Shown here piece after piece: positions 1-64,000 of a stretch of DNA of 64,000 nucleotides. The notes below the pieces were generated by a model, which had not been told where the DNA came from, did no database searches, and saw only the letters and a program-made list of their open reading frames with translations. How positions within the stretch are numbered: the first letter of the stretch is position 1; every line of letters starts with the position of its first letter. This stretch comes from a virus: the IMG/VR virus record IMGVR_UViG_2140918012_000003; one strand, 5' to 3'. Both the position numbers and the translations under genes were made by a program.

Positions 1-103
1 ACAACAAAATCGAGCAGCTTCGTGCAGGTATCGCTGCCGATGCGCTGGTCAGAGGCTAACGAAAGCGTTTGACGTGGGGCCAAGCTCGTGTATCCTTTAG
101 CCC

Positions 104-286
104 ATGACGCGAAGCGAGCGATTAGTAGCAATTAAAAATTTTTTCAAGGGCAAGACGGACGTTGCGGCTAAGTCCAAAAAGCCACGCAAGGTCCCTGCCG
201 GTAAGCAGCGGATCAAGACATTAAGCGAGCTACGCAAAGAAATAGCGGAGGAAGAACATGGTCAAAACCATCGGCACGTGCGGTAA
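104..286 (+). CDS. hypothetical basic protein
   Basis: 60-aa ORF; TATCCT box 11 nt upstream of ATG. Confidence 0.5.
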   Translation: MTRSERLVAIKNFFKGKTDVAAKSKKPRKVPAGKQRIKTLSELRKEIAEEEHGQNHRHVR

Positions 287-455
287 GTGCAGCGGGCCTG
301 TTGATGTGCCTGTCATTTGGCACGGTATCTACCCGCCAATCCCGACCTGTCGTCATTGTGGGGCACACGCTAAGAAGGCATACGGCCCTGTAATCGACAT
401 GGCAGATATTCCTGAGCCGCCTAAGATGCGTCCTTGGGGTAATACAGGCCGATAG
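258..455 (+). CDS. small zinc-ribbon protein
   Basis: CxxC...CxxC (CGKC, CRHC); GGAGG upstream. Confidence 0.6.
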   Translation: MVKTIGTCGKCSGPVDVPVIWHGIYPPIPTCRHCGAHAKKAYGPVIDMADIPEPPKMRPWGNTGR

Positions 456-459
456 CAAA

Positions 460-762
460 ATGCTTCTACTGCCCTTTTCGATTCCGGCGCACTATAACTC
501 GCGAGTTCCTGATGAACAAGGGCACATTGTTCAAGTCATAGCACCAGACGAGTTTGCGGGGCGGCAATTCTCGGTGGTAGCTTTCTGCGGGCGTAGTATG
601 CGGGTTAGTGGGGTGCAGATGGTGCCGATAGTCACCAGCCCCGAGGTACGGCTGCCTGATTTGCTGCGGGCGATGAAAGCGGCAGAAATCTTGACAGGGG
701 CACCTCCTTCCGGTACAACGTGCGAAAAGTGTGTACAAAAATTAGAGGAATTATTTAAATGA
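460..762 (+). CDS. hypothetical protein
   Basis: 100-aa ORF tiling between neighbours, overlaps infA start. Confidence 0.55.
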   Translation: MLLLPFSIPAHYNSRVPDEQGHIVQVIAPDEFAGRQFSVVAFCGRSMRVSGVQMVPIVTSPEVRLPDLLRAMKAAEILTGAPPSGTTCEKCVQKLEELFK

Positions 763-977
763 GTCGCGAAGAGCACATCGAGTTCGACGGCCACATTACT
801 GAGGTACTGCCTGCTGGCCTTTTTAGGGTCGAAATTCACGATAACAAGCACGTTGTGCTGGCGCATCTTGGCGGTAAGTTGAAGATGCATAAAATCAGGG
901 TAGTGCTGGGGGACAACGTAAGGATCGCGATGACCCCTTATGACCCTAAGCGTGGAATTATAGTGTACAGGAAGTAG
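759..977 (+). CDS. infA: translation initiation factor IF-1
   Basis: 72 aa; matches IF-1 pattern throughout (IEFDGHITEVLP..FRV..VLAHLGGKLKMHKIRVVLGD.V...MTPYD..RGII.YR). Confidence 0.95.
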   Translation: MSREEHIEFDGHITEVLPAGLFRVEIHDNKHVVLAHLGGKLKMHKIRVVLGDNVRIAMTPYDPKRGIIVYRK

Positions 978-981
978 TGCA

Positions 982-1212
982 ATGCCCAAGAAGAAAGTTG
1001 CTGTGAAGGGTGCCATTGTCCGGTTACGGGCCTATCCGATCATTGAGAAGGCAATTGAAGACGGTGTGTCGTATGGTGTGCAACGCTTCATGAAGCACAG
1101 AGATCGTTTCGATCTCGGCTCCGAGAATACTTCTGGTCTGGTTGAAGAAATCACGCAGCACGTGCAAGATGCACTTAGCGAAATTCTGATTTATGACGAA
1201 ACTATTGAGTAA
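982..1212 (+). CDS. hypothetical protein
   Basis: 76-aa ORF in operon tiling. Confidence 0.6.
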   Translation: MPKKKVAVKGAIVRLRAYPIIEKAIEDGVSYGVQRFMKHRDRFDLGSENTSGLVEEITQHVQDALSEILIYDETIE

Positions 1213-1241
1213 TCCAACTATGTTCAGGACAGGAGGGTGTT

Positions 1242-1610
1242 TTGATTTACATTCTGGACGAATGCAATCCTGGGGTAGAGGAATTTTCACTCACGTTTGT
1301 TGATTCAGATGACCTGGACCCGGAGTGGGTCGAAGCACAGATAAAAATTGTTCATCCTGGGGCTGAGGTCATCGGGGTAGCAAGTATGGTAACGTGGCGT
1401 AAACACCACGGGCACTACAAGCATTTTTATGAATTCGTCGGACCTTGGGCTGCGCTGCACTGGGACGATGACAAAGACACGTGGTTGACGACTGTCTGGT
1501 GGGGTGCGCTTGACCCACAAATTCAGCGTAAATTGGTCGAAGCTTGGCTGACTGTCTTTGACGGTTGGCGCCCTGAGCTTGAAACCTTGCAGGGTGGTCA
1601 TGCGAGTTAG
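1242..1610 (+). CDS. hypothetical protein
   Basis: 122-aa ORF, AGGAGG upstream of TTG. Confidence 0.6.
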   Translation: MIYILDECNPGVEEFSLTFVDSDDLDPEWVEAQIKIVHPGAEVIGVASMVTWRKHHGHYKHFYEFVGPWAALHWDDDKDTWLTTVWWGALDPQIQRKLVEAWLTVFDGWRPELETLQGGHAS

Positions 1611-2202
1611 GTACATCGCTAAACCACACGCCACCGACCGCTACCAGCAACACCATCCGACTGCCATACCGCTTGATTTGGTGTGGGATATCAAGGATGC
1701 GTCCGTGGTCATAGAGCGTGATATGGCGCGAACGCTGCTGGGCCGTTTTCGTGACTCTGATCGTGCAAAACGTGGAGAAACCGAATATCGGCTATCGTCA
1801 GACCGAGCCGGTATTTTTGCAATTGTGGATGGGGACGATGGGGTTAAATTCATAGTCACATACCTTCGGCTTGGGGATCAGCAGAAGGAATTTGCGCTGA
1901 AAAACTGGCCGCGTGCGACGGCCAAAATTTCTAAGGTTGAGGAACCAGTTGAGGTAGCGGCCGATCCAGTAGATGTAGCTATGTTGCCTGGTCTGGATAT
2001 TGCGCTGCATCAGGTCTATATTTTGCCTGAGCTTCAAGCTGTGTTTGGGTCGAAGGCTAAAGTGCGGAAGGCGCTTGAGTTTGCTGTGAAAGTATCAAAT
2101 AGCGAATTTTTAATAGTTGGGTCACGCCAGGTTAAAGTGCGTGTCGATAAATGCAACGGTAAGTATTACGCTGGGTTGGAATCGGACATTTTCCCAGAAT
2201 GA
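1600..2202 (+). CDS. hypothetical protein
   Basis: ORF 1558-2202; ATG 1600 chosen for overlap with previous gene. Confidence 0.6.
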   Translation: MRVRYIAKPHATDRYQQHHPTAIPLDLVWDIKDASVVIERDMARTLLGRFRDSDRAKRGETEYRLSSDRAGIFAIVDGDDGVKFIVTYLRLGDQQKEFALKNWPRATAKISKVEEPVEVAADPVDVAMLPGLDIALHQVYILPELQAVFGSKAKVRKALEFAVKVSNSEFLIVGSRQVKVRVDKCNGKYYAGLESDIFPE

Positions 2203-2699
2203 TTACTGAAGTTGAAGTTGCTGCGGCGAATCTTGAGGCTATTAAATTGGCCGATGAGTACCGTAATGCCAGATTGGTGTACCTTACAGAACTACGAGTC
2301 TACGACAAACTGAGCGCGTCGGCTGATGGTCTGGCCCAGACTATTAGGGGGCTTGAGCGTGTCATGTTCGATGGCGACCGCAAGGCGACGAGAAAGCGCG
2401 CGTTATACCAGATAGCAAAACGCCAGCCTATTAGTTTACTTGAGCGGATGCGAGAGCAGCATGCAGATATTTATATGCACGCAGTTTCGTTGCATAAGTA
2501 CGTTAAAGCCTTCAAGGTTGTCATGGTCAACGCTAAGTACGCTGCGGCGAAAGCCGAGCTAGAAGCCGCTAAGCTACAATTTGATTTTCTTCAGCAGATG
2601 CTATCTCCTGTGGATGAGGCTGAAACCCGATTAGAGCAGGCGTATGCCAGTGCCGCAATACTAGCGTCTGATTTATTGTTGGATGTAAAAGGGGCTTGA
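2199..2699 (+). CDS. hypothetical helical protein
   Basis: 166-aa ORF, ATGA overlap. Confidence 0.65.
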   Translation: MITEVEVAAANLEAIKLADEYRNARLVYLTELRVYDKLSASADGLAQTIRGLERVMFDGDRKATRKRALYQIAKRQPISLLERMREQHADIYMHAVSLHKYVKAFKVVMVNAKYAAAKAELEAAKLQFDFLQQMLSPVDEAETRLEQAYASAAILASDLLLDVKGA

Positions 2700-2724
2700 C
2701 ACTCTTGTAGCATAGTAGTATAAG
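2696..2724 (+). promoter_or_regulatory. sigma70-like promoter
   Basis: TTGACA-17-TATAAG, ATG 12 nt downstream. Confidence 0.65.
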
Positions 2725-2736
2725 GGAATCTGGCGC

Positions 2737-3687
2737 ATGACCGATACCGCGCAGATCAGTTTGACCGAGCGAGCATTGAAACTGCTAGCCTCTGGCGAGG
2801 CCAAGGGGCGACGAGAGATGTTTCGTACGCCGCAGTTAGATCGACTTCCGATCAGGCGGTGGCCTGGTTGGCATTATCGCGTGCTGTCCAAATTGGTCGA
2901 GTCGAAGCTAATCGTGCTGACTGGATCTGGTGCGCATGTTAAGTATCAGGCCACCGACACAGACGGCATCAAAGAACTGTTGAAAGACCCTGAGAAGCTT
3001 TCTGGATTGCTTTGGACATCTCCAAGTGGGTCGGATGATTTGGAAGATGCGGCACCGGAATCTGTAGCAGCACCGGAGCCTACGGTCAGTCCGGTGCAAC
3101 AAGAGGAAGAGCGCGTCACGGCTGACCCTCCTGGTTTTGAGTCCTTCATGGACGGGATGATCGAGAAATTTGGCGATACTGACCGTGTACTCTCCACGCA
3201 CGAGATGATGGATATCGTTAAGGAGAAATTGCCAGATTTCGACTTCACTACCGAGGCTCCGAACGGGAAATTTGGACGCTACTATATCTCCAAGTGGCAG
3301 GGCTTGAAGTATAAAGGGTACTGGTTAGAGGCGCACAAGGGCCGCAAAGGTTGGTACCTGCGCAAGCAGATGCCTGAAAATGCGGTGCCAAGTACGGAAG
3401 AGTCAGCAGCAGAAGCAACTGATGATATTAACCCTGAGCTATTTTCGTTGCTCAATCGAATCGTGGATTCTTTGAGCAACATTCATACGAGTGTTCACAC
3501 CGTATATAATCGAATTAAGAAATTAGAAGATCAAAAAGACGCAGAAGATCAGCAGAAAAAGGTTGATCACTGCTCGTTTTGTGATAAGGCTAGTAGCGGC
3601 AAGGTGTTGCTATTCCCTGGAAATGGAGCGGCTATCTGCAATGCTTGTATCACCAGTGCAGCAATTCTTCTCAAGGACGGAGGCTAG
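2737..3687 (+). CDS. protein with C-terminal ClpX-type C4 zinc-binding domain
   Basis: C-terminus CSFCDK...LFPGNGAAICNACI matches the ClpX zinc-binding domain pattern. Confidence 0.7.
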   Translation: MTDTAQISLTERALKLLASGEAKGRREMFRTPQLDRLPIRRWPGWHYRVLSKLVESKLIVLTGSGAHVKYQATDTDGIKELLKDPEKLSGLLWTSPSGSDDLEDAAPESVAAPEPTVSPVQQEEERVTADPPGFESFMDGMIEKFGDTDRVLSTHEMMDIVKEKLPDFDFTTEAPNGKFGRYYISKWQGLKYKGYWLEAHKGRKGWYLRKQMPENAVPSTEESAAEATDDINPELFSLLNRIVDSLSNIHTSVHTVYNRIKKLEDQKDAEDQQKKVDHCSFCDKASSGKVLLFPGNGAAICNACITSAAILLKDGG

Positions 3688-3688
3688 C

Positions 3689-5134
3689 ATGAGCCTTTCT
3701 CCCGAGATGGAACTACTTGTCAATGAGTACCACACCAAGCAGATGAACGATCGGGAACGCGCAGCGCTTGAGGCTCGCATCTGGGACCAAGCCGATGCTG
3801 CTGCACGGTCTATGAAACGGCATGAGTACCTGGCTAAGTTACTCAATGTGTCTAATTACTACGAGGTTATTGTGCGCGGGATGCTCTACTACGCTGGTGA
3901 GGTAGCTGAGCCGCTGTGGGAACGGGTGCTCAAAAAAGAAATGACCTACGGCGGTGCAGCTAAGATGCTGCGCGAAGCTCGTCGAGTGTCGAAGATATAT
4001 AACCTCAAGCTTTCAGAAACGCTAACTGGCATGATTGCTAAGTACGAAAGCCTGCCTGCGACCAAGTTTGCTGACGGTCGGATCACTCGCAAGAATTACG
4101 GTAAGAAGGGCAGGAAGAAGATGGCGTCTGAAGCACCCGAGGCAGCCCCGGCCACCACCCCTATCTTGCCGACACCTGTACCAATTGTGCAAGCTCCTGC
4201 ACCTGCTCCAAAGCCCATGCCGCCAAAGCGCCAGCCGCTGGCCTATTTGATCGAGCAGCACAAATCTGAATCATCTGAACGTAAGCGGGCTGCAATTGAG
4301 GCTATCGTGTGGGAGCGTGCTCCCAAGGATTCGCGCAAGAACCGCCGTGAAGTTTACCTTGCGGGTGTGCTCGGTGATAAAGCCGATGCAATCCGGTCCA
4401 GAGCCGATTTGTACAATAGCGGGGAAGCTGCTTCGGCTGCTCTTTGGGATCGTGTAGAAGGTGATGACATGCCGCTTAATACGGCTGTACGGCTCATGCG
4501 TGATGCCAAGCGTCTTGCAGCCAAAAATAAGAAGCTGGGCCTGCCTGGTGCTGTTGCTGAGATTTTGACTAAGTATGACTCTATCGGCAATGTTGTGCGG
4601 CGGGTAGACGGCAAGAAAGTCCGAGTGCGTGGTTCGACGCGCCTGCCAGATCTGGAGCGCGAAAAGCTCAAGCTCAAACTTGGCCTGGGGAAGGATAAGA
4701 CCCCTGAGAATTTCTGGGCTCGCCTGCGGCAAGAGATTGCTTCACACATGGCTACACGGCTCACTGATGTTGAGCCTGCTGTTGCTCAGGAGCTTTGGGG
4801 CAAGCTGGAACTTGATCTAAAAGCGCTGGTTGCGGAATTTCAACACCGGATCGAGCGCTATAAAAAAGAGGGCAGTCGCACTCAGATCGTGTCGCGCCGT
4901 GATATCATCGACTCATGCCGCATTCTTGGCTTGGATCCACCAGATCGTGGAGCAAGTGTGAATATCAAGCTTGCAGCCAAGCTGAAGAAGATGCTGGTGC
5001 GAGAGTACCACCCTGATGTGTCGTCAGACGAACGAAACCGCGATCGTCTTGATGACGTAATCAAGGCTTACCACATCATTGAGACCTATAATAAGCAAGT
5101 CAAGGGCGCTGTAGTTAGAACGGAAACCAATTGA
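3689..5134 (+). CDS. protein with internal duplication and C-terminal J-domain (DnaJ-like)
   Basis: C-terminal ILGL...LVREYHPD...VIKAYHII with HPD motif; two similar ~90-aa units separated by a Pro/Ala linker; ATG 3689 chosen. Confidence 0.7.
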   Translation: MSLSPEMELLVNEYHTKQMNDRERAALEARIWDQADAAARSMKRHEYLAKLLNVSNYYEVIVRGMLYYAGEVAEPLWERVLKKEMTYGGAAKMLREARRVSKIYNLKLSETLTGMIAKYESLPATKFADGRITRKNYGKKGRKKMASEAPEAAPATTPILPTPVPIVQAPAPAPKPMPPKRQPLAYLIEQHKSESSERKRAAIEAIVWERAPKDSRKNRREVYLAGVLGDKADAIRSRADLYNSGEAASAALWDRVEGDDMPLNTAVRLMRDAKRLAAKNKKLGLPGAVAEILTKYDSIGNVVRRVDGKKVRVRGSTRLPDLEREKLKLKLGLGKDKTPENFWARLRQEIASHMATRLTDVEPAVAQELWGKLELDLKALVAEFQHRIERYKKEGSRTQIVSRRDIIDSCRILGLDPPDRGASVNIKLAAKLKKMLVREYHPDVSSDERNRDRLDDVIKAYHIIETYNKQVKGAVVRTETN

Positions 5135-5688
5135 AGAGAAGGAACACAATGCAAACTGATACTACTGCTACGAAGGTGAAGAAGGGGCGCAGTCAGGCCG
5201 TGTATGCGGTGAACAAGGACATGGGGATTGCGGAGCGGATCGCAGACTATCTCAACTGGATGGCCGATCACGAGCCGGGCAAATTCGTGCCCTGGAACAT
5301 CATCGCGTTCAACGTGATGATGCTGCCGCGTGTCCCTCGCAACAACACGGAGTCGGTCAAGATGGTACAACGAGCGTCTAGCCGGTCCTACCGTATTTTG
5401 GAGACGAAATACGGGCGGCTCTACTACCCTCTCAAGGGCTACGGAGTCCGGGCCTGCGTGGACGATGACGACATGGCCAAAAACGGTATCCGTACCTCGG
5501 TCAAGCGTGGTCGGTCTGCCATCGCGACCATCCGTCGCCAGACGGATCTGATTGACGAGCGCAAGATCAGCAACACGGCTGAGATGCGCCCCTACAAGGA
5601 ATTCGTCACCAACCAACTCAAGCCGAGCCTGCGGAATCTCACGAGCCTGGAAAACAAGCTCATGTTGCCGCCGCTGGTCGATGAGTAA
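5131..5688 (+). CDS. hypothetical protein
   Basis: 185-aa ORF (ATG 5149 is an alternative start). Confidence 0.7.
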   Translation: MKRRNTMQTDTTATKVKKGRSQAVYAVNKDMGIAERIADYLNWMADHEPGKFVPWNIIAFNVMMLPRVPRNNTESVKMVQRASSRSYRILETKYGRLYYPLKGYGVRACVDDDDMAKNGIRTSVKRGRSAIATIRRQTDLIDERKISNTAEMRPYKEFVTNQLKPSLRNLTSLENKLMLPPLVDE

Positions 5689-5894
5689 TGCCTGAATTAC
5701 ACGTCCATCCAGCGCTGCTGGGCGCTCTTACGACGGTTCCTCGATTTCAGCAGGAACCGTTCGTAGGTAAAATTGTGGCGGTATGGATGCGAGACAGCCA
5801 TCCTGTACCTCAAGTGGCGGTGCTGCGGGTGGACGGTGTAGTGATGTACGCAGCCCTAAATGATTGTGTGATCGACACTCGGAGTAATTTCTAG
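5688..5894 (+). CDS. hypothetical protein
   Basis: 68-aa ORF, TAATG overlap. Confidence 0.55.
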   Translation: MPELHVHPALLGALTTVPRFQQEPFVGKIVAVWMRDSHPVPQVAVLRVDGVVMYAALNDCVIDTRSNF

Positions 5895-5951
5895 CCGACT
5901 TTATCTTTTTTTCTTGGAGCTTTACTATGGGTTCTGGTATAGCTTGGACTC

Positions 5952-6275
5952 ATGGCTAAGCTTGCGAAGTCAAACAGAAAACAGAAAGTCGTGTACGAGG
6001 ACGCTTCAGCGCGGAAGGTCACCTTTGCGGCCCAAAAGCGGGTAGGGGACTTGCACCCCTACGTCAAAAAGGTCATGCGTGCCATTGGGCACGGTGAGGC
6101 GTGGGTGTCTGACGAGTCGAAATTGTCGGATTTTATGTCGGTGGTAAAAATGGACCGTACACGTGACGAGCGTGTGATCAAGAACAAGCTCAAGAACGAG
6201 TTCAACCTTGATGTGGCTGTTACGGAGTACGTCGTGGACGTGGCAGAACGGCTTTATCAGCGGTCACTGAATTAA
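5952..6275 (+). CDS. hypothetical protein
   Basis: 107-aa ORF. Confidence 0.65.
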   Translation: MAKLAKSNRKQKVVYEDASARKVTFAAQKRVGDLHPYVKKVMRAIGHGEAWVSDESKLSDFMSVVKMDRTRDERVIKNKLKNEFNLDVAVTEYVVDVAERLYQRSLN

Positions 6276-6608
6276 ATGGACTCAATTCTAACTGAAATCA
6301 AATCTGAGCGAGAAGCCCAAGACCGAAAATGGGGACCGTGCCCGCCACGCGATTACCCTGACGGCACTGGCGGGGCTGGGCGTGAAGCGTATCGAGATAC
6401 TGTCCAGAAAATTTGTGACGAAGCCGATGCTGCTGGGCAACTTGAGTGGGCTCATATCCTCGACGAAGAAGCTGCCGAAGCTTTGGCTGAAACCGACCCG
6501 AGTAAATTGAGGGCAGAGCTATTGCAAGTGGCGGCCGTTTGTCATGCGTGGGTGGGGGCGATTGATGCGCGTCGTGAAAAGACTGCCGTGACAGTCTCCG
6601 AGTTTTGA
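6276..6608 (+). CDS. MazG-like all-helical NTP pyrophosphohydrolase (putative)
   Basis: EREAQDRKWG...ILDEEAAE...LRAELLQVAAVC acidic helical pattern of phage MazG-like proteins. Confidence 0.5.
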   Translation: MDSILTEIKSEREAQDRKWGPCPPRDYPDGTGGAGREAYRDTVQKICDEADAAGQLEWAHILDEEAAEALAETDPSKLRAELLQVAAVCHAWVGAIDARREKTAVTVSEF

Positions 6609-6610
6609 AT

Positions 6611-6931
6611 ATGAAAAAAGCCAACTGTATAGTCTGCGGTAAGAAATTCAAGTGGGCTTTCAAAGATGGTACTGCTGATGGTATATTAGACGGCGTGTGC
6701 TTTGAGAGTAACGGCAGTTACGGCAGCCGTGTCTTTGACTGGGCTGACCTACCTGTTACTTCCGGTGCTTCACCAGAAGCGCGCAATGAGGGCTCTTATT
6801 CCAGGATGCTAATATATGTGTGCGATCCATGCCTGTTGAGAGCAAACGTAGTTTTGGAGGGCGAAGTGACGCAGCCTCTCAAGCGATTTCACACGTCAGT
6901 GCGTTTTGGCGCGTATAGGAAGAAGAAATGA
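6611..6931 (+). CDS. hypothetical zinc-binding protein
   Basis: CIVC...CDPC. Confidence 0.6.
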   Translation: MKKANCIVCGKKFKWAFKDGTADGILDGVCFESNGSYGSRVFDWADLPVTSGASPEARNEGSYSRMLIYVCDPCLLRANVVLEGEVTQPLKRFHTSVRFGAYRKKK

Positions 6932-7300
6932 ATGGCTAAGAAGGGGATGTTACCTACGTACGCTCAGTTTGCGAGGGTGTACCAAGAAAATACAGGAAAG
7001 ATCAAGTACGATCTACCTGTTCCTAAGAAGATATGGGCAACGCTGGCTGTTGGAGCAAAGGGTTGGGGCTTCGGAGAGATCGTATTTATTCAGGACTGTA
7101 ATACGGGGCAGCTTTACATAGATGCCGAAACCTCGGGCAAGCAGACAGTGCTAAAATTTCTTGAATACATGGTCGATGGTGCGATCATGGACACAGAGAA
7201 GGACCCGGCAAAGCACCGTCAGTACAATAAAGCTCGTGGGGTAATTAGTTGTGGCTGTGGTTGTGGTTGGAACAAGCGGCCTAGGAAATCTAGAAAATAG
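6932..7300 (+). CDS. hypothetical protein
   Basis: 122-aa ORF in operon tiling. Confidence 0.65.
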   Translation: MAKKGMLPTYAQFARVYQENTGKIKYDLPVPKKIWATLAVGAKGWGFGEIVFIQDCNTGQLYIDAETSGKQTVLKFLEYMVDGAIMDTEKDPAKHRQYNKARGVISCGCGCGWNKRPRKSRK

Positions 7301-7301
7301 C

Positions 7302-7330
7302 TTGACTTCCTGTTAAACTTGTTGTACAGT
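7302..7330 (+). promoter_or_regulatory. sigma70-like promoter (leaderless-type)
   Basis: TTGACT-17-TACAGT, start codon 7 nt downstream. Confidence 0.55.
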
Positions 7331-7337
7331 CTATGCC

Positions 7338-7598
7338 GTGGCCTCAAAGACCATCCGGCAGCAGGTGATCGAGCGTGATGGGCTGGTGTGCCAGGTCTGC
7401 TTGGATCCGGTTGCGCTCGATGAGATAACACTGGATCATATAATCCCTCGGTCCAAAGGTGGCCTGACGACGGTTGAAAACCTTCGGGTTGCCTGCATGC
7501 CTTGTAATAGCAGCCGGGGTAATGACGAGCCCAAGCCAGCCCCGCACAGGCGGCGCGGGAAAGGGGCTAGTAGAAAGAGTGGCGCAATATGGGTTTGA
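7338..7598 (+). CDS. HNH endonuclease
   Basis: RDGLVCQVC...TLDHIIPRSKGG..TVENLRVACMPCNSSRG. Confidence 0.9.
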   Translation: MASKTIRQQVIERDGLVCQVCLDPVALDEITLDHIIPRSKGGLTTVENLRVACMPCNSSRGNDEPKPAPHRRRGKGASRKSGAIWV

Positions 7599-7764
7599 GT
7601 ATACCCGAGCTATCGCGTGTCTGGAATGCTTATTTAGACCACGTCTGGAAGGACGCCCATAAGCCTTGCCAGGAGTGCTCGCTATTGCTAAGAGCGTACA
7701 AGCAGACTGCAAAATATGAAGTGGGGTCAGAGCATCCAGCTATTGCGTTGCCAGGGGACTAGCG

Positions 7765-8115
7765 TTGTTGCCAGAAATTACCAACTCACTTGTGTGGGAG
7801 CGTGATCTTGTGCGCATCGTCGAAATGGACGATGGCCACCGAAATTGGTTTGTTCTTGAGATTGTTGAAGGCTACGATGCGCTAGGTGCCAAGCGTTGGG
7901 TAGAGGCTACGCCGCGCGATCATCTAATTGCTCGTGCTGGTGCTGCCGTAGCCGAAGCTGATGCTGAAATTGAACGCCGGCTGGACGAACTAGAAAAGGC
8001 GCGTACGGCTGCTGATCTTCTTACGCAGCAGCAGGATACTCGTATCCCTAACGTAGACGAGTTACGAAAGCTAAAGTATTTAGAAGACTTCTTAAACACG
8101 CTCGGTAAGCCTTGA
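7765..8115 (+). CDS. hypothetical protein
   Basis: 116-aa ORF. Confidence 0.55.
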   Translation: MLPEITNSLVWERDLVRIVEMDDGHRNWFVLEIVEGYDALGAKRWVEATPRDHLIARAGAAVAEADAEIERRLDELEKARTAADLLTQQQDTRIPNVDELRKLKYLEDFLNTLGKP

Positions 8116-8465
8116 CCTGCGATTGCACAACAGTAGTTTGCCGGCACGATGCTGCTCGTTGGCACGGCGCCATTTTTGAGCGTAATGGCGTGCGTGAGCT
8201 TGGCTATAATGCAGTAAATTGGGTTGCTATCGCCAAAGTGCTAGGTTGGGTGGTTGGCTTTGCAGGTTGGATTGTGTTCTGGATATTTTTGGCTGAGCGG
8301 GAAGATGCACGCAAATATTCAATTGGACGTACGCAAGCTATTCCTCCTGCGGATATTGCAATCGTAGCTGTCGGTGCCGTGGTCATGTCGCTTGTGGGGA
8401 TGCTTGCAACGACGAAATTAATCAAAGGCGAGCTTTTGAAAGCTCTACGAAGGATCAAAGTATGA
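8112..8465 (+). CDS. putative membrane protein
   Basis: two hydrophobic segments. Confidence 0.6.
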   Translation: MTCDCTTVVCRHDAARWHGAIFERNGVRELGYNAVNWVAIAKVLGWVVGFAGWIVFWIFLAEREDARKYSIGRTQAIPPADIAIVAVGAVVMSLVGMLATTKLIKGELLKALRRIKV

Positions 8466-8929
8466 GACCGGGCTGGGATCAGTACTTTCTTGAAATTGCC
8501 CGCACCATTGCCAAGCGGTCTACGTGCTTACGCATTCCTGCTGGTGTCGGTGCGGTGCTTGTGCGTGACAAGCAAATCTTGGCTACAGGTTACGCTGGGT
8601 CGATTAAAGGCCAGCCGCACTGCTCAGACGACGGTGTAGGGTGCCTGATTGACGAGAAGACGGGTGGCTGCGTTAGAACAGTGCATTCTGAAGCTAACGC
8701 TATCCTGCAAGCTGCCCAGCACGGGGTGTCAATTGCTGACGCTACAATTTACTCGACCATGTCACCATGCTTTGACTGCTTCAAGCTGATCGTCAATGGC
8801 GGTATAAAGCGTATCGTGTACAGTGTCGAGTACCGTATCGTCGAGCGGCAGAAGGAGTTTGCCAAAGCCTGCGGCGTGGCCTTTGAGCACGTAGGTGATG
8901 AAAAGTATGTACCAGGGGTGAAGTCATGA
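8462..8929 (+). CDS. dCMP deaminase family protein
   Basis: RSTCLR..VGAVLV...GY.G...HSEANAI...SPCFDC zinc motifs. Confidence 0.92.
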   Translation: MRPGWDQYFLEIARTIAKRSTCLRIPAGVGAVLVRDKQILATGYAGSIKGQPHCSDDGVGCLIDEKTGGCVRTVHSEANAILQAAQHGVSIADATIYSTMSPCFDCFKLIVNGGIKRIVYSVEYRIVERQKEFAKACGVAFEHVGDEKYVPGVKS

Positions 8930-9468
8930 AGGGTTGGAATCCTGGTAAAACCCAAGGGACGATGAAAGGTCTAGAACCAGGTGTAAAATGCTCGGTTTGC
9001 CGTAAGGGCAAGCTAGAGGTGATGTTGGACTCGGTAGAAGCCGGCGAGACGACCAGTGGCATTATTGGGCTGCCGATTAGCAGGACTGTAGTAGACCATC
9101 TGGCTTGCTCCAAATGCTTTTTGATTTTCGAAGCCAAAGATCGCGGATGCACGCTTGACGAAATCCGTGAACGGCAGTTAAAAACATTCAAGAATCCTGC
9201 AAAGCGACCCGATAAATGTCCCAAGTGCGGCAGTAAGAAATGGTCTAGTCAACACAAGTACGACGAATACGGTGTGCGTCGCAATGTTCCAAAACTGTGG
9301 TACATTTACTGCGCTGAGTGCGACACGATCTACTGGGATGAGGACAAGCATCAAGCTGACTTACATAGCGAGAAGATGCGCAAGCTAGTCTGGGGCGACA
9401 AGTCTGAAAAAGAGATCAAGAAAGAGCAAGACAAAATGTTTGAGGCTTTTAAACAGGAGAAACGATAA
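8926..9468 (+). CDS. multi zinc-ribbon hypothetical protein
   Basis: four CxxC pairs. Confidence 0.65.
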   Translation: MKGWNPGKTQGTMKGLEPGVKCSVCRKGKLEVMLDSVEAGETTSGIIGLPISRTVVDHLACSKCFLIFEAKDRGCTLDEIRERQLKTFKNPAKRPDKCPKCGSKKWSSQHKYDEYGVRRNVPKLWYIYCAECDTIYWDEDKHQADLHSEKMRKLVWGDKSEKEIKKEQDKMFEAFKQEKR

Positions 9469-9965
9469 TGCGAGCAATGGATATCACGGGCATGTTTCAC
9501 GGTTTGCAGTTCACCAAATCGGCATCGGAGATTGTAGAGCGCGCCAAGAAGAAGGCCACGCAGATCAAAGCGAAGATCGAAGAGCGGCAACAGCGCATTG
9601 CTGCTTTGCGCAAAGAATACGGCATCGACGATGCTGCACTTGTGCAGCTTTTGCAGCAAGCCCGTAATCAGGCTCGTCAGGAAGCCAGTATGATGAGCTA
9701 TTCCTATACGAGCAATGCAACGGTAGGCGCGTCTAAGGGCGGTCAGGGCGGTCAGATCGAAGAAAAGCTAATTGGCGCTGGTGTAGTAAACAACCTGCTG
9801 ACCGAGAACGATTTCATCGAGTCTGAGCGCAAGCAGGTAGCCACGCTTGAGCTAATCGCTCGCAATTTGAAGCCCATCCCTCGCTTTTCGGACGGCGACG
9901 GGAAGGAGCTTCCTCCTGAGGAATTCACGCTGTCGCAGGAAGAACTGAAGTACCTGGATTTTTAG
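9468..9965 (+). CDS. hypothetical coiled-coil protein
   Basis: 165-aa ORF, TAATG overlap. Confidence 0.7.
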   Translation: MRAMDITGMFHGLQFTKSASEIVERAKKKATQIKAKIEERQQRIAALRKEYGIDDAALVQLLQQARNQARQEASMMSYSYTSNATVGASKGGQGGQIEEKLIGAGVVNNLLTENDFIESERKQVATLELIARNLKPIPRFSDGDGKELPPEEFTLSQEELKYLDF

Positions 9966-9996
9966 CGACAGGTAGCGGCTACGTGAACGAAGAGGG

Positions 9997-10209
9997 TTGA
10001 AAATGGACAAGGACTACTGGCTCACCAAGGTCTCGCACGCCGCATCCGACGTAGCTATGAGTAATTTTGGCCCTAATTTCGGTAAAGCAATGGGTGCTTT
10101 GGGTGTGACAATCAGAGAGGCTGCTAACGACCCTACTGGCGCTGGCAGCCTTGTTCTTTGCTCGATGATCCTCCAAGCGCTAGCCCCTGAATTAACGCAA
10201 TCAGAATGA
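9997..10209 (+). CDS. hypothetical protein
   Basis: 70-aa ORF. Confidence 0.55.
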   Translation: MKMDKDYWLTKVSHAASDVAMSNFGPNFGKAMGALGVTIREAANDPTGAGSLVLCSMILQALAPELTQSE

Positions 10210-11030
10210 GAACCGTAATCCTCTACCGCGACTCGCTCTTTTTACCTGAGGAACGAGCCGCAGCAGAGAAGTACTTTACCTGCACCAACTCCCGCATGGA
10301 TATCCGTGCGGGAGACCTTGTCATACCCAGGTACTCCGCTTTGCCTTTTTACGAAGAGCAGGAACGCGATATCCTGAAGGCTGGGGCGGTGATGCTCAAC
10401 ACGTTTAAGCAACATTGCTACATCGCTGGCATGCGTGGCTGGGTAGAAGATTTGGGTGAGCTAACGCCGCAAACATGGTACAGCGCTGAAGACCTTCCCG
10501 AAGAAGGGCCTTTTATTGTCAAGGGTCAAACCAATTCTTTTAAACATCGGTGGAGCGATACGATGTACGCGCCCACGAAGCGCGATGCAATCGAAATCAA
10601 ATACAAGCTGTCACTAGACTCGCTGATCGGTCAACAGGACATTTTCTTTCGGCGTTACGTGCCGTTGGTGACGTACATGCAGGGGTTCTACGACCTGCCC
10701 ATAACCAAGGAATTTAGGTTCTTCGTGCTGGACGGCAAGATACTGTGCGGGGCTTATTATTGGTCCAGCCACACGCAAGATTTGCTAGATGCAGGTATCA
10801 AGATTCCGAGTGCTGACGAGGTGCCCAAGGCTTTCTTAGAAACGTGCCTTGACAAAATTGGTACCTCTGCTAGAGGTTATGCGCTAGATGTGGCTGAAAA
10901 GCAGGCTGGTGGGTGGATGGTGGTCGAGTTGAACGATTTGCAGCAAAGTGGTTTGAGTGATAACGACCCGGATGTGTTCTATAAAGCGCTATCTGCGACA
11001 CTAGGAGGTTCCCATGCGACGCTTGAATAG
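10206..11030 (+). CDS. ATP-grasp domain protein (R2K/DUF4343-like)
   Basis: PFIVKG...EFRFFVLDG...YYW...YALDVA...GWMVVELND. Confidence 0.75.
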   Translation: MRTVILYRDSLFLPEERAAAEKYFTCTNSRMDIRAGDLVIPRYSALPFYEEQERDILKAGAVMLNTFKQHCYIAGMRGWVEDLGELTPQTWYSAEDLPEEGPFIVKGQTNSFKHRWSDTMYAPTKRDAIEIKYKLSLDSLIGQQDIFFRRYVPLVTYMQGFYDLPITKEFRFFVLDGKILCGAYYWSSHTQDLLDAGIKIPSADEVPKAFLETCLDKIGTSARGYALDVAEKQAGGWMVVELNDLQQSGLSDNDPDVFYKALSATLGGSHATLE

Positions 11031-11105
11031 CTACATTAAAAAGTACGGACCTGTGGCTGGCCCAATCATCTATCGTTTACTGCAAAGTCAGGCTGCGCAT
11101 GCGCG

Positions 11106-11585
11106 TTGGTCGGCTGCGAGGCGCTAGGTTTTCACATGGCGTTTTGCAACAATGACGCACCCTGTGGGCATGGTTGTAGTCGCCAGGACGACCATGGAGG
11201 TGGGTGTGACTGCTATTCGGACAATTGTGCGGTATCGCGGCAACGCCGAGGTATTAAGACGCCTGCCACGCCTGCCAAGACACGCACGCCTGCCAAGACG
11301 GCCACAGATTTCCGGCTACTGCTGATGAAGTATCTGCGATTGGTGGGTGAGAAGGAAGGTACTCATTTTCTGGGGCGTAGGCCGTCTTTTATCAGTCAGG
11401 AAGAGTGGGATGAGTTGCAGGAAATTGCTAAAGCCTCAGATAAAAAGGAGAATTGGACCCCCGACCTTATTAGTAGGCTCACATCGGCTCTTTTGCAGGG
11501 TGATCAAAACGGTACGTATTTGACGGTAGCTGATACGAATTTGATTGAGGACATCCGCGAAGCACTGAAAGGCAAAGGCAAGTAA
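11106..11585 (+). CDS. hypothetical protein
   Basis: 159-aa ORF, start uncertain. Confidence 0.5.
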   Translation: MVGCEALGFHMAFCNNDAPCGHGCSRQDDHGGGCDCYSDNCAVSRQRRGIKTPATPAKTRTPAKTATDFRLLLMKYLRLVGEKEGTHFLGRRPSFISQEEWDELQEIAKASDKKENWTPDLISRLTSALLQGDQNGTYLTVADTNLIEDIREALKGKGK

Positions 11586-11807
11586 ATGCACGGTAGGAAA
11601 GTAAAAAGCGCAGTTGTGGACGATAAGCGTAAGACTGCTGCGGGGTTCAAGATTCTCACTGTCATAGTCGAAGGCTGTGGGCACAAGATTGAACTTTCAG
11701 CCAACCCCTCTAACGTCAGACGCTTCACGCCCAGTTCGTCGTTTATCTGTCATCAGTGTATGACACCTCCCAAGGAGATTTTTGCAACCAGATGGGACAA
11801 CAATTAG
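11586..11807 (+). CDS. small zinc-ribbon protein
   Basis: CGH...CHQC. Confidence 0.55.
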   Translation: MHGRKVKSAVVDDKRKTAAGFKILTVIVEGCGHKIELSANPSNVRRFTPSSSFICHQCMTPPKEIFATRWDNN

Positions 11808-11828
11808 AATTAGCAATGGAGCTTTATT

Positions 11829-12269
11829 ATGCCAGTCTCAAAAACAACCCAGAAGCCCCAGCGTGGTCGCAACTCTCCGAAGCAGAAAGAGAGCGATGGA
11901 TCGAAATCGCCCGACAAGGACAAATGGGTGAGGTTGGCTCCAGATACGACCGAGACGTGCGACAAGACTGATTTTGGCTGGGCTAGAGACCCTGCCAGTA
12001 AAGACAGGTGCGGTGCCCAAGCGCTGTTCATCAAAAAGTCTACCTGCGGCTGTGGTCAATGCGACATGACCCACAGGCACTGCGCGTTGCACCAAGTGGA
12101 ATATTTAAGCCAGGAGCTAGAGGACGAACGTGACCTCAAGCAGAAGCTGATCAGTGCTTTGCGTAGAGCCAATAAAAAGCTGGATTCCGACGAACTGGCG
12201 CTGTATCATGCGATTGGCTTTGAGGTTTATCCGAAGCCAAAAGCGCACCCGAAGGGATTGACACCGTAA
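11829..12269 (+). CDS. hypothetical protein
   Basis: 146-aa ORF, GGAG upstream. Confidence 0.55.
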   Translation: MPVSKTTQKPQRGRNSPKQKESDGSKSPDKDKWVRLAPDTTETCDKTDFGWARDPASKDRCGAQALFIKKSTCGCGQCDMTHRHCALHQVEYLSQELEDERDLKQKLISALRRANKKLDSDELALYHAIGFEVYPKPKAHPKGLTP

Positions 12270-12481
12270 TGGCTGATATACAGATGGTATCCCTTCGCGC
12301 CGAGATTCCTGACGGTTCGGTGCGCGAATACGTTGCTGCTGAGAGCATCTTGAACATGTATTTAGAAGTTGTCCCCATTGCCGGGGACATTATTTACACG
12401 AACCTGCAAGCATTTCATGTCAGACAGCGCATTTGGTCTGGCACGTCGGCCATTATTCTAGTTGTGAGGCCGGTGCCGTGA
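12269..12481 (+). CDS. hypothetical protein
   Basis: 70-aa ORF, TAATG overlap. Confidence 0.55.
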   Translation: MADIQMVSLRAEIPDGSVREYVAAESILNMYLEVVPIAGDIIYTNLQAFHVRQRIWSGTSAIILVVRPVP

Positions 12482-13086
12482 AATGGCGACTAGAAAAACC
12501 CACCGCACTACCGCTTAACCGGTGGCTCGGTAATCCCAATAAGGAGTATTCCTGGGACGACTGGAAGCGCGACACCAAGGCTAAGTACCCGGTGCGCTAT
12601 TTCCTGCAAGAGACGCTACCTCTGTGGTTCAAGGTGCATTTCACGATGAATATCGAGCACGCCTGGTACTGGCTGCGTACGCACACGGTGCATCGCTACC
12701 ATGTTCTTGATCTGCGCAATCCTGAGTATAAGTGGGGCTGGCGGGACAGGTCTCAGACCATGATGTACGCTTGCTTTAATTTGGTGAAAGATTTCGTTGA
12801 GAAGGAAAAAGCATTCGATTGCCATGTCAGTTGGGACAGCGATGATGAGCACCGTGAGGCCAAGGCTGAGATCATGTCTATTTATACCTGGTGGACGAAA
12901 GACCGCTGGGAGCTAGACAAGCAAGCTACTGCGGCCACTAAAAATCATCAGTGGGGTGGCGACGAAGAATCTGAAGCGTCCAAGCAAAGTACCAAAGAGT
13001 ACCGACGCATCACCGATGAGATCGAAGCCACTGATCAGAAGATGCTTGAAAAGGCGATTAAATTCAGGGGGTGCATGTGGACGTAG
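12478..13086 (+). CDS. hypothetical Trp-rich phage protein
   Basis: ORF 12433-13086; GTG 12478 in GTGA overlap. Confidence 0.7.
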   Translation: MKWRLEKPTALPLNRWLGNPNKEYSWDDWKRDTKAKYPVRYFLQETLPLWFKVHFTMNIEHAWYWLRTHTVHRYHVLDLRNPEYKWGWRDRSQTMMYACFNLVKDFVEKEKAFDCHVSWDSDDEHREAKAEIMSIYTWWTKDRWELDKQATAATKNHQWGGDEESEASKQSTKEYRRITDEIEATDQKMLEKAIKFRGCMWT

Positions 13087-13547
13087 CAAATGCGCCATCT
13101 ATTTCTGATAAGATTATTGCACTAGCCAAAGAATCGAAAGGTGAGGTGCTGGCGGTTGTTGTAGTCACGCACTATCGTGACCCTTGGAAGGGTGAGGGAA
13201 GGCAGACCAAATACGAAGTGCAATATGACTCAACTGTATACGGTGATGAACGGTATCTGGCCGGTGAAGGCATTTCACCCAGCGTTCCAGAGGCTGTGAT
13301 ACGCGCAGGTAAAAATATGAAAACCGCGCTTGGTAGCTGCGACGGCGCTGTTGAAGAATGCCTAGTTGACGAAAAGCCGCATTGTTGGTGCCGAGATGTC
13401 GTATGCGAAAATCCGTTCAATAAAGGACAGAAGGTACCCGCGACTGAGTGCTGTCGGTGTAACGTCAAGCGATACAAGGAAGCTGCGCAGTCAAAGCCAA
13501 TGGCCGTCATAGACCCGCCTGAGCTTCCACCAATTGTTGAAAATTAA
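13071..13547 (+). CDS. hypothetical protein
   Basis: 158-aa ORF. Confidence 0.6.
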   Translation: MHVDVANAPSISDKIIALAKESKGEVLAVVVVTHYRDPWKGEGRQTKYEVQYDSTVYGDERYLAGEGISPSVPEAVIRAGKNMKTALGSCDGAVEECLVDEKPHCWCRDVVCENPFNKGQKVPATECCRCNVKRYKEAAQSKPMAVIDPPELPPIVEN

Positions 13548-13552
13548 ATCGG

Positions 13553-13948
13553 ATGCAAAGAGTTGAGAATAGGGACGACCATCGAGTCGTGTGGCACGGA
13601 GCGTACGGGTGGCGCACGCGCCATGATGTTGTGTCGCACTACTACGCCAGTAGCGATTGCGAATCCTTGATACAAGGGTTTGTCGAGCTATTAGAAGTGC
13701 GCGACCCAATTCAATTAGGTTTATTTGGACGTAGCAGTGTTTTTATCTTGCACAGTTACCTGTCCGATCGAGGCTCAATCTGGTGGGAGTGCCCGTCACT
13801 CAAAGAAGCTGCCCGCGTAAAGAAAGCCTTCTTCAAGTGGCACTGGGCAGATGTGACGCCAGAAAGTGTGCCTGTGCTAGAGGGCAGGCCAACGCAGAAT
13901 GCTCCAAAAGCGGATCCGTGGTTCTACAAAGAGCCGCAGGCAGCATGA
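13553..13948 (+). CDS. hypothetical protein
   Basis: 131-aa ORF. Confidence 0.55.
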   Translation: MQRVENRDDHRVVWHGAYGWRTRHDVVSHYYASSDCESLIQGFVELLEVRDPIQLGLFGRSSVFILHSYLSDRGSIWWECPSLKEAARVKKAFFKWHWADVTPESVPVLEGRPTQNAPKADPWFYKEPQAA

Positions 13949-14790
13949 TTCTAACTGGACCGTGTGAGATGGTGTTATCGTCGGTGCCTGACGCTCAGGT
14001 CAAACTGATCGTCACCTCACCGCCCTATAATATCGGCAAGGAGTACGAGCAGGCGCAGACGCTAGATGCCTACCTCCAAAGTTTTGAGAAGGCCGCCGAG
14101 CAATTTTTACGTGTGCTTCACCCAGAGGGTTCGCTTTGTTGGCAGGTCGGCAATTACGTGACTGAAGGCGAGATCGTGCCGCTCGATGTGCTTTTTTACA
14201 GTTTCTGGAAACGCTACGGCTTCAAGCTTCGCAACCGAGTCATCTGGCATTTTGACCACGGTCTGCACGCCCAGAGGCGATTTTCAGGGCGCTATGAGGT
14301 TTTGTTGTGGTTCACACGGGGCGACACGTACACGTTCAACCTAGATGCCGTGCGTGTGCCCAGTAAATATCCTGGCAAGAAGCATTACAAGGGGCCTCGC
14401 AAGGGCCAGCTATCGGGTAATCCGCTTGGGAAGAACCCATCTGATTTTTGGGGCGAGGTAAAAGAGGTTGTGAGCGACGACTGGGACCGAGGGGTGTGGG
14501 AGGTGCCCAATGTGAAGCACAACCACCCCGAGAAGACAGCCCACCCGTGCCAGTTCCCAATCGAATTTGTGGAGCGCTGTGTCCTGGCCTTCACGAACCC
14601 TGGTGATTTAGTGCTTGACCCCTACGCCGGATCTGGTACGAGCGTTCTGGCAGCTTTGAAGCTCGGGCGACGCGGCCTCATGTGCGAGACGGATGCGGGG
14701 TATATCGAAATAGCTAAGCAAAGATTAGCAGCGTTTGAGTCTGGGACGCTAGGCTATCGCGAGTTGGGTAAGCCAATTTATGGGTCATAG
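13945..14790 (+). CDS. DNA amino-methyltransferase (N4-C/N6-A, beta class), orphan
   Basis: VTSPPY catalytic motif precedes VLDPYAGSGT SAM motif; HPCQFP; ATGA overlap start. Confidence 0.92.
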   Translation: MILTGPCEMVLSSVPDAQVKLIVTSPPYNIGKEYEQAQTLDAYLQSFEKAAEQFLRVLHPEGSLCWQVGNYVTEGEIVPLDVLFYSFWKRYGFKLRNRVIWHFDHGLHAQRRFSGRYEVLLWFTRGDTYTFNLDAVRVPSKYPGKKHYKGPRKGQLSGNPLGKNPSDFWGEVKEVVSDDWDRGVWEVPNVKHNHPEKTAHPCQFPIEFVERCVLAFTNPGDLVLDPYAGSGTSVLAALKLGRRGLMCETDAGYIEIAKQRLAAFESGTLGYRELGKPIYGS

Positions 14791-15292
14791 TTTTGAAACT
14801 CCACCTTGCTACGGCGAGCACTCTTGCCGCGTATGCCAGGATGTTGCCAGGCAACACTTGGCAAGTGTGGGCGAGCATATTATATCTAAAGGTACTTTTC
14901 AGGATGTGTGCAAGGTAGCTTTGGTTTGGCGCCGCGATCACGGGTGGGCACCTGCTGGCGTGCTTCCGGTCGTAGATAAAGCAGTCACAGTCACAGTCAC
15001 AAAATCTACAGAAGAAGCTATGGAGCTTCTTGAAACCTCAAAAGCATCTCTTGTAGCTTACGGGCGTAAAGAAGCTATTCGGCTGGCTAAGGAAAATGGA
15101 GAGGTGACAAGCAGAGATGTTAGACAAGCAATGGAAGGCGCTGGACTTTTGAAAAAAGACTCAAAGGAACATTGGCTAGGGGCTGTTTTTAGAGGTAAAC
15201 CTTTCAAGTGGACTGGTCGATACTTTGTCTATTCAGACCCCATTCGAAACATACACGAACGAACCATCAAAATCTGGACGATTTCTGAATAA
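14780..15292 (+). CDS. hypothetical protein
   Basis: 170-aa ORF. Confidence 0.6.
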   Translation: MGHSFETPPCYGEHSCRVCQDVARQHLASVGEHIISKGTFQDVCKVALVWRRDHGWAPAGVLPVVDKAVTVTVTKSTEEAMELLETSKASLVAYGRKEAIRLAKENGEVTSRDVRQAMEGAGLLKKDSKEHWLGAVFRGKPFKWTGRYFVYSDPIRNIHERTIKIWTISE

Positions 15293-15319
15293 TCGCTACG
15301 CGACGAAAGGAGCACGAAG

Positions 15320-15547
15320 ATGAACAAGAAGATTAACATCTACGTAATGCCCGATAAGGGCAAGATCAAGAACCCAGGCCACAAATTCCTCGTCGCTAGG
15401 CGTACGAAGAAGAATTCCAAAGGCCGTTACGTGACTGCTGCTGAAGCCTTCAAGTTCGGACTTTTCTGGCCTAACAGTCTAGTTTCTAGCCGCGATGACC
15501 TGGCGCTGCGTATCGGTCGCGAGATTCTGACCGAGGCCGGCGTGTGA
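15320..15547 (+). CDS. hypothetical protein
   Basis: 75-aa ORF, AAGGAG upstream. Confidence 0.65.
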   Translation: MNKKINIYVMPDKGKIKNPGHKFLVARRTKKNSKGRYVTAAEAFKFGLFWPNSLVSSRDDLALRIGREILTEAGV

Positions 15548-15876
15548 AAGTCCTCGTCTGCGGTGGTCGCGATTTCAGCGACATCTTTGCGATGCGTGCT
15601 GCGCTAAAAGAGCTACTACCTGGCACAATCATCGTACATGGTGCAGCCAAGGGTGCTGATGCGCTGGCTGGTACAGTAGCTCGTGAAATGGGTTTTGAAG
15701 TGCGAGAATACCCAGCTAAGTGGGATGTTCACGGACGATCGGCTGGCCCTAGGCGTAATATCGAGATGCTAGAAAAAGAGATTCCTGACCTGGTGATTGC
15801 CTTTCCAGGTGGCAAAGGCACCGCACACATGTGCTCGATTGCTGAAAAGGCTGGTGTCACTGTTAAAAAGCTTTGA
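15544..15876 (+). CDS. SLOG superfamily protein (YspA/DUF2493-like)
   Basis: VLVCGGRDF...IVHGAAKGAD...AGPRRN.EML....VIAFPGGKGT.HM. Confidence 0.88.
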   Translation: MKVLVCGGRDFSDIFAMRAALKELLPGTIIVHGAAKGADALAGTVAREMGFEVREYPAKWDVHGRSAGPRRNIEMLEKEIPDLVIAFPGGKGTAHMCSIAEKAGVTVKKL

Positions 15877-15885
15877 GGTGCGTAC

Positions 15886-16101
15886 ATGAGCGAAGAAGCG
15901 GACGTTATGGCACCTCCTGGTGCCATCTGGATTTGTGGTGCCTGTGGGAAGGCATCTAAAAGTCGCTACGGAGACGATGGCACTTTTTGGGACGAGTCTT
16001 GTACGCTAAATGCAACCCTCTGCCATGATGACCCTCCCACATTCGGTGAAGACGGCGTGCGCCAATATCGTGCTTTTAAGCTATCTGTTAAAAAAGCTTG
16101 A
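15886..16101 (+). CDS. small zinc-binding hypothetical protein
   Basis: WICGACGK; GAGG upstream. Confidence 0.6.
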   Translation: MSEEADVMAPPGAIWICGACGKASKSRYGDDGTFWDESCTLNATLCHDDPPTFGEDGVRQYRAFKLSVKKA

Positions 16102-16161
16102 CACGTCCAAGTCTGGCGTGTAAATAGACTGCTCTTTCAACCAATCACATCGGAGATAAAA

Positions 16162-16998
16162 ATGCTGCCTGAACGCACGATTCTGGTCACTGGTATCACG
16201 GGTAAACAGGGCGGTGCTGTTGCTCGCGCTCTTGTCGGTAAGGGTTTCAAGCTGCGTGGCCTGACCCGCAAGCCTGACAGCGATCCTGCCAAGGCAATGG
16301 CGCAGCTTGGTGTAGAAATCTGCCAGGGCGATTTTGACGACCTGTCATCGCTCACCAAGGCCATGACAGGTTGCTGGGGCGTGTATGCGGTCCAGAACAC
16401 TTGGGAAGCCGGCGTCGAAAAGGAAGAGACGCAGGGTAAGGCTGTTGCGAAGCTCGCCAAGGAGCTAGGCGTGCAGCATTTTGTCTATTCGTCGGTTGGC
16501 TCAGCACACAAGGCAACCGGCATTCCGCACTTTGATAACAAGCACCGAATTGAAGAGACTGTGCGTAGCCTGGCGTTCCCCTCGCACGCGATTATCCGAC
16601 CGGTGTTCTTCATGGAAAACCTGACCACGCCGTGGTTCTTGAACGGTGACACGCTGGCCACGGCGATGAAGCCCGATACTAAATTGCAGATGATTGCCGT
16701 CGAAGACATCGGCAAGATTGGCGCTGCTGCTTTTATCCTGGCCCCCAAAACCATGGAAATCGACATCGCAGGCGACGCTGTGTCTATGGCAGAGGTTGCC
16801 GCAGCCCTCAGCGCAAAGCTGGGACGCACGATTGAATTCAAGCAGCTTCCCATCGACGCTGTTCGTGCCAACAGCGCTGATTTTGCGACCATGCTAGAAT
16901 GGTTTGAGTCCACTGGCTACAGCGCCGACATACCGGCCGTTGAAAAGGCCCACGGGGCGATGGTAAAATTTAGCGATTGGGTTGCTAAGAACGCATGA
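16162..16998 (+). CDS. NmrA/HSCARG-family NAD(P)-binding protein
   Basis: ILVTGITGKQGGAVARAL; HFVYSSV; PHFDNK; IIRPVFFMEN. Confidence 0.92.
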   Translation: MLPERTILVTGITGKQGGAVARALVGKGFKLRGLTRKPDSDPAKAMAQLGVEICQGDFDDLSSLTKAMTGCWGVYAVQNTWEAGVEKEETQGKAVAKLAKELGVQHFVYSSVGSAHKATGIPHFDNKHRIEETVRSLAFPSHAIIRPVFFMENLTTPWFLNGDTLATAMKPDTKLQMIAVEDIGKIGAAAFILAPKTMEIDIAGDAVSMAEVAAALSAKLGRTIEFKQLPIDAVRANSADFATMLEWFESTGYSADIPAVEKAHGAMVKFSDWVAKNA

Positions 16999-17273
16999 TG
17001 ACGCCTGCTGAAAAGCGTGAGGCGATAGCAGAGCTAAATGAAGATGCTCTGCTAGCTGACGGGTTTGAGGATGCTTTGGTTGGCTACGTGCAAGTTTTTA
17101 ACAAGACAATTGCACTATACGACCGTGCGAAATGCATAAGCATCCTCATGTCTCGTGACGGCATGTCCGAGGAAGAGAGCGAAGAATTCTTTGAGTTCAA
17201 TGTCGTCGGAGCATACGTGGGCGAGCACACGCCTGCGTTTGCTTCATTCTTCGATGGAGGGTCACTGCCATGA
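16995..17273 (+). CDS. hypothetical phage protein
   Basis: ALLADGFEDALVG...EFFEFNVVGAYVGEHTP pattern resembling small phage proteins. Confidence 0.7.
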   Translation: MMTPAEKREAIAELNEDALLADGFEDALVGYVQVFNKTIALYDRAKCISILMSRDGMSEEESEEFFEFNVVGAYVGEHTPAFASFFDGGSLP

Positions 17274-17581
17274 AACAAAACGGATGCCCTGAATGCGAAA
17301 AAAGCACTGGTCCTTGCAATTTGCACTCGTCAGTGACTTACATTTTAGGCGGTAATACGCAACCGCTACCTCAAATGGGTTGGCTTTGCCCACGCTGCGG
17401 TGCGGGTGTCTCGCCCCTGGCTATAAAATGCCCGTGCAGCATGCAGTCCGCCCCGTACTGGCCATTTATCGGTCATATTAGCTTCCCATATCCGAATGTC
17501 TACATCGGTGACCCGCAGCCGGAACCGTTTACTGGTGATCAGCCTATGGGGCCGTTTACGACGATTTCTTCGTACTCTTGA
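17270..17581 (+). CDS. hypothetical Cys-containing protein
   Basis: CPEC, GWLCPRCG motifs. Confidence 0.55.
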   Translation: MKQNGCPECEKSTGPCNLHSSVTYILGGNTQPLPQMGWLCPRCGAGVSPLAIKCPCSMQSAPYWPFIGHISFPYPNVYIGDPQPEPFTGDQPMGPFTTISSYS

Positions 17582-17605
17582 CATAACTGTCAAATCTGTT
17601 ATACT
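17578..17605 (+). promoter_or_regulatory. sigma70-like promoter, extended -10, TTGACA..TGTCAA palindrome
   Basis: TTGACA-16-TATACT with TG extension; ATG 10 nt downstream. Confidence 0.7.
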
Positions 17606-17615
17606 AGGCTGCACG

Positions 17616-18155
17616 ATGGCAAGTGGCGGCTCCAAAGTCCTGTTCTCTCTCAAACTGCACATCAAAGGGCGCTTCCTAGATGTGTCGGTGCAACGGCTGC
17701 CTAGCCTCACGCTGATTGCGGCCTTGCACCCGGTCGAGCCTCCTACGCCGCTGCCGGAGCCCAGCGATAACTACACGATTACTACCGAGCCGTGCGCGCA
17801 AGTAGCTACGTTCAAAATCAATACGATCAAAGCCCTTCGGACGGTGTTTCCTCCTATTGGCCTCAAAGAGGCCAAGGAAGCAGCCGACAAGATGGTGACT
17901 TCGCATGTCGATCTTGGGAGGGAATTCAAGAAGTCTTTTGATAGCTCTGAAAAAGCGCGACAAGCCATCGATACTTTGACTCGTGAGGGTAATCTACCTT
18001 TCAGCATCTTCAATGTCGTGCCTGTCGATGGTGTGTCGCTTAGTGCCCGTGTCATGGAGGTTGTGGGGGAAGGCGAGGGTGGCACATGTTACAGGTGTGA
18101 CCAGGCTCGGGCACTGATCGCAGCCGATAAACTGCGTGATATGGGTGTAGGATGA
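17616..18155 (+). CDS. protein with ribosomal protein bL12 (L7/L12) C-terminal-like domain
   Basis: KINTIKALRTVFPPIGLKEAKEAADK resembles bL12 CTD KI.vIKavR....lGLKEAK. Confidence 0.6.
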   Translation: MASGGSKVLFSLKLHIKGRFLDVSVQRLPSLTLIAALHPVEPPTPLPEPSDNYTITTEPCAQVATFKINTIKALRTVFPPIGLKEAKEAADKMVTSHVDLGREFKKSFDSSEKARQAIDTLTREGNLPFSIFNVVPVDGVSLSARVMEVVGEGEGGTCYRCDQARALIAADKLRDMGVG

Positions 18156-18700
18156 CCGATATCGAGCGTTGGCTGACCAACACCACAGCCATGAAGGCAA
18201 CGCTGCCTGTACCAGCAGGGACTATCTATCGTGGCATGGACGATTTTATCCTGCGTCACGGTCGCCTGTACACGCCCCAAGAATTAACGCCGGCTGAGCG
18301 CAAGATTGTTACAGCCGCAGCAAGGCGTACCAAGCCTTTCAAGATCAAAGAGTGTTTTTATAACGCGCAGAAAATGCTCAGGGCTGATGAGACCGACACG
18401 CTTGTCTACGTCGAAGGCTATGCAACTAGCATAATCCCCATCCACCACGGGTGGCTCACGATTAACGACAAGGTGATTGATTTCACGATGCGTGAGCGCG
18501 TAGACGGTAAAACCGTTGAACGTCGGCCCTATGGTGCTGGTATTTTCGGTGCCTGGAAAGCTGACCGCGAGTACTTCGGTGTGCCTATTCCTAAAGAGCG
18601 CATGCTGGCTTTTACAGCCGATGGCATGGGTGCGTCCATCATTGACGACTGGCAGAACGGCTGGCCTTTGTTGCGGCGGAGTGGAAGCAGCCGTGATTGA
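18152..18700 (+). CDS. papain/transglutaminase-fold protein (putative Cys-His-Asp triad)
   Basis: ECFYNA...YVEGYA...HHGWL....VIDFT. Confidence 0.55.
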   Translation: MTDIERWLTNTTAMKATLPVPAGTIYRGMDDFILRHGRLYTPQELTPAERKIVTAAARRTKPFKIKECFYNAQKMLRADETDTLVYVEGYATSIIPIHHGWLTINDKVIDFTMRERVDGKTVERRPYGAGIFGAWKADREYFGVPIPKERMLAFTADGMGASIIDDWQNGWPLLRRSGSSRD

Positions 18701-18962
18701 TGCAGGCAAATTTGTATTGCTTAATGGCATCGATCGTGTGGGGTTGATTATCCGTAGATCAGTGGATCGCAATGGGTATGAACCTGATGAAAAGACGTAC
18801 GTGTATGAGATAGCTTTTGATTCTAGTACAGAACTAGGGTTTCTTATACACAATTACTATATTGAGGAAGAATTTAAGGTTCTGGACCCTGCAACTGCGA
18901 CTGAACAAGACGCTGCACGGATCGCAGCCTTCGCGCTTTTGTACCCTGAGTATGTACCATGA
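18693..18962 (+). CDS. IAA(F/Q)LL-motif family protein
   Basis: C-term FKVLDP....DAARIAAFALLYPE; GTG 18693. Confidence 0.7.
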   Translation: MIDAGKFVLLNGIDRVGLIIRRSVDRNGYEPDEKTYVYEIAFDSSTELGFLIHNYYIEEEFKVLDPATATEQDAARIAAFALLYPEYVP

Positions 18963-19492
18963 CCGGGCTCGATGTCGTAATGCTGTTGGTTGGAAGTGCC
19001 GCCGTTGTGTTTCTGGCGCAACGCGGCCTCCGGTTCTATATAGCCAGAGCAGTGCTAAAGAAAGCTACTGAAGTAGCAGAGGCCGCTAAGAAAGAGGCCG
19101 CTAAGAAAGCAAGTAGTGCAGAAGCGGCTAGTAGTGGCCCTATAAATGTGTTTGGTGGGAAGGTGCTACCACTACCGACTGCTTTAGGGTGGCGAATAGA
19201 GGAGGATGGCTGTTACATAGGGCAGATGCATGTTACAAAAACCAATGACGGTGCTTGTTGCATAGTGTGGCCTAAAGGATGGCGGACACCCGATTCGCCT
19301 TCAGTGCGCAGATACGTTGAAGCTGTTTTAAATGCTTGCCTTGCTCGTGTAGCCCACGAAGCAACCGAGGGTGCGCCCGACCAAGAAATAGGCAAGATTT
19401 TGGCCGACGAAAAACTCACTGACGCTGAGAAAATCGAACAGGTCAAAGCTGTACTAGCTTGCAAGTGGCTGGTCAACGGCGAAGAGAAATGA
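18959..19492 (+). CDS. putative membrane-anchored protein
   Basis: N-terminal hydrophobic helix. Confidence 0.65.
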   Translation: MTGLDVVMLLVGSAAVVFLAQRGLRFYIARAVLKKATEVAEAAKKEAAKKASSAEAASSGPINVFGGKVLPLPTALGWRIEEDGCYIGQMHVTKTNDGACCIVWPKGWRTPDSPSVRRYVEAVLNACLARVAHEATEGAPDQEIGKILADEKLTDAEKIEQVKAVLACKWLVNGEEK

Positions 19493-19502
19493 CCTTTGTT
19501 GC

Positions 19503-19531
19503 TTGACTTTCTGCCAAAGCTGTTATACACT
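19503..19531 (+). promoter_or_regulatory. conserved phage promoter (leaderless-type)
   Basis: TTGACT-17-TACACT; ATG 6 nt downstream; near-identical to 33950 and 56332 copies. Confidence 0.75.
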
Positions 19532-19537
19532 CTCAGC

Positions 19538-20155
19538 ATGCGTACAATCCACGAAACCGAAACTGACGAACAAGTCTCGGCTGAAGACCTGAAGAGGGTC
19601 ATCGAAGCTCGTGGGCGCAAGTTGCTGATGGAGCGGCTTGCTAATGTCGAGCGCGATATTGACGCTACCTTCTCCAAGGTCATTTCCGATGTTATCTTGA
19701 ACTTGCTGGGGCTTACCAGGTCGTCGTTCGGTCGCCTTGAAGTAGACCACTGCAATGGACGGCAGACTGCGGTTGCGAATGAGATCGGGGCCTTGGTAAA
19801 GCAGCATCTTGATGCCCAAGTGCCTGGCTGGATTTCCAAGAATCTGCTTGGCGAGTCTCATTTTGTTGAGGAAATGCGCAAGGCTTTCGTCCAGGAATTC
19901 AAGGGGCGGATGGGCCATGCAATTCGTGAGGAGGCCCAGCGTGAGGCTCAAAGCATCGCCAAACTCCGAGCCAGGGAATGGGTGCGGCAGGCGATGGCGC
20001 AGGAATTCGCAGAGGCTACGCAAGCAGCAGATACCGCTACGCCTGGTACCCCTGCTGCCAAGGTTGCTGAAAAGCGCCTCAAGCTAGCTGAGCACGCCGT
20101 TGCAGCTATCACTGTGCCTGACCTTACAGGCAGCCCGGCACCTGAGATCGAGTGA
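19538..20155 (+). CDS. hypothetical helical protein
   Basis: ATG directly after promoter. Confidence 0.7.
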   Translation: MRTIHETETDEQVSAEDLKRVIEARGRKLLMERLANVERDIDATFSKVISDVILNLLGLTRSSFGRLEVDHCNGRQTAVANEIGALVKQHLDAQVPGWISKNLLGESHFVEEMRKAFVQEFKGRMGHAIREEAQREAQSIAKLRAREWVRQAMAQEFAEATQAADTATPGTPAAKVAEKRLKLAEHAVAAITVPDLTGSPAPEIE

Positions 20156-20373
20156 TGCGCATTTTCCTAGATAGCAAGAAGCGCAAGCACGGCTACCCAG
20201 CTTGCGGCCACTCCGTCAAAATCGGCGGTCTTGAGGCTAAACGTAAAGCAGCGTTCCTCAAGACTGTTGACGATCTCAGTCAAGACATGCCAGACCTGCC
20301 ACCTGCGTCCACCGACGATGACGACTGCATGATTTGTGGTTGGCCCGTGTACGACCACGTGACGTTAAATTAG
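20152..20373 (+). CDS. hypothetical protein
   Basis: 73-aa ORF, GTGA overlap. Confidence 0.55.
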   Translation: MMRIFLDSKKRKHGYPACGHSVKIGGLEAKRKAAFLKTVDDLSQDMPDLPPASTDDDDCMICGWPVYDHVTLN

Positions 20374-20376
20374 GCC

Positions 20377-20781
20377 ATGAACTACGTTAAAATCCAAGTT
20401 GAAGTGCTGGTGCCGTTCGTGACGTGCTCTTCTTGCGAAAAGAAGGGGCACCCCAAGCCTAATTTGATTGCTGATCCTACTATGCTGCGTAGCATGCAGC
20501 AACAGCAGTCGAAGACAAACCCTTCAAACCCCTTTATTCCTTTGCACCGTCTGCGTAACGTGGGGGATTTTGTTCCTGATAAATTTGAGGAACAGGTGCA
20601 ATTCAGGCAAGATATTGCGACCTGCTACTCGGCCTTGCACATAACCAATCCCATTCCTGAAGGCTGGGTGGTCTTCGATTTCAAGAGCAATGCGCCCGGC
20701 GATGAATTCAACAAAGCGGGGTACCTGTGCGGTGATTGCAGACCCAAGCAGCTAGGCGATTTGACGATGATTAAGACGTAG
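20377..20781 (+). CDS. hypothetical zinc-binding protein
   Basis: CSSC...CGDC. Confidence 0.6.
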   Translation: MNYVKIQVEVLVPFVTCSSCEKKGHPKPNLIADPTMLRSMQQQQSKTNPSNPFIPLHRLRNVGDFVPDKFEEQVQFRQDIATCYSALHITNPIPEGWVVFDFKSNAPGDEFNKAGYLCGDCRPKQLGDLTMIKT

Positions 20782-20888
20782 GAGGGGCACGTGAAGCGAC
20801 AATTTATCATAAAGCTCAATGGTGGGCATGCACTTTATATTCTCAACCCAGAACAAGTAGCTAAAGCTGATCTGCCCAAACGTCTAGC

Positions 20889-21194
20889 GTGTATCGAAAT
20901 GCCGGTGATCCTATTTATGGACCTGCTAATGGGCTATGCAGCTACCAGCGAGTTACACGAGTAGGCATCCCAGAGCATCGTGTGTATACTTACGGTAACG
21001 TGTCACCGCCGCATTATGTGTTCGATCAAGTAACGCACTATCAACTTGTTGATCTCGATGATCCTCAAGTCAAAGCTGGAATCGCGGCTCAGCTTCTATC
21101 GGAGGGCAGATACGTAGCAACGCCCGAGATTAAATTTGAATGCGACTGGATCAGGGAGCGTCAGGAAGCGGCGAAATGTGCTACTGCACTTTAG
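20889..21194 (+). CDS. IAA(F/Q)LL-motif family protein
   Basis: YQLVDLDDPQVKAGIAAQLLSEG. Confidence 0.65.
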   Translation: MYRNAGDPIYGPANGLCSYQRVTRVGIPEHRVYTYGNVSPPHYVFDQVTHYQLVDLDDPQVKAGIAAQLLSEGRYVATPEIKFECDWIRERQEAAKCATAL

Positions 21195-21532
21195 CCTACA
21201 AACGCTTGAAAGAGGGCGATACGCTGTGTGTTCCTTTGCGGAAATTAATGCTGGAGCCACCAAATGATGATGGTGAGTGGTCTGATGAAGTTTATTTTGT
21301 GCGGGTTGTTATTGAACACACGCCTACACGCATCGCCTTGCAGCGTTTTGGGTATGTTTGGCGCTGGTATTTGGAGGATGGGGTCCACTTTCAAGTAGTC
21401 GATCCAGCCGCCCCGAGCATTAAGGCGTGTATCGCGGCTCAGCTTTTAACTGGAGGCGATGCTGTAGCTAAGCCAAATATAAAGTTTGAGTGCCGTCAAA
21501 TTTCGGAGGGAGCGGACGATGATTCGTACTAA
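21176..21532 (+). CDS. IAA(F/Q)LL-motif family protein
   Basis: FQVVDPAAPSIKACIAAQLLTGG. Confidence 0.7.
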   Translation: MCYCTLAYKRLKEGDTLCVPLRKLMLEPPNDDGEWSDEVYFVRVVIEHTPTRIALQRFGYVWRWYLEDGVHFQVVDPAAPSIKACIAAQLLTGGDAVAKPNIKFECRQISEGADDDSY

Positions 21533-21989
21533 TAAATTTCAGTGTGAACGCTGCGGCGCAGGACCAACGCACGCAGAGTATGTGGATAAACAAGTTCGCT
21601 TGTGGTGTAGTAGCTGCGTGTCGTTATCCGGGCATTACGAGTACTGTCCAGAACCTTGTCTGGAATTACTGATCCAGACTGCGAAGAAGGCAGGGAAGAA
21701 TCTTTTAGGTGCTGTTTGTACTAAGTGCAGGAGACGCTTTAAGTTTGGCCAGCTTTGTGGGCACGGGTTTAACCACAACGGTGATGTGGCTTGTGCTGAT
21801 TGCTGCCCTAAGTTGGAAGCCGGGCAAGAACCTCAAATCGATCTTCAGCTACTTGAAAGGCTAATTAGCAAATTGGGTGCGGCCGAAGATGATTTTAAGG
21901 TTGCAATCGACCGGCTGGCACAAAGCCAACAGGCTGTTTTGAGTGAACTTGGAAACGTACGCACACTATTAGGAGGGAAACGAAAATGA
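21519..21989 (+). CDS. Cys-rich zinc-finger plus coiled-coil protein
   Basis: multiple CxxC motifs. Confidence 0.6.
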   Translation: MIRTNKFQCERCGAGPTHAEYVDKQVRLWCSSCVSLSGHYEYCPEPCLELLIQTAKKAGKNLLGAVCTKCRRRFKFGQLCGHGFNHNGDVACADCCPKLEAGQEPQIDLQLLERLISKLGAAEDDFKVAIDRLAQSQQAVLSELGNVRTLLGGKRK

Positions 21990-22204
21990 CCAACAAAGAC
22001 GACATCAAGCAAGCAATCCTCTCTCAACTCGGCAATGCCGAAGACAATTTGCACCGTGCCAATGCTGCCTTTCGTGGCCTCGGCACAAAAGAGCTAGCTG
22101 AGCAGCATGGAGACTCCGACCAGTCTCGTAAGCAGGTTCTTGAAGGGTACCAACAAGAAGTAGACCGTTGGAAAAGAGCGCTTGAAGCACTCAATTCGCT
22201 TTAG
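21986..22204 (+). CDS. hypothetical coiled-coil protein
   Basis: 72-aa ORF, AGGAGG upstream. Confidence 0.65.
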   Translation: MTNKDDIKQAILSQLGNAEDNLHRANAAFRGLGTKELAEQHGDSDQSRKQVLEGYQQEVDRWKRALEALNSL

Positions 22205-22258
22205 CCTGCCTGTTAAAAACCTTGACACGTAGCCAGCAGCCCTGCTAAAGCTATATCT

Positions 22259-22435
22259 ATGCCGTGTTCCAACCCCAACTGTAAGTGCAAACGCGAAGCA
22301 GCCTTGTCCGGTACCGCGCCGGTCTGTAAATGCAAGCAGCGCCAGGCGCAGCAGCAAGCTCTAGGAGCGCAGATCACGGTTGAGCCGGCCCCTAAGCCCC
22401 AAGCGGCACCTCGGGTTCAGCCACGGCGCTGGTAA
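22259..22435 (+). CDS. small protein with Cys-rich N-terminus (58 aa, not in ORF track)
   Basis: MPCSNPNCKCKREA...; TTGACA(22222)-18-TAAAGC promoter 7 nt upstream; stop overlaps next ATG. Confidence 0.55.
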   Translation: MPCSNPNCKCKREAALSGTAPVCKCKQRQAQQQALGAQITVEPAPKPQAAPRVQPRRW

Positions 22436-22842
22436 TGGGCTGGGGATCCGGCGCGATGCGTATTCCTAGGCGCAAAGCCTACGTGCGGCCGAACATCGAG
22501 GCCATGGCCAACAAACTGGCCGAGCAGATGGTCACGAAAATCTTAGAAAAGCTGCCAATGATGCAGACAGCCCAGGCGCCCAACCCCAACGCACCGGCTG
22601 ATTTGGAAGCCCTGGCTGCCAAGATGGCGTCACAAATTATGGCCAGAATGCCTGTGGCTGGAGTGCGGGCAGCATCAGATGGTGGGCCAGTGGCTATTGC
22701 TATCGACGATAAAGTGCTGGTGACTGCATCGAGCGATATCACGGGTATCGAAAAGGCAGCAAATCTTCAGGACACGAAGACCACGACAGATAGCACACTC
22801 AAGGCTTCAAAAGAGAAGCTGGCGAAGCTAAAGAAGGGTTAA
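22435..22842 (+). CDS. hypothetical protein
   Basis: 135-aa ORF with repeated MAxKxAxQ motif. Confidence 0.65.
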   Translation: MGWGSGAMRIPRRKAYVRPNIEAMANKLAEQMVTKILEKLPMMQTAQAPNPNAPADLEALAAKMASQIMARMPVAGVRAASDGGPVAIAIDDKVLVTASSDITGIEKAANLQDTKTTTDSTLKASKEKLAKLKKG

Positions 22843-22846
22843 GATC

Positions 22847-23194
22847 ATGCGTAAAAATTGGCTGGTCAACGATTTTCTAGGTCTCGGTGTGCAAGTAGCC
22901 AAGACAACACCAAGTCCTGGAAGACGGCGTTTTCGGACTATACAGCAGCAGTCTGTGCAACAGCAGATTGCGAAGCTACGGATGACCACGACCTACATCA
23001 CTCGCAAGGACTGTAACGATAGAGGTGGGCTATTTGTAACGATGACAACTGACACGCTACAAGACCCTGGCTACAAGCCAACTGTAACACCGCACGGTAC
23101 GTTGAACCCATTCTTGCAAGAAGAAGTGTGCTGTGTCGAAATGGTAGATGAAGAGGGCAACAAATCCGCTGAGTGCTCTAAGCTGACAGACTAA
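22847..23194 (+). CDS. hypothetical protein
   Basis: 115-aa ORF. Confidence 0.55.
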   Translation: MRKNWLVNDFLGLGVQVAKTTPSPGRRRFRTIQQQSVQQQIAKLRMTTTYITRKDCNDRGGLFVTMTTDTLQDPGYKPTVTPHGTLNPFLQEEVCCVEMVDEEGNKSAECSKLTD

Positions 23195-23394
23195 AAGGGG
23201 TTTGATTTTGGTCCCTTTTTCTTGGATTTCTTGATGTGCTTGAGATCGCTGGGAGGGCCAGCAAAAGGGTTCACCTTCATTTTGTCTTTGGGAGCAGTGA
23301 CTTCTGGTTTGGCAGCTTTGGTTGATGCTTCTGGCTTTTTTGATTTGGCTGTAGGTGTAAAAGCCAGAAGTAGCACCAGCAGAAAAATACGCAT
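23191..23394 (-). CDS. small Lys-rich protein with signal-peptide-like N-terminus
   Basis: MRIFLLVLLLAFTP; repeated NPF. Confidence 0.5.
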   Translation of the reverse strand: MRIFLLVLLLAFTPTAKSKKPEASTKAAKPEVTAPKDKMKVNPFAGPPSDLKHIKKSKKKGPKSNPF

Positions 23395-23475
23395 ACCCAT
23401 TACAATACACCAGTGAGCCGGTTTGTCAACATGATTCGTAAAACCAGATTGACAGTATCAATGGAGACTAAATAA

Positions 23476-24477
23476 ATGCGCGGACTCGACGTAGGTACTA
23501 GCTTCCTCATATCTGCCAAAGAGGGCAAAGGCGACACTGTAATCTTTTCGGAGATACGCGACGCCTTCTTCCGGCTCACGCCAACCTCGCCTATTTCAGC
23601 TAGCATGATCCAAAAAGGTCTAGCTGGTAAAAAGCACTTCAAAGACACAGACGGCTCCTACGTAGTGGTTGGCCAAGACGCGATCGAGAAGGCCGTGGAG
23701 CGACACCTTTCGGCTCTTAGGCCAATGCACAGGGGAATTATATCACCCAAGGAAAAAGACGCTAGGCGCATTCTCAAGTACATCATGTCGGAAGTCCTGG
23801 GGCCACCGACCGAGAAGGGCGAAAAGCTAGTTTATTGCGTGCCGGCGCAGCCCATCGATGAGGCCAGTGATGATTTCGATGTAGGCTACCATGAAGATGC
23901 CCTGAACATGGACCTGCGCTCTTTGGGTTATGAGCCAAGCTCAATCAACGAGGCAGAGGCTATCTGCTATTCGGAATTGGCCAATGATGATTACACGGGC
24001 GTTGCGCTAAGCTTCGGTGCAGGGCTCGTAAATATTGCTGTAATGAGCAGTGGTGAGGCTGTTTTGAAGTTCAGCCTGAATAAATCTGGTGACTACGTGG
24101 ACAGGATGGCTGCTACGTCTACCGGTACACCTGACTCAGTAGTCCAAATCGAAAAAGAAAATGGTGATTTCACCGTAGGGCAGGAAGTCCCAGATAGTAT
24201 CGTGCTGTCGGCTGTCTCAAGCTACTACGTGCGCCTGATAGACTACGCTGTCAAAAATCTAGCTGCTCGCCTGAATGGTCCTGATCTACCCAAATTTACG
24301 AAGCCTATCCCCATCGTCATTGCTGGTGGTACATCCAAGGCCAAGGGGTTTATCGAGCAGTTCAATAAAGCCCTGGCAGCCAACAAGCTCAGCATCCCTG
24401 TGAGTGAAGTCAGGTCTGCGACGGATCCGCTTCGGGCAGTAGCACGCGGGTGTCTTATTGCGGGATCGGTGTTGTGA
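23476..24477 (+). CDS. actin-like ATPase (MreB/FtsA/ParM fold)
   Basis: GLDVGTS phosphate-1; SFGAG phosphate-2; VIAGGTS adenosine motif; DPLRAVARG connect-2. Confidence 0.85.
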   Translation: MRGLDVGTSFLISAKEGKGDTVIFSEIRDAFFRLTPTSPISASMIQKGLAGKKHFKDTDGSYVVVGQDAIEKAVERHLSALRPMHRGIISPKEKDARRILKYIMSEVLGPPTEKGEKLVYCVPAQPIDEASDDFDVGYHEDALNMDLRSLGYEPSSINEAEAICYSELANDDYTGVALSFGAGLVNIAVMSSGEAVLKFSLNKSGDYVDRMAATSTGTPDSVVQIEKENGDFTVGQEVPDSIVLSAVSSYYVRLIDYAVKNLAARLNGPDLPKFTKPIPIVIAGGTSKAKGFIEQFNKALAANKLSIPVSEVRSATDPLRAVARGCLIAGSVL

Positions 24478-24830
24478 GTGGCGAGTATTGCGGCGGTTTT
24501 TCAACTGGCTACTGCGGTGAATTCGCAGCGGCGCTGCACGGCTTGACGGGCTACCCCATCGTGGCCTACTACGACAGTGAAGGGCGCCTTGCGCATGCTA
24601 CAGTTGCACCAAGTAAGAAGACCAGAATAGATGAACATGGTACCAGCAAAGCAGCCGACATGTTGGCGGATATCAAATCTTGGAATGCTGGGCGTGTGAC
24701 ACAGCGACAAATTACGGTTGATGAGTTGGACGCTGAATCGATGGAGGGCTTGCTGCCGGATATTGTTGAAGCTGCCAAGAACAAAATTTTGCAGAATCCA
24801 AAGAAGTACGGAATCACGAAGGCGATATGA
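24474..24830 (+). CDS. papain-fold small protein (putative)
   Basis: GYCGEFAAALHGLTGYP...AHATV...IDEHG. Confidence 0.55.
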   Translation: MSGEYCGGFSTGYCGEFAAALHGLTGYPIVAYYDSEGRLAHATVAPSKKTRIDEHGTSKAADMLADIKSWNAGRVTQRQITVDELDAESMEGLLPDIVEAAKNKILQNPKKYGITKAI

Positions 24831-25126
24831 AGCTCTACCGTACAGCTACCGCAAACAGTGTTCTTGAACCAGCCGGGTTTTGGACGCCTGACCAAAAATA
24901 TGCTCGTTATGTCCACCCTGACCGGCGACTCTATGTGGCCAGTGTGCGTAGCGGTGCTAACGTCAAGAAGTACGCTGGGTCACCAACCCGCGCTATTTTA
25001 GAGGGTGCTATTGAGGATGGTGTGGATATCGCTGTTTTTGACGCATGGGACTGGATGACAGAAGAGTTTGTTGTTCTTGACCCGGTCGTCCTTGCGAACG
25101 TGAGACCGTTAGCCGGAGCACCGTAA
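24827..25126 (+). CDS. hypothetical protein (possible ART-like fold)
   Basis: LYRT...FWTPDQKYARY pattern. Confidence 0.5.
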   Translation: MKLYRTATANSVLEPAGFWTPDQKYARYVHPDRRLYVASVRSGANVKKYAGSPTRAILEGAIEDGVDIAVFDAWDWMTEEFVVLDPVVLANVRPLAGAP

Positions 25127-25158
25127 TGCCCGCAATTAAGCACTGGATCGAACCTTCC

Positions 25159-26061
25159 ATGAAACGCTTACTATTTGCTATCCTGGCCCTCGCCGCCTGC
25201 CCGAAGCCATCAACGACACCCGATGCAGGCCCACAGACGCGCCCAGTATTTACGATCAAAAATGGGTGTGCTGAAGAAATCTGGATTCAGCAACAGGGCA
25301 TGCCTGCTGGAACACCCGCAGTTGTGAAGCTTGAACGTGGGAAGGGCACGACTTACAACATTCCCATTGCAGGTCTTGCGAGCACCCGCTTTTGGGCTAA
25401 GTGGGGCTGCGATAAAGACGGGCAAAATTGCAAGGTGGGCCAAAGCTCGCCTCCATGCCCCAAGACAGGCTGCGCGCCACCTGTTGACTCTAAAATAGAG
25501 GCCACGTGGGGTTGCGATTTGCCAGAGGCCCAGTGTGGCCGAACCCCGCAGGGCAAGACGCTCAAGGGGGCGACGTTTTGGAACGCTTCAGCCGTTGACG
25601 GCTACACGCTGCCATTCCAGATCGAAGTAGGTGCAGGTGGTGGTGCTGGATGCGAGCCAGTTAATTGCAACGAAACCTACCAGGGCCAGTGCCCGACCGA
25701 TGAGAATCTGAGTACGGACGGTAAGTACCCCGATCTCAAGAGCGTCGATTTGCATGCTTCAGATGGGTATGGGTGTTTTTCACCGTGTATGAAACTTACA
25801 ACGGCGACGAGTGCTGGTGGCAAGGGCTACCTGCCAAGTGACGCGCAGGCTCAATGGTATTGCTGTCCCACGCCGCCTATTTCAAGCCCTGCTTGTCAAA
25901 AAGGGCCTGTACCCAAGACCAAATATGTGCAAAATATCCATGCTGCTTGCCACAATACTGCGTATGGCTACGCCTACGATGATGGCCTCGGCACACGCAC
26001 CTGTACGCCGACCACGAAGATCATAATGACCTATTGCCCTCCGCAGCCAGCAGCAAAATGA
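25159..26061 (+). CDS. thaumatin-family (PR-5-like) lipoprotein
   Basis: lipobox LAAC after MKRLLFAIL; TIKNGC, RFWAKWGC, SAVDGYTLP, AYGYAYDD and many Cys. Confidence 0.82.
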   Translation: MKRLLFAILALAACPKPSTTPDAGPQTRPVFTIKNGCAEEIWIQQQGMPAGTPAVVKLERGKGTTYNIPIAGLASTRFWAKWGCDKDGQNCKVGQSSPPCPKTGCAPPVDSKIEATWGCDLPEAQCGRTPQGKTLKGATFWNASAVDGYTLPFQIEVGAGGGAGCEPVNCNETYQGQCPTDENLSTDGKYPDLKSVDLHASDGYGCFSPCMKLTTATSAGGKGYLPSDAQAQWYCCPTPPISSPACQKGPVPKTKYVQNIHAACHNTAYGYAYDDGLGTRTCTPTTKIIMTYCPPQPAAK

Positions 26062-26513
26062 AACGCCCCTGGAACAAACTCACCGTCCAGCACGGTGTGC
26101 GTCCAAAAGACGTAGACGCGCTCTACCGTCTTGAAAAGCTTGTCTACTCCAAGGACATGCTCTGGTCGAAGGCCGAATTCAAAGACACTGTTCTCAAAAA
26201 TCACACGTGGGCGGTCTGGGATCAATTTAATGAGCCTGTCGCGCTCATGGTGATCAGCATGCGCCGAGGCATCCCATATATCGACACGATTGAAGTTTCG
26301 CCCAAGCACCAGGGCCAAGGCATCGCTTCTAGCCTCATGGCTTTGGGTGAAGGTGCTTTCAGAGATCGAGGCTATGAGACCATGCGCCTTGAAGTGGCCG
26401 CCGATAATCCTGCCAAGGATATCTACGCTGCCAAGGACTACGAGGTGATAAGGCGTCGCAAGAATTACTACTCCAAAGGCCACGATGCCCTTGTGATGGA
26501 GAAGGTGTTGTAG
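26058..26513 (+). CDS. GNAT acetyltransferase (RimI-like)
   Basis: IDTIEVSPKHQGQGIAS..LEVAADNPA..Y...RRKNYY...DALVM. Confidence 0.88.
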   Translation: MKRPWNKLTVQHGVRPKDVDALYRLEKLVYSKDMLWSKAEFKDTVLKNHTWAVWDQFNEPVALMVISMRRGIPYIDTIEVSPKHQGQGIASSLMALGEGAFRDRGYETMRLEVAADNPAKDIYAAKDYEVIRRRKNYYSKGHDALVMEKVL

Positions 26514-26561
26514 ATAGAAAGAGCATAAAATCGCGCACATGGATGGTGCGCTATTTTTTAT

Positions 26562-26590
26562 TTGACAGCTAGTATCATCTTTGATAGGGT
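26562..26590 (+). promoter_or_regulatory. sigma70-like promoter
   Basis: TTGACA-17-TAGGGT; ATG 9 nt downstream. Confidence 0.55.
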
Positions 26591-26599
26591 GGTGCGAAG

Positions 26600-27133
26600 A
26601 TGCGGTGCTGCCAAGATAAACGCCGTTGCAGGTGCCGTGGTACAGGCCCTGACGGTGCTCCTGGGCCTGACGGGGCGATCAGTGGGGCGTGGATAAAACC
26701 TGGTGTCTTTCCTCCCCCTCCTCCTCCAATTTCGGGTTCTACCAATGTTTTCGATACAGTTGTTGTAGATTTTGATGCGATCCCTGCGAGCAACATCATT
26801 ATCGATTGGACTGTGCGTTGGAGTAACGGCCCCGGTGCTTCAGGCACTGTCGTGTGGGAAGTCAGGACAGGGCCTGCGCCGGCTTCCGGCCCTGACCCTG
26901 ATGCTCTGATTGTACCTCAACCTAATGTGCTTGCGACTGCACAATCTGTCCCGTTCGTGGGAACCTTCGGTTCAAATAGTAAATTTGTCTCGCACCTGAC
27001 TTTGACACCGGTAGCCAAACCAACCGGCAAGCAGTACGTACAGGTGGTCTTCATACCAACTTTTGTTGGTATAGCTGGCGTGTTCGATTCGTTTTCTACA
27101 CACCCGAGCTTTTTCACGATTTCCCCCGTCTAG
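26600..27133 (+). CDS. Cys-tagged beta-sandwich protein, paralog 1 (putative virion/surface protein)
   Basis: MRCC...CRC + short collagen-like GxP; VVVDFDAIP...VRW..SGTVVWEV..PKPTG.QYV..SFFTI. Confidence 0.7.
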   Translation: MRCCQDKRRCRCRGTGPDGAPGPDGAISGAWIKPGVFPPPPPPISGSTNVFDTVVVDFDAIPASNIIIDWTVRWSNGPGASGTVVWEVRTGPAPASGPDPDALIVPQPNVLATAQSVPFVGTFGSNSKFVSHLTLTPVAKPTGKQYVQVVFIPTFVGIAGVFDSFSTHPSFFTISPV

Positions 27134-27143
27134 AGGTACTATC

Positions 27144-27674
27144 GTGCCGCCAAGCATCAGAGATTGCAATTGCCCGCCCGGTCAACCCGGAACGTCAGGG
27201 CTAATTAGTGGTATTTGGTTCAATCCAAGTGCTGTGGCATTACAGTCTGGTGCTGGTATAGCGGTGGATCTGGATGCCGTCGTGGTGGATTTCGACGCAA
27301 TTCCAGGTGACTTGATTAAGGTAGAATTTACGGTTCGTTGGCTTTTGTCTACTTCTGCGGCTATTAGTGGTACTGTAGTATGGGAGGTTAGAACCGGACC
27401 AATCCCAGGCGGCGATGTGATTGACGCTCAGACAGCGTCTGGGCTTGATCCTGCTACTACGATTGCTGTGCAGTCCACTATCCTTGCAACAGCACCTAGC
27501 GCCATTTTTGTGCCTAATGAACAATACACCAATTACTTAACTCCAGTTGCTGTGCCTAAGCCTTTAGGGTTGCAGTACGTGCAGCTTGTGGCTACGTCAC
27601 CAACTGGTGTGCCTGGGGTGGCTGCGACCCTGAGCCCTCGTTCAAGTTTCTTCACCATCTTTCCTTCGGACTAA
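27144..27674 (+). CDS. Cys-tagged beta-sandwich protein, paralog 2
   Basis: CNCPPGQPG; same conserved blocks as 26600. Confidence 0.7.
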   Translation: MPPSIRDCNCPPGQPGTSGLISGIWFNPSAVALQSGAGIAVDLDAVVVDFDAIPGDLIKVEFTVRWLLSTSAAISGTVVWEVRTGPIPGGDVIDAQTASGLDPATTIAVQSTILATAPSAIFVPNEQYTNYLTPVAVPKPLGLQYVQLVATSPTGVPGVAATLSPRSSFFTIFPSD

Positions 27675-27676
27675 AC

Positions 27677-28207
27677 ATGGCATGCTGCAATAAACGTCCG
27701 TGTAACTGCCCGCCAGGTCCAGCAGGGCTTCCTGGTCCTAATGGTGCGGTCACCGGAGCTTGGGTTAACCCCGGATCCCTATCGCAAGGAGTAGGCATTA
27801 CGATTCGTATGGATTGGGTCGTAGTTGATTTTGATGCTATCCCCGGGAATACCGTTAAGGTGGCTTATGATGTTCGTTGGGGTCCAGGTGGCCCTTCTGG
27901 CACTGGAACAGTTGTTTGGGAGATACTTACGCAGCCAGTTCCAGCGGGTCAACTTTTTGGCGCGGACACTGCCACAGGGGACGAGGCCCCAATCCTCCCG
28001 GTGGGCACAGAGACTGTGCTTGTAACGTCACCGATTGTGCCAACAAGTCAGAACAATTTGTATATGTCGCACCTCACTCCTGCCGCTGTACCAAAGCCCA
28101 CTGGATTCCAGTATGTGATACTGGCATCGAGATTGATCACGCGAGTTGGCCCTATTTCGTACCTCCTAGGCCCGCGCCCGAGCTTCTTCACGATCTTCCC
28201 GGCCTAA
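27677..28207 (+). CDS. Cys-tagged beta-sandwich protein, paralog 3
   Basis: MACCNKRPCNCPPGPAG; same conserved blocks. Confidence 0.7.
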   Translation: MACCNKRPCNCPPGPAGLPGPNGAVTGAWVNPGSLSQGVGITIRMDWVVVDFDAIPGNTVKVAYDVRWGPGGPSGTGTVVWEILTQPVPAGQLFGADTATGDEAPILPVGTETVLVTSPIVPTSQNNLYMSHLTPAAVPKPTGFQYVILASRLITRVGPISYLLGPRPSFFTIFPA

Positions 28208-28262
28208 ACCTGCTTTTTCTTGACAAGAAATATCGCTAGCTGCTAGTCTTCCTAAACTAGCA

Positions 28263-29033
28263 ATGGCCAAGAAGCGAAAAGGCGATTGTTGCGGCAAGAG
28301 CAAGTGCCGTAGCTGCATCCCAGGTGTACCAGGAGCGCCTGATGTGCCTTGTGCTACGTGTGGCCTGCCTGACGGTGTGCAGACGACCAAATCGATGGGT
28401 GTTGGGTTCAACGGCACCATCTTCCCGTTGATCGAGGTACCTTCGCAAATCGTAAATAACGCCACAGCACAGCTTACGCAAGGGCCAACATCTACGAGTG
28501 TTCTGACAACAGCCACATCCCTTGCCGGTGAGTACAGTGAAGCTGATGCATTCTTGCAGTCGATTTCAAGTGAAGTCGTAAATCTGACTGACGATACTTA
28601 CTTTTGTTACTGCCTGACCTTTGATGTGACTCAGCTTGTTCAGACCGGGTGGTTTTGGAACTTCCAGCTAGCCAACCCCTACACGAACAATAACGTAAAT
28701 CTGACTTTTGACCCCAACGGTTTTCAGCTAAATGGTTCTTCGCAATCCGAGTCGCACTTTACACCGTTTTTTGTTCTAGGGCCGGTAGCTGTCGAGACCA
28801 ACGTGATCACCGTTTGTGGTGTGCGTACTGGGAATACCGGTGTGATCATGGTCAATCGTGTAGGGTCGGTCTCGGGGGCTTTCGCATCGTCCATTACTTT
28901 CAATACCAGATACCCCGAAGGTCCGATGACACTGGCTATACAGCAGGTGACGTTCTCTACTGTTAATGCGCCAACACCTCCAGATAAGCTGGAAGTTGCA
29001 TACCAAGACTTCTGTATCCAGGCAGGGGTGTAA
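28263..29033 (+). CDS. Cys-tagged beta-rich protein
   Basis: CCGKSKCRSC...CATC; shares blocks with N-terminus of 29292 protein (CLxFD, RVGSVSG, DxCxQxG). Confidence 0.7.
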   Translation: MAKKRKGDCCGKSKCRSCIPGVPGAPDVPCATCGLPDGVQTTKSMGVGFNGTIFPLIEVPSQIVNNATAQLTQGPTSTSVLTTATSLAGEYSEADAFLQSISSEVVNLTDDTYFCYCLTFDVTQLVQTGWFWNFQLANPYTNNNVNLTFDPNGFQLNGSSQSESHFTPFFVLGPVAVETNVITVCGVRTGNTGVIMVNRVGSVSGAFASSITFNTRYPEGPMTLAIQQVTFSTVNAPTPPDKLEVAYQDFCIQAGV

Positions 29034-29038
29034 GCGCC

Positions 29039-29299
29039 ATGATTATTTACACCAAACCAGGCACGACTAGCAGGGTGCATCTCCATAATTTTGGCGAAAA
29101 ACTTAGATTTAGGTTCGGCTTCGAAAAGTGGCTTGATGTAGACGCTGCGATCATGATGAACCTCAAAGGTGAGCAGCCAGCCTTGTATGAAATTGGAGAT
29201 CGTCTGATCGACGCACGCGATGCTCTGAAAGCCCAGGAGCTTGCAGACGCGATGGAACTTTCTGCCAAGCTTGGCACGCGAGGTAAGGGCAATGAGTAG
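29039..29299 (+). CDS. hypothetical protein
   Basis: 86-aa ORF. Confidence 0.55.
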   Translation: MIIYTKPGTTSRVHLHNFGEKLRFRFGFEKWLDVDAAIMMNLKGEQPALYEIGDRLIDARDALKAQELADAMELSAKLGTRGKGNE

Positions 29300-31058
29300 C
29301 CTTTGCGCCTGCTGTGGTCAAAACCGGTGCAAGGTATGCCCTTGCTCGACGTGCAATTTGCCTGAAGAGACGCCAGCTAAAGCAGTTTTTAGTGCTCCCT
29401 TTGCAGATGGCGTAAAGCCGCTAATTGTCGCGCAGAATTTTACGTCTGGGGATGGGTTCACGCAGATCAATAGTCCAAACACAGTCACGTCTGCAACGTC
29501 AGGGCAAGCGAACCTAGGTTTCCGGTCTCCTACTACGAACGTGGTAGATACAAGCACAGAAGATTTTTGCCTCTGCCTTAAATTTGATATGAACCAATTT
29601 ACTGGCAGTCGGGCACGATTTCAAGTGCTGCTGTCGAACCCTAGCCTTAACGATTCATTCAGCTTTTCAACATCGGTCGGTAATTACATAGTTAGCTATA
29701 GTGGTCCTTCAGGTAGTGGCTCTGCCAATCTCGGCCCAGTTGTACCAGAGCGTGTGACTTTCAAAATGTGTGCTCGGCGCACCGGCCCGGACGCTGGTCT
29801 TTTGACGTACAAGCGCGTGGGCAGTGTGACTGGTACGTTTTCTGGTGTACTGGGTATTGCTGCGGGCTATCCGTCTGCACCTATGGAAGTTGATCTCACC
29901 CAGTCTGCGCAAGGCGCTGGTCAACTTAATATTGTAGACACTACACTACACGACCTGTGTATGCAGATTGGTGATTCGCGGCTTTGTTGCTGTGATGCTG
30001 CAATGCCGGCTGTTGAGAGTATTGCAATTGCCCTAGATGAGGTTACCGGCCCCACTTTCGGGCAGCCGTTCATGTTTTCTAACTTTATCTACACTATTAC
30101 ACTAGCCGCACCGGCAACTGAAGCCTTCGATGGGTTTATCAAGCTGCCGACAGGGGCTTTCGGGACATTACCCACTTTACCTTTTCATTTCGATGTAGGT
30201 CAGCAGACACTCAAGGGAGCAATCCTAGCAACATTTCCGTTTGATTTGAGTTTCTATTTTACGTCCGGTAATGGCTACGAAGTCAATGTGTTCAGGACGT
30301 GCAGTGACCTGGCGGTGAGTGCCCCTGTGCCTTTCACGGTATACGGCACCCAGGAGATTACAGTATGCAAGTCGGCAGATTCAATCCCACCGCTTGGGTC
30401 TAATAGTTACAGTTTTGAGTTGTCTAACGATGTACCTAGATCTTGGGGTACCACAAATTTTTCACCTGGTCAATGCTTTACACTTACTCCGTACAATGTT
30501 TGGTTCGCCCCTGGTTTGGCCCCGGAACTCATAGTCACTGAGACAATTAACGGCATGCCACCAAATGTAGTGGTGACGGCCATTACCGTAACGCCACCAA
30601 CAGCCGAGGTGCCCCTTAGCCAGACAGGTCTTGGTACGCAGACGGCGTCGGTCAGGGTATTCAGCCTACCGGGTGGTGCCACGGTTACGTTCAGGAATGG
30701 TATATCATTAGATGCGGTCTTGAACGGCACCCAAGTAGTGCCGCCCAACGGGTCGGGGGCATCGGGAACGCTGACCGGGTCGTTTAATTCAAGTACTTCT
30801 ATATTTACTTTTGATATGACATTTACGGGCCTTACTAGCCCGGCTACGGGTGCCACTATACACCAGGGGCCTATTGGGGTAAACGGTCCTGTTCAATTTG
30901 GGCTACCAGGTTTCCCGGCAGCTACATCAGGTGTATACTCAAATTCAATCCTAATACCAGGCCCACTGGTTGGTCCGCTGCTCGCTGGTGGTCTGTACGT
31001 ACAGATTGCAGATGCCGCATTCCCAGTTGGCGAAATCCGTGGGCAGATTCTTCCCTAG
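29292..31058 (+). CDS. Cys-tagged multidomain beta-rich protein with C-terminal CHRD domain
   Basis: N-term CACC..C..C.C..C; C-term LNGTQVVPP...IHQG..GVNGPV...LLAGGLYV...FPVGEIRGQI. Confidence 0.75.
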   Translation: MSSLCACCGQNRCKVCPCSTCNLPEETPAKAVFSAPFADGVKPLIVAQNFTSGDGFTQINSPNTVTSATSGQANLGFRSPTTNVVDTSTEDFCLCLKFDMNQFTGSRARFQVLLSNPSLNDSFSFSTSVGNYIVSYSGPSGSGSANLGPVVPERVTFKMCARRTGPDAGLLTYKRVGSVTGTFSGVLGIAAGYPSAPMEVDLTQSAQGAGQLNIVDTTLHDLCMQIGDSRLCCCDAAMPAVESIAIALDEVTGPTFGQPFMFSNFIYTITLAAPATEAFDGFIKLPTGAFGTLPTLPFHFDVGQQTLKGAILATFPFDLSFYFTSGNGYEVNVFRTCSDLAVSAPVPFTVYGTQEITVCKSADSIPPLGSNSYSFELSNDVPRSWGTTNFSPGQCFTLTPYNVWFAPGLAPELIVTETINGMPPNVVVTAITVTPPTAEVPLSQTGLGTQTASVRVFSLPGGATVTFRNGISLDAVLNGTQVVPPNGSGASGTLTGSFNSSTSIFTFDMTFTGLTSPATGATIHQGPIGVNGPVQFGLPGFPAATSGVYSNSILIPGPLVGPLLAGGLYVQIADAAFPVGEIRGQILP

Positions 31059-31068
31059 TAGGTGATAA

Positions 31069-32748
31069 ATGGCTGATTGCGTAAATTGCCCGTGCCCACC
31101 GCTAGAAGTAGCGTCGTTTGCACTATATTTAGATGACGGTCTAAGCGCTGGTGCCATCGGAACACCGCCAGCGATCACGTTCGGTTGGATATACATCCTT
31201 ACGCTGACCGCGCCAGCTATCGGGGATATCCGAGGCACGGTTACGTTGCCCAACGGCGACAAACTTCCGTTTGTCGTGCCTTCAGGTCGCACATTCGCCC
31301 AAGCTGAGTTTCCGGCGTCAGCCGATTTCAACCGAGCAGAAGGCTATTCGATTACGATCGAAGACGTGTGCGGTAATGTGCAGGTGTTTCAGGTGCCTGC
31401 CTATGTAGACCTGACTGTCTGCAAGCTCGTGGCATCGCCTGACGCTGATCAGTTTGATTATCCATTTAACATCTTCACGAACACGCTTCAACCGACATTT
31501 AATGTTGGTATAGACGCTGGTGAGTGCCTAGTCATCCCTGGTTTTGGTCAGGTCGGCGGCACTGATATGTTTGTCTTCGAACAGATATCTGATATGTTTA
31601 TTACTAATATCGATGTGCAGCCGCCAGAGGCTATAGACCAACTATTTCCTGTTGGCGTAAATATTAAACCCGTCGTAGGTGGCGTGACGGTCACGTTCAC
31701 GAATGACTGCGTTGAACAGACGTTCGATGGCAATTTAGAGGGCGCTCCTACGTACGACAGGCCAGTAGTGCCGCTTTGCAATAGTCCTGTATGCGGTGGT
31801 CTGTTTCAGATTGGTCCGCGCTATAATGTGATCGGTATTAACGTGCCCAATCCAACTAATCTCACCCTCAGCCTATGCCCGGCTGACGGTGGGTCTGCAT
31901 CGTTCCCTAGTGCGCTTTACTTGTATGATGTCGGCGGGTTTAACCCTCTATCGCCCTGTACTAATTACCTGGTCGGCTGCGAAGCCTTTTGCGGCTCAGC
32001 CTCAAAAGTGTCCATCAATAACCTGCCTGCTGGGCTCTATTATGCTGTAGTTGCAGTAGCAGGTTTAGCAGGCGAGAACGCGCCGTTTACGTTGGCGGCG
32101 AGAATCTGCCCCAATAATAACTGCTGTGACATGAACCCGCGCTCACTTGTCCCGCCACCGCCCTACGTGCAGGCGTTTGGGCAAGCTGGTACAGTGTTTA
32201 TTGTTAGCGGTGATGATGCGGACTTCGCAGTAAACCTGCCATTCACATTTAATCTCTGCGGTGTAAACTATACCAATTGCAGAGTGAGTACTAACGGGTA
32301 TATCGGGTTCCCGAATACGACGACTCGTGGTCTTGGCAATGAAGTACTACCTACAGTTTATGCTGGCGCCGCACTATACCCGTGGTGGGATGACCTAGAG
32401 TCCACTCCGCTCGTAGCTCCGGGCTCAGGTGTTTATAGTCGGGTTGACGGTGTCGCGCCTAACCGAGTGTTTACTGTAGAGTGGTACCGCACTGGCCATT
32501 TCCAAGACACTGCAAACCAGTTCGTGACATTTCAGGTGAAGCTGTTTGAAACCAGCAACAAGATTCAGTACTGCTATCAAGATGTCTTCTTCGGCGGCAC
32601 TCAAGCTGCTCTCGACCGAGGTGCTAGTGCTACAGTAGGCATGGAAGGTGTGCTGGCCACGCCACGTGTATTTGGGCAATTCAGCTTCGACATGGCTGTT
32701 CTACAAAACGGCATGTGTATCGAATTTACACCTGCGTGTGGCCTATAA
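31069..32748 (+). CDS. Cys-tagged multidomain beta-rich protein (adhesin-like)
   Basis: MADCVNCPCPP; C-terminal region LPFTF..CGVNY...VSTNGYIGF...YPWWDDL...FTVEW...TFQV.L resembles nidogen/NIDO-like extracellular domains. Confidence 0.65.
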   Translation: MADCVNCPCPPLEVASFALYLDDGLSAGAIGTPPAITFGWIYILTLTAPAIGDIRGTVTLPNGDKLPFVVPSGRTFAQAEFPASADFNRAEGYSITIEDVCGNVQVFQVPAYVDLTVCKLVASPDADQFDYPFNIFTNTLQPTFNVGIDAGECLVIPGFGQVGGTDMFVFEQISDMFITNIDVQPPEAIDQLFPVGVNIKPVVGGVTVTFTNDCVEQTFDGNLEGAPTYDRPVVPLCNSPVCGGLFQIGPRYNVIGINVPNPTNLTLSLCPADGGSASFPSALYLYDVGGFNPLSPCTNYLVGCEAFCGSASKVSINNLPAGLYYAVVAVAGLAGENAPFTLAARICPNNNCCDMNPRSLVPPPPYVQAFGQAGTVFIVSGDDADFAVNLPFTFNLCGVNYTNCRVSTNGYIGFPNTTTRGLGNEVLPTVYAGAALYPWWDDLESTPLVAPGSGVYSRVDGVAPNRVFTVEWYRTGHFQDTANQFVTFQVKLFETSNKIQYCYQDVFFGGTQAALDRGASATVGMEGVLATPRVFGQFSFDMAVLQNGMCIEFTPACGL

Positions 32749-32758
32749 GGAGCCGGAT

Positions 32759-32959
32759 ATGACTAAGCACGTTTTGGTGAGGTACAAAATTGCTCTTGGT
32801 GGTGGCGGTGAAGCAGAGCGTACATACAAAGCTTTAGCTGAGACTGATGAAGCCGCTATCGAGGCAGCCACGCAGGGGTGGCAAGACGAAGTTAATGCCA
32901 AGGTGATCGACGGGGCTTTCATAATCAGAGCTACTGTCGTTGACGCCCCTAACCCTTAA
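32759..32959 (+). CDS. hypothetical protein
   Basis: AAGGAG upstream of ATG 32759. Confidence 0.6.
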   Translation: MTKHVLVRYKIALGGGGEAERTYKALAETDEAAIEAATQGWQDEVNAKVIDGAFIIRATVVDAPNP

Positions 32960-33027
32960 ATGCGAGCGACAGACGCCACGATAAGCACACTAACTTATTG
33001 CTAAGTAATCACACAAGGAGAAACCAA

Positions 33028-33429
33028 ATGGCTTGCTGCGGAAGACTAGGTAGATTGCTTGGACGGATTGCTAATTGCTGTGGCCGTAAACGGGCGAAGG
33101 TGACCCCGTCAGGTCCGTGTCCAACGCTTACTTTGGAAAGTAATAATAGTTTTCAAGTCGGCACTACCAATCCGGTCACGTTTACGTTCAACACAGTCGT
33201 TCAATTTGTGGTCGGGACTGTTCTTCAGTCCTTAGCGGGGCCTGGCAGTGATTGTGGTGGCGTCCAATCCCCTACTGCCGGTACCTATGCAGCAGTAGGT
33301 AACACGGTGTCTTTCACACCTAATGCTAATTTCGGGGTTTTCGACTACCAGTTTAGTTTCACAGTACAGCTACCTGGTAGGCCAGACTGCACGCTTGATG
33401 TGTTGCAGTGCCAGATACCTGCGGCTTAA
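33028..33429 (+). CDS. Cys-tagged small beta-rich protein
   Basis: MACCGR...CCGR; AAGGAG upstream. Confidence 0.7.
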   Translation: MACCGRLGRLLGRIANCCGRKRAKVTPSGPCPTLTLESNNSFQVGTTNPVTFTFNTVVQFVVGTVLQSLAGPGSDCGGVQSPTAGTYAAVGNTVSFTPNANFGVFDYQFSFTVQLPGRPDCTLDVLQCQIPAA

Positions 33430-33565
33430 TACTGGTCTGACCTAGCTCGGTGTTGGGGGCTCGATTACACGGGTCTCCCGACACTGTTGGTCTCGGCTTT
33501 TGTCGCCTTTACGCCCCTAAGTTTTTTCTTGCGGTTGTAACGTCTACTGGGGTATAGAGGTACGC

Positions 33566-33808
33566 ATGCGGATGGGTACTTTTCGTTCACGCTTGATAAA
33601 GCGCAAAACTGTGCAGTCTGGTATTGCTAGGCGAATTATGCCGCCCAAAAAGGTGGTTGTCTCTACCAAGCCTTGCCCCAAGCTCTATATGGGGCGCAAG
33701 TGCATCTACCAAGAGGGGCATTCTGGTTCGTGCAGCGCGACTTTTCCACAGCAGCCCGTCTCCAAACCACGCCAGAACATTTTCGTTCCGCAGCCTAAGA
33801 AGAGCTAG
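33566..33808 (+). CDS. hypothetical basic protein
   Basis: 80-aa ORF, GAGG upstream; C-x7-C-x4-H motif. Confidence 0.5.
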   Translation: MRMGTFRSRLIKRKTVQSGIARRIMPPKKVVVSTKPCPKLYMGRKCIYQEGHSGSCSATFPQQPVSKPRQNIFVPQPKKS

Positions 33809-33949
33809 CATCCTTGTGGAAAAGGCGCTATACTAGGCGTCGATGCGCTTCATCGAACTGACGAACGCCGTTTATTACGGTGACGACGAATTACATCGAC
33901 GAGTCGGAGTGCCTAGGCTTCAATTTCAACCAGGCATTTATATCGCCTA

Positions 33950-33978
33950 TTGACATTCTGCCAAACCTGTTATACACT
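33950..33978 (+). promoter_or_regulatory. conserved phage promoter (leaderless-type)
   Basis: TTGACATTCTGCCAAACCTGTTATACACT; ATG 7 nt downstream. Confidence 0.8.
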
Positions 33979-33985
33979 ATCTGGC

Positions 33986-34375
33986 ATGAAGCTAGAAAAG
34001 ATCGAAGGTATCAACCCTGGTGATGTGGTCAAGATCGTGAAGGCCAGCGAAGTCGAAGGGGCTACGCGGTCTGGTTGGCGGTTGCTCGGGACGCTTGAAT
34101 CATCTGGAGCAACCGGCGATACGCCTTTTGGAAATTACAGCCGCTACGAAATATCGTTCGTGCTCTTGAAAACGAAGGATGAGGAAATGGCAGCGCTCAC
34201 GAACGAACGCGATGCTGCTGTGAAGAAGGCGCAGGAGGCCACGACGCGAGCAGACCGTCTTGTGCGGCTGGCTGAATTTCTGGAAAAGACTGAGGTTACT
34301 GACAGGGCCACAAAGGACGAAATTCGGAGTGTGTTCAACCAGGCAAAAAGGCTTGCAGCGGGCCTTGGGTACTAA
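33986..34375 (+). CDS. hypothetical protein
   Basis: ATG directly after promoter. Confidence 0.7.
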   Translation: MKLEKIEGINPGDVVKIVKASEVEGATRSGWRLLGTLESSGATGDTPFGNYSRYEISFVLLKTKDEEMAALTNERDAAVKKAQEATTRADRLVRLAEFLEKTEVTDRATKDEIRSVFNQAKRLAAGLGY

Positions 34376-34386
34376 ATGGCCAGAGA

Positions 34387-34560
34387 ATGAAGCGCAAACC
34401 CACACGGCGTTTTGCTGATCTGCACGTGCCGCCGAGGTGCTTCGCGTGTGACGGCTCTGGCACCCGTTGCAACCGCTGCGGTGAAGCTGAGGGTGCCTGC
34501 GGCTGCGACGAGGGATTCGACCCGACCGATTGCTCTGACTGCAAAGGCACAGGGAAATGA
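34387..34560 (+). CDS. small Cys-rich zinc-finger protein (57 aa, not in ORF track)
   Basis: MKRKPTRR...CFACDGSG...CNRC...CSDCKGTG; ATGA overlap with next gene. Confidence 0.55.
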   Translation: MKRKPTRRFADLHVPPRCFACDGSGTRCNRCGEAEGACGCDEGFDPTDCSDCKGTGK

Positions 34561-34766
34561 AGCGCAAACCCACACGCCGTGATTTGCTTGTCGTCATCGC
34601 ACGCCTTCAGCACCATATCGGGTGTGCGCACACGTTTCACGGCAACGACCGTGATCCAGACGGATTTGAAAAGGGCCAGGACGAGCTAAAAGCCGCCGAA
34701 CACCTTTGCCACGAAGCCTCTGCCGCTGACCCTCCTGTGAAAATTAGTGGGCCATGGGCGTCGTGA
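34557..34766 (+). CDS. hypothetical protein
   Basis: 69-aa ORF starting MKRKPTRR. Confidence 0.6.
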   Translation: MKRKPTRRDLLVVIARLQHHIGCAHTFHGNDRDPDGFEKGQDELKAAEHLCHEASAADPPVKISGPWAS

Positions 34767-35065
34767 ATCGCACTTTCGTCAAGCTCTGCAATAAGGCGTA
34801 TCGTGCGTATGCCACTGGTACCTGGCGGACTGTCGAAGGCAACCCTACGGCAGCAGTAGTCATTTTACGAGAGGATGATGGCAAGGCTATCGTGATCACA
34901 TCTGACGCTTATGGGCAGTGGTTTGCAACTACCGTGGCCAAGAGTGATTACATTATGCTGGATGCGACTGTCGAAACCGACCGCGCTGAAATAGCGGCTT
35001 TGCTGCTCATGAAACCGGATTTGGAAAGGGAAATCTCTCGGTGGGGTGTAGTCCGCCATGAATAA
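34754..35065 (+). CDS. IAA(F/Q)LL-motif family protein
   Basis: YIMLDATVETDRAEIAALLLMKPD. Confidence 0.7.
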   Translation: MGVVNRTFVKLCNKAYRAYATGTWRTVEGNPTAAVVILREDDGKAIVITSDAYGQWFATTVAKSDYIMLDATVETDRAEIAALLLMKPDLEREISRWGVVRHE

Positions 35066-35450
35066 GTCAGACGCGCAGTTCAAAAAGCTGGTCGAATTCG
35101 AAGCCAAGCATCCGGCTACGCTTCGCGGCTGGCTGAAAACCAATGGTGACCTACCAGTCCAGTGCGAAACATGCAAAAAGCTCATTCAGCCTGGTGCGTT
35201 TGCGTGGCTGGGTTACGGTGGTTGGGCTGCGTGTAACAATAAATGTGCGATGCTGTTCCTCCGCATTCCTGTGAGCACCCCCAAACATTCGCCTAAGCTC
35301 ACCTTGAACGAATTGCGTGCCTTGCAGTCGTGCGTAAATTGGGTTGTCAATGATCCAGGCGCCGAAGGCATTGGCAAGGATATGGAACGTGCAGCATCTA
35401 TCGCACAGCGTGCCCTGGATAAGATGACCAGGCCCCAAAGACGACCATGA
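35058..35450 (+). CDS. hypothetical zinc-binding protein
   Basis: CETC...CNNKC. Confidence 0.6.
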   Translation: MNKSDAQFKKLVEFEAKHPATLRGWLKTNGDLPVQCETCKKLIQPGAFAWLGYGGWAACNNKCAMLFLRIPVSTPKHSPKLTLNELRALQSCVNWVVNDPGAEGIGKDMERAASIAQRALDKMTRPQRRP

Positions 35451-35457
35451 GACCACG

Positions 35458-35622
35458 ATGATCGGACTTGAAATTGAATTGACAAAAGGCGACGCAGAAT
35501 GCGCGTGCTGTAAGAAAGCCGTGACCGAGTTTGTCCAGTGCAAGAAGTGTCCTGCTAAATTGTGCAGTCGCTTCACGTGTGTGCTTGAGCATGGTAAGAC
35601 GCATCGGAAAGGCACCTCTTGA
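35458..35622 (+). CDS. small Cys-rich protein (54 aa, not in ORF track)
   Basis: MIGLEIELTKGDAECACC...CKKC...C...C..H. Confidence 0.4.
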   Translation: MIGLEIELTKGDAECACCKKAVTEFVQCKKCPAKLCSRFTCVLEHGKTHRKGTS

Positions 35623-35647
35623 CATATAGTCAAAACTGTTATACGAT
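35619..35647 (+). promoter_or_regulatory. conserved phage promoter with TTGAC..GTCAA palindrome
   Basis: TTGACA-17-TACGAT; GTG 9 nt downstream. Confidence 0.7.
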
Positions 35648-35656
35648 CTGCGTATA

Positions 35657-36094
35657 GTGGACAGGACCGACCAACTCAAAAACCGCGTCAAAGCCGCCAA
35701 GCAGCGCATCGCGCACATTGAAGGCAAGCTGCAAAGCTACCCTCGTAAACTGCGCGAGGCTGAGCGCTGCATAGACGTGCAACGTAGGCTGCGGCAGGAA
35801 GAGCATTACAGAATTCTTGCCGCAGGGCGACGAGGGCGGCGTGAGTACACACCTTTGTACCATCGTTACTTAGCTCTTGAACAAGGAGCCACGGAGCAAT
35901 TTCATAACCTGGAAACAGCTTTCACGAAGGAGAAGGGCAACCTAGAAGTGGCTCGGGACTACTACGAGAATGCCGTGGCGGCGTACCTGACTGCTGAAAT
36001 GCAACTTGCTGAGGTGTCAGGTGACGCCAAACGCCTTCAGAAAGTGTACGAAAAGGCAGCAGTTTGGGCAGCGAAGAAGCTTCTGATGGAGTAG
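35657..36094 (+). CDS. hypothetical coiled-coil protein
   Basis: 145-aa ORF; N-term MDRxDQLKxR shared with 36387. Confidence 0.65.
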   Translation: MDRTDQLKNRVKAAKQRIAHIEGKLQSYPRKLREAERCIDVQRRLRQEEHYRILAAGRRGRREYTPLYHRYLALEQGATEQFHNLETAFTKEKGNLEVARDYYENAVAAYLTAEMQLAEVSGDAKRLQKVYEKAAVWAAKKLLME

Positions 36095-36097
36095 ACG

Positions 36098-36376
36098 GTG
36101 AGCTATAGGCTAACAGGGCAGTTTGTTAGGCTCACTGGACTTCTCACGGATGCCTGGACAGACCCGCGTATTGATCTATATTTAAAAGGCCAGATCGCGG
36201 CCGTAGTCGAAACTGCGAACTTCGTGGACCCCTCTGACACAATTATCGCAGTGACCGTTGATGGTGGTAAACTTCGGCTTGTGCTGAAACCACACGAGTA
36301 CGAGGTGCTGGATACCCAAAATGAAGAAGACAGGGCTGAAATCGCAGCTTTCATCCTAACATTCAAGGACACGTAG
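36098..36376 (+). CDS. IAA(F/Q)LL-motif family protein
   Basis: YEVLDTQNEEDRAEIAAFILT. Confidence 0.7.
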   Translation: MSYRLTGQFVRLTGLLTDAWTDPRIDLYLKGQIAAVVETANFVDPSDTIIAVTVDGGKLRLVLKPHEYEVLDTQNEEDRAEIAAFILTFKDT

Positions 36377-36386
36377 AGACTTCAGC

Positions 36387-36662
36387 ATGGACCGTCGCGA
36401 GCAACTAAAAAAGCGCCTCAAGATTGCGCGCGATAAGTGTACCGATATCAAGAACCAGATCAGGGCAGCAAAAGCTTTTAGCCGTCGCTACTGGGGTGGC
36501 TGGGGCGCTGACGTGGGCCTATCCAAAAAGCTTGCCGAAGCCGAGGCGTACCGCGATGAAATCCACGGCGCTCTGCTGCTCTTGGAAATGCAGGACCCCA
36601 ACTGTCCCCCAAAAGTGCATCACCAGGCTGCTATCATTGCTTTTCGGAAGCTGACGAAGTGA
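36387..36662 (+). CDS. hypothetical coiled-coil protein
   Basis: 91-aa ORF, resembles 35657 at N-terminus. Confidence 0.65.
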   Translation: MDRREQLKKRLKIARDKCTDIKNQIRAAKAFSRRYWGGWGADVGLSKKLAEAEAYRDEIHGALLLLEMQDPNCPPKVHHQAAIIAFRKLTK

Positions 36663-36681
36663 GCACGTCTGTCAAACCCAC

Positions 36682-36710
36682 TTGACAGCCTTCATACTTC
36701 CTGCTAGTAT
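36682..36710 (+). promoter_or_regulatory. sigma70-like promoter
   Basis: TTGACA-17-TAGTAT. Confidence 0.65.
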
Positions 36711-36721
36711 ATGCGCCTGAT

Positions 36722-37744
36722 ATGTACAAGCTGCTTACACGTGATGCCTTTCGCGAGAGCGTCTTTGCACGCGATGGGCACAAGTGCATCTTGTGCAAGT
36801 CACCAGCCGTCGATGCCCACCACGTTATCGAACGACGCCTCTTCCCGGATGGTGGCTATTATCTCTCAAATGGCGCCTCTGTCTGCGAAAGCTGCCATCT
36901 GCGCTGTGAAGCCACGCTGGTTTCCTGTGAAGAAGTACGGGCTGCGGCCGGTATCAAACAGCTAGTCCTACCACCGCATTTGTACGCTGACGCAGAACAA
37001 GCCTACGATAAATGGGGCAACCCAATCTTGCCTAACGGCCAGCGGCTTCGCGGCGAGCTATTCGATGATGCCTCGGTACAAAAGGTCTTAGCACCGGTTC
37101 TTCATCTTTTCACAAACCGTGTGAAATACCCTCGTACTTGGCACCTGCCGTTTTCACCGGGCATGCACGATGATGACCGCATGATCGAATCGACTGCGCA
37201 CTTCGTAGGGCAGCGTGTAGTCGTCACCGAAAAACTCGATGGCGAGAACACTACCATTTATCGTGATTACGTTCATGCACGTTCGCTCGATTACGCACCT
37301 CGGGTTGACCGAGACTGGGTGCGTGCGCTAGCGGCTCGCATCGGTTATGAGCTAGACGAAGACTATCGTGTATGTGGAGAAAACCTTTGGGGGACCCACG
37401 CCATTAAATACACGCAACTACCATCATACTTCATGGTGTTTTCGCTGTGGGATGGGCTAAAGTGCTTGCCATGGGATGACACCAAGGACTGGGCTGCACT
37501 TCTGGGCTTGCAAACTGTACCGGTGCTCTTTGATGGTATCTGGGATGAAAATTTAATTCGCAAGCTGCACCAGAAACGCCGAGGTGTTGACGAGTCTGAA
37601 GGGTTCGTGGTACGCTTGGCTGGTAGCTTTCACTATCGAGATTTTCGTCATGCTGTCGCTAAGTACGTGAGGGCTGGTCACGTTGCTGGCTCACATGCGT
37701 ATACTACAAAACGCATTTTTGAAAGAAATGGGCTAGTACGATGA
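36722..37744 (+). CDS. HNH domain - RNA ligase fusion protein
   Basis: N-term RDGHKCILC...DAHH...NGASVCESCH; C-term KYPRT, TEKLDGEN (motif I), CGENL, EGFVVR, KYVR. Confidence 0.85.
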   Translation: MYKLLTRDAFRESVFARDGHKCILCKSPAVDAHHVIERRLFPDGGYYLSNGASVCESCHLRCEATLVSCEEVRAAAGIKQLVLPPHLYADAEQAYDKWGNPILPNGQRLRGELFDDASVQKVLAPVLHLFTNRVKYPRTWHLPFSPGMHDDDRMIESTAHFVGQRVVVTEKLDGENTTIYRDYVHARSLDYAPRVDRDWVRALAARIGYELDEDYRVCGENLWGTHAIKYTQLPSYFMVFSLWDGLKCLPWDDTKDWAALLGLQTVPVLFDGIWDENLIRKLHQKRRGVDESEGFVVRLAGSFHYRDFRHAVAKYVRAGHVAGSHAYTTKRIFERNGLVR

Positions 37745-38013
37745 CCGACGAATTCATAGTGTTCAAGGTCACCAAGGACGTACCGCATCGTAGGAGCCGC
37801 TATTTTTTCAAAAAAGGCGACGTTGCTCGTGTCATGCAGCAGCCAGGTGGGGCAATCCTCAAACTTTATAGTGGTAAAACAGTGTACCTCACCGAGTTTG
37901 AATTCGCCAACTGGACACGCAAGGCAGACCCGCAAAAGCGCCTGGACAGGGCGAAGATCGCGGCGTTCTTACTGACTGATGCCGGGGGAGCTAGCTGGGC
38001 GACGCCTGAATAG
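37741..38013 (+). CDS. IAA(F/Q)LL-motif family protein
   Basis: LDRAKIAAFLLT. Confidence 0.65.
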   Translation: MTDEFIVFKVTKDVPHRRSRYFFKKGDVARVMQQPGGAILKLYSGKTVYLTEFEFANWTRKADPQKRLDRAKIAAFLLTDAGGASWATPE

Positions 38014-38017
38014 ACAC

Positions 38018-38335
38018 ATGAAAACACCCAGCCGCATACCAGCAGCGAACACGTTTGAGTTCGTGGAAATACTAGCTGATAAAAGTGCTTGGAGCAGAAG
38101 CTTAAAAGGTATCGTGGGTATTGGCTACTACGCTAATAAGCGTGATGGGTGGCTGCGAATTGCTTGTGCTCATCCTGATCTTGATGGTGTATCAACGATC
38201 ACGCTAGCTACGAAAGAATTCCGAGTACTCGACACAAACAAACAATCTGATGCTGCCCTGATTGCGGCGTTTTTGTTGCTGCACCCGGAAGTCGCAGAGT
38301 GGGCAAACTCTGCTACCGTAAACTGGGGCAAATAA
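38018..38335 (+). CDS. IAA(F/Q)LL-motif family protein
   Basis: FRVLDTNKQSDAALIAAFLLLHPE. Confidence 0.7.
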   Translation: MKTPSRIPAANTFEFVEILADKSAWSRSLKGIVGIGYYANKRDGWLRIACAHPDLDGVSTITLATKEFRVLDTNKQSDAALIAAFLLLHPEVAEWANSATVNWGK

Positions 38336-38604
38336 CCTAAGAGCCACTGTAAAACAAGCTTGACAACTAAGTCTCACCTGTGCTTTTCAGCAATCAGCCG
38401 CTCGATACGCGCCCGCCCATCCCCGCGCCCGACGACGACAGCATTTGAAGAGCCGTGCAAGTATATTATGCATGAAAATATCGTAGCTAGTATGGTCTTG
38501 CCTGTCAAGAAAAACAAGTTTCTTGACAAGCTTTACCAGCCCCAGTTAGAATCCTAAAATGGCAACGTGCCAGAAAAGACGAAGGCTGGAACGAGGAGTA
38601 GGGG

Positions 38605-39027
38605 ATGTCGATCTATAATCCCGACACTGGCGATTTGAACATTCCAGATGGATATGCGCTACACTTGGGAAAAATCGGTGTCAAGTACCCGCCTGGGCGT
38701 AGCCTCCTCGATGAGCTAGTCCCAGAGCGCCGCACCCATATTTTTGCGCTGGACCCAAGGAAATGGATTCCAACCTATTGGAGCCTTACAGGTAAAGATC
38801 AGCACAAGGTAGTTCACTATAAACCGTCGGTGGTAGAGATTGTTCCCGGTACGCTGGTAGCTGATATGCGTTACGCAAATCGCTATCTGTGGTCCGGCGA
38901 TGAGCATGCAGCGAGACGATATGCACGGCTGGTCCTCCCTTATGAGGAAGCCAATATTGACGAGTACCACTTGCCAGAGCTTTTGATCCCAGCGAGGGCA
39001 TCAAGGCGTTTGAAAGGCCGAGGTTAA
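38605..39027 (+). CDS. hypothetical protein
   Basis: 140-aa ORF, AGGAG upstream. Confidence 0.65.
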   Translation: MSIYNPDTGDLNIPDGYALHLGKIGVKYPPGRSLLDELVPERRTHIFALDPRKWIPTYWSLTGKDQHKVVHYKPSVVEIVPGTLVADMRYANRYLWSGDEHAARRYARLVLPYEEANIDEYHLPELLIPARASRRLKGRG

Positions 39028-39028
39028 A

Positions 39029-39382
39029 TTGGTTGCCGACCTGCTCTATGGGCGCTGCGCAACCCTAGCCATTGCGCTCCACAAGCTGACTGGCCTTCCT
39101 CTTTATGGCCTCACAGGATACGACGAGGGCATTGGGCAAGAAGCGCTAATCCATGCCTATGTGCGCTGGAAGGACGACCTGATTATCGATGTCAAAGGTC
39201 CTCGTCAATATGAGGACATGATCTCAGATTTCATGGATGACCCAGCAATGGTAGACGCTGGTGAATCAAAGTTCTCTGTCGCAGACCTATCCAAAATGGC
39301 GACTGGCAGCCGGCGTTGCCCGTCCCTCAAAAGCGTCGAGCCTATCGCGAAGCGGATCTGGCAGCTTGCCAACAGCCGTTAA
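39029..39382 (+). CDS. papain-fold small protein (putative), paralog of 24474
   Basis: GRCATLAIALHKLTGLP...IHAYV...IDVKG. Confidence 0.6.
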   Translation: MVADLLYGRCATLAIALHKLTGLPLYGLTGYDEGIGQEALIHAYVRWKDDLIIDVKGPRQYEDMISDFMDDPAMVDAGESKFSVADLSKMATGSRRCPSLKSVEPIAKRIWQLANSR

Positions 39383-39840
39383 TCACTGCTGAGGTACGCC
39401 CCCCATTCGGGCAACAGGTCACGAATATCCACACCGTCCGCATAGTATTTCTCCAGGACGCGAAACAGCCTTTCTGTTTCTCTACGACGTGTCGCAGCCG
39501 CCGCCTTTATCATTTGCCGCTTAGATGCCGCCCCGGCTGCACCTGGGTAAGCTTGAGCATAGAACGGGTCGCGGACGGGTTTATCCAGCATCTCCGCTAA
39601 GCGTAGTATCTCCTTTTCAGGATCGATTTTCTTGGGATCAGCCGTCAGGCCCACTCGTGGATTCCAATCGGGAGCAACGGGTCGCAGGGTGCGGACACTC
39701 AACTTATAAAGAGCGCCCTGCTCATCGCACTCCGGCATTTTGAACCCACCATCGGATAGTTCATAAGCAGCGGAGACCCTGCCACGCTGTGCGATAAAGG
39801 GATACCAGGCACCGCCGTCACAGATCATGTAGCCTCTCAT
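39379..39840 (-). CDS. hypothetical protein
   Basis: 153-aa ORF; TTGACA-18-TAGGCT promoter (39877-39848) 7 nt upstream. Confidence 0.65.
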   Translation of the reverse strand: MRGYMICDGGAWYPFIAQRGRVSAAYELSDGGFKMPECDEQGALYKLSVRTLRPVAPDWNPRVGLTADPKKIDPEKEILRLAEMLDKPVRDPFYAQAYPGAAGAASKRQMIKAAAATRRRETERLFRVLEKYYADGVDIRDLLPEWGAYLSSD

Positions 39841-39984
39841 GTTGCGGAGCCTACTGCTGCATCATACTTGGTGTCAAGAAATTCGGGTTACGGGCGGCTG
39901 TTATTCGCTGGGTGAGCCCCAATCACGCACGCTTACGCCTCCTAGGAAGCTCTCAGAGCCCTCCAAAATAGGGTTTAAGGGCCT

Positions 39985-40380
39985 TTAGACCCGGACCTGG
40001 TACACGTGCTTATTCCGTTCGTACCAGTCAGCGACCCCCGGTTGCGTGAGCAAAAAGGCTGAGATGAGGGCTGCGTCAGTTGGGTCATTCCGGTCTAGTA
40101 CCCGATACTGATCTGAATTAAGCTCGACGGAGATGCAATTATCAAGGTCCCCGAACGTCGCTTGACCTTCCTGCGGTATGACGACCATAGCTACATCTAT
40201 GGATATAGCTGCATCTACGTGGCCCGCGTACACGATGCCTACTGTATCTATTTCGGCATAGACGCCTTCGATACGGGTTTCGCAGGGCTTGAGCAAAACT
40301 ATGATCTTTCCAACGTGCGGATGATGAATCTGGGTTGCCGGCCAACGGTCTTTGGACACTACAGCATAGCATGTTATCAT
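39985..40380 (-). CDS. IAA(F/Q)LL-motif family protein
   Basis: YRVLDRNDPTDAALISAFLLTQP. Confidence 0.7.
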   Translation of the reverse strand: MITCYAVVSKDRWPATQIHHPHVGKIIVLLKPCETRIEGVYAEIDTVGIVYAGHVDAAISIDVAMVVIPQEGQATFGDLDNCISVELNSDQYRVLDRNDPTDAALISAFLLTQPGVADWYERNKHVYQVRV

Positions 40381-40589
40381 ACAGGCAGCCGTTTGTACAG
40401 GCCCGCCCCCTCTGGGCTGGCCTTCTGGGGGCTGGAGAGGGGCCTGGAGGCTGCGGGGTAGGGCCTAGGGGGCTCAGAGCCCACCTGGGGGCCTGTTAAT
40501 AACAGGTTGTAATTATTAACCAAATCGGCTATTAACGGTGCAGAAAACAGTGGGGTTAGCGTGGTAGCAGGAGGCGCGTTGCGCGTGTG

Positions 40590-40626
40590 ATTTCAGGTAC
40601 TTAGAATCAGCTAAGTAGCTGGAAAT
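40590..40626. other. candidate tyrosine-recombinase (att-like) core site
   Basis: ATTTCAGGTACTTAG-aatcag-CTAAGTAGCTGGAAAT: imperfect inverted arms around a 6-bp spacer, about 100 bp upstream of the recombinase gene. Confidence 0.45.
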
Positions 40627-40722
40627 ACTGTAAGTTATTGATATCATTAGGGAATACGATAACTTTCCCTTTCCAATCAAATAAGCATTTGTTTGGATAA
40701 GAATATGTGATAGCGTGTTTGC

Positions 40723-42057
40723 ATGGGTTCCGAGGCAGACAAAAGCACTGAAAAAGCCCTAGTAATCGCATCTAGCGCTGAAATCAGCGAAAATTCGCCT
40801 ACTAGCACAGGGTTGGTAATTCATAATAGCCCAGCTAATAATAGAGGGATAGTCAGTCGGCTCGCCGCGCCCTCGACCGAGCTAGCCCCAAGGCGCATCA
40901 CCGCAGCATCAGCCGGCGTCCAGCCCCCTAAGGCAGCGCATGTATTCACCTTCTCTATAGCTGACATCGATGATAGCCTACGCAACAACGCCAAATTAGC
41001 GTACGAGGCTTGGCTTAACCACAAACCAAAATCTAAGAGAGCCTACGTCGATAGTTTCAAAGCGTTCATGCGTTTCGTTGGAGCCACGACAACAGAAGAC
41101 GCAGCAGCCTTCCTCTTAGCTGGTGGCCATGTGCATGCTCAGGCCATCTTGGCAAATTTTGCCAAGCACTTGTTAACCGCTCAACGGGTCACGATGACCG
41201 GCCGTAGAACGATTGCGCCTGACTTAACCAGGTTGCCAACCACGGTACGGAATAGGCTGGCTGCGGTGCGATCCTTTTTGAAGTCAGCTAACACCAACAA
41301 TGTAATCGACTGGACTGTAGAATTCAAACCAAAAGACCACAACATACCAGCAGCCAGGCCATACTCAAAAGTAGAAGGCCCAGGCGCCAAGATGCTGGAG
41401 GTTATCTACGACCACTATACGAATGGGCTTGATGCGGCACGAGCTTCTGGAGATTCAAAAACCGCGACCAGGCTGGCTCGGGACTTTGCTATCTTGTCTC
41501 TCATGATGTTTGCAGCCCTGCGGCGTAAAGAGATAGCTGGTCTAGAAATCACCGATATTGACCTGACTGACTTGTCCAGCGCTCGCGTTAACATCCTAGG
41601 AAAAGGGCGAGAGCACAAGGAATGGTTCAATGTTACGAAAGAAGCGGTCATGCCGATATCTGAATGGTTGACCTACCGGTCAACCGTCGAGGGAGCAGAT
41701 CGGCATAATAACCTCTTCATTTCTTTGTCCACACGCAGCGATGAAAAAGGTACACCTCTTCGCCTCAACGCCTACAACGATATTCTTGCTGAACTAGAAA
41801 TAACCCTAGGCTTGCCACCTGGTGTGTACCTGAAGCCTCATGGCTTTCGGCATACTGCGATTACATACGCCTATGAAAATTACGGAGAGCAGGCTGCTAT
41901 CGCCCTGGCACGACATGCGGATCTTGCGACCACGATGCGCTACATCGATAGTATCAGGAAAGCCCTTGCAAGTCTAGAAGCTATGCGTGGGTTGGCAGAA
42001 AAAATAGCAAGGAGACGACCCGCCGTGATGGCGCTACCAATCTCCTATTCGCCCTGA
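40723..42057 (+). CDS. tyrosine recombinase/integrase (XerC/D-like)
   Basis: catalytic residues present: ALRRKEI (R), GKG (K), PHGFRH (HxxR), ARHADLATTMRY (H, Y). Confidence 0.93.
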   Translation: MGSEADKSTEKALVIASSAEISENSPTSTGLVIHNSPANNRGIVSRLAAPSTELAPRRITAASAGVQPPKAAHVFTFSIADIDDSLRNNAKLAYEAWLNHKPKSKRAYVDSFKAFMRFVGATTTEDAAAFLLAGGHVHAQAILANFAKHLLTAQRVTMTGRRTIAPDLTRLPTTVRNRLAAVRSFLKSANTNNVIDWTVEFKPKDHNIPAARPYSKVEGPGAKMLEVIYDHYTNGLDAARASGDSKTATRLARDFAILSLMMFAALRRKEIAGLEITDIDLTDLSSARVNILGKGREHKEWFNVTKEAVMPISEWLTYRSTVEGADRHNNLFISLSTRSDEKGTPLRLNAYNDILAELEITLGLPPGVYLKPHGFRHTAITYAYENYGEQAAIALARHADLATTMRYIDSIRKALASLEAMRGLAEKIARRRPAVMALPISYSP

Positions 42058-42099
42058 AACTGACGGTCGCTAGTCGCTAAAATGGACCAACCACCCAAC

Positions 42100-44286
42100 T
42101 TGCACTGTTCGCCTAAATTTCCAGTCAGGGACCTCGGTCAGTTGCACTGTTCGCCTAGTCAGGCTTACCTCACAGAAGTGCGGCACGCAAGCGCCGAATC
42201 GCGCTGGCCAAGGACCGCTTCTTGGCCGACAGGCCGAACCTGATCATACTCTCGATCTGAAAGTAGGTCAGGTCTCTATTGACCGCGTTAACGCTGTCAG
42301 CGACCTGCTGCTCTAGTTCTGCCTCGGGCAGTTCCTCTACAAATCCGAGTAGGTTGAGAAGATTTTCACGGGTTCCCTAGGTCACGCCTGGGCATCTTTA
42401 CTTAGCTCTTCAATGAACGAACGGTCGGTTTACGACCCTTCCATTTACTATCGCGAACAGGCTTGATCGTACACAACGGGCCATCCGGTCAGCACACACG
42501 ATCAAACACGGGTGGACGCAATTGCACTGTTCGCCAGAGAGTCGTCGCATGTCAGATTGCACTGTTTGCCTTGAAGACCTGCGTTGGCTTCCAGGATTAC
42601 TGCACTGTTCACCGAACATTTCACGTCGCGGGTATTTTTCTCTTGCACTGTTCGCCGCTAAGTTTTTTAATCTACGAGTACTTCCTTTTGCACTATTCGC
42701 TTGCGGGCCTGCACTGTTCACCCTAAATGGTCGCCTTTCGCGCCAAGTACTTGCTTGCACTGTTTGCCGCCAAAGTCAACATGGTCATCCACGACACTTG
42801 CACTGTTCTTCCCAAAGTCGAGGAAACAACTCGACGAGATAGCTTGCACTGTTTGCCACACTTGAGGAATGATCTGCTCAGAAACCGTGGAAGTCGCATT
42901 CAGGTCGATTGACGGCGCCCGCTCAATGGCTTCGCGCAGGGCCGCTCCAGAGTCGCATTGCACTATTCGCTAAAAAGGTTATGGCCAAAAAGAGAAACTT
43001 GCACTATTCGCACCTCAGGCACAACGTCGATCTGGGGCGACTCAAAAACTTGCACTGTTCGCTTAAATTCGCCGTCATGCTTTTTCGCCTAAGTTGAGAA
43101 AATCGAGCGCTCTGCACTATTCGCCTGAATCAGCGTGAAAACCATGGCGCTCCTGGACCGACCTTGCACTGTTCGCCTGATAACAAAGCTGCGTGGGCCA
43201 AGCTGCGGCAGCACAAATTGCACTGTTCGCCTAAATTGCCTCTCGCCACATAACCTCAACTAGACGTGTACATTATTGCACTGTTCGCGTCAAGACCTTT
43301 TTGAACAAAGGCCAGGTCTCCCAGATGGATTGCACTGTTTGCCAAATTTAGCAAGGGCGGCTGCACATGCTGCACTGTTCACCTTAAAGAGCGTCGCGTC
43401 GTACACCTTGCACTGTTTCGCCTAAACCCTGAGAGCGTTCAGACCGCCTTTCCGTATTGCACTGTCCTTGAAAAAGTACGACAACCGCTGGTCTTGCATT
43501 GTTCGCCAGACTAATACGAGGGCGCGCTTTCTTCTTGCACTGTTTTGCCATCGACGGCGCCGAGTAATTGCACTGTTTCGCCTAAACCATGTTCTTCCCC
43601 AGAAGAACTCCGTCTTGCACTATTCGCAGACCTGATACCCCTTGCACTGCTCGCCATCCTCTTTAACCACCAGGTAGAACCGCCACTGGATTTGCACTGC
43701 TTCGCCAGCCAGTCCAACGAGATCATCTTACACTGTTCGCCACAGAGGAACCATCATGCGCTATTGCACTGTATCGCGACTTTGCACAACGGGAAACTAG
43801 TCGGAATCGAACCGAATTTGCACTACTCGCTAAGAAGATTGAAGATGTTGTCTTTGCACTGTTTTAGCACAAATTCCTGAGACGAATTGCATTGCTCGCC
43901 TAGAAGCCGAAAGTGGTAGACGGCTTGCACTGTTTCGCCAACACACTCTCATCGTCGTCGGCACTTGCACTGTTTTGCCTAAAGCTTAATCACGTCCGCA
44001 ATCTGAATTGCACTGCTCGCGTTTAGGGGAGCGTCTTCCGATCTTAGCGCTGCCCTTCAAGGGAGGATGTTTGTGCCAACAGCTTTCTTGCACTGTTCAC
44101 CTGATGAATCATGCTCCACATCAGGCCAGCTTCTCGCAGTCGCCATGCTCGGATAATCGAATTTGCACTGCTCACCTGAACCCATCACAAACAGTCGTGA
44201 CGCTCGCCGCTTGCACTGTTCTGCCCTATTTCAAAATTATCAAAGATCGAATGTTCACCTGGGACTACTCTACTGCATTATTCGCC
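42100..44286 (-). CRISPR. non-canonical CRISPR-like array: about 40 x 14-bp repeat (+ strand TTGCACTGTTCGCC; - strand GGCGAACAGTGCAA) with unique spacers
   Basis: 40 copies counted by eye from 42100 to 44273; 31 of 39 periods are 33-58 bp; adjacent to a Cas12f-like gene and an anti-repeat hairpin. Confidence 0.75.
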
Positions 44287-44298
44287 AGTAAGAAAAGT

Positions 44299-44384
44299 GG
44301 GGTGCCCGCCGATTGGCGAACTTACGCGGAGCAACGTCCACGCATCCGGCACAAGTGCAATTGGCCGTCGGAGACGGGCACCCC
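44299..44384 (-). ncRNA. putative tracr/scaffold RNA with split anti-repeat
   Basis: 10-bp perfect terminal stem (GGGGTGCCCG/CGGGCACCCC) plus CCGA/TCGG; contains GGCGAAC (44315-21) and AGTGCAA (44354-60), the two halves of the repeat in inverted orientation; inner stem needs G-U pairs available only on the - strand. Confidence 0.7.
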
Positions 44385-44396
44385 GAATTTGTGTGG

Positions 44397-45005
44397 TTAC
44401 GCGGCGACAGCCTCCTGGGTGCGCTCCACGTTTACGCCCAGCCCCATAAGGCCACCACAGGCGATATCCACGGCAGTCCTGTGCTTGCCTGGATCTAGCT
44501 CTGCAATGATCGAGAGTACATCAATGGCGCGTTGCAGTTTGTCAGAAACTACGCCCCTTTTTTGTTTGGGCACCGCAACACCAAGGGCCAGGGCTTCTTC
44601 CCTCACGATATTGGCGACATGCCGATCTGAAGGTGTAGTGCCAGCTTCTGCTTGAAAAGACAGCAAGTGGGCTTTGACGTTTTCGTAGATGGCAGTACTG
44701 GCCTTCTTGGCAAGCTTCGGATCTGAAGCGTCAAGAGCACCGGCTAGAGCACACGCCCCAGCAAGACCAAGAGCATCGGCCCGCTTGCGCCCGTAGCGCT
44801 TAACGGCGCTATTATACTTGTTGTAAGTGGCCACCGAAACATGGAGCACTTCGCGCAGCAACTGGTCAAACGTCTTAAATTGGCCGACCCAGCTTTGCGA
44901 CTGGTCAAACTCCAAACACAGACCGAAGACCCGCAGCTTGGCCGCTTCGCCTTCTTTCTTGGCGTCCAGAATGTCAGTTACAAATGTTGCAAAGCTCTTT
45001 TTCAT
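44397..45005 (-). CDS. hypothetical protein, putative HTH DNA-binding accessory of the Cas12f-like locus
   Basis: 202 aa; ATGA overlap with the Cas12f-like gene; W..QFKTFDQLLREVLHVS..TY resembles phage HTH-type motifs. Confidence 0.7.
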   Translation of the reverse strand: MKKSFATFVTDILDAKKEGEAAKLRVFGLCLEFDQSQSWVGQFKTFDQLLREVLHVSVATYNKYNSAVKRYGRKRADALGLAGACALAGALDASDPKLAKKASTAIYENVKAHLLSFQAEAGTTPSDRHVANIVREEALALGVAVPKQKRGVVSDKLQRAIDVLSIIAELDPGKHRTAVDIACGGLMGLGVNVERTQEAVAA

Positions 45006-46603
45006 CGAATTTCCCCTTGCACGACCGCTGGAGCGGCTTTCTTCATGCGTGCGACCTTCATCTCGGCCTTGGTATTGCTGATCATCTTATCGGTGCGTGA
45101 GATAGCTTTGATAAGGGCAGCCTTGTATGGCTCGCCAGCGACCTTGGATGACAATAGCATGTTCTGGATGGAAGTCAACTCCAAATCGCCACTATGCTGA
45201 CAGTTGACGCACTCAAAAAAGCCATCCTTGGCGTCGTAGCCTACCACTTTGGGTAGACGCTTGATATTTTCCTTGCAAGTATGACTGCACACAGGGCATT
45301 TCTGCGAGATAAAAGCTGATGCCTCTTCGTTGACCTTGACCCCAGCCCTGCGGGTGAGCGCGTCAATCACACGGCCTTTCAATTCGGCCAGCGGGAACCT
45401 ACGCACGTAGGGTGCCAAATTCGGGTCGTCGGATTGGAAGGCTCCGAAATTATCGAGTAGCACAATACTAGCACCGTGGCGCTCAGCGAAGACCTGCACA
45501 GCTTTGGCTGCACGCCAAAGCTCTGTGTCGGTAAAGCGTGCCTCTTTATCGGAGAGCTTTTTCAGAGCAGCAAAATGCTTCTTCTTGCCTCGACCTGCGT
45601 GGGGTGTAGCGCTCAGGTCTTTTTGAATGAGCTTGCGCCGAGCATACATCTGCGATTTGAGGCGCACCAAATTCGTGCCTGGGTAGCTGCCCGTGGTCAC
45701 ATGGTTCTTCTTGTCGATCGCCAGGAACGACAGCATGTTCACGACGCCACGGTGAACAATCACGAGCGAGTCAGACTCTTCTTTTGCGAGCCGCGAAGAC
45801 TTGTAGGGAAGGCGCACGAACCATTTTTCGGGCTGGCCTGGCCGGCGCACCCGAGCAATTTGCAGGGCGCCTTTAGCATAGCCTTCGGCTTCTGGAACAT
45901 CGCTCTTGTCGTAGTCAATGGCCACGAGCTTTTTCAGCACCTCGACCATCGAGGCCACGCCACGGCCATGCAGGCTTTTACACACGAGGCGCATCTTGCC
46001 CTCACCGGGGCGCCAAGCCGAAGTTTCGATGACGACGTTCGTGTAGGTCTTGGGTTGACCCGTGCGAACGTCGGTTTTAGTCACTTCCTCAAAGAGCACA
46101 CGCCAGTTCCGGTTCCTGATCGTAAAAGGGACGTTACGTAGCAACGGGAAGGACGAATCGCCACGCAGAAGCGCGTTGAGCCTGTCACCGGCAAATTCCG
46201 AATCCACGATCCGCTTGGTAACGCTTGACCAGATATACTCGGTCAAGCCTGTAGCCTTCATGGCCTTTTCAACAGCCGTCTTGAACCCTACCGTGTCCCA
46301 GCACTCGGAAGGTAGCGGTACCTCTTGATCTTTGAGCATGGCGCGCTCATCAGCCGTAGAAAAGCGCATCTTGCCAGCCATACGCTGGTCCCGAAGCGAG
46401 ACAGCGATATCTGCGATAGCCACCTGAGCAGCCTTGCCGATATCACGGCTGGCAGTGCGTAGCTCTGCCCAGGCTTTCGTTCCGTCCGTTTTTTCAGGGC
46501 GGTAAAGCTCAAGCGTCATACAGGCGACCGGGTTTTTGGTCGGCTTGTGGACGCTGGATTCTTCTTCATCGAAATCATCGAGCGCGTCAGCAGCTTCTTG
46601 CAT
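45002..46603 (-). CDS. Cas12f/TnpB-family RNA-guided protein, predicted nuclease-inactive
   Basis: LLRGDSSFP, GRGKKK...LSDKEARF..., SQKCPVC and FECVNC zinc ribbon; RuvC positions read H287, D387, E478 (ORF-track numbering) in place of D/E/D; ATG 46603 is 7 nt after the -10 box. Confidence 0.85.
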   Translation of the reverse strand: MQEAADALDDFDEEESSVHKPTKNPVACMTLELYRPEKTDGTKAWAELRTASRDIGKAAQVAIADIAVSLRDQRMAGKMRFSTADERAMLKDQEVPLPSECWDTVGFKTAVEKAMKATGLTEYIWSSVTKRIVDSEFAGDRLNALLRGDSSFPLLRNVPFTIRNRNWRVLFEEVTKTDVRTGQPKTYTNVVIETSAWRPGEGKMRLVCKSLHGRGVASMVEVLKKLVAIDYDKSDVPEAEGYAKGALQIARVRRPGQPEKWFVRLPYKSSRLAKEESDSLVIVHRGVVNMLSFLAIDKKNHVTTGSYPGTNLVRLKSQMYARRKLIQKDLSATPHAGRGKKKHFAALKKLSDKEARFTDTELWRAAKAVQVFAERHGASIVLLDNFGAFQSDDPNLAPYVRRFPLAELKGRVIDALTRRAGVKVNEEASAFISQKCPVCSHTCKENIKRLPKVVGYDAKDGFFECVNCQHSGDLELTSIQNMLLSSKVAGEPYKAALIKAISRTDKMISNTKAEMKVARMKKAAPAVVQGEIR

Positions 46604-46610
46604 GTTGGTC

Positions 46611-46642
46611 ACTATACTCCTATGGTTCTTGACGTGTCAAGA
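46611..46642 (-). promoter_or_regulatory. promoter of the Cas12f-like operon with palindrome over the -35 box
   Basis: TTGACA-18-TATAGT on - strand; TCTTGAC-gt-GTCAAGA inverted repeat 46627-46642. Confidence 0.7.
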
Positions 46643-46648
46643 GGATTA

Positions 46649-46966
46649 TCACAGCCCACGTAGCGCTCGCTCCGCCCAGCGCTGCACATGATCATGCATT
46701 ATCAAAAATGCAGCTATCTCAGCGGCGTCGAGTGGATTGGATGTATCTAACATGCGATATTGGACGGCTGATAATGATCGCACTTTAATCGCCTCCCGAG
46801 GCACAGAGCGCCTGGGGAAGGCTGCGGCGTAGCTGGGAGTGTCGCGGTACACCATGCCGACCTCACCGGCTTCCAAATCCTGAGTGTCTGCATCTGCGGT
46901 GATCATGATGAATCGACTGGACAATTTATCCACCGCGAGATATCCGCGCGAAGGTGGTTCTTTCAT
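46649..46966 (-). CDS. IAA(F/Q)LL-motif family protein
   Basis: YRMLDTSNPLDAAEIAAFLIMH. Confidence 0.7.
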   Translation of the reverse strand: MKEPPSRGYLAVDKLSSRFIMITADADTQDLEAGEVGMVYRDTPSYAAAFPRRSVPREAIKVRSLSAVQYRMLDTSNPLDAAEIAAFLIMHDHVQRWAERALRGL

Positions 46967-47254
46967 TCATTTCTTCCAGTTCAGCAATTTGGTCGTGTAA
47001 TCTAATATGTCCTGATGCAGCAAATAGAATGCAGCTATCTCAGCGGCGTCTAGTGGGTCGGCAGAATCCAGTGCGCGATAGCTTAATGAACCTAACGGCT
47101 TAACCGACGCAAAGATTTTAAGCGCTGGAAAAGCAGCATAGTCTTCTTGCGGGTACAGAGGGCAAACGACACCAATCTCACCCTTGCGTACCACACGACT
47201 GCCCACACCACGACTTGAGTCCTCAGTGAGTACGATGAATTTATGGGTGCCCAT
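46967..47254 (-). CDS. IAA(F/Q)LL-motif family protein
   Basis: YRALDSADPLDAAEIAAFYLLHQD. Confidence 0.7.
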   Translation of the reverse strand: MGTHKFIVLTEDSSRGVGSRVVRKGEIGVVCPLYPQEDYAAFPALKIFASVKPLGSLSYRALDSADPLDAAEIAAFYLLHQDILDYTTKLLNWKK

Positions 47255-47731
47255 CTAGTACTTCACTCCTGGGAACTTTCTAAGTATAGCGCGTGAATCG
47301 AAATCTGGGTGCAGCAACAAAAATGCAGCTATCTCAGCGCGGTCGGCTGGTTCTTCTGGGTCGAGTAGATGATAATCGCAATCACGCAGTAGCAAACTAT
47401 CATAGTCAGCAAAGGCAACATCAGCCGTTCCGTCACTCCACACCACATAGATCATACCAACGCACCATCCGAAAACAGGACGGTTAGCCAGGACATACCG
47501 GCCCAGCAGCACGCGGCACATGACGCCCGCTTCCAAAAGACTCTCTAACACATAGCCTAGCGCCGGCATTACCTCACCACCGTCCCAGCTAATGACATAA
47601 TTGTAATTATAAGTTGAGGGCTCCACCCGCACAATTCTTCCTGTCACCTCTTTTTCAGTGTACTCGGCGTCCAACGCCCAAGCAGCGTCACCCAAAATAA
47701 AGCGACCAACGAGATTCTGGTCAGCCATCAA
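47255..47731 (-). CDS. IAA(F/Q)LL-motif family protein
   Basis: YHLLDPEEPADRAEIAAFLLLHPD. Confidence 0.7.
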   Translation of the reverse strand: MMADQNLVGRFILGDAAWALDAEYTEKEVTGRIVRVEPSTYNYNYVISWDGGEVMPALGYVLESLLEAGVMCRVLLGRYVLANRPVFGWCVGMIYVVWSDGTADVAFADYDSLLLRDCDYHLLDPEEPADRAEIAAFLLLHPDFDSRAILRKFPGVKY

Positions 47732-48060
47732 GACCCGCCGTACAACGCAGAGTATAGTTTAGTTTTCTGAGACGACCACCAATCCGGGTGTAGCAAATGC
47801 GACGCAGCCAACACAGCGGCATCTTTGCGGCGGTTCACATTGAGCACCTTGAATTGGGCACGTTTCGCCAAAGCCACACCACCCATATTTACCACGTGTA
47901 CAACATACCCATCATCTACTATTCCCAGAAGTACACCTACATCTCCACGCGCGTACTGCCGCCCGCCATGCATAAAATCGCACACAAACTCGACGAAGAC
48001 ACCTCTCTTAGGAATCACGGTCAACCTCCGTAAAAATCCCTCGCAGCCGGACAAGCCCAT
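47728..48060 (-). CDS. IAA(F/Q)LL-motif family protein
   Basis: FKVLNVNRRKDAAVLAASHLLHPD. Confidence 0.7.
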   Translation of the reverse strand: MGLSGCEGFLRRLTVIPKRGVFVEFVCDFMHGGRQYARGDVGVLLGIVDDGYVVHVVNMGGVALAKRAQFKVLNVNRRKDAAVLAASHLLHPDWWSSQKTKLYSALYGGS

Positions 48061-48440
48061 TGCACTCCATCCGCAGGAAGCATGCGATCCTCATCTAACA
48101 GGTGTGCCGCGATCTCGGCCTTCACTATTGGGTCAGATGCGTCCACTTTTTGGTAGTGAAAATTTCCATTACCTTGTTCGCCTAGAACACCACCACCAAA
48201 CACTTTGAAAGCAATTGCGGACGCGCACGCTGCCCCTTCAAATTTGTAGCGACAACGCATAAAGCGCATCCACCACCTTACCGTCTGCCATCCACTGCTC
48301 GTCACCGTCCGTGTGTAATCAATGTGAGCAGACACAACAGCATATCTGTACACATTAATGGGGAACTTGCGGCTGCACACGATGACAAAATCGCCCTCTT
48401 TAAGCTTGGAAGGGTCGCAGGTGCATTTAGGTCTGCTCAC
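48021..48440 (-). CDS. IAA(F/Q)LL-motif family protein
   Basis: YQKVDASDPIVKAEIAAHLLDED. Confidence 0.7.
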   Translation of the reverse strand: MSRPKCTCDPSKLKEGDFVIVCSRKFPINVYRYAVVSAHIDYTRTVTSSGWQTVRWWMRFMRCRYKFEGAACASAIAFKVFGGGVLGEQGNGNFHYQKVDASDPIVKAEIAAHLLDEDRMLPADGVQWACPAARDFYGG

Positions 48441-48444
48441 TTGC

Positions 48445-48879
48445 TCACCTTCGACAATACTGGGTAGCTGTCACGCGATGTTTAACGCCCCTGGCTGGTG
48501 GTCTCTGGCCATCGTTGTTATGCACGTCAGGAATGCAGTCTAGGGCATCGTAGGCACGCTGGAAATAGCCTTCGACGTATTCCAGGGCGTTTGGGTGCCG
48601 CTCAAGCCCGTGCAGGGTCAATTTGGCCCAGACTTGCTTTTCAGGGTCGTTATCCGCATCCGAATAGAGAGTGCATTCGGCTTCCCAACTGATGGGATTG
48701 GTAGAATTGTGCTGGCTCATATCCCAGCGGTAAAAATTGATGAAATAGAGCTTGGGACCGTTGAACCCTCCTACACCACGAACCACTCTCTGCCAAAGCA
48801 ACGGGCACTCTGGTGCATGCTTACCGCTTGGGGAAGAACGGTAACCAGCAGCAACTAGGAGTTCAGGAGTCAGCAGCAT
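48445..48879 (-). CDS. hypothetical protein
   Basis: 144-aa ORF. Confidence 0.65.
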   Translation of the reverse strand: MLLTPELLVAAGYRSSPSGKHAPECPLLWQRVVRGVGGFNGPKLYFINFYRWDMSQHNSTNPISWEAECTLYSDADNDPEKQVWAKLTLHGLERHPNALEYVEGYFQRAYDALDCIPDVHNNDGQRPPARGVKHRVTATQYCRR

Positions 48880-48888
48880 GACAACTGC

Positions 48889-49173
48889 TCACCAAGACCG
48901 CTTAGCTTTCTCAGCCTTGCGCTGCTTGGCAGTAACCCACTTGAGGTGCAGGACCGTATCGCTGGAACTGTACCAAAGGCTCACCTCTTTCGGGAGGAAA
49001 CCGCCGTTCTGCAAAAGATTGAACCCAGCAATCAGATGATCCCGCTGCTTCCAGTTCCGGCACTTGATATCGAACGTCTGGGCCTTATTAGCCGACATCC
49101 AGCCCTTGTGCCACTCACGCGCTAGCTGCTTGCTGAGTTGCTTTTCGGTCATCGTGACTTTGGAAGAATTCAT
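48889..49173 (-). CDS. hypothetical protein
   Basis: 94-aa ORF after promoter. Confidence 0.65.
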   Translation of the reverse strand: MNSSKVTMTEKQLSKQLAREWHKGWMSANKAQTFDIKCRNWKQRDHLIAGFNLLQNGGFLPKEVSLWYSSSDTVLHLKWVTAKQRKAEKAKRSW

Positions 49174-49595
49174 AATATCGTAGTGTATACCTCTTTTGAC
49201 AGCTTGTCAAGATGGGAACACTGCCATTCTATCATCGGCGCTGGCACAAACGTGCGCGTAAGCATTTGGGCCGCTAGACCACTTTTCACTTGAGGGTGCT
49301 CAATGTCTACTTTCTGATAGTGACAGTATCGCCCCAACACCCCATGCATCTCAATATCTAGCTCCACTCTTTCTTGCACTGAGAGTCTTGCAATGGACCC
49401 AATATTTGGGTACCAAGAATACATGCCCAGGCCAGGGCAGTAAAGTGTGTAAAAATGCCTATCGTGGTGTGTAACGCTCTTGACAAACCCATAGACACCG
49501 GGAAGCTCATCGACTAGCCTATTTTTAGACTCCACAAAAATCAGGTCACCCTCTACGAGCGTACACCGGTCGAAACACGAGCACTCATCAGACAT
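49170..49595 (-). CDS. IAA(F/Q)LL-motif family protein
   Basis: YQKVDIEHPQVKSGLAAQMLT; ATG 49595. Confidence 0.65.
   Translation of the reverse strand: MSDECSCFDRCTLVEGDLIFVESKNRLVDELPGVYGFVKSVTHHDRHFYTLYCPGLGMYSWYPNIGSIARLSVQERVELDIEMHGVLGRYCHYQKVDIEHPQVKSGLAAQMLTRTFVPAPMIEWQCSHLDKLSKEVYTTIL
49182..49210 (-). promoter_or_regulatory. conserved phage promoter with TTGACA-gct-TGTCAA palindrome
   Basis: TTGACA-17-TACACT on - strand; ATG 8 nt downstream. Confidence 0.7.
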
Positions 49596-50322
49596 CGAGA
49601 ACCAGCGGCTCGTAATACGCCTGTCGCATACTCTCAGAGGGGTAGCCGAACGGGTTGCAAACCGCACGAGTATCGCCAATCTTGCGATCGTCCGGTGAAT
49701 GCGTGTGCCCATAGAGCCAAAGGGCAGGCGACCACTCGGTGATAATGTCCTGCATCTCGCTTACGAAAAAGCGGTTAAGGCCGCTCCCAGCATACTGCTT
49801 GGCAACACATTTGTACGACGGCAGGTGGTGCGTGACCACCACATCACCAGGCCGTAGAGCTTTCTTGAGCCAAACCCGAAATTCTGTATTGTGGTTATGC
49901 ACCCATGGAACGATGTTTTTTATCTTGTTAAAATCGTTGATATCGCCTCTGTAGGCTTCTTCATCCTCGGTGCTGGGGAACCACATGGTATCTCCCAGGA
50001 ACCGCACACCGTCCTGCTCGTAGACGTGGCCGGTCTTCAGGACCGTCACAGCAGGCAGCAGCTTTTCGATGGCTGCAAGTTCCGCCAAACCAGACTCCAC
50101 AGAGCTTCCGTAGAATTCATGGTTACCAGGAACGAAGATCACCTTCTTGCAGCGCCTTGTGAAAAGGTCCAACATCGTGCGCAAATGCAGATGCTTGAAA
50201 GACCCGATATCCCCGGCCAGTACGAGTACGTCTAGCTTGGAGAAATCCAGACTTTCGACAAAGCTAACCCCCAGATCTGCATGAAACTCCAGGTGGGCGT
50301 CGGAGATAAGGCCAATCTTCAT
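49588..50322 (-). CDS. calcineurin-like metallophosphoesterase
   Basis: ISDAH, LAGDI, PGNHE, VTHH, YGHTH. Confidence 0.92.
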   Translation of the reverse strand: MKIGLISDAHLEFHADLGVSFVESLDFSKLDVLVLAGDIGSFKHLHLRTMLDLFTRRCKKVIFVPGNHEFYGSSVESGLAELAAIEKLLPAVTVLKTGHVYEQDGVRFLGDTMWFPSTEDEEAYRGDINDFNKIKNIVPWVHNHNTEFRVWLKKALRPGDVVVTHHLPSYKCVAKQYAGSGLNRFFVSEMQDIITEWSPALWLYGHTHSPDDRKIGDTRAVCNPFGYPSESMRQAYYEPLVLDV

Positions 50323-50330
50323 TTAACACC

Positions 50331-50359
50331 ATAATAGCACAATCCAAGTATCTAGTCAA
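50331..50359 (-). promoter_or_regulatory. sigma70-like promoter
   Basis: TTGACT-17-TATTAT; ATG 8 nt downstream. Confidence 0.65.
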
Positions 50360-50361
50360 GC

Positions 50362-50901
50362 TCACCACTTCAAAAGCTCGTCGGCCGCCCTCTGCGCCTT
50401 ACACTGCAACTGTTTGTGCTCGTAAAGCGCAAGAGCAAGACACAATGCCTCGTCGAGGGTCAGGTTCTCGTTTTTGGCTCCAAACTCTGCGAGCATTTCA
50501 GCTTGTTCCTCTTTCTGATTAAAATCAAATCTGCACATAGTTGCAAACCAGACACGTTCAGGTGCCAGGTCTTTGTACGCGGTCATAAAATTCATAGCCG
50601 CCTCAACCCTGCCGATAAGACTCCATCCACCTTCTATGCTTCTGATCGTCATCTCCCCGTCACCAAATGACGCAGGCGGCGTGTACAAGTAAATAGCATA
50701 ACCAATCGGGCTGGGCGGCGGTGAACGCCGCTGAAGCTCCAGCGTAGCCTCGTAACGCGCTGCCTTGCTCTCTATGTGCAAGTGTTCATCGAGACCATAT
50801 CTCGGCCGTGAGCCATTGAAATGCACACACTCGTCCACAAAGCAGGTAGTGCCACTTTTACGATGTGTGATTACACCGCCGCCGTAGCTGTCACTCCACA
50901 T
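50362..50901 (-). CDS. hypothetical protein
   Basis: ORF 50362-50991; ATG 50901 chosen. Confidence 0.6.
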   Translation of the reverse strand: MWSDSYGGGVITHRKSGTTCFVDECVHFNGSRPRYGLDEHLHIESKAARYEATLELQRRSPPPSPIGYAIYLYTPPASFGDGEMTIRSIEGGWSLIGRVEAAMNFMTAYKDLAPERVWFATMCRFDFNQKEEQAEMLAEFGAKNENLTLDEALCLALALYEHKQLQCKAQRAADELLKW

Positions 50902-51253
50902 GTTTTGGCCTCTGCCGAGCGAGCTTGCGCATGCGCCTAGCATAATCGCACTTCCATTTACCGGTGTAAGTTTCCCAAGGTTGCGCCTCACCTGTTAGTA
51001 ACTGCGCCGCAATAGCTGCTTTGACTCTACGATTGGTAGGATCGACTTTTTGATAATGTCTGTGCGAGACAGGCACGAGTAGTGGGGTGCCGTCTGAAAA
51101 ATTGCGCCCCATAATTGCCATCTCTGGCCGCACCTCCACGTCCCTCACCAGCACCGCATAAAGAATCCCATCCTCGTCAGGCAGAGCGACAATCTCACCA
51201 GAACGCAGTAATGCATCGACTTGCATATCCCAGCAAGTACACTTACCTCGCAT
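50891..51253 (-). CDS. IAA(F/Q)LL-motif family protein
   Basis: YQKVDPTNRRVKAAIAAQLLTG. Confidence 0.7.
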   Translation of the reverse strand: MRGKCTCWDMQVDALLRSGEIVALPDEDGILYAVLVRDVEVRPEMAIMGRNFSDGTPLLVPVSHRHYQKVDPTNRRVKAAIAAQLLTGEAQPWETYTGKWKCDYARRMRKLARQRPKHVE

Positions 51254-51551
51254 CTGCTGGCTCCACTGGCTCTCCAGTTAGCAATTGTGCGGCAATGGCA
51301 GCACGCACTTCTTCGCTGTTGATATCTTCTATCGTCAAATCCCAAGGGAAACATTTCATCGCGTGGCGCTCACCGTAAAACCTGACACTCACTAGACGCT
51401 GGGGCATTTTCGTGAAGGTAGCTGGGTCATTTACCACAACTCCGTACATCACACCGCTGACACTACGCCCTGTTAAACCATTAGAAAAGCCACGAAAACA
51501 GGAGACAAGCGTCCCTGGTTTTGGGCGATTATTTTTGCCGTCACGCTGCAC
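51243..51551 (-). CDS. IAA(F/Q)LL-motif family protein
   Basis: EDINSEEVRAAIAAQLLTG. Confidence 0.7.
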   Translation of the reverse strand: MQRDGKNNRPKPGTLVSCFRGFSNGLTGRSVSGVMYGVVVNDPATFTKMPQRLVSVRFYGERHAMKCFPWDLTIEDINSEEVRAAIAAQLLTGEPVEPADAR

Positions 51552-51759
51552 CTAGGCACGTCTCAATTTCAACTTGGGTACCGAGCGCAGCCGCTGTCGA
51601 AAGAACGCCCTGGCAGAAGGCTATGGCTTCTTCGCGCGTCTTGCCGAAAGAGCTTGCATCATGCCCATTGCTGTGGCGTACCGTCACCGTATAAGTATCG
51701 GTGCCAAACGGCTCTACAATTAGTTTGAGCGCACTAACGGCGCTTTTGGTGCTCGGCAT
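51541..51759 (-). CDS. hypothetical protein
   Basis: ATG 51759 chosen. Confidence 0.5.
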   Translation of the reverse strand: MPSTKSAVSALKLIVEPFGTDTYTVTVRHSNGHDASSFGKTREEAIAFCQGVLSTAAALGTQVEIETCLGAA

Positions 51760-52001
51760 AATGCACCTTGCAATACGCGCGGACAGTATCTGTGAACACC
51801 GTAACGGTCGGTTTGTTGTCGCACAGAACGCAACCAAGCCTTGGCGCCGTAGTCATCGTCAAACCCCCACTCGACGTTGCCGTAGAGGTGCAACCCTGAT
51901 TGCGCTTGCGATTTGATGTCAATATAGCAATGGTCAACTACGTGAGGTTTCGTCAGTCATAGCCCCAGTATAGGGGGTTTTACACCAAAGGTCAAGTACC
52001 T

Positions 52002-52229
52002 TTAAGCTGGTCTCACGCGCGTACTGGGCTGAATTGCTACCAAGACATTATTACGCCAGAGGAAACGACCTCTGACAGCACCGAGCGGAATCGTGTCGTC
52101 GATCTCCACTATTTTCTGGTCCGACGTAATTTCCAGACTGTCACCATCATCAACGCATTCACTAGCTGACATGATAAACGGACCACGTACTTTAATGATC
52201 ACTTGGCGATTCACGGGACTGTCCCCCAC
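52002..52229 (-). CDS. hypothetical protein
   Basis: 75-aa ORF. Confidence 0.45.
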   Translation of the reverse strand: MGDSPVNRQVIIKVRGPFIMSASECVDDGDSLEITSDQKIVEIDDTIPLGAVRGRFLWRNNVLVAIQPSTRVRPA

Positions 52230-52882
52230 TTCAAGCAGTATTCGTCCATAATGACGCTGACCACGGTGTCGCCGGTTGGGCCGGAAATAGCCGTCATGCT
52301 GACGTTCGCGAACGGAGCACCGCCTAGATTTCCGGCGACCGGGATTACCGTGCCATCCAAGTCGAAGGTAGCAATCTGGGTTGTGTGATTCGTGCAGACC
52401 CGCAGATCGTGCGGCAAATTGTCAATGGGAATTCCAGTGTCTTGAAGAGCCAAACCAGCCCCAACAGCAAAATTAGGGCTAAACGACGGCTCTGCCAACA
52501 AAGCAACTTGCCCAATGCTTATATTGAAAGTTGTGACGCCATCCGTTCCGTCCGTCAGTTGCGCAATACGAAAACTGGCGCACAAGCAGTAATTGTCAGT
52601 CTCAAAATGACCGAGCGTGCCACTCGACAATATCTCAACAGACTCGCTCATGTCGGCTGGCGGCAGGCACAACAAATGCGTCGCATCTGGCCCCGAAGGC
52701 AAAATAGACCCCGTGTTGAACGGGTTTGCCAAGAACTGTGAAACATCACCAGCGGTGAAGTGCGACCCAAAACTATTAGTAGGACCAACTATCCCAGATG
52801 GCGGGGCACAATCACATGCAAACTGGTAAAATGGCGGACAACGGCGCACCACGCATCGCCTTGATTTCGCGCAGCAGCTCAT
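52211..52882 (-). CDS. Cys-tagged beta-rich (laminin-G/ConA-like?) protein
   Basis: MSCCAKSRRC...CPPFYQFACDC; paralog of 52879-53628. Confidence 0.7.
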   Translation of the reverse strand: MSCCAKSRRCVVRRCPPFYQFACDCAPPSGIVGPTNSFGSHFTAGDVSQFLANPFNTGSILPSGPDATHLLCLPPADMSESVEILSSGTLGHFETDNYCLCASFRIAQLTDGTDGVTTFNISIGQVALLAEPSFSPNFAVGAGLALQDTGIPIDNLPHDLRVCTNHTTQIATFDLDGTVIPVAGNLGGAPFANVSMTAISGPTGDTVVSVIMDEYCLKWGTVP

Positions 52883-53628
52883 GGCGCTGCCTTTCCCCAA
52901 GAGACGCACAACTCGTCGAGAACGACATCAGCGACGGATCCGACGTTGATTGAGGTGTTGCGCGCACGAGCCTCGATCCTCGGCTGCGCCCCACCAACTG
53001 GGTAGTCAGCGGGAGCGAAGGTGTAGGTCTGCACGACATTCCCGTTGTCCATGTCGAACGTGAAAGTGCCGGTTGATCGCTGTGCCGACATCTTGAGCTT
53101 GTGGGGCAAAAGGTCGATGGGGCCGAGCGGCAAATATCCAGAACTGTCCGTGGCCGATACGACAAGAACACGAAAGTTTGGGCCAGCAAAAGGCAGCGAC
53201 GCTTCAAAGAGCAAGTTCGCGTTGAACACTGGTGCCGTGAAGCGGATACGGAATAGCGCCGAGTCGTTGGTAGCTGGCCCTGCGGCTACCGCGAACTGAT
53301 CCAGCTTGAAGTCCAAGCAGACGCTGAAGTCATCGGTGCCGAAGTCGAACGTCGTGCTGCTCGGGTAGTTCAAGGTCAACGCACGGGAGATTGTTCCTGG
53401 CGCAGTTCCAGGCGGCTGGCACAGCAACCGCGTTGCATTCGGGCCAGCAGCGGACACCGTGCCAGAGCCGCTGGACGTGAACGGGCTCACGTTGCCGGCA
53501 GTAAAATGCGAGCCGAAACGATTGATAGGAGCCAATGCCGTGGGCGGCGGCGTGCAGTCACAGTCAAAATTGAACTGCGGCGGGCACGCGCAAGGCTTTA
53601 TTTTTCTGCTGCTACAGCATGCAGCCAT
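52879..53628 (-). CDS. Cys-tagged beta-rich protein
   Basis: MAACC...CACPPQFNFDCDC; FGSHFTAG.VS block shared with neighbour; promoter TTGACA-17-TAGCAT (53663-53635). Confidence 0.72.
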   Translation of the reverse strand: MAACCSSRKIKPCACPPQFNFDCDCTPPPTALAPINRFGSHFTAGNVSPFTSSGSGTVSAAGPNATRLLCQPPGTAPGTISRALTLNYPSSTTFDFGTDDFSVCLDFKLDQFAVAAGPATNDSALFRIRFTAPVFNANLLFEASLPFAGPNFRVLVVSATDSSGYLPLGPIDLLPHKLKMSAQRSTGTFTFDMDNGNVVQTYTFAPADYPVGGAQPRIEARARNTSINVGSVADVVLDELCVSWGKAAP

Positions 53629-53671
53629 ACTTACATGCTAAATTTTCCAATAAAGCCTGTCAAGTTTTTTG

Positions 53672-53992
53672 TTACCGCAGCAAGATTTCCTTCGCAGCGT
53701 AGGCCATACTAAGCAAAATAGCACAAGTCGTCACACGCAAGAAAGATCGGAGAGTGATCAACCACACCCAATCCAACCCATCAGCTTCGCTAGCTTCCTC
53801 AGGCTTTTTGAGAGACAGCACAGCGAAAAACGATGGCAGGAACAGCAATCCGTACGCCTGATAAAAACTGAGCGCCCGAACGCCAAGGGCATCAACAACG
53901 AACCACGCCCACAACAGCTTGAAAACGAGAGCATAAAATAGCCCTGCTACCATGCTAATAAGCATTCCAAGCACGGCGTAAACTAATTTCAT
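53672..53992 (-). CDS. putative membrane protein
   Basis: three hydrophobic segments. Confidence 0.65.
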   Translation of the reverse strand: MKLVYAVLGMLISMVAGLFYALVFKLLWAWFVVDALGVRALSFYQAYGLLFLPSFFAVLSLKKPEEASEADGLDWVWLITLRSFLRVTTCAILLSMAYAAKEILLR

Positions 53993-54189
53993 GGTTTCAC
54001 CTGAGGCAGCTTTGCCCCGCAATAGGGGCAGAAAAATACTACAAGGGATTGGCTTGGGGCATCATCGTGCGTCGGGAAATCTAGATGCCACTCGTCCTTC
54101 TTGAAGGAGCGGCCATCAAAAAGATTGAAAAGACCGGTCTTGCGCGGTGCAGTCTCTTCCATCTTTTCGCATTCGTGCTGTTGTGCCAT
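53989..54189 (-). CDS. small zinc-ribbon protein
   Basis: FFCPYCGAKL. Confidence 0.6.
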   Translation of the reverse strand: MAQQHECEKMEETAPRKTGLFNLFDGRSFKKDEWHLDFPTHDDAPSQSLVVFFCPYCGAKLPQVKP

Positions 54190-54197
54190 TTACGCCC

Positions 54198-56297
54198 CTA
54201 AGTCAGATCCATGAGTTTGAAATATTGAATCCAGGCATCCAGGTCCTTGCCGCTACTCCACTGGTGCCGAGCGTATGCGAATTCGCCCTGCATAGCAATC
54301 CGAAAAAGCGGGTACTTGGCGTAGAGCGCTCCAATGGCTTGCTTGGCGACATCTTCCTTGTCCGTACCGCGATTAACAAGGTAGTCCAACGCAGAGGAAT
54401 TTTTCTGCTGTCTACCCTCCTGGTACTTGCGCACAGCCACAGTCACCGGATGCTTGGGGCCAAGAGCCTTCGTTACATCCTGCACATCCGCCCTCAACAC
54501 ATCGCACGCACTCCACTGTTTAAGCTCAAGTTGAGCTTTCACTTCGGGCAACGCAAGAATTTTCTTCGTGAAAGCTGCGCTCCATTTATCGTAGGCAGTG
54601 CCCTTGCACTTGTCGCCCGTGACAGGCTTAGCCTCCGTGGTCTTATACCCGTAGATTTCGGGCATTTTCGCGCCCGGCGCAAAGGTCTTGACGATCTCAG
54701 CGTCCTGTCGAAAACGCCGGTAAATATCCTGACCGTCACTACTCTTGAAGCTCGACAAAATGACAAACACGTCATCATCGGTCGGCTCCCTCACAGCGAT
54801 CTCCCAGCGATCTGAGAGCAGGTCGCTGTGGATATTATCGGGCACCAACCGGAACATTTTCGCCCGGTGCTTCGGGTTTACCTGGCGTTGCGGATAGCTC
54901 CGAGTTGCAGGAGCCGTCCAAGGCAGCGTTGAAAGATTGATGAGTGGAATGCCCTTGATCAGCTTCTTCTCAATTTCAGCTTCAAGAGCAGCACGTACAG
55001 CTTCCACCATGACCGTATCGATACGCTTGGCTACACTCTTCCGTCGGCGTCGAGGGCGACCGTGCTTGTCCGTACGGTCGTTGTCTTCATCGAGCACCGT
55101 GCGACCGACGATGTATTCGCCCCGTTTATCTACCTCAAACCCCGACAGCGCTCGCCCATCATCACGAATGATAATACGGGAGCTTTCACCAACATGAACT
55201 TCGAATGCGTTAAATATGGGCCTCTCACCATCTTTGACAGCGGGTGGCACAATCTCAACGTAATCCTCAGTAAGCTCTTTTGACTGCTTGTCGAGCTTGA
55301 GCCCAAATCTACGCAGTCCCTGCGCCTTGAGGCGACGCTGCCACGGCAGGACATCCGGCGCATGGATTTCGCGCAGGGCAACCTCAACGTATTCAGCAAT
55401 AAATGCATTGAGCTTATCCACCAAAGCCTTTTTGGTCGCAAGGCTATATTTCAGAGCCTCACGAGACGCACTGACCTGCACATCCCCGATGTTGAAAAAG
55501 AGCACACCACTGAGTTTCTTGACGCATTCCTCGGGTGACCCAGCCTCGTCAGCATCGTTGACAAAAAGCTCGTCCAAATTGATCTGGTACGGGATGCAGC
55601 CCATGACAGCCGTCCATTCACCGCTGCTGTAGTAATCAGCATCCACAAGAGCGCCGTGAACGAGCCTTGCAGGCACGTCTGGAAGAGCCGTATTGATGAC
55701 AGGACGCGGTTCAAAATACTGGAAGACCTTCCTGGCCTTCGTCTCAAATTCACCAATGTCCTGCTGACGCACAGCCATCTGAATCGTCACGCCAGTTTCA
55801 TCACCGCAAGGTTCTTCACCAAGCAGATTGATTACACCACGCTCAGACGGATCGAGCACAGCCACGAACGTGCGCCGCACGCCACCGTGGCAGGAGATCA
55901 CCGTAAAAGAATCAGAGTACGCAAAGGCACTTTTGCTCCCGATCCCCATAAAGCCCACTTCGCCATCGCTATTGCGTTTGGTGGACGCACCGTACTGCGA
56001 GTAGACGTTGAATACGTCATCGAGTGACAGGCCAGGGCCAAAATCCTGGATGGAAAGCGTGGGGTCAGCCAGGGTGGGCAACGTGACCTTGATGGGCTTA
56101 TCGCCCTTGCCGATTGACCTGTGGGCATCCCACGCATTCGATCCGTACTCACGCAGAACAGCCGTGATCTTGTCGGAGTACAGGGTACTGCGCAGGATTT
56201 CAAGAATATGCGAGGTATCGGTTTCCGAGATACCAAACGTACCTTGCGCCGTTACACCGCTTGATTCAAGCTCTCGCGGATGCTTATTCGGAATCAT
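54198..56297 (-). CDS. rIIA: rIIA-like protein (GHKL ATPase N-terminus)
   Basis: ILRSTLYSDKITAVLREYGSNAWDAH; IQDFGPGL; GASTKR..GFMGIGSKSAFAY; ETGVTI. Confidence 0.88.
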   Translation of the reverse strand: MIPNKHPRELESSGVTAQGTFGISETDTSHILEILRSTLYSDKITAVLREYGSNAWDAHRSIGKGDKPIKVTLPTLADPTLSIQDFGPGLSLDDVFNVYSQYGASTKRNSDGEVGFMGIGSKSAFAYSDSFTVISCHGGVRRTFVAVLDPSERGVINLLGEEPCGDETGVTIQMAVRQQDIGEFETKARKVFQYFEPRPVINTALPDVPARLVHGALVDADYYSSGEWTAVMGCIPYQINLDELFVNDADEAGSPEECVKKLSGVLFFNIGDVQVSASREALKYSLATKKALVDKLNAFIAEYVEVALREIHAPDVLPWQRRLKAQGLRRFGLKLDKQSKELTEDYVEIVPPAVKDGERPIFNAFEVHVGESSRIIIRDDGRALSGFEVDKRGEYIVGRTVLDEDNDRTDKHGRPRRRRKSVAKRIDTVMVEAVRAALEAEIEKKLIKGIPLINLSTLPWTAPATRSYPQRQVNPKHRAKMFRLVPDNIHSDLLSDRWEIAVREPTDDDVFVILSSFKSSDGQDIYRRFRQDAEIVKTFAPGAKMPEIYGYKTTEAKPVTGDKCKGTAYDKWSAAFTKKILALPEVKAQLELKQWSACDVLRADVQDVTKALGPKHPVTVAVRKYQEGRQQKNSSALDYLVNRGTDKEDVAKQAIGALYAKYPLFRIAMQGEFAYARHQWSSGKDLDAWIQYFKLMDLT

Positions 56298-56303
56298 GCA
56301 AGT

Positions 56304-56332
56304 AGTGTATAACAGGTTTGGCAGGATGTCAA
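56304..56332 (-). promoter_or_regulatory. conserved phage promoter (leaderless-type)
   Basis: TTGACATCCTGCCAAACCTGTTATACACT, 1 mismatch to the 33950 copy; ATG 6 nt downstream. Confidence 0.8.
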
Positions 56333-56374
56333 GTACGGTCTAGCGTGCCGGTTCCTGCGTGATATTCTCGTCGG

Positions 56375-56623
56375 TCATTTTGGATTCTTTCTTTTGGCTA
56401 TCTCTGCTTTGTACGCAGTGAGTTGCTGGACGTACTTGGCTTCGCGTTCGGGCATGTTGTCGCAAGCTTCGATCTTCCGTTCAATTCCTTTCAGGAACGT
56501 CTCTGCGACTTCAAGCATGAACGGGTCGCGCGACAGATCAAACGCCTGCAAACAGGTCTTGAACCCTCGCTCGTCGTTGGCGTCGGCTGCATCCATGAAC
56601 GCGGACACAACTTCGTCGGTCAC
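56375..56623 (-). CDS. hypothetical protein
   Basis: 82-aa ORF. Confidence 0.6.
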   Translation of the reverse strand: MTDEVVSAFMDAADANDERGFKTCLQAFDLSRDPFMLEVAETFLKGIERKIEACDNMPEREAKYVQQLTAYKAEIAKRKNPK

Positions 56624-56625
56624 TT

Positions 56626-56940
56626 CTACACCGCATCTAACTTCCGCACAGGTTGGTGCCTAGGGTCAATTAGTGACGTTGAATCACCGCATACAGTCAC
56701 TACTGGCACTCGCTCCTTCTCGCCGTAAAACGCCAGCATTTTCTGCGGCCACTCGCTAGTTTTAACCGCGTGCCGATCCCAGATTTCGTCTTCTACAAGC
56801 TTTTGTGATGGGCTCCTAAATGATACACCATGCTCCAAATCTTCCGCTAATTGACGCAGGTCATTGTCAGAAACATGCTTGACCCAATTAGGCTCTGCCC
56901 ACTCACCCACCACATACTCAGGGTCAAGAGGCAGACGCAT
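56626..56940 (-). CDS. hypothetical protein
   Basis: 104-aa ORF, GAGG upstream. Confidence 0.6.
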   Translation of the reverse strand: MRLPLDPEYVVGEWAEPNWVKHVSDNDLRQLAEDLEHGVSFRSPSQKLVEDEIWDRHAVKTSEWPQKMLAFYGEKERVPVVTVCGDSTSLIDPRHQPVRKLDAV

Positions 56941-56946
56941 ACCTCA

Positions 56947-57384
56947 CTAGACCTTGAAATCCAGATGCTGCACCGTACGCAGCGTTGCGTGAACCGTGCC
57001 CTTGTCCAAGTCAATTGCGATCTGCTCAAAACCGTGCGCCCGTGCCCATTCGATAGCGCCCTTCAATTGCTGCATGAGCGGGTTGCCATTCGGCTGGACC
57101 AGCGGCTGCTTCTGCACTCTCATGCCGACGGCCGTACGCTTATATACACCCAGACGAAGCTGTTTAGCACGAAGTTTAACGGCCAACGGCGACCTGGTAT
57201 CGTGCTGCTGGCACTTCTTGTGCTTGATACCAAGCTCAGCAGCTTTTTGGGACACACCACGCTTAGAGCGTCCCATAATTTTGGCGACAGCCGCCCAATT
57301 ATCTCCATTGGCAGCTTCACGAAGCTTGGCGATTTCCGATACGGACCATGCATTGCCTGGCATTTGATTACTCCTATCGTACAC
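56947..57384 (-). CDS. Myb/SANT-like HTH protein (putative)
   Basis: WSVSEIAKL....WAAVAKIMGRSKRGV. Confidence 0.6.
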   Translation of the reverse strand: MYDRSNQMPGNAWSVSEIAKLREAANGDNWAAVAKIMGRSKRGVSQKAAELGIKHKKCQQHDTRSPLAVKLRAKQLRLGVYKRTAVGMRVQKQPLVQPNGNPLMQQLKGAIEWARAHGFEQIAIDLDKGTVHATLRTVQHLDFKV

Positions 57385-58321
57385 TCATGATCTTCTTAAC
57401 GAGCGCTACCTTGCCACCAGGAATCTTGCTGGCGCCGATGATGCTGAGGTTTTTGGTGGCGTACTTGCGCAAGTCTTCGATGGACAGCTTGAGCAATCCT
57501 TCCGCACCAAGCTTATCGAATTTAGAAGCCTTGGGACGAGCCTTTTCGACGTGCTCAGGCTTGAGCGTCTTCTTCACCTTGCCCTGGTCAGCCTTGAGGT
57601 TGAAGCTAGTCGAAGGCAGATTGGCACCATGCATGCCCACCACCTTGTACTTCGACACCCGCATCTTCTGCTGGCTAGCATCGTAGGGCACGCACACGAC
57701 ATCAGCCGGATCGATTTCACAGATCACGAGACGACTTTCACCGCTACCGAAAGTACTCGCATAGTGCAATGAGCCAACGTGGAAACCTTCATGACACGCA
57801 ACTTGCGGGTCATCCGAAATCTTGTTGCGCGGCATCTCATTGACCACACCCGGCTTGTTGCTGACTTCACCCGAGTGGTGGTCCTTGTAGTCAGCCCGCA
57901 CGGACTTGTAGGCCAAGATATTGCCATCTTCGGAAATGGCGATGTTCTGGTGGTCGAGGAACCCCCAAAGTTGGTTTACTGACCGGTATGACGGATTCTC
58001 GGAAAGCTTCTCCCAGAACTTGAACAGGCTCTCGGGGCTTTCACCCTTGGCAGCCATATTGAAGATACGCCCCGAAAGCTCGCCAGGCAACGCCTCACCA
58101 GCGTACTCGATGGTGCTACCATCAACCTTGAACTTGCCCTTCGCCCATTTCTGAACGCTCATAGGCACGGACAGGTGCTGCGGCACGCTATCCCAGTCTT
58201 CGTCTATGATGGCTTTGCGCAAGTTGGTGAAATTAGGGGTGCCCTTGCGCACTGAATGGGTCTTGCCGTTGATAACGACGGTGATAGAATCGGTGGTGAT
58301 CGTATACGCAGGTTTCGTCAT
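57374..58321 (-). CDS. rIIB: rIIB-like protein
   Basis: FLDHQNIAISEDG.ILAYKSV..DYKDHHSG...EMPRNKISDDP..C..G.HVG...VVCVP.D...KMRVSKY. Confidence 0.88.
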   Translation of the reverse strand: MTKPAYTITTDSITVVINGKTHSVRKGTPNFTNLRKAIIDEDWDSVPQHLSVPMSVQKWAKGKFKVDGSTIEYAGEALPGELSGRIFNMAAKGESPESLFKFWEKLSENPSYRSVNQLWGFLDHQNIAISEDGNILAYKSVRADYKDHHSGEVSNKPGVVNEMPRNKISDDPQVACHEGFHVGSLHYASTFGSGESRLVICEIDPADVVCVPYDASQQKMRVSKYKVVGMHGANLPSTSFNLKADQGKVKKTLKPEHVEKARPKASKFDKLGAEGLLKLSIEDLRKYATKNLSIIGASKIPGGKVALVKKIMSVR

Positions 58322-58330
58322 GGTGCAACC

Positions 58331-58358
58331 AGTATAACAGGTTTGACGTTGATGTCAA
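58331..58358 (-). promoter_or_regulatory. conserved phage promoter
   Basis: TTGACA-16-TATACT with TG extension; ATG 9 nt downstream. Confidence 0.7.
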
Positions 58359-58594
58359 AACAAATCTGAAGGGTCTGTGCGAAGCTCGACCTTGACCTTG
58401 CCTCGACACTTGCTTTTCCAGCCGCTAGAAGGCTTCACGAGCCCGCACCAGAGGCAACAGGGCAGCGCTTTTCCGCCGACAGTAAGCTTGACCGTGGCGT
58501 GTTCATCGGGCCAGGGTTCAACGCAATCTGGCAACGTGTGCTTAGTCATCGTCATCTTCTCTTTCCCCAGGTCGCAATAGTTTCTCCGCAGCAA
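58355..58594 (-). CDS. small zinc-binding protein
   Basis: CCLWCG...C; start uncertain. Confidence 0.5.
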   Translation of the reverse strand: MLRRNYCDLGKEKMTMTKHTLPDCVEPWPDEHATVKLTVGGKALPCCLWCGLVKPSSGWKSKCRGKVKVELRTDPSDLF

Positions 58595-59507
58595 TTGGTG
58601 CCTTTAGAGTATTGCACTCAAGGCAATCAAGGGGCAGATCGAAGGCTTCTTTGATGGAAATCCCGCGCTCTTTGGCTTCGCAACAAATATGGTATGCAAA
58701 ATGCCGTACGGCTTTAATGTGCGCCTTGGACTCTACGACCTTTCGCCAATCTGGATCACTAGTTAAGTCAAGTTCTTCCCGCACCCAATCGTATGTTACG
58801 CTTGGCGCCACAATCTTGCATTTAGCGCACGATTGCAAAAGCTCCGCACTAACGCTCATCATGCGATTTTTATGCCCCTTCGCCTCCATCCAGACATGAT
58901 TAATAAAGTGCTTAACGTGTTTACGGTTGCCTTTCGCAGCAGCAAATGTTCTCCAATCACCGCTCCAAAGACTAAGCTCATGCTCAACACGGTCTTGGAC
59001 TAAACGACGCCAACACAACGCCCATTCAGTTGGCAGATGCTTTTTGAACCAGGATTTCTGCCCGTGCTCGCCCACAATTAACGGGTCTACCTGGGGCCGA
59101 ACGAATTCTTTCCAGAGCAAGCCTTGCACGAGAGAAAACAGGTGATCGTCGCAAGGACGCACCTTTTCAAGTATCCACTGGGCGTAGTCTGAAGAAAATT
59201 CTGAAACTGAATACCGGGCTACTTCGATACCTGTGCTATACACCACACTCCCACGCCCTAAGTCAGCCCACGAAATTTGCTGCAACCGCTTCGGCAGTTT
59301 CGTTTTGTAGACCACAACATCCATGTGAATTGAATCACCCTGCCCGCGAGGTACTACTTCAATCCATTTGGTTGGACGTGCTCGATCCTCGGTATCGAGC
59401 CAGACCGTAAAAGCTGACCTGGGACTAGTTGCAAGTTGCATTATAATCCTCGCAATCCCTTGGGCACTTGAGCTTTGGACACGCGCCTTAAAAACATGCG
59501 TACCCAA
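58542..59507 (-). CDS. hypothetical protein, paralog of 59919-60602
   Basis: shared EF..PQVDP..VG..G..SWFK.H.P..W block. Confidence 0.65.
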   Translation of the reverse strand: MGTHVFKARVQSSSAQGIARIIMQLATSPRSAFTVWLDTEDRARPTKWIEVVPRGQGDSIHMDVVVYKTKLPKRLQQISWADLGRGSVVYSTGIEVARYSVSEFSSDYAQWILEKVRPCDDHLFSLVQGLLWKEFVRPQVDPLIVGEHGQKSWFKKHLPTEWALCWRRLVQDRVEHELSLWSGDWRTFAAAKGNRKHVKHFINHVWMEAKGHKNRMMSVSAELLQSCAKCKIVAPSVTYDWVREELDLTSDPDWRKVVESKAHIKAVRHFAYHICCEAKERGISIKEAFDLPLDCLECNTLKAPIAAEKLLRPGEREDDDD

Positions 59508-59926
59508 GGCGCGTCAATATGTGAAAAGCGCAAATCGAGCCACTTTTCATACGTTGCGTGTTTTTTCGGGTCAGGCTTCCAGTGCCCGCCCACACCTTCG
59601 TCTGAAATCATGCCACCGAATTTAGCTGCCAGTTCGTGCTCCACGCTCATCTGCGCCCAGTGGCCCCACTCACTGATAGGGTGCCGAAATTCAAGCTTAC
59701 GTTTACTCGCAAACTCCACAGAAAATTCGTGCCTGTACGCATCCATCACATCAGACGTGCGAAGTACACCGTCTTTCATGCAGACGTTCCAAATATCGTC
59801 CTTCGCATCTCCATCCACCCTCATGCGCCCTTTGAACCTGCGCTGCACGATCTCACAAAGGGCCTCATACACCTTCGGCTTGGAAAAAGAGCCGCCCTTG
59901 ATGGTGACAAAACCGCTGTTAGCCAT
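59441..59926 (-). CDS. hypothetical protein
   Basis: 161-aa ORF, AGGAG upstream. Confidence 0.65.
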   Translation of the reverse strand: MANSGFVTIKGGSFSKPKVYEALCEIVQRRFKGRMRVDGDAKDDIWNVCMKDGVLRTSDVMDAYRHEFSVEFASKRKLEFRHPISEWGHWAQMSVEHELAAKFGGMISDEGVGGHWKPDPKKHATYEKWLDLRFSHIDAPWVRMFLRRVSKAQVPKGLRGL

Positions 59927-60602
59927 TTTGCTCTCCTAGAAGCAGCCTGCTCGCCATAGCCGCTCGCACTACCTGGCATTCTTCGCAAGTATCCGAGGTT
60001 GCGAAAGCGCCCTGGATCGCTCCAACAGTGCTTTTAAACCCCGCCCGGAACGAAGGGTCTTTTGCGCGCACCAACGTATGGTTGATCATGTGCATGATGC
60101 TATCCAAATTTTCAGTTTGGTTCAGCACGTGCTGCCAAGCATCCCGATCCTTTCCAAGGTCAAGTTCAAGTGACTGCACAAATTCTGACTTAATTACACT
60201 ATGCCAGATGCGGAGCCATGCATCCGGCATGTGTTGCTTGAACCAAGACGTTTCTCCCGTCAACCCAACCACACACGGATCCACTTGGGGGTGCAGAAAC
60301 TCATTGTAATAAACGGCATACATCGCCTTTTGGGCTGCCTCACCAGTCAAGCTCCCATTTGCAAGCAGGTCAAGCAACGTGTGGGCATAGAACGATGAAA
60401 ATTTTTCGATGTTGAGGTGATCTACTTCATGCGGGACCATCACCGGGTAGTTATCACCTTCGACAATCGCTCGCTTGTTGGTCATCAGCGCAATCTCAAG
60501 ATACGCACCATGCCCATAGCTCATTGGGCGTGCCTCAAGCCACGGCTCCCTATTGTTGTCAGCTAGGAACTTGAAGGTGGGCCTCTCGGGTTTGAAACTC
60601 AT
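59919..60602 (-). CDS. hypothetical protein, paralog of 58542-59507
   Basis: shared PQVDP block. Confidence 0.65.
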   Translation of the reverse strand: MSFKPERPTFKFLADNNREPWLEARPMSYGHGAYLEIALMTNKRAIVEGDNYPVMVPHEVDHLNIEKFSSFYAHTLLDLLANGSLTGEAAQKAMYAVYYNEFLHPQVDPCVVGLTGETSWFKQHMPDAWLRIWHSVIKSEFVQSLELDLGKDRDAWQHVLNQTENLDSIMHMINHTLVRAKDPSFRAGFKSTVGAIQGAFATSDTCEECQVVRAAMASRLLLGEQNG

Positions 60603-60958
60603 GGAGAAATCATCTGCTCAAGCACAAATTGGTCACGCTCAGAGCGCCCTTCAGCGCCAGCAGGAACCAACCGCACCAGGCGTACACGCTCACCTGTCGG
60701 CAGGCTAAAACTCAACTTCCAGACATCGGTGTGCGCTTTGGCGTAGGAATACGCTTCAGCAAACGTCTTGAAAAAGCGCAACTCACCTGATTCGTCGCGT
60801 GTCTGCACATCCCATAGCTCGCGCAAGGCGAATAATTCTTCGCGCAGATGCACCACAGCATCCACAGCCAGCCCCGTGCCACCGCACATGCACTTAGCGC
60901 CAGATGGCACCTTACCGGTGCCAGCGCATGCGTCACACATCCAAGGTTTTTCACTCAT
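60599..60958 (-). CDS. protein with DnaJ-type zinc finger (CxxCxGxG)
   Basis: CDACAGTG...CMCGGTG. Confidence 0.65.
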   Translation of the reverse strand: MSEKPWMCDACAGTGKVPSGAKCMCGGTGLAVDAVVHLREELFALRELWDVQTRDESGELRFFKTFAEAYSYAKAHTDVWKLSFSLPTGERVRLVRLVPAGAEGRSERDQFVLEQMISP

Positions 60959-60963
60959 GCGTC

Positions 60964-61470
60964 TTAGTCCATCACGTCGGTATCGATGTACGTCGTAACC
61001 CCATGCACCGGACAATCGACTTCCTGCTCGTAGCGCAAAGCCACTACTTCGGGGCCAACACGCCGCGCACTGATCAACTTATTCTTGTCGGGCAGCATAA
61101 CTGCTTTCACATCGAACAGCGACCAGCCACCCTTACCACTCCATTTGGCGAGCTTGACCCCTGCGACCTTTTCAATGGCCGGGAACAGTGCCTTGGCCGC
61201 ACCAGGAGCGACTGTTTTTTCGCATGCCTGACACGCGACATGGTACTGATGCGGGTGCAGCTTCTTCGCCTCCGTTTCGAAATAGACATAGTACTTACCA
61301 CGGTTGGCTTTGATCGAGCCATCGTCAGAAACAGCGTGAATCTTGACCGGAAGCTCCTTGCTGCCGACTTTCAGGCACCCAGCCAGGTAGATATCGCGCC
61401 GAGACTTACGGCCGCCCTTACCAGTCTCAGTCTTGACCCGCTTCAGTTCTCCGACGAGCTTGATATCCAT
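60964..61470 (-). CDS. hypothetical zinc-binding protein
   Basis: ATG 7 nt after promoter; CQAC, CPVH. Confidence 0.7.
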   Translation of the reverse strand: MDIKLVGELKRVKTETGKGGRKSRRDIYLAGCLKVGSKELPVKIHAVSDDGSIKANRGKYYVYFETEAKKLHPHQYHVACQACEKTVAPGAAKALFPAIEKVAGVKLAKWSGKGGWSLFDVKAVMLPDKNKLISARRVGPEVVALRYEQEVDCPVHGVTTYIDTDVMD

Positions 61471-61477
61471 GTACAGA

Positions 61478-61506
61478 AGTGTATAACAGTTTTGCCAAGC
61501 TGTCAA
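61478..61506 (-). promoter_or_regulatory. conserved phage promoter (leaderless-type)
   Basis: TTGACA-17-TACACT with CAAAACTGTTATAC block. Confidence 0.75.
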
Positions 61507-61553
61507 GCGCTATTGACAAGAGGTACCGAAAAGTGTTAAGGTTTAGCCTTCAG

Positions 61554-61886
61554 ATGCAGCCCTTCCACAGGTTCATTGCGCGTGTCCTGTCGCTGACAAA
61601 GAGTAACAAGGCGAATCTAAAGGACTACCTGGACTTCGTGACCCACATCGATAATACCAGGCTGCGCGAAATTGAAGCCAGCTTCTTGCACAGCGATGCC
61701 GCGCACAAAGCAGCGACTTTAGTAGAGTACGCTACACTCGTGCGCGACGCCAGTTTAACCGAACCGCACAAACAGATCACAGCAGACCTGTTAGAGTACG
61801 CTAATAAAATAGCGGTCGTAGAAGCCGCTCGCATTCTAACAAACACGGATGACGATAGCTGGTGGTCTTTTCACGATCAGAGCTAG
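61554..61886 (+). CDS. hypothetical helical protein
   Basis: divergent TTGACA-18-TAAGGT upstream; ATG 61554. Confidence 0.55.
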   Translation: MQPFHRFIARVLSLTKSNKANLKDYLDFVTHIDNTRLREIEASFLHSDAAHKAATLVEYATLVRDASLTEPHKQITADLLEYANKIAVVEAARILTNTDDDSWWSFHDQS

Positions 61887-62140
61887 TCCCTCGGAACCGA
61901 TAATAAAGCTGGATTTGAAGCAATCTCAGGGTACATCAAAATAAACGCAGCGATCCGAGCAGCGTCACGCTCACTGCCAGGATCGAGCAGCCTGAAATCG
62001 TTTGGTTTGTACAGCATAAGCCCGTTAGGTGTGTCTATCGCATATTTTTTAGGAGCGACATCAACCACAATACCAGGCCCCCTATAAGGCTTTCGCCCCC
62101 AGCCGTTCTTGATCAGCACGAAACGTCCGATGATGCTCAC
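61883..62140 (-). CDS. IAA(F/Q)LL-motif family protein
   Basis: FRLLDPGSERDAARIAAFILMYPE. Confidence 0.7.
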   Translation of the reverse strand: MSIIGRFVLIKNGWGRKPYRGPGIVVDVAPKKYAIDTPNGLMLYKPNDFRLLDPGSERDAARIAAFILMYPEIASNPALLSVPRD

Positions 62141-62186
62141 AGCAAGCTATTATGCGCTATATCAGCGACTGTTTCAAGACCTGCTA

Positions 62187-62214
62187 TTGACATTCTCGTA
62201 AAACGTGTTATACT
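62187..62214 (+). promoter_or_regulatory. conserved phage promoter
   Basis: TTGACA-16-TATACT with TG extension; ATG 9 nt downstream. Confidence 0.7.
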
Positions 62215-62223
62215 AACTGCATC

Positions 62224-62736
62224 ATGGACTTCTGGTGGGAGAACGACAAGACTCCAAAGGAACTGGCCCCGGCCAAGCGTGCCTTGGCCATCTCCGGCAA
62301 AGTCAGCCGGTTCGTGGGGCAGCGTGTCCCATGCACCTTGGTCATCTCAGGCAAAGAAATCCAAGCTGAACCCATCTTCGGCTCAAACCCGTTGACCGAA
62401 GACCAAAAGAAAGCTCTTGGGCACATGCGCTACCGCCCGCCGCGCTTCTACCGGCCTCGCATCCCGCTCAAGCTCCTCGACACCATCATCAAAAGCGGCC
62501 TTTTCAAGCATGACTGCACCCTTGCACCTCCAGGCTTTCACATCAACTGGGTGTACGGGGTTGGTTTCTCGTTCGTCATGCGAGGCTTGGGGGTCTCGGT
62601 CATGGGGGCGCCCAACAAGACCCTGGCCATTGCCGTGCCGGTTGGCCTGATCACCCGATTCGAACACCCCAAGCTGGAATCGCTGCGCCAGTACCTCACG
62701 GTCGAAAGCGCCGCCCACCTGATCACGAAAGACTAA
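62224..62736 (+). CDS. hypothetical protein
   Basis: 170-aa ORF after promoter. Confidence 0.7.
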   Translation: MDFWWENDKTPKELAPAKRALAISGKVSRFVGQRVPCTLVISGKEIQAEPIFGSNPLTEDQKKALGHMRYRPPRFYRPRIPLKLLDTIIKSGLFKHDCTLAPPGFHINWVYGVGFSFVMRGLGVSVMGAPNKTLAIAVPVGLITRFEHPKLESLRQYLTVESAAHLITKD

Positions 62737-62737
62737 A

Positions 62738-63049
62738 ATGCGCGTCTATCTCGATGACACCCGCACCGCCCCCGAAGGGTGGGTGCAGGCTCGTTGGCCA
62801 GAAGAAGTGATCGAATTGCTCAAAACTGGGCAAGTTGAAGCACTTTCGCTCGACCATGATCTTGGTGCCGAAGGCCCAGAAGCTGATTTTCGAACGGGCT
62901 ATGCTGTCCTTTCGTGGCCGGGCACCTGCGTTGGCCGAATGCGCCGTGATTACGGCAGGTGGCTTGAAACCATGCACAGCCACCTGTTCTTCCAGCCTCG
63001 CATGGAGCAGGCCATCCGTGCCATTCAGGCCATCGCAAAAACCTCTTGA
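62738..63049 (+). CDS. cyclic-phosphate processing receiver-like domain protein
   Basis: VYLDDTR.APEGW...SLDHDLG...GY...HS...M..AI. Confidence 0.78.
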   Translation: MRVYLDDTRTAPEGWVQARWPEEVIELLKTGQVEALSLDHDLGAEGPEADFRTGYAVLSWPGTCVGRMRRDYGRWLETMHSHLFFQPRMEQAIRAIQAIAKTS

Positions 63050-63140
63050 CAGCCACTTAGAAAGCAGGGTAGCATGCTACCATGAATACATTGCGCTAGT
63101 TCGCACGAAAACCTTTAATATTATGCTCAGAGGGGTCCTC

Positions 63141-63261
63141 AGCTAGAAGGTCACCCCTTGGCATTGGGAACAGGGGTTACCCTCAGTACCAACCCAGAAC
63201 CAAAGACCTTTTAGCTAAGGTGAACTAGACGGTGTCGCCTCCCCGCCGATGATAGGGAGGC
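63141..63261 (+). ncRNA. putative structured leader RNA
   Basis: 12-bp stem AGCTAGAAGGTC/GACCTTTTAGCT enclosing ACCCCT/AGGGGT, then GCCTCCC/GGGAGGC sequestering an RBS; follows promoter TTGACA-18-TAGCAT (63046-63075). Confidence 0.4.
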
Positions 63262-63269
63262 ATTATTTC

Positions 63270-63461
63270 ATGCAGCTAAAATCAACCATACTCGACGCGC
63301 TCACAAGCCTGTCCGACGAAGAGACAGTGACGTTGCGGCGTGGCTTTCAAACGAGTACCATCGACAGGCCGTGCTCGTGGTGCCTTGGCACCGGGATGGC
63401 TGACACTGGCATTAAATGCTCATCATGTAAGGGTAGAGGCAGCGTGCTGGTGCCGATGTGA
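63270..63461 (+). CDS. small DnaJ-type zinc-finger protein
   Basis: CSWCLGTG...CSSCKGRG. Confidence 0.65.
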   Translation: MQLKSTILDALTSLSDEETVTLRRGFQTSTIDRPCSWCLGTGMADTGIKCSSCKGRGSVLVPM

Positions 63462-63724
63462 TCACGCAGGTAGTGGCACCTCGTGAAACTCCTGAACTAA
63501 CCTTTTTTCTACGCGAAGAAAATCATAAATTTCGGTATTTGCTTCTTGCCTCTACTGCTTCTAACACAAGAAGCCTGGAGCAATTCCAATCTGGTGGAAT
63601 TCACAAGATCACACGTATCCTCATACGTCACGCTAGAGGAACCGGAGCCCGCAAACTGAAAATCAGTTTAGACGGTCAGTTCGTAGAGATTGATACAGCT
63701 ACTACTATTAAATGGGAGAGCTAA
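63458..63724 (+). CDS. hypothetical protein
   Basis: 88-aa ORF, GTGA overlap. Confidence 0.55.
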   Translation: MITQVVAPRETPELTFFLREENHKFRYLLLASTASNTRSLEQFQSGGIHKITRILIRHARGTGARKLKISLDGQFVEIDTATTIKWES

Positions 63725-63726
63725 AA

Positions 63727-64000
63727 ATGTCTGACACAGCTATCGCCACTACACAAGCACAGGATATTTCCAAGATCGAACCCGCCACCGAACCAGATGA
63801 AATTGTCGTCATGGCCAACAAACCAGATGGCGTTCAAAAATCACTCGTAGCGCTCTCGGCACAAATGGACCAGCGCATCACGCACTGGAAGAGAGAGGTG
63901 AGATCACTCAAGGCCAATTTGGAGCTTGCCAAGAAGAACAAACTGCGCCAGGAACCCATCAAAAATGCCCTGGTCAAGGCCCAGCGCCGCGTAGAATTTT
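63727..64000 (+). CDS. hypothetical protein (truncated by window end)
   Basis: GGAG upstream; open to end of window. Confidence 0.6.
   Translation, partial: MSDTAIATTQAQDISKIEPATEPDEIVVMANKPDGVQKSLVALSAQMDQRITHWKREVRSLKANLELAKKNKLRQEPIKNALVKAQRRVEF

What the first reader, a model, noticed from the sequence alone, without database searches (positions are those of the whole stretch)
44299..44384. Cis-encoded scaffold with a split anti-repeat directly upstream of the array
Seen: on the minus strand the element reads GGGGUGCCCG-ucu-CCGA-cggccaa-UUGCACU-[ugugccgga UGCGUGGA cguugc UCCGCGUA a]-GUUCGCC-aa-UCGG-CGGGCACCCC. The two 7-nt blocks are together exactly complementary to the 14-nt repeat GGCGAAC|AGUGCAA, and they are held in an internal loop between an outer 14-bp stem and an inner 8-bp stem. 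The inner stem uses two G-U pairs that would be A-C mismatches on the + strand, which fixes the orientation as that of the effector gene. Established: Cas12f tracrRNAs pair with the repeat in two separate segments. Inference: a compact tracr-like RNA able to load any of the ~40 guides. This is the strongest link between the array and the effector.
Basis: partly seen in the sequence, partly recalled or inferred. Interest (0 to 1): 0.9.

Follow-up and report, generated by a model that had tools for sequence, protein, structure and literature searches.

The report
Minimal tracrRNA of phage Cas12f-like system
An 86-base folded RNA gene beside a phage's 40-unit guide array carries, in two halves, the exact complement of the array's 14-base repeat. 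The same element changes in step with the local repeat in a dozen related phage loci, so it is very likely the helper RNA (tracrRNA) that loads guides into a small, probably non-cutting Cas12f-like protein.

Summary

- **The element.** Window 44299-44384 (minus strand) holds TTGCACT and GTTCGCC. Together they are the exact reverse complement of the repeat GGCGAAC|AGTGCAA, split by an 8-bp inner hairpin.
- **Conservation.** Homologues of the adjacent 536-aa Cas12f-like protein (about 26 proteins, all in phage-like contexts) carry the same RNA element in 11 further loci.
- **Fold.** It is a three-helix junction (P1, P2, P3). 95% of cells are paired and 15-16 pairs show compensatory changes.
- **Anti-repeat placement.** One half sits in the P2 loop. 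The other sits between P3 and P1.
- **Co-variation with the repeat.** The variable half matches the local repeat core in 52 of 56 cognate positions. No mis-pairing of loci reaches that (0 of 14,833 derangements). Repeats predicted from the hairpin alone were then found in three held-out loci.
- **Distant homologue.** A 32%-identical protein has a different sequence but the same layout.
- **The protein.** It has a Cas12f fold, but the RuvC-I Asp is an invariant His.
- **Gaps.** Guide targets and expression are unknown.
- **Status.** This is a new variant of a known kind: an unusually small tracrRNA serving repeats reduced to their 14-nt pairing core. The scan noted phage Cas12f tracrRNAs on other DNA before, but not this protein family.

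The parts
46611..46640 (-). Sigma-70-like promoter TTGACA-18-TATAGT immediately before the effector gene. It probably drives the whole minus-strand unit.
   Evidence: 11 of 12 consensus positions. The -10 box ends at the listed GTG, so the likely start is ATG 46603, giving a near-leaderless mRNA. The database copy P0003 is 533 aa. Function as a promoter is inferred.
45002..46612 (-). Cas12f-like effector (536-aa ORF, probably 533 aa) with RuvC-I Asp replaced by His, RuvC-II Glu by Asp and RuvC-III Asp by Glu. The zinc ribbon is intact.
   Evidence: AF2 model pLDDT 84.7. Foldseek top hits are AsCas12f and OsCas12f, E 2e-18. Family profile against SpCas12f1 gives E 1.8e-21, with HR aligned to DLG/DMG, DD to E(N/D) and D to D. 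H287 is invariant in 26 homologues. Scores are below the curated cut-offs of Pfam PF07282 and of the NCBIfam TnpB and Cas12f2 models.
44397..45005 (-). 202-aa all-helical accessory ORF overlapping the effector stop (ATGA). Function unknown.
   Evidence: The only homologue found is the 217-aa ORF in the same position in L016 (40% identity, E 3e-48). No Pfam, PHROG or NCBIfam hit. The AF2 model is poor, pLDDT 57.5.
44299..44384 (-). tracrRNA-like three-helix RNA. P1 is 44384-44373 with 44310-44299. P2 is 44367-44364 with 44350-44347. P3 is 44344-44337 with 44330-44323.
   Evidence: structure and covariation. (covariance model: 80.5 bits here, the only copy in the window). No Rfam family matches.
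44354..44360 (-). Anti-repeat block 1 (UUGCACU) in the P2 loop. It pairs with the guide-proximal repeat half, AGUGCAA.
   Evidence: Relatives have UUGCAC with GUGCAA repeats or UUGCAU with AUGCAA repeats.
44315..44321 (-). Anti-repeat block 2 (GUUCGCC), single-stranded between P3 and P1. It pairs with the repeat half GGCGAAC.
   Evidence: It co-varies with the local repeat in all lineages: 52 of 56 cognate pairs against a mean of 29.4 and a maximum of 45 for derangements.
44273..44286 (-). First, degenerate repeat unit (GGCGAAUAAUGCAG), 12 nt after the hairpin. It is a possible cis (single-guide-like) partner of the scaffold.
   Evidence: In most relatives a repeat core follows the hairpin within about 12-45 nt.
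42100..44286 (-). Guide array: 40 units of the 14-nt repeat core GGCGAACAGUGCAA with unique spacers (median 29 nt). It has one 366-nt gap (42156-42521) and ends next to the integrase stop codon.
   Evidence: Tandem Repeats Finder does not see it.

Best explanation
The 86-nt element is the gene for a compact tracrRNA-like scaffold of a phage-borne, Cas12f-related RNA-guided system.

**Proposed mechanism.**
1. One minus-strand transcript from the promoter at 46640 carries the effector, the 202-aa ORF, the scaffold and the array.
2. The scaffold folds into a three-helix junction.
3. The 14-nt core of each repeat pairs with it in two 7-nt segments. The guide-proximal half pairs with the P2 loop, like a pseudoknot. 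The distal half pairs with the P3/P1 joining strand. The invariant P3 hairpin projects between the two segments.
4. The Cas12f-like protein recognises this composite handle and uses the first roughly 16-20 nt of the following spacer as a guide.
5. Because the RuvC-I Asp is an invariant His, the complex most likely binds its targets without cutting DNA, giving silencing or exclusion.

**Status of each step.** Shown computationally: the fold, its conservation beside the effector gene, the strand, and the co-variation of both anti-repeat blocks with the repeats. Inferred: expression, processing, protein binding, guide use and loss of nuclease activity.
For: 1. **Exact split complement.** It lies 12 nt from the first repeat unit and is the only same-strand match in the window.
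2. **Same element in related loci.** It is present in L005/6, L007, L008/9 (two tandem copies), L010, L011, L012 and L013. A covariance model built without them finds it in L016, L017 and L018 at 66.6-88 bits. It is absent from distant TnpB-like loci L001-L004.
3. **Structure.** 95% of cells are paired against 37-47% for slid partners. 15 of 27 pairs have compensatory changes, and 0 of 500 shuffles reach the observed value. A 12-sequence alignment gives the same fold.
4. **Strand.** G-U pairs are invariant (U19-G and G50-U; G-U in 12 of 12 sequences).
5. **Co-variation with the repeat.** The cores are GGCGAAC, AGTGAAT, GGTGATC, GATGAGG, AAGAGCG and AAGAGTG. They face GTTCGCC, ATTCACT, GATCACC, CCTCATC, CGCTCTT and CACTCTT. 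C/U in block 1 tracks G/A in the repeat.
6. **Predictions verified.** The 14-mers predicted from the hairpin alone gave 8 matches in L018 and 7 in L017 on the gene strand, and 0 on the other strand. The L007 contig ends in the predicted GGTGATC at the gene stop, and a full unit sits at the gene start.
7. **Distant homologue.** The L014 protein (32% identity) has a different sequence but the same layout: a 28-bp outer stem, CUUCAGU in a hairpin loop, an inner hairpin, then CUCUCGAC. These complement its repeat GTCGAGAG-GA-ACTGAAG. MFE is -69 kcal/mol, z = -8.9.
8. **Selection on the pairing core.** Repeat conservation in the window stops exactly at the 14 complementary nucleotides. In L005 the older units keep only that core.
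9. **Protein.** It is closest to Cas12f. Cas12f1 guides are known to use a long and a short repeat/anti-repeat stem (PMC11246509).
Against: - No expression data: no sequencing run was listed.
- No spacer matched anything in 50,697 phage records, in the window or in the related loci. Guide function is therefore unproven.
- The scaffold, at about 90 nt, is much shorter than characterised Cas12f tracrRNAs. Each pairing segment is only 6-7 bp.
- RNAcofold predicts no dimer (ddG 0). However, it cannot represent pairing into a closed multiloop or a hairpin loop.
- Some spacers (7 and 13 nt) are too short to guide.
- In the window and in L016 the outer stem is followed by ACUUUUCUU, so the element may also terminate transcription before the array.
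Confidence: 0.8

Rival explanations
1. The hairpin with the first repeat that follows it is a cis-acting single guide RNA (omega-RNA-like). The other 39 units are decayed duplicates that no longer function as guides.
For: A repeat core follows the hairpin within about 12-45 nt in most loci. Spacer lengths are irregular, and some are too short. No protospacers were found.
Against: The 14-nt core is kept across 40 units while the flanks are random, which indicates selection on each unit. The guide-proximal half pairs 7/7 in 37 of 40 units. Relatives have regular arrays of 36-37-nt repeats and roughly 30-36-nt spacers that differ in unit number between phages with an identical protein.
Confidence: 0.08
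2. The element is only an intrinsic terminator or attenuator ending the effector operon. Its complementarity to the repeat is incidental.
For: In the window and in L016 a GC-rich 12-bp outer stem is followed by ACUUUUCUU.
Against: In nine other loci the element lies upstream of the gene, behind its own TTGACA promoter. Loop and junction sequences are conserved. The anti-repeat blocks co-vary with the repeats. The terminator scan does not call it. A secondary terminator role is not excluded.
Confidence: 0.04
3. The RNA is an antisense regulator or processing guide that pairs with the 14-nt tag in transcripts, for example to direct RNase cleavage or to mask ribosome-binding sites. It acts independently of the Cas12f-like protein.
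For: Solo repeat cores sit just upstream of start codons. One overlaps the effector's own ATG in L007. Others precede the next gene in L012 and L013.
Against: The element was found in every family locus with enough flanking DNA, and not in unrelated TnpB-like loci. The architecture mirrors the Cas12f two-segment pairing. P3 is nearly invariant, as expected for a protein-contact element.
Confidence: 0.06
4. It is a DNA-level element, such as a recombination or protein-binding site for the neighbouring integrase or the 202-aa protein.
For: The array abuts a tyrosine recombinase gene.
Against: Invariant G-U pairs would be A-C mismatches on the other strand. Covariation preserves pairing, not sequence. 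The integrase is not a conserved neighbour of the element in relatives.
Confidence: 0.02

Closest known systems
Type V-F1 CRISPR-Cas12f tracrRNA:crRNA (AsCas12f, OsCas12f, SpCas12f1, Un1Cas12f1)
   Same: The protein fold and profile are closest to these. A separately encoded scaffold RNA lies beside the gene. The repeat pairs with it in two segments, the guide-proximal one forming a pseudoknot-like contact (PMC11246509). Many Cas12f loci have arrays without cas1/2/4 (PMC10691335).
   Different: Sequence identity is about 15%. RuvC-I Asp is replaced by an invariant His. The scaffold is about 90 nt, where characterised Cas12f tracrRNAs are, from memory, well over 100 nt. The 'long' repeat/anti-repeat stem is reduced to 7 bp. 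In the window the repeats are only a 14-nt core with irregular spacers. The scaffold lies either in the 5' leader of the gene or downstream of an accessory ORF.
TnpB omega-RNA and TranC systems ('functional RNA splitting', Jin et al. 2025 Cell, cited)
   Same: In relatives the first repeat overlaps the 3' end of the effector gene (L005, L008, L007), as an omega-RNA does. The scaffold and the guide-bearing part are split. The arrays look like serial duplications of the scaffold's 3' end.
   Different: There is no TnpA and there are no transposon ends. The scaffold is not inside the gene's 3' end. There are many guides. LaTranC and TnpB structures score far below Cas12f (E 7e-7 and 6e-8 against 2e-18).
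Nuclease-dead relatives used for regulation: TldR (10.1101/2023.11.30.569447), dCas12f-sigmaE (PMC13472631), Cas12m, Cas12k
   Same: The RuvC site is altered, so the probable role is binding only. There is precedent for a phage-encoded version (TldR).
   Different: Those use a single guide RNA or crRNAs, and no tracrRNA was found for dCas12f. dCas12f has a C-terminal truncation rather than a His substitution. There is no conserved sigma-factor or fliC neighbour here.
Subtype V-U24 of Altae-Tran et al. 2023 (PMC10691335)
   Same: It is described as CRISPR-associated, with a noncanonical RuvC-I site and an associated HTH protein. That resembles the window's His substitution and accessory ORF.
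   Different: Identity with this family could not be checked because the SI is not held. No tracrRNA or 14-nt repeat is mentioned in the main text. The accessory ORF occurs in only 2 of the loci seen here and has no detectable HTH.

Membership tests
Type V-F (Cas12f) CRISPR-Cas | Small effector with the Cas12f/TnpB fold (RuvC split by a zinc-ribbon TNB domain, WED/REC N-half) | tested here: met
   Foldseek against AsCas12f 8dzj gives E 2.2e-18 over about 490 columns. The family profile against SpCas12f1 gives E 1.8e-21. The CxxC...CxxC motif is invariant.
Type V-F (Cas12f) CRISPR-Cas | Intact RuvC D-E-D catalytic triad | tested here: not met
   His aligns with the RuvC-I Asp and is invariant in 26 sequences. 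Asp aligns with the RuvC-II Glu. RuvC-III Asp is kept in most of the family but is Glu in the window protein.
Type V-F (Cas12f) CRISPR-Cas | tracrRNA gene near the effector, with an anti-repeat complementary to the repeat | tested here: met
Type V-F (Cas12f) CRISPR-Cas | Bipartite repeat/anti-repeat pairing: a long stem plus a 5-7-bp pseudoknot stem (PMC11246509) | tested here: inconclusive
   Two pairing segments exist, and the guide-proximal one lies in a hairpin loop. But both are only 6-7 bp, and the three-dimensional arrangement cannot be computed here.
Type V-F (Cas12f) CRISPR-Cas | Regular CRISPR array (repeats of about 28-37 nt, uniform spacers) | tested here: not met
   The window has a 14-nt conserved core and spacers of 7-366 nt. 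Tandem Repeats Finder finds nothing. Relatives L005, L008, L010 and L015 do have 36-39-nt repeats.
Type V-F (Cas12f) CRISPR-Cas | Curated sequence-model membership (NCBIfam Cas12f2 / TnpB, Pfam PF07282) | tested here: not met
   All scores are far below the curated cut-offs: 38 bits against 100, 27 against 450, and 16.5 against 26.3.
IS200/IS605 TnpB-omegaRNA (OMEGA) | Single omega-RNA overlapping the gene's 3' end inside a transposon with TnpA or IS ends | tested here: not met
   The scaffold is a separate hairpin. Multi-unit arrays are present. A Y1 transposase was seen in only one locus (L008), 1 kb upstream, and not in its near-identical twin L009.
dCas12f-sigmaE / TldR RNA-guided transcription factors | Nuclease-dead effector with a single chimeric gRNA and a conserved partner gene (rpoE, fliC, oppF) | tested here: not met
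   A separate scaffold plus arrays is present. There is no conserved sigma or flagellin neighbour: a Sigma70_r4 gene occurs only in L009.
Subtype V-U24 (PMC10691335) | Noncanonical RuvC-I plus an associated HTH protein | not testable with these tools
   No sequences or SI are available.

The most novel reading that the evidence does not exclude
A phage lineage has reduced a type V guide system to its logical minimum. A trans-acting scaffold of about 90 nt turns any transcript segment that follows a 10-14-nt tag into a guide for a non-cutting Cas12f-like protein. Arrays grow and decay without Cas1-Cas2, keeping only the tag. The same tag placed in front of start codons (the effector's own in L007, the next gene in L012 and L013) would let the scaffold also regulate or process phage mRNAs. 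The system would then be both a 40-guide silencing device against host or rival DNA and a self-regulating RNA switch.
Probability: 0.2. Interest if true: 0.85.

Novelty: new variant of a known kind. Interest (0 to 1): 0.7.

Why it matters
- **It links array and protein.** It gives a concrete, testable connection between an array that CRISPR finders cannot see (14-nt repeats, irregular spacers) and a divergent, unannotated Cas12f-like protein. That defines a small phage-specific family: about 26 proteins in the 90%-identity collection, and about 18 near-full-length clusters at 50% identity.
- **It shows how little RNA may be needed.** A tracr-dependent type V effector may need only about a 90-nt scaffold and a 14-nt handle per guide. 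That would be attractive for very compact multiplex guide arrays, particularly for binding-only (CRISPRi-type) uses.
- **It offers an evolutionary snapshot.** Within one family the repeats range from 37 nt, still overlapping the gene's 3' end as in an omega-RNA, down to the bare pairing core.
- **It raises a biological question.** What does a phage do with 40 guides and a His in the RuvC site?

Tried and rejected
**Spacer targets.** I searched the window array and the L005 and L011 arrays by blastn against 50,697 phage records and found only chance-level hits. I also ran blastn-short of all window spacers against the masked window and all fetched loci and found nothing above chance.

**Host and source data.**
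- No whole genome is held for the window.
- The records behind L005, L008 and L009 are not held.
- The window shows no megablast similarity to known phages.

**Expression.** Two look-ups of public sequencing runs listed none.

**Searches for more loci.**
- The genome-contig scan found no relatives.
- The viral-contig scan found only distant (23-25% identity) TnpB-like loci without the element.
- The metagenome scan added one short contig.

**RNA tools.**
- Rfam has no family for the hairpin.
- RNAcofold of the scaffold with a repeat unit predicted no dimer. I do not count this as evidence, because pairing into a closed multiloop or hairpin loop is outside its model.

**The 202-aa ORF.** I found no family hits and no homologues beyond L016, and the AF2 model is too poor to search.

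**Readings rejected.**
- Scattered near-matches to the repeat elsewhere in the window (17110, 21170, 36108, 48169, 54604): their number is as expected by chance.

Full report
**1. The observation**

It is 86 nt and starts 12 nt after the TAA of a 202-aa ORF (44397-45005).

- TTGCACT lies at 44360-44354 and GTTCGCC at 44321-44315. Joined, they are the exact reverse complement of GGCGAACAGTGCAA.
- That 14-mer, with up to 3-4 mismatches, occurs 40 times on the minus strand between 42100 and 44286 and essentially nowhere else.
- The split pattern has one same-strand match in the window against 0.06 expected. Under a much laxer null (any split point, gap 0-80, both strands) about a third of simulated windows contain some match. 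The single locus is therefore suggestive rather than conclusive.
- The element folds stably: -45.6 kcal/mol, z = -3.2.

**2. The surroundings**

- Upstream on the same strand lies a 536-aa ORF (45002-46612), behind a near-consensus TTGACA-18-TATAGT promoter.
- Its sequence-model hits are all below curated cut-offs: Pfam Cas12f1-like TNB, PHROG transposases and NCBIfam guided_TnpB.
- An AF2 model built on 26 homologues (pLDDT 84.7) matches Cas12f structures best: AsCas12f at E 2e-18, then OsCas12f, SpCas12f1, CnCas12f1 and Un1Cas12f1. TnpB and LaTranC score far lower.
- A family profile aligns to SpCas12f1 and OsCas12f at E 1.8e-21 and 3.7e-17. His sits at the RuvC-I Asp and is invariant in the family. 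Asp sits at the RuvC-II Glu. Asp sits at RuvC-III, but it is Glu in the window protein.
- The window is a phage: rIIA, rIIB, RNA ligase, DNA methyltransferase and integrase.

**3. Comparative test**

The protein family is small. There are 26 proteins at 31-60% identity in the 90%-identity collection, and about 18 near-full-length clusters at 50% identity. I fetched the DNA around 13 of them.

- *Same hairpin elsewhere.* A hairpin visibly homologous to the window's is present in L005/L006, L007, L008/L009 (two tandem copies), L010, L011, L012 and L013.
- *Different position.* In those loci it lies upstream of the gene, usually behind its own TTGACA promoter, not downstream.
- *Held-out loci.* A covariance model built from these nine sequences found it in three loci it had not seen:
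  - L018: 88 bits, just upstream of the gene.
  - L017: 66.6 bits, 2.6 kb upstream.
  - L016: 71 bits. L016 encodes the closest homologue (60% identity) and has the window's layout: gene, a 217-aa ORF 40% identical to the window's 202-aa ORF, then the hairpin followed by ACUUUUC.
- *Specificity.* The model finds no second copy in the window and nothing in four distant TnpB-like phage loci. Rfam has no matching family.

**4. Structure**

RNAalifold on independent MAFFT alignments of 9 and of 12 sequences gives the same three-helix junction.

| Helix | Size | Notes |
|---|---|---|
| P1 | 12 bp, plus an A-U extension in many loci | Outer stem |
| P2 | 4 bp or more | Its loop holds AUUGCAY |
| P3 | 8 bp | Nearly invariant inner hairpin |

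- 95% of cells form standard pairs, against 37-47% when partners are slid by 1-3 columns.
- 15 of 27 pairs carry compensatory double changes, and none of 500 column shuffles reaches the observed values.
The first anti-repeat block lies in the P2 loop rather than in an internal loop. The proposed CCGA/UCGG extension is not conserved.

**5. Pairing with the repeats**

Each locus has its own repeat core.

| Locus | Repeat core | Hairpin segment after P3 |
|---|---|---|
| window | GGCGAAC-AGTGCAA | GTTCGCC |
| L005 | AGTGAAT-G-GTGCAA | ATTCACT |
| L008 | GATGAGG-AATGCAA | CCTCATC |
| L010 | AAGAGCG-AATGCAA | CGCTCTT |
| L011 | AAGAGTG-AATGCAA | CACTCTT |
| L012 | AGG-AATGCAA | CCT... |
| L013 | AGAGG-AATGCAA | CCTCT... 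|

- The C or U closing block 1 tracks G or A in the repeat.
- Over eight lineages the cognate pairs score 52 of 56. Derangements give a mean of 29.4 and a maximum of 45, and none of 14,833 reaches 52.
- Predictions made from the hairpin alone were then verified:
  - The L018 and L017 14-mers occur 8 and 7 times on the gene strand and never on the other strand.
  - In L007 the predicted GGTGATC ends the contig at the gene's stop codon, and a complete unit GGTGATCGATGCAA overlaps the gene's start codon.
- The most distant homologue (L014, 32% identity) has unrelated sequences but the same design. It has a 28-bp outer stem, CUUCAGU in a hairpin loop, an inner hairpin, then CUCUCGAC. These complement its repeat GTCGAGAG-GA-ACTGAAG. 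MFE is -69 kcal/mol, z = -8.9.

**6. What selection keeps**

- In the window, information content rises from background exactly at the first of the 14 complementary nucleotides and falls back right after the last.
- 31 of 40 units can form at least 12 of 14 pairs in register. Most of the rest are variants with one extra A next to the junction between the two blocks. Relatives also tolerate an unpaired base at about that place (L005, L010). These variants would pair with a single bulge.
- The guide-proximal half is perfect in 37 of 40 units.
- In L005 the gene-proximal units have 37-nt repeats that begin inside the 3' end of the coding sequence. The distal, presumably older, units keep only the roughly 17-nt core.
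- L005 versus L006, and L008 versus L009, encode identical proteins but differ by eight and by two repeat-spacer units. The arrays therefore turn over.
- I read the window's array as one in which everything except the tracr-pairing core has decayed.

**7. Mechanism proposed**

- One transcript carries the effector, the accessory ORF, the scaffold and the array.
- The scaffold folds, and each repeat core pairs with it in two 7-nt helices flanking P3.
- The Cas12f-like protein binds this handle and uses the adjoining spacer as a guide.
- This mirrors what is known for Cas12f1, where a long repeat/anti-repeat stem and a 5-7-bp short stem in a pseudoknot hold the crRNA (PMC11246509). Here the long stem is cut down to 7 bp.
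- The invariant His at RuvC-I suggests binding without DNA cleavage, as in Cas12m, Cas12k, TldR and dCas12f (PMC10691335, PMC13472631). This is an inference.
- The U-tract after P1 in the window and in L016 may additionally define the scaffold's 3' end or attenuate read-through.

**8. What is missing**

- No sequencing run was listed for the window.
- No genome is held.
- No spacer from the window, L005 or L011 matches any phage record, the window itself or any fetched locus.
- RNAcofold cannot represent this topology and predicts no dimer.
- The 202-aa ORF remains uncharacterised.

**9. Comparison with the literature**

- I found no paper describing this family or a 14-nt-repeat, 90-nt-tracr arrangement.
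- The PNAS classification mentions a CRISPR-associated subtype, V-U24, with a noncanonical RuvC-I and an HTH partner. That might be the same clade, but its SI is not held.
- The dCas12f paper found no tracrRNA in its systems.
- Earlier notes of this scan describe phage Cas12f tracrRNAs on other genomes, including a nuclease-dead one and one with a split anti-repeat. None shares sequence with this protein.

**10. Verdict**

The finding is real and the tracr-like reading is supported. It is a new variant of the known tracrRNA-dependent type V design, not a new kind of system.

Noticed in passing
L007:5993-6006 and L007:7450-7460: The effector's start codon lies inside a complete repeat unit (GGTGATCGATGCAA), about 20 nt after the scaffold. 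Pairing in cis would cover the start codon, so translational autoregulation is possible. The contig breaks in the predicted repeat at the gene's stop codon.
   Followed up: partly
L012:6745-6790 and L013:6505-6535: A solo repeat core (AGGAATGCAA) sits 15-25 nt upstream of the start codon of the gene that follows the effector, a weak RRM_1 hit. The 'spacer' is therefore that gene's ribosome-binding site and start. The arrangement is conserved in two diverged loci.
   Followed up: no
L005:7464-8380 vs L006:2557-2890; L008:7482-7860 vs L009:7482-7715: Phages encoding identical effector proteins differ by eight and by two repeat-spacer units, so the arrays gain or lose units on short time scales. 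No adaptation genes were called on the loci fetched.
   Followed up: partly
L008:5749-5844 and 5882-5977 (same in L009): The scaffold is tandemly duplicated. The two copies differ by one base in anti-repeat block 2 (CCTCATC vs CTTCATC), which turns one pair with the repeat into a G-U wobble.
   Followed up: partly
L010:4400-5000 and L010:4076-4149: Here the regular array of roughly 36-nt repeats lies between the scaffold and the gene, upstream rather than downstream. A tRNA-Met gene sits just before the scaffold. Short degenerate units follow the gene as well.
   Followed up: partly
window 42156-42521: A 366-nt stretch without repeats interrupts the array. Two perfect repeats (42142-42155 and 42100-42113) lie beyond it, 43 nt from the integrase stop codon at 42057.
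   Followed up: no
window 46603-46640: The -10 box of the strong promoter ends at the listed GTG start, so the effector mRNA is probably leaderless or nearly so, starting at ATG 46603.
   Followed up: partly
L010:6700-7314, L011:7197-7724, L017:6182-6625: A RadC-family gene (PF04002) follows the array in three related loci and may be a conserved neighbour.
   Followed up: no
L001:5670-7065: A distant (23% identity) TnpB/Cas12-like gene from an IMG/VR contig is followed by about 20 regularly spaced repeats with a period of about 70 nt. This is a separate phage type V-like array without the scaffold described here.
   Followed up: no
window 54198-58321: rIIA- and rIIB-like genes, together with an RNA ligase (36722-37744) and a DNA methyltransferase (13783-14790), show that the window is a phage genome. 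It has no nucleotide similarity to any of 50,697 deposited phages.
   Followed up: partly

Follow-up and report, generated by a model that had tools for sequence, protein, structure and literature searches.

The 64,000-nt window analysed here (the whole stretch of DNA studied, taken from IMG/VR virus record IMGVR_UViG_2140918012_000003) encodes a Cas12f-type protein in which the RuvC catalytic triad reads His-Asp-Glu, together with a conserved structured scaffold RNA and an array of short repeats complementary to that scaffold. We consider it probable, with a rough probability of 60%, that these elements constitute a phage-borne, CRISPR-derived system in which a Cas12f-type effector of a temperate phage binds DNA under RNA guidance and does not cut it. 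The features of the locus are collected in Table 1.

Table 1. Features of the effector locus (positions in the window).
Feature	Coordinates	Strand	Remarks
Predicted sigma-70-like promoter	46611..46640	-	TTGACA-18-TATAGT; 11/12 consensus match only
Cas12f-type effector gene	45002..46603	-	533 aa, start ATG 46603
Partner gene	44397..45005	-	202 aa, all-helical; ATG overlaps effector stop (ATGA)
Conserved structured scaffold RNA (tracrRNA-like)	44299..44384	-	~86 nt
Array of 14-nt handle-only repeats	42100..44286	-	39 copies of GGCGAACAGTGCAA, all on gene strand
Tyrosine recombinase (phage integrase)	40723..42057	+	convergent with array; lysogeny-module context

A Cas12f-type effector with a His-Asp-Glu RuvC site

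The effector gene lies where the first-pass annotation of this DNA had placed it (45002-46603, the ORF read from the ATG at 46603), and the database protein is this 533-aa version. The ORF is unbroken over 45002..46612(-), and an in-frame GTG at 46612 gives a 536-aa version; the residue numbers H287/D387/E480 follow the 536-aa numbering and correspond to H284/D384/E477 in the 533-aa protein. The predicted promoter ends 7 nt before the ATG, with its predicted transcript start about at the ATG, a position that implies a leaderless or nearly leaderless effector mRNA.

Homology of the effector to Cas12f is far beyond chance. Its phmmer match in the PDB is SpCas12f1 (9i8y, E 1.4e-11), which the family profile recovers at 1.8e-21, and PADLOC assigns it to Cas12u3 (3.8e-23) and Cas12f (5e-20) over nearly its full length. 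When the AlphaFold model (pLDDT 84.7) is compared with the PDB by Foldseek, AsCas12f is the best match (2e-18, probability 1.0) and Cas12f fills all of the top 17 matches. Sequence and fold both recover the Cas12f-type WED-REC-RuvC-TNB architecture, and by these comparisons and the model the effector is a full-length Cas12f-type protein. The segment GRGKKK..L.DKEARF aligns to the Cas12f bridge segment in the HMM alignment, the acidic N-terminal tail is modelled as disordered (pLDDT <50), and the basic C-terminal extension forms a long helix (494-526). The first-pass annotation had read the outline of this from the letters (a Cas12f-type protein with a non-canonical RuvC triad, a kept bridge region and zinc ribbon, and two charged extensions), and the profile, PADLOC and structural matches, with RuvC and TNB folds retained, bear it out.

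The canonical Asp-Glu-Asp triad is absent, and H287/D387/E480 stand in its place. The HMM alignments put H287 at the RuvC-I Asp position (vmgvDlgv / vivHrgv) and D387 at the RuvC-II Glu position (tiqiEnl / ivllDnf), the two swaps that the first-pass annotation had proposed. Its RuvC-III alignment (DLELTSIQNM with NADYNAARNI) is also correct, but the residue that it numbered E478 is E480: the RuvC-III Asp of AsCas12f (ANADYNAARN) aligns with the second Asp of the family motif aDlD, which is Glu in the window effector.

To take the alteration of all three residues as a sign of decay is not supported by the family. Across 26 aligned sequences, H287-R288 is invariant, D387 and D478 are nearly so, and the zinc ribbon cysteines (C439/C442/C468/C471), intact in the effector, never change. 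[quoted passage not shown] The wider clade (159 cluster representatives, all from phage-like metagenomic contigs) carries H at RuvC-I in about 100 members, N in 31, R in 18 and D in 9, with Arg directly following in 137. Because the His(-Arg) is invariant and the acidic residues are kept, the site is under selection and not lost; as judged from the alignments, the His-Asp-Glu triad is no private decay of the window protein.

A scaffold RNA with a split anti-repeat

The scaffold consists of a 12-bp outer stem, a hairpin, a second hairpin and then a single-stranded block 2 (GUUCGCC), while block 1 (UUGCACU) sits in the loop of the first hairpin. Together, these blocks make up a putative tracrRNA-type anti-repeat, complementary to the repeat and split in two. 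Searches for an anti-repeat by 8-mers and 12-mers did not detect it in this split form, and the window contains no Rfam family at gathering scores and no tRNAs. On the 3′ side of the scaffold comes ACUUUUCUU, with the first handle 12 nt on; the GC stem and U-run at this 3′ end could stop transcription ahead of the array.

Identity between the window scaffold and that of the closest homolog, L011, is 87%, whereas the flanking proteins reach only 40-60%. A covariance model trained on 6 loci recovers the scaffold in L003/L004 (two copies), L017, L018 and, in part, L016, and the scaffold is present in at least nine distinct family loci. The covariation is strong: 98% of cells are paired, with compensatory changes at 14 pairs, against ~40% paired in slid controls, and the observed score is reached by none of 500 shuffles. 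In eight loci, the anti-repeat in turn changes together with the local repeats (Table 2).

Table 2. Anti-repeat blocks of the scaffold and the repeats found beside them.
Locus	Anti-repeat	Repeat
Window	GTTCGCC + TTGCACT	GGCGAAC/AGTGCAA
L001	ATTCACT + TTGCAC	AGTGAAT-G-GTGCAA
L003	CCTCATC + TTGCAT	GATGAGG-A-ATGCAA
L005	CGCTCTT + TTGCAT	AAGAGCG-A-ATGCAA
L012	GATCACC + TTGCAT	GGTGATC-G-ATGCAA
L017	CACTCTTT + TTGCAT	AAAGAGTG-A-ATGCAA
L018	CCTC + ATTGCAT	GAGG-A-ATGCAAT
L016	TTGTAC	GTACAA

Handle-only units and their relation to canonical arrays

The handle is matched 30 times in the window at up to 2 mismatches, against 0.64 expected, and the information content of the array repeats is limited to its 14 nt. 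Handle spacing is irregular (21-114 nt); the intervening spacers have a median length of 30 nt (range 7-100 nt), and a single gap of 366 nt falls at about 42156-42521. Pairing with the scaffold at 13 or more of the 14 positions is possible for 29 of the 39 handles. Spacers of 7-13 nt are too short and cannot act as guides. No adaptation genes accompany the window array, and a consensus search saw no sigma-70-like promoter for it. Reading the array as coding sequence was rejected, as the motif occurs in all frames.

In six related loci (L001, L003, L005, L015, L016 and L017), the effector gene is adjoined by repeats of 35-37 nt with a period of about 73, whereas the window has irregularly spaced 14-nt handles; the window motif corresponds to the 3′ handle of these longer repeats. 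L001, L003, L013, L017 and L018 also contain irregularly spaced handle-only units, which adjoin the scaffold or follow a canonical array. Several relatives carry a few handle units after the scaffold, at the 5′ end of the effector gene itself, and in L012 a handle overlaps the effector start codon. Array content varies between near-identical phages (L001/L002 and L003/L004), and the H/N relatives further removed, on viral contigs of IMG/VR, carry arrays as well. These bona fide CRISPR arrays, together with the scaffold and array of the window, argue that the effector has not been exapted out of CRISPR. The first-pass annotation had proposed an exapted RNA-guided DNA binder: a guide-dependent binder remains the most plausible reading by analogy with Cas12m2, but a departure from CRISPR is not supported.

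Searches of 185k species genomes returned neither effector relatives nor the scaffold, the scaffold was likewise not found in IMG/VR, and a JGI metagenome search added only one locus. Spacer matches do not exceed chance within the 64-kb window, among the family loci compared or in INPHARED phages, and the same holds for four spacers searched in IMG/VR, two from the window and two from relatives. The 182-kb record of L009 contains no self-target.

Partner gene and neighbourhood

The partner gene is conserved at the same position beside the effector of L011 (40% identity) and, among the family loci examined, is restricted to this sub-branch. Neither Pfam nor PADLOC places its product in a family, and the product lacks any recognisable DNA-binding or sigma domain; a word search for homologs finds only the protein itself, and a fold search with the poor AlphaFold model (pLDDT 57.5) gives a best E of 0.19. 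Atlas returns unnamed look-alikes of ~200 aa only, plus a weak DUF3102 hint. The array lies beside the integrase, where gene orientation switches, and of about 9 family loci, only 3 have an integrase nearby. No sigma domain is found among the effector's neighbours in the window; L003 encodes a sigma-70 region-4 protein 2.4 kb upstream.

Proposed mechanism and alternative explanations

In the mechanism that we propose, effector and partner would be transcribed as an operon from the promoter at 46640, and the same strand downstream would supply the ~86-nt scaffold RNA and 39 guide units. Each guide unit would comprise the 14-nt handle and then a variable spacer, with the spacer 3′ of the handle serving as the guide. 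The 5′ half of the handle would pair with scaffold block 2 and its 3′ half with block 1, forming a three-way junction for recognition by the effector, much like the crRNA:tracrRNA duplex with Cas12f. The RuvC site, remodelled to His-Asp-(Asp/Glu), may retain a single metal ion together with the displaced strand and leave the latter uncut, as the HDD site of Cas12m2 does. The complex would then stay on its target, keeping rival mobile elements or selected host genes from being transcribed or replicated in lysogeny. Carrying 'HDD = no cleavage' over from Cas12m2 is an analogy, because the effector family is not Cas12m, and some metal-dependent chemistry could still take place at a His/Asp/Glu site. 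More tentatively, and at somewhat less than even odds, we see here a virus-only His-for-Asp Cas12f lineage with split 7-nt anti-repeat blocks, in which the bare 14-nt handle makes any downstream sequence a guide; large sets such as the 39 units could then be built and reshuffled without Cas1-Cas2 and silence rather than cut rivals or host genes in lysogeny, with the 202-aa partner as a possible output module.

An effector that still works as a nuclease, its selected His-Asp-Glu site cutting or nicking DNA or processing RNA by an altered metal chemistry within an ordinary interference-type phage CRISPR system, strikes us as unlikely. In its favour, the three RuvC positions are conserved and not drifting, with RuvC-II and RuvC-III still acidic; Altae-Tran et al. 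argue that conserved rearranged sites often remain active (PMC10691335), and some Cas12 proteins use RuvC for pre-crRNA processing (see the discussion of Cas12c/Cas12j in PMC10442227). However, the canonical two-metal mechanism relies on the RuvC-I Asp to bridge both metal ions, and in Cas12m2 a His leaves one Mg2+ and no cleavage, with reversion to DED failing to restore cutting (PMC10442227). The occurrence of N and R at RuvC-I in sister lineages further argues against a catalytic role for that residue. We also regard it as rather unlikely that the effector is a domesticated transcription regulator, similar to TldR or dCas12f-sigmaE, with guides directed to host or phage promoters and the partner as its repressor or activator output module. 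Such a role would fit the partner gene's overlap with the effector stop and its conservation in the closest relative, the handle units at the effector's 5′ end in several relatives (over the start codon in L012) and the sigma-70 region-4 protein of L003. Nuclease-dead Cas12f lineages with HTH or sigma proteins are known as well (PMC13472631; V-U24, as briefly described in PMC10691335). Yet the array holds 39 different spacers, and array content shifts between near-identical phages, which points to a many-target repertoire and not to a few fixed operators; the phage's own 64 kb contains no spacer match, and the partner is confined to one sub-branch and lacks a recognisable DNA-binding or sigma domain.

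There is very little probability that the 14-nt array is unrelated to the effector and serves as an RNA decoy against host CRISPR or as a set of sites bound by a protein, whether iterons, a centromere or a decoy. Its irregular spacing is unlike that of arrays built by Cas1-Cas2, adaptation genes are absent, and it adjoins the integrase at the switch in gene orientation, whereas the identity of the motif with the 3′ handle of the relatives' repeats, its exact complementarity to both blocks of the adjacent scaffold, its co-variation in eight loci, the placement of every copy on the gene strand and the recurrence of irregular handle-only units in five other loci all speak against this reading.

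Implications

A guide-dependent, non-cleaving effector would extend the natural 'CRISPRi-like' set (Cas12m, Cas12k, TldR and dCas12f-sigmaE) by a clade found so far on phage-like contigs only, and suggests at least two origins for the His-for-Asp switch. The guide is economical, with ~86 nt of scaffold and a 14-nt handle per guide, and its pairing rules can be read from natural covariation; with an effector of about 500 aa, this would be an attractive basis for compact tools for multiplexed DNA binding. Handle-only units beside canonical arrays may represent a living intermediate on the proposed route from CRISPR arrays to omega-RNA-like guides. Array growth without adaptation genes and the silencing targets of temperate phages also become testable.

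Comparison with known systems

Cas12f (type V-F; references SpCas12f1 9i8y, AsCas12f 8dzj/8j12, OsCas12f 9nzq and Un1Cas12f1 7l48) is nearest to the effector over its whole length by both sequence and fold. Shared features are a size of about 500 aa, a Cys4 TNB zinc ribbon, a separate anti-repeat-bearing RNA, an array on the gene strand with the repeat 5′ of the spacer, and, in the relatives, repeats ending in ...GAATGCAAG/C. Unlike Cas12f with its D-E-D triad, the window effector has H-D-E (family H-D-D), a short scaffold with a split anti-repeat, repeats cut down to 14-nt handles, spacers of variable length, and an extra partner gene; all members of its family found so far are on phage-like contigs.

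The His-Asp-Asp triad of Cas12m2 (type V-M) holds one Mg2+ and the non-target strand, resulting in binding without cleavage (PMC10442227). The window effector shares the RuvC-I His, the RuvC-II Asp, an acidic RuvC-III residue (Glu instead of Asp) and the absence of adaptation genes, and by analogy binding and silencing without cleavage would be its expected outcome. Cas12m is guided by a crRNA alone, whereas the effector family has a scaffold RNA. Of the profile comparisons that the first-pass annotation had suggested, the one with Cas12f gave matches, but no Cas12m chain matched the family profile at E<=1; Cas12m comes 25th in Foldseek (TM about 0.3), and membership in Cas12m was ruled out on these two results. 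The common triad is likely convergent.

Like the proposed system, dCas12f-sigmaE and TldR are RNA-guided binders derived from Cas12f or TnpB. These proteins have lost RuvC-III and the zinc finger by C-terminal truncation, and their arrays as well, whereas the window effector keeps both motifs and has 39 guide units; dCas12f (9n9c) matches at the level of fold only (Foldseek rank 20), and assignment to dCas12f-sigmaE was rejected, as the zinc ribbon and RuvC-III motif are kept and the window contains no operonic sigma factor. TldR proteins are TnpB-sized, use a fused omega-RNA-like single guide without an array and lie beside fliC or oppF. With 533 aa, a Cas12f-type N-terminal half, 39 guide units and a phage context, the effector was not classed as TldR. 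Nuclease-dead Cas12f and TnpB systems show a trend towards 'half-repeat' guide units beside the tracrRNA (PMC10691335, PMC13472631), which the window resembles in that its handle units directly follow the scaffold.

V-U24 is a candidate subtype described in one line as CRISPR-associated, with a non-canonical RuvC-I and an HTH protein (Altae-Tran et al. 2023, PMC10691335); we found no mention of it beyond that paper, and on that line it resembles the window system in its CRISPR link, its non-canonical RuvC-I and its small associated protein. Cas12r of the temperate Thermus Lalka phages is unrelated to the window effector in sequence and differs from it in being an active nuclease (D238A kills interference) with 29-bp repeats and no tracrRNA. 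Like the window effector, it is a small type V protein encoded beside an array on a temperate phage, without adaptation genes; a single repeat is enough for a guide, and the spacers are directed against rival integrative elements (bioRxiv 10.64898/2026.04.20.719267).

A Cas12f-type effector with a remodelled RuvC site

Read from a GTG start codon, the effector has 536 amino acids (protein P0001), and this form sets the residue numbering; the database copy P0002 starts at ATG 46603 and has 533, so that 3 is subtracted to obtain its numbers. A near-consensus putative promoter lies 7 nt before this ATG. The gene is therefore likely to be the one delimited in the first-pass annotation (45002-46603), in agreement with the database start. 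In phmmer searches against the PDB, SpCas12f1 (9i8y) matched the effector at 1.4e-11, followed by further Cas12f chains, and the family profile matched only Cas12f chains (1.8e-21) and, weakly, Cas12g. The best PADLOC models were Cas12u3 (3.8e-23, nearly full length) and Cas12f (5e-20); TNB/TnpB matches in Pfam and NCBIfam were sub-threshold. An AlphaFold model built from the family alignment (pLDDT 84.7) matched AsCas12f, OsCas12f, SpCas12f1, CnCas12f1 and Un1Cas12f1 across its whole length (best E 2e-18, probability 1.0), with Cas12m2 at rank 25. These matches to Cas12f structures, rather than to a structure unrelated to RuvC, argue for a RuvC/TNB fold; by sequence and model, the effector is a Cas12f-type protein, bearing out the Cas12f-like identity first proposed.

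HMM alignments place H287 at the RuvC-I Asp and D387 at the RuvC-II Glu, and E480 aligns with the RuvC-III Asp of AsCas12f ('ANADYNAARN'). The first-pass annotation had aligned all three positions correctly, but numbered the last one 478, off by two; the zinc ribbon that it described as retained has all four cysteines invariant in the family alignment. H287 and R288 are invariant in the close family. At RuvC-II most close members have Asp and a deeper sub-branch has Glu; RuvC-III is Asp throughout the close family except in the effector and P0034, both Glu. Among 159 relatives, the RuvC-I position holds H (about 100), N (31), R (18) or D (9), directly followed by Arg in 137. The invariant H-R pair and this family-wide pattern argue that the site has been remodelled and kept, and is not decaying. 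The original observation is real, and the system is richer than it suggested.

Table. Features of the window and arrays of related loci
Feature	Position	Strand	Details
Effector ORF	45002..46612	-	from GTG
Putative promoter	46640..46611	-	TTGACA-18-TATAGT
Partner ORF	44397-45005		202 aa; overlaps effector stop (ATGA)
Scaffold RNA	44299-44384	-	predicted 12-bp outer stem around two hairpins
RIIA-like and RIIB-like genes	54198-58321	-	699 aa and 315 aa
RNA ligase	36722-37744	+	HNH-like N-terminus
Metallophosphatase	49588-50322	-	
L001 array			9 x 35 nt, period ~73; first repeat begins within gene 3' end
L003 array			7-9 x 35 nt
L005 array			upstream of effector gene
L015, L016, L017 arrays			present
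L007 array	L007:5654-7092		distant H/N type
L009 array	L009:6781-7938		distant H/N type
L010 array	L010:7976-8497		distant H/N type

Phage relatives and genomic neighbourhood

A search of 5.8 billion proteins returned 25 effector relatives (31-60% identity). Among 1.84 billion cluster representatives, searched exhaustively, 17 clusters fell below 1e-30, and 341 fell below 1e-3. No relatives turned up in 185,579 prokaryote species (one genome each). All inspected relative contigs are phage-like (12-180 kb, with phage genes), and the window itself encodes RIIA/RIIB-like proteins, an RNA ligase, a DNA methyltransferase and an integrase. In L003/L004, too, a metallophosphatase is encoded a few kb before the effector, an indication that synteny is shared within this phage group. 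In L003, a gene 2.4 kb upstream of the effector (L003:6892-7620) encodes a protein of 242 aa that includes a sigma-70 region 4 domain; in the related L004, that region has an IS200-type Y1 transposase. Neither has a counterpart adjoining the window effector.

The partner, encoded behind the effector, has a counterpart (40% identical, same position) in L011, the locus of the closest homolog, and is absent from the other family loci. Both these effectors carry a C-terminal helical extension. The partner falls in no Pfam or PADLOC family and lacks both a confident structure model and a confident fold match; its look-alikes in the Atlas are unnamed only. Directly upstream of the effector, five tandem small ORFs (46649-48440, minus strand), none with a Pfam family, have a common C-terminal motif, (D/N)P.DAAEIAAF(L/Y)L(L/M)H, and unrelated N-terminal parts. 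The closest homolog is immediately preceded, at L011:1-200, by tRNA-like sequences with CCA ends and then by two tandem 25-nt repeats. These include CCTTGCACCAGA, whose opposite strand reads the handle-like GGTGCAAG; this element could serve as an attachment site or operator.

Bona fide CRISPR arrays adjoin effector homologs on the gene strand, and their content differs between near-identical phages (L001/L002 and L003/L004). IMG/VR viral contigs of 71-182 kb (L007, L009 and L010) carry more distant relatives of the H/N type, with arrays of 8-18 repeats of ~36 nt, all ending in GTTGGAGG. Covariance model R1 detected no scaffold at these three loci, so that they probably rely on a different helper RNA, if on any.

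A scaffold RNA that co-varies with the repeat

The predicted scaffold fold (-45.6 kcal/mol, z -3.2) contains UUGCACU and GUUCGCC, which together are the exact complement of the 14-nt handle. L011 also has a scaffold behind its partner gene, 87% identical to that of the window and with compensatory changes; the neighbouring proteins are only 40-60% identical. In L001, L002, L005, L012 and L013 the scaffold precedes the effector gene. A covariance model trained on six loci recovered it outside the training set, in L003/L004, L017, L018 and, in part, L016. Among 11 distinct scaffold sequences, 98% of cells pair (slid controls, ~40%), compensatory changes occur at 14 of the 24 pairs, and none of 500 shuffles reached the observed score. 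Two tandem copies (~89% identical, 133-nt period) lie upstream of the effector at L003:9736-9983 and L004:8825-9072.

The two single-stranded blocks change locus by locus in step with the local repeat, and the window 14-mer is exactly the scaffold-pairing part of the repeat. For 29 of the 39 window handles, pairing is possible at 13 or more positions of 14.

Table. Scaffold blocks and matching repeats or handles
Locus	Block 2	Block 1	Repeat/handle
Window	GTTCGCC	TTGCACT	GGCGAAC/AGTGCAA
L001	ATTCACT	TTGCAC	AGTGAAT-G-GTGCAA
L003	CCTCATC	TTGCAT	GATGAGG-A-ATGCAA
L005	CGCTCTT	TTGCAT	AAGAGCG-A-ATGCAA
L012	GATCACC	TTGCAT	GGTGATC-G-ATGCAA
L017	CACTCTTT	TTGCAT	AAAGAGTG-A-ATGCAA
L018	CCTC	ATTGCAT	GAGG-A-ATGCAAT
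L016 (single block)		TTGTAC	GTACAA

An expanded array of handle-only units

The 2.3 kb separating the integrase gene from the operon is non-coding and contains the handle GGCGAACAGTGCAA 39 times, always on the gene strand; at two mismatches or fewer, 30 handle matches occur in the window against 0.64 expected. Sequence information in the array is limited to the 14-nt handle, and spacers measure 7-100 nt (median 30). The scaffold has a terminator-like 3' end ahead of the array, for which no sigma-70-like promoter was found. Within the array, next to the integrase gene, a 366-nt repeat-free gap (42156-42521), which includes the palindrome TGACCGCGTTAACGCTGTCA at 42280-42299, is a possible location for attP or a gene remnant.

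Irregularly spaced handle-only units also follow regular arrays (L001, L003, L017) or directly follow the scaffold (L001, L012, L013, L017, L018). This recurrence argues that the window array is an expanded version of a family-wide unit and not a unique oddity. At L012:5986-6030, L001:7383-7432 and L017:4883-5025, the scaffold is succeeded by handle units that adjoin or overlap the start of the effector itself; in L012 the effector ATG lies inside the handle GGTGATCGATGCAAG, and the putative 'guide' would be the effector's own 5' end. This suggests a possible autoregulatory or single-guide arrangement. Spacer targets were not found in the 64-kb window, the fetched family loci or INPHARED phages, nor in IMG/VR for two spacers of the window and two of relatives, and the 182-kb record of L009 contains no self-target.

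Proposed function

We propose that the promoter at 46640 drives operon transcription, and that the split anti-repeat would pair the scaffold with handle-spacer RNAs into a three-way junction. The effector would bind this junction and be directed to DNA by the spacer. The RuvC site of Cas12m2 holds one metal ion and the displaced strand without cleavage (PMC10442227); by analogy, the His/Asp/Glu site may do the same without cutting, resulting in silencing of the bound target. The system's location in the lysogeny region, its large number of spacers and its variation between strains suggest a repertoire against rival mobile elements. Cas12r of Thermus phages was shown to aim at such elements (bioRxiv 10.64898/2026.04.20.719267), but is unrelated to the effector and nuclease-active. 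A regulatory role like that of TldR or dCas12f-sigmaE is possible. The effector system differs from those proteins, which have lost RuvC-III, the zinc finger and their arrays.

Comparison with known systems

In the literature searched, whose coverage is incomplete (for example, it lacks the 2022 virus-encoded CRISPR survey), we found no description of a split anti-repeat scaffold, no paper on handle-only arrays of this size and no experiments on the effector clade. Altae-Tran et al. (PMC10691335) give a candidate subtype, V-U24, a one-line description that the effector clade would fit: its RuvC-I is 'noncanonical' and its neighbour is an HTH protein. The same source mentions minimised 'half-DR' guides in dCas12f evolution. 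The HDD idea is common to the effector and Cas12m2, yet the effector is not a Cas12m, and Cas12m systems are without a scaffold RNA, whereas one is predicted here. By sequence and predicted fold the effector belongs to the Cas12f branch, but lacks the D-E-D triad that defines Cas12f.
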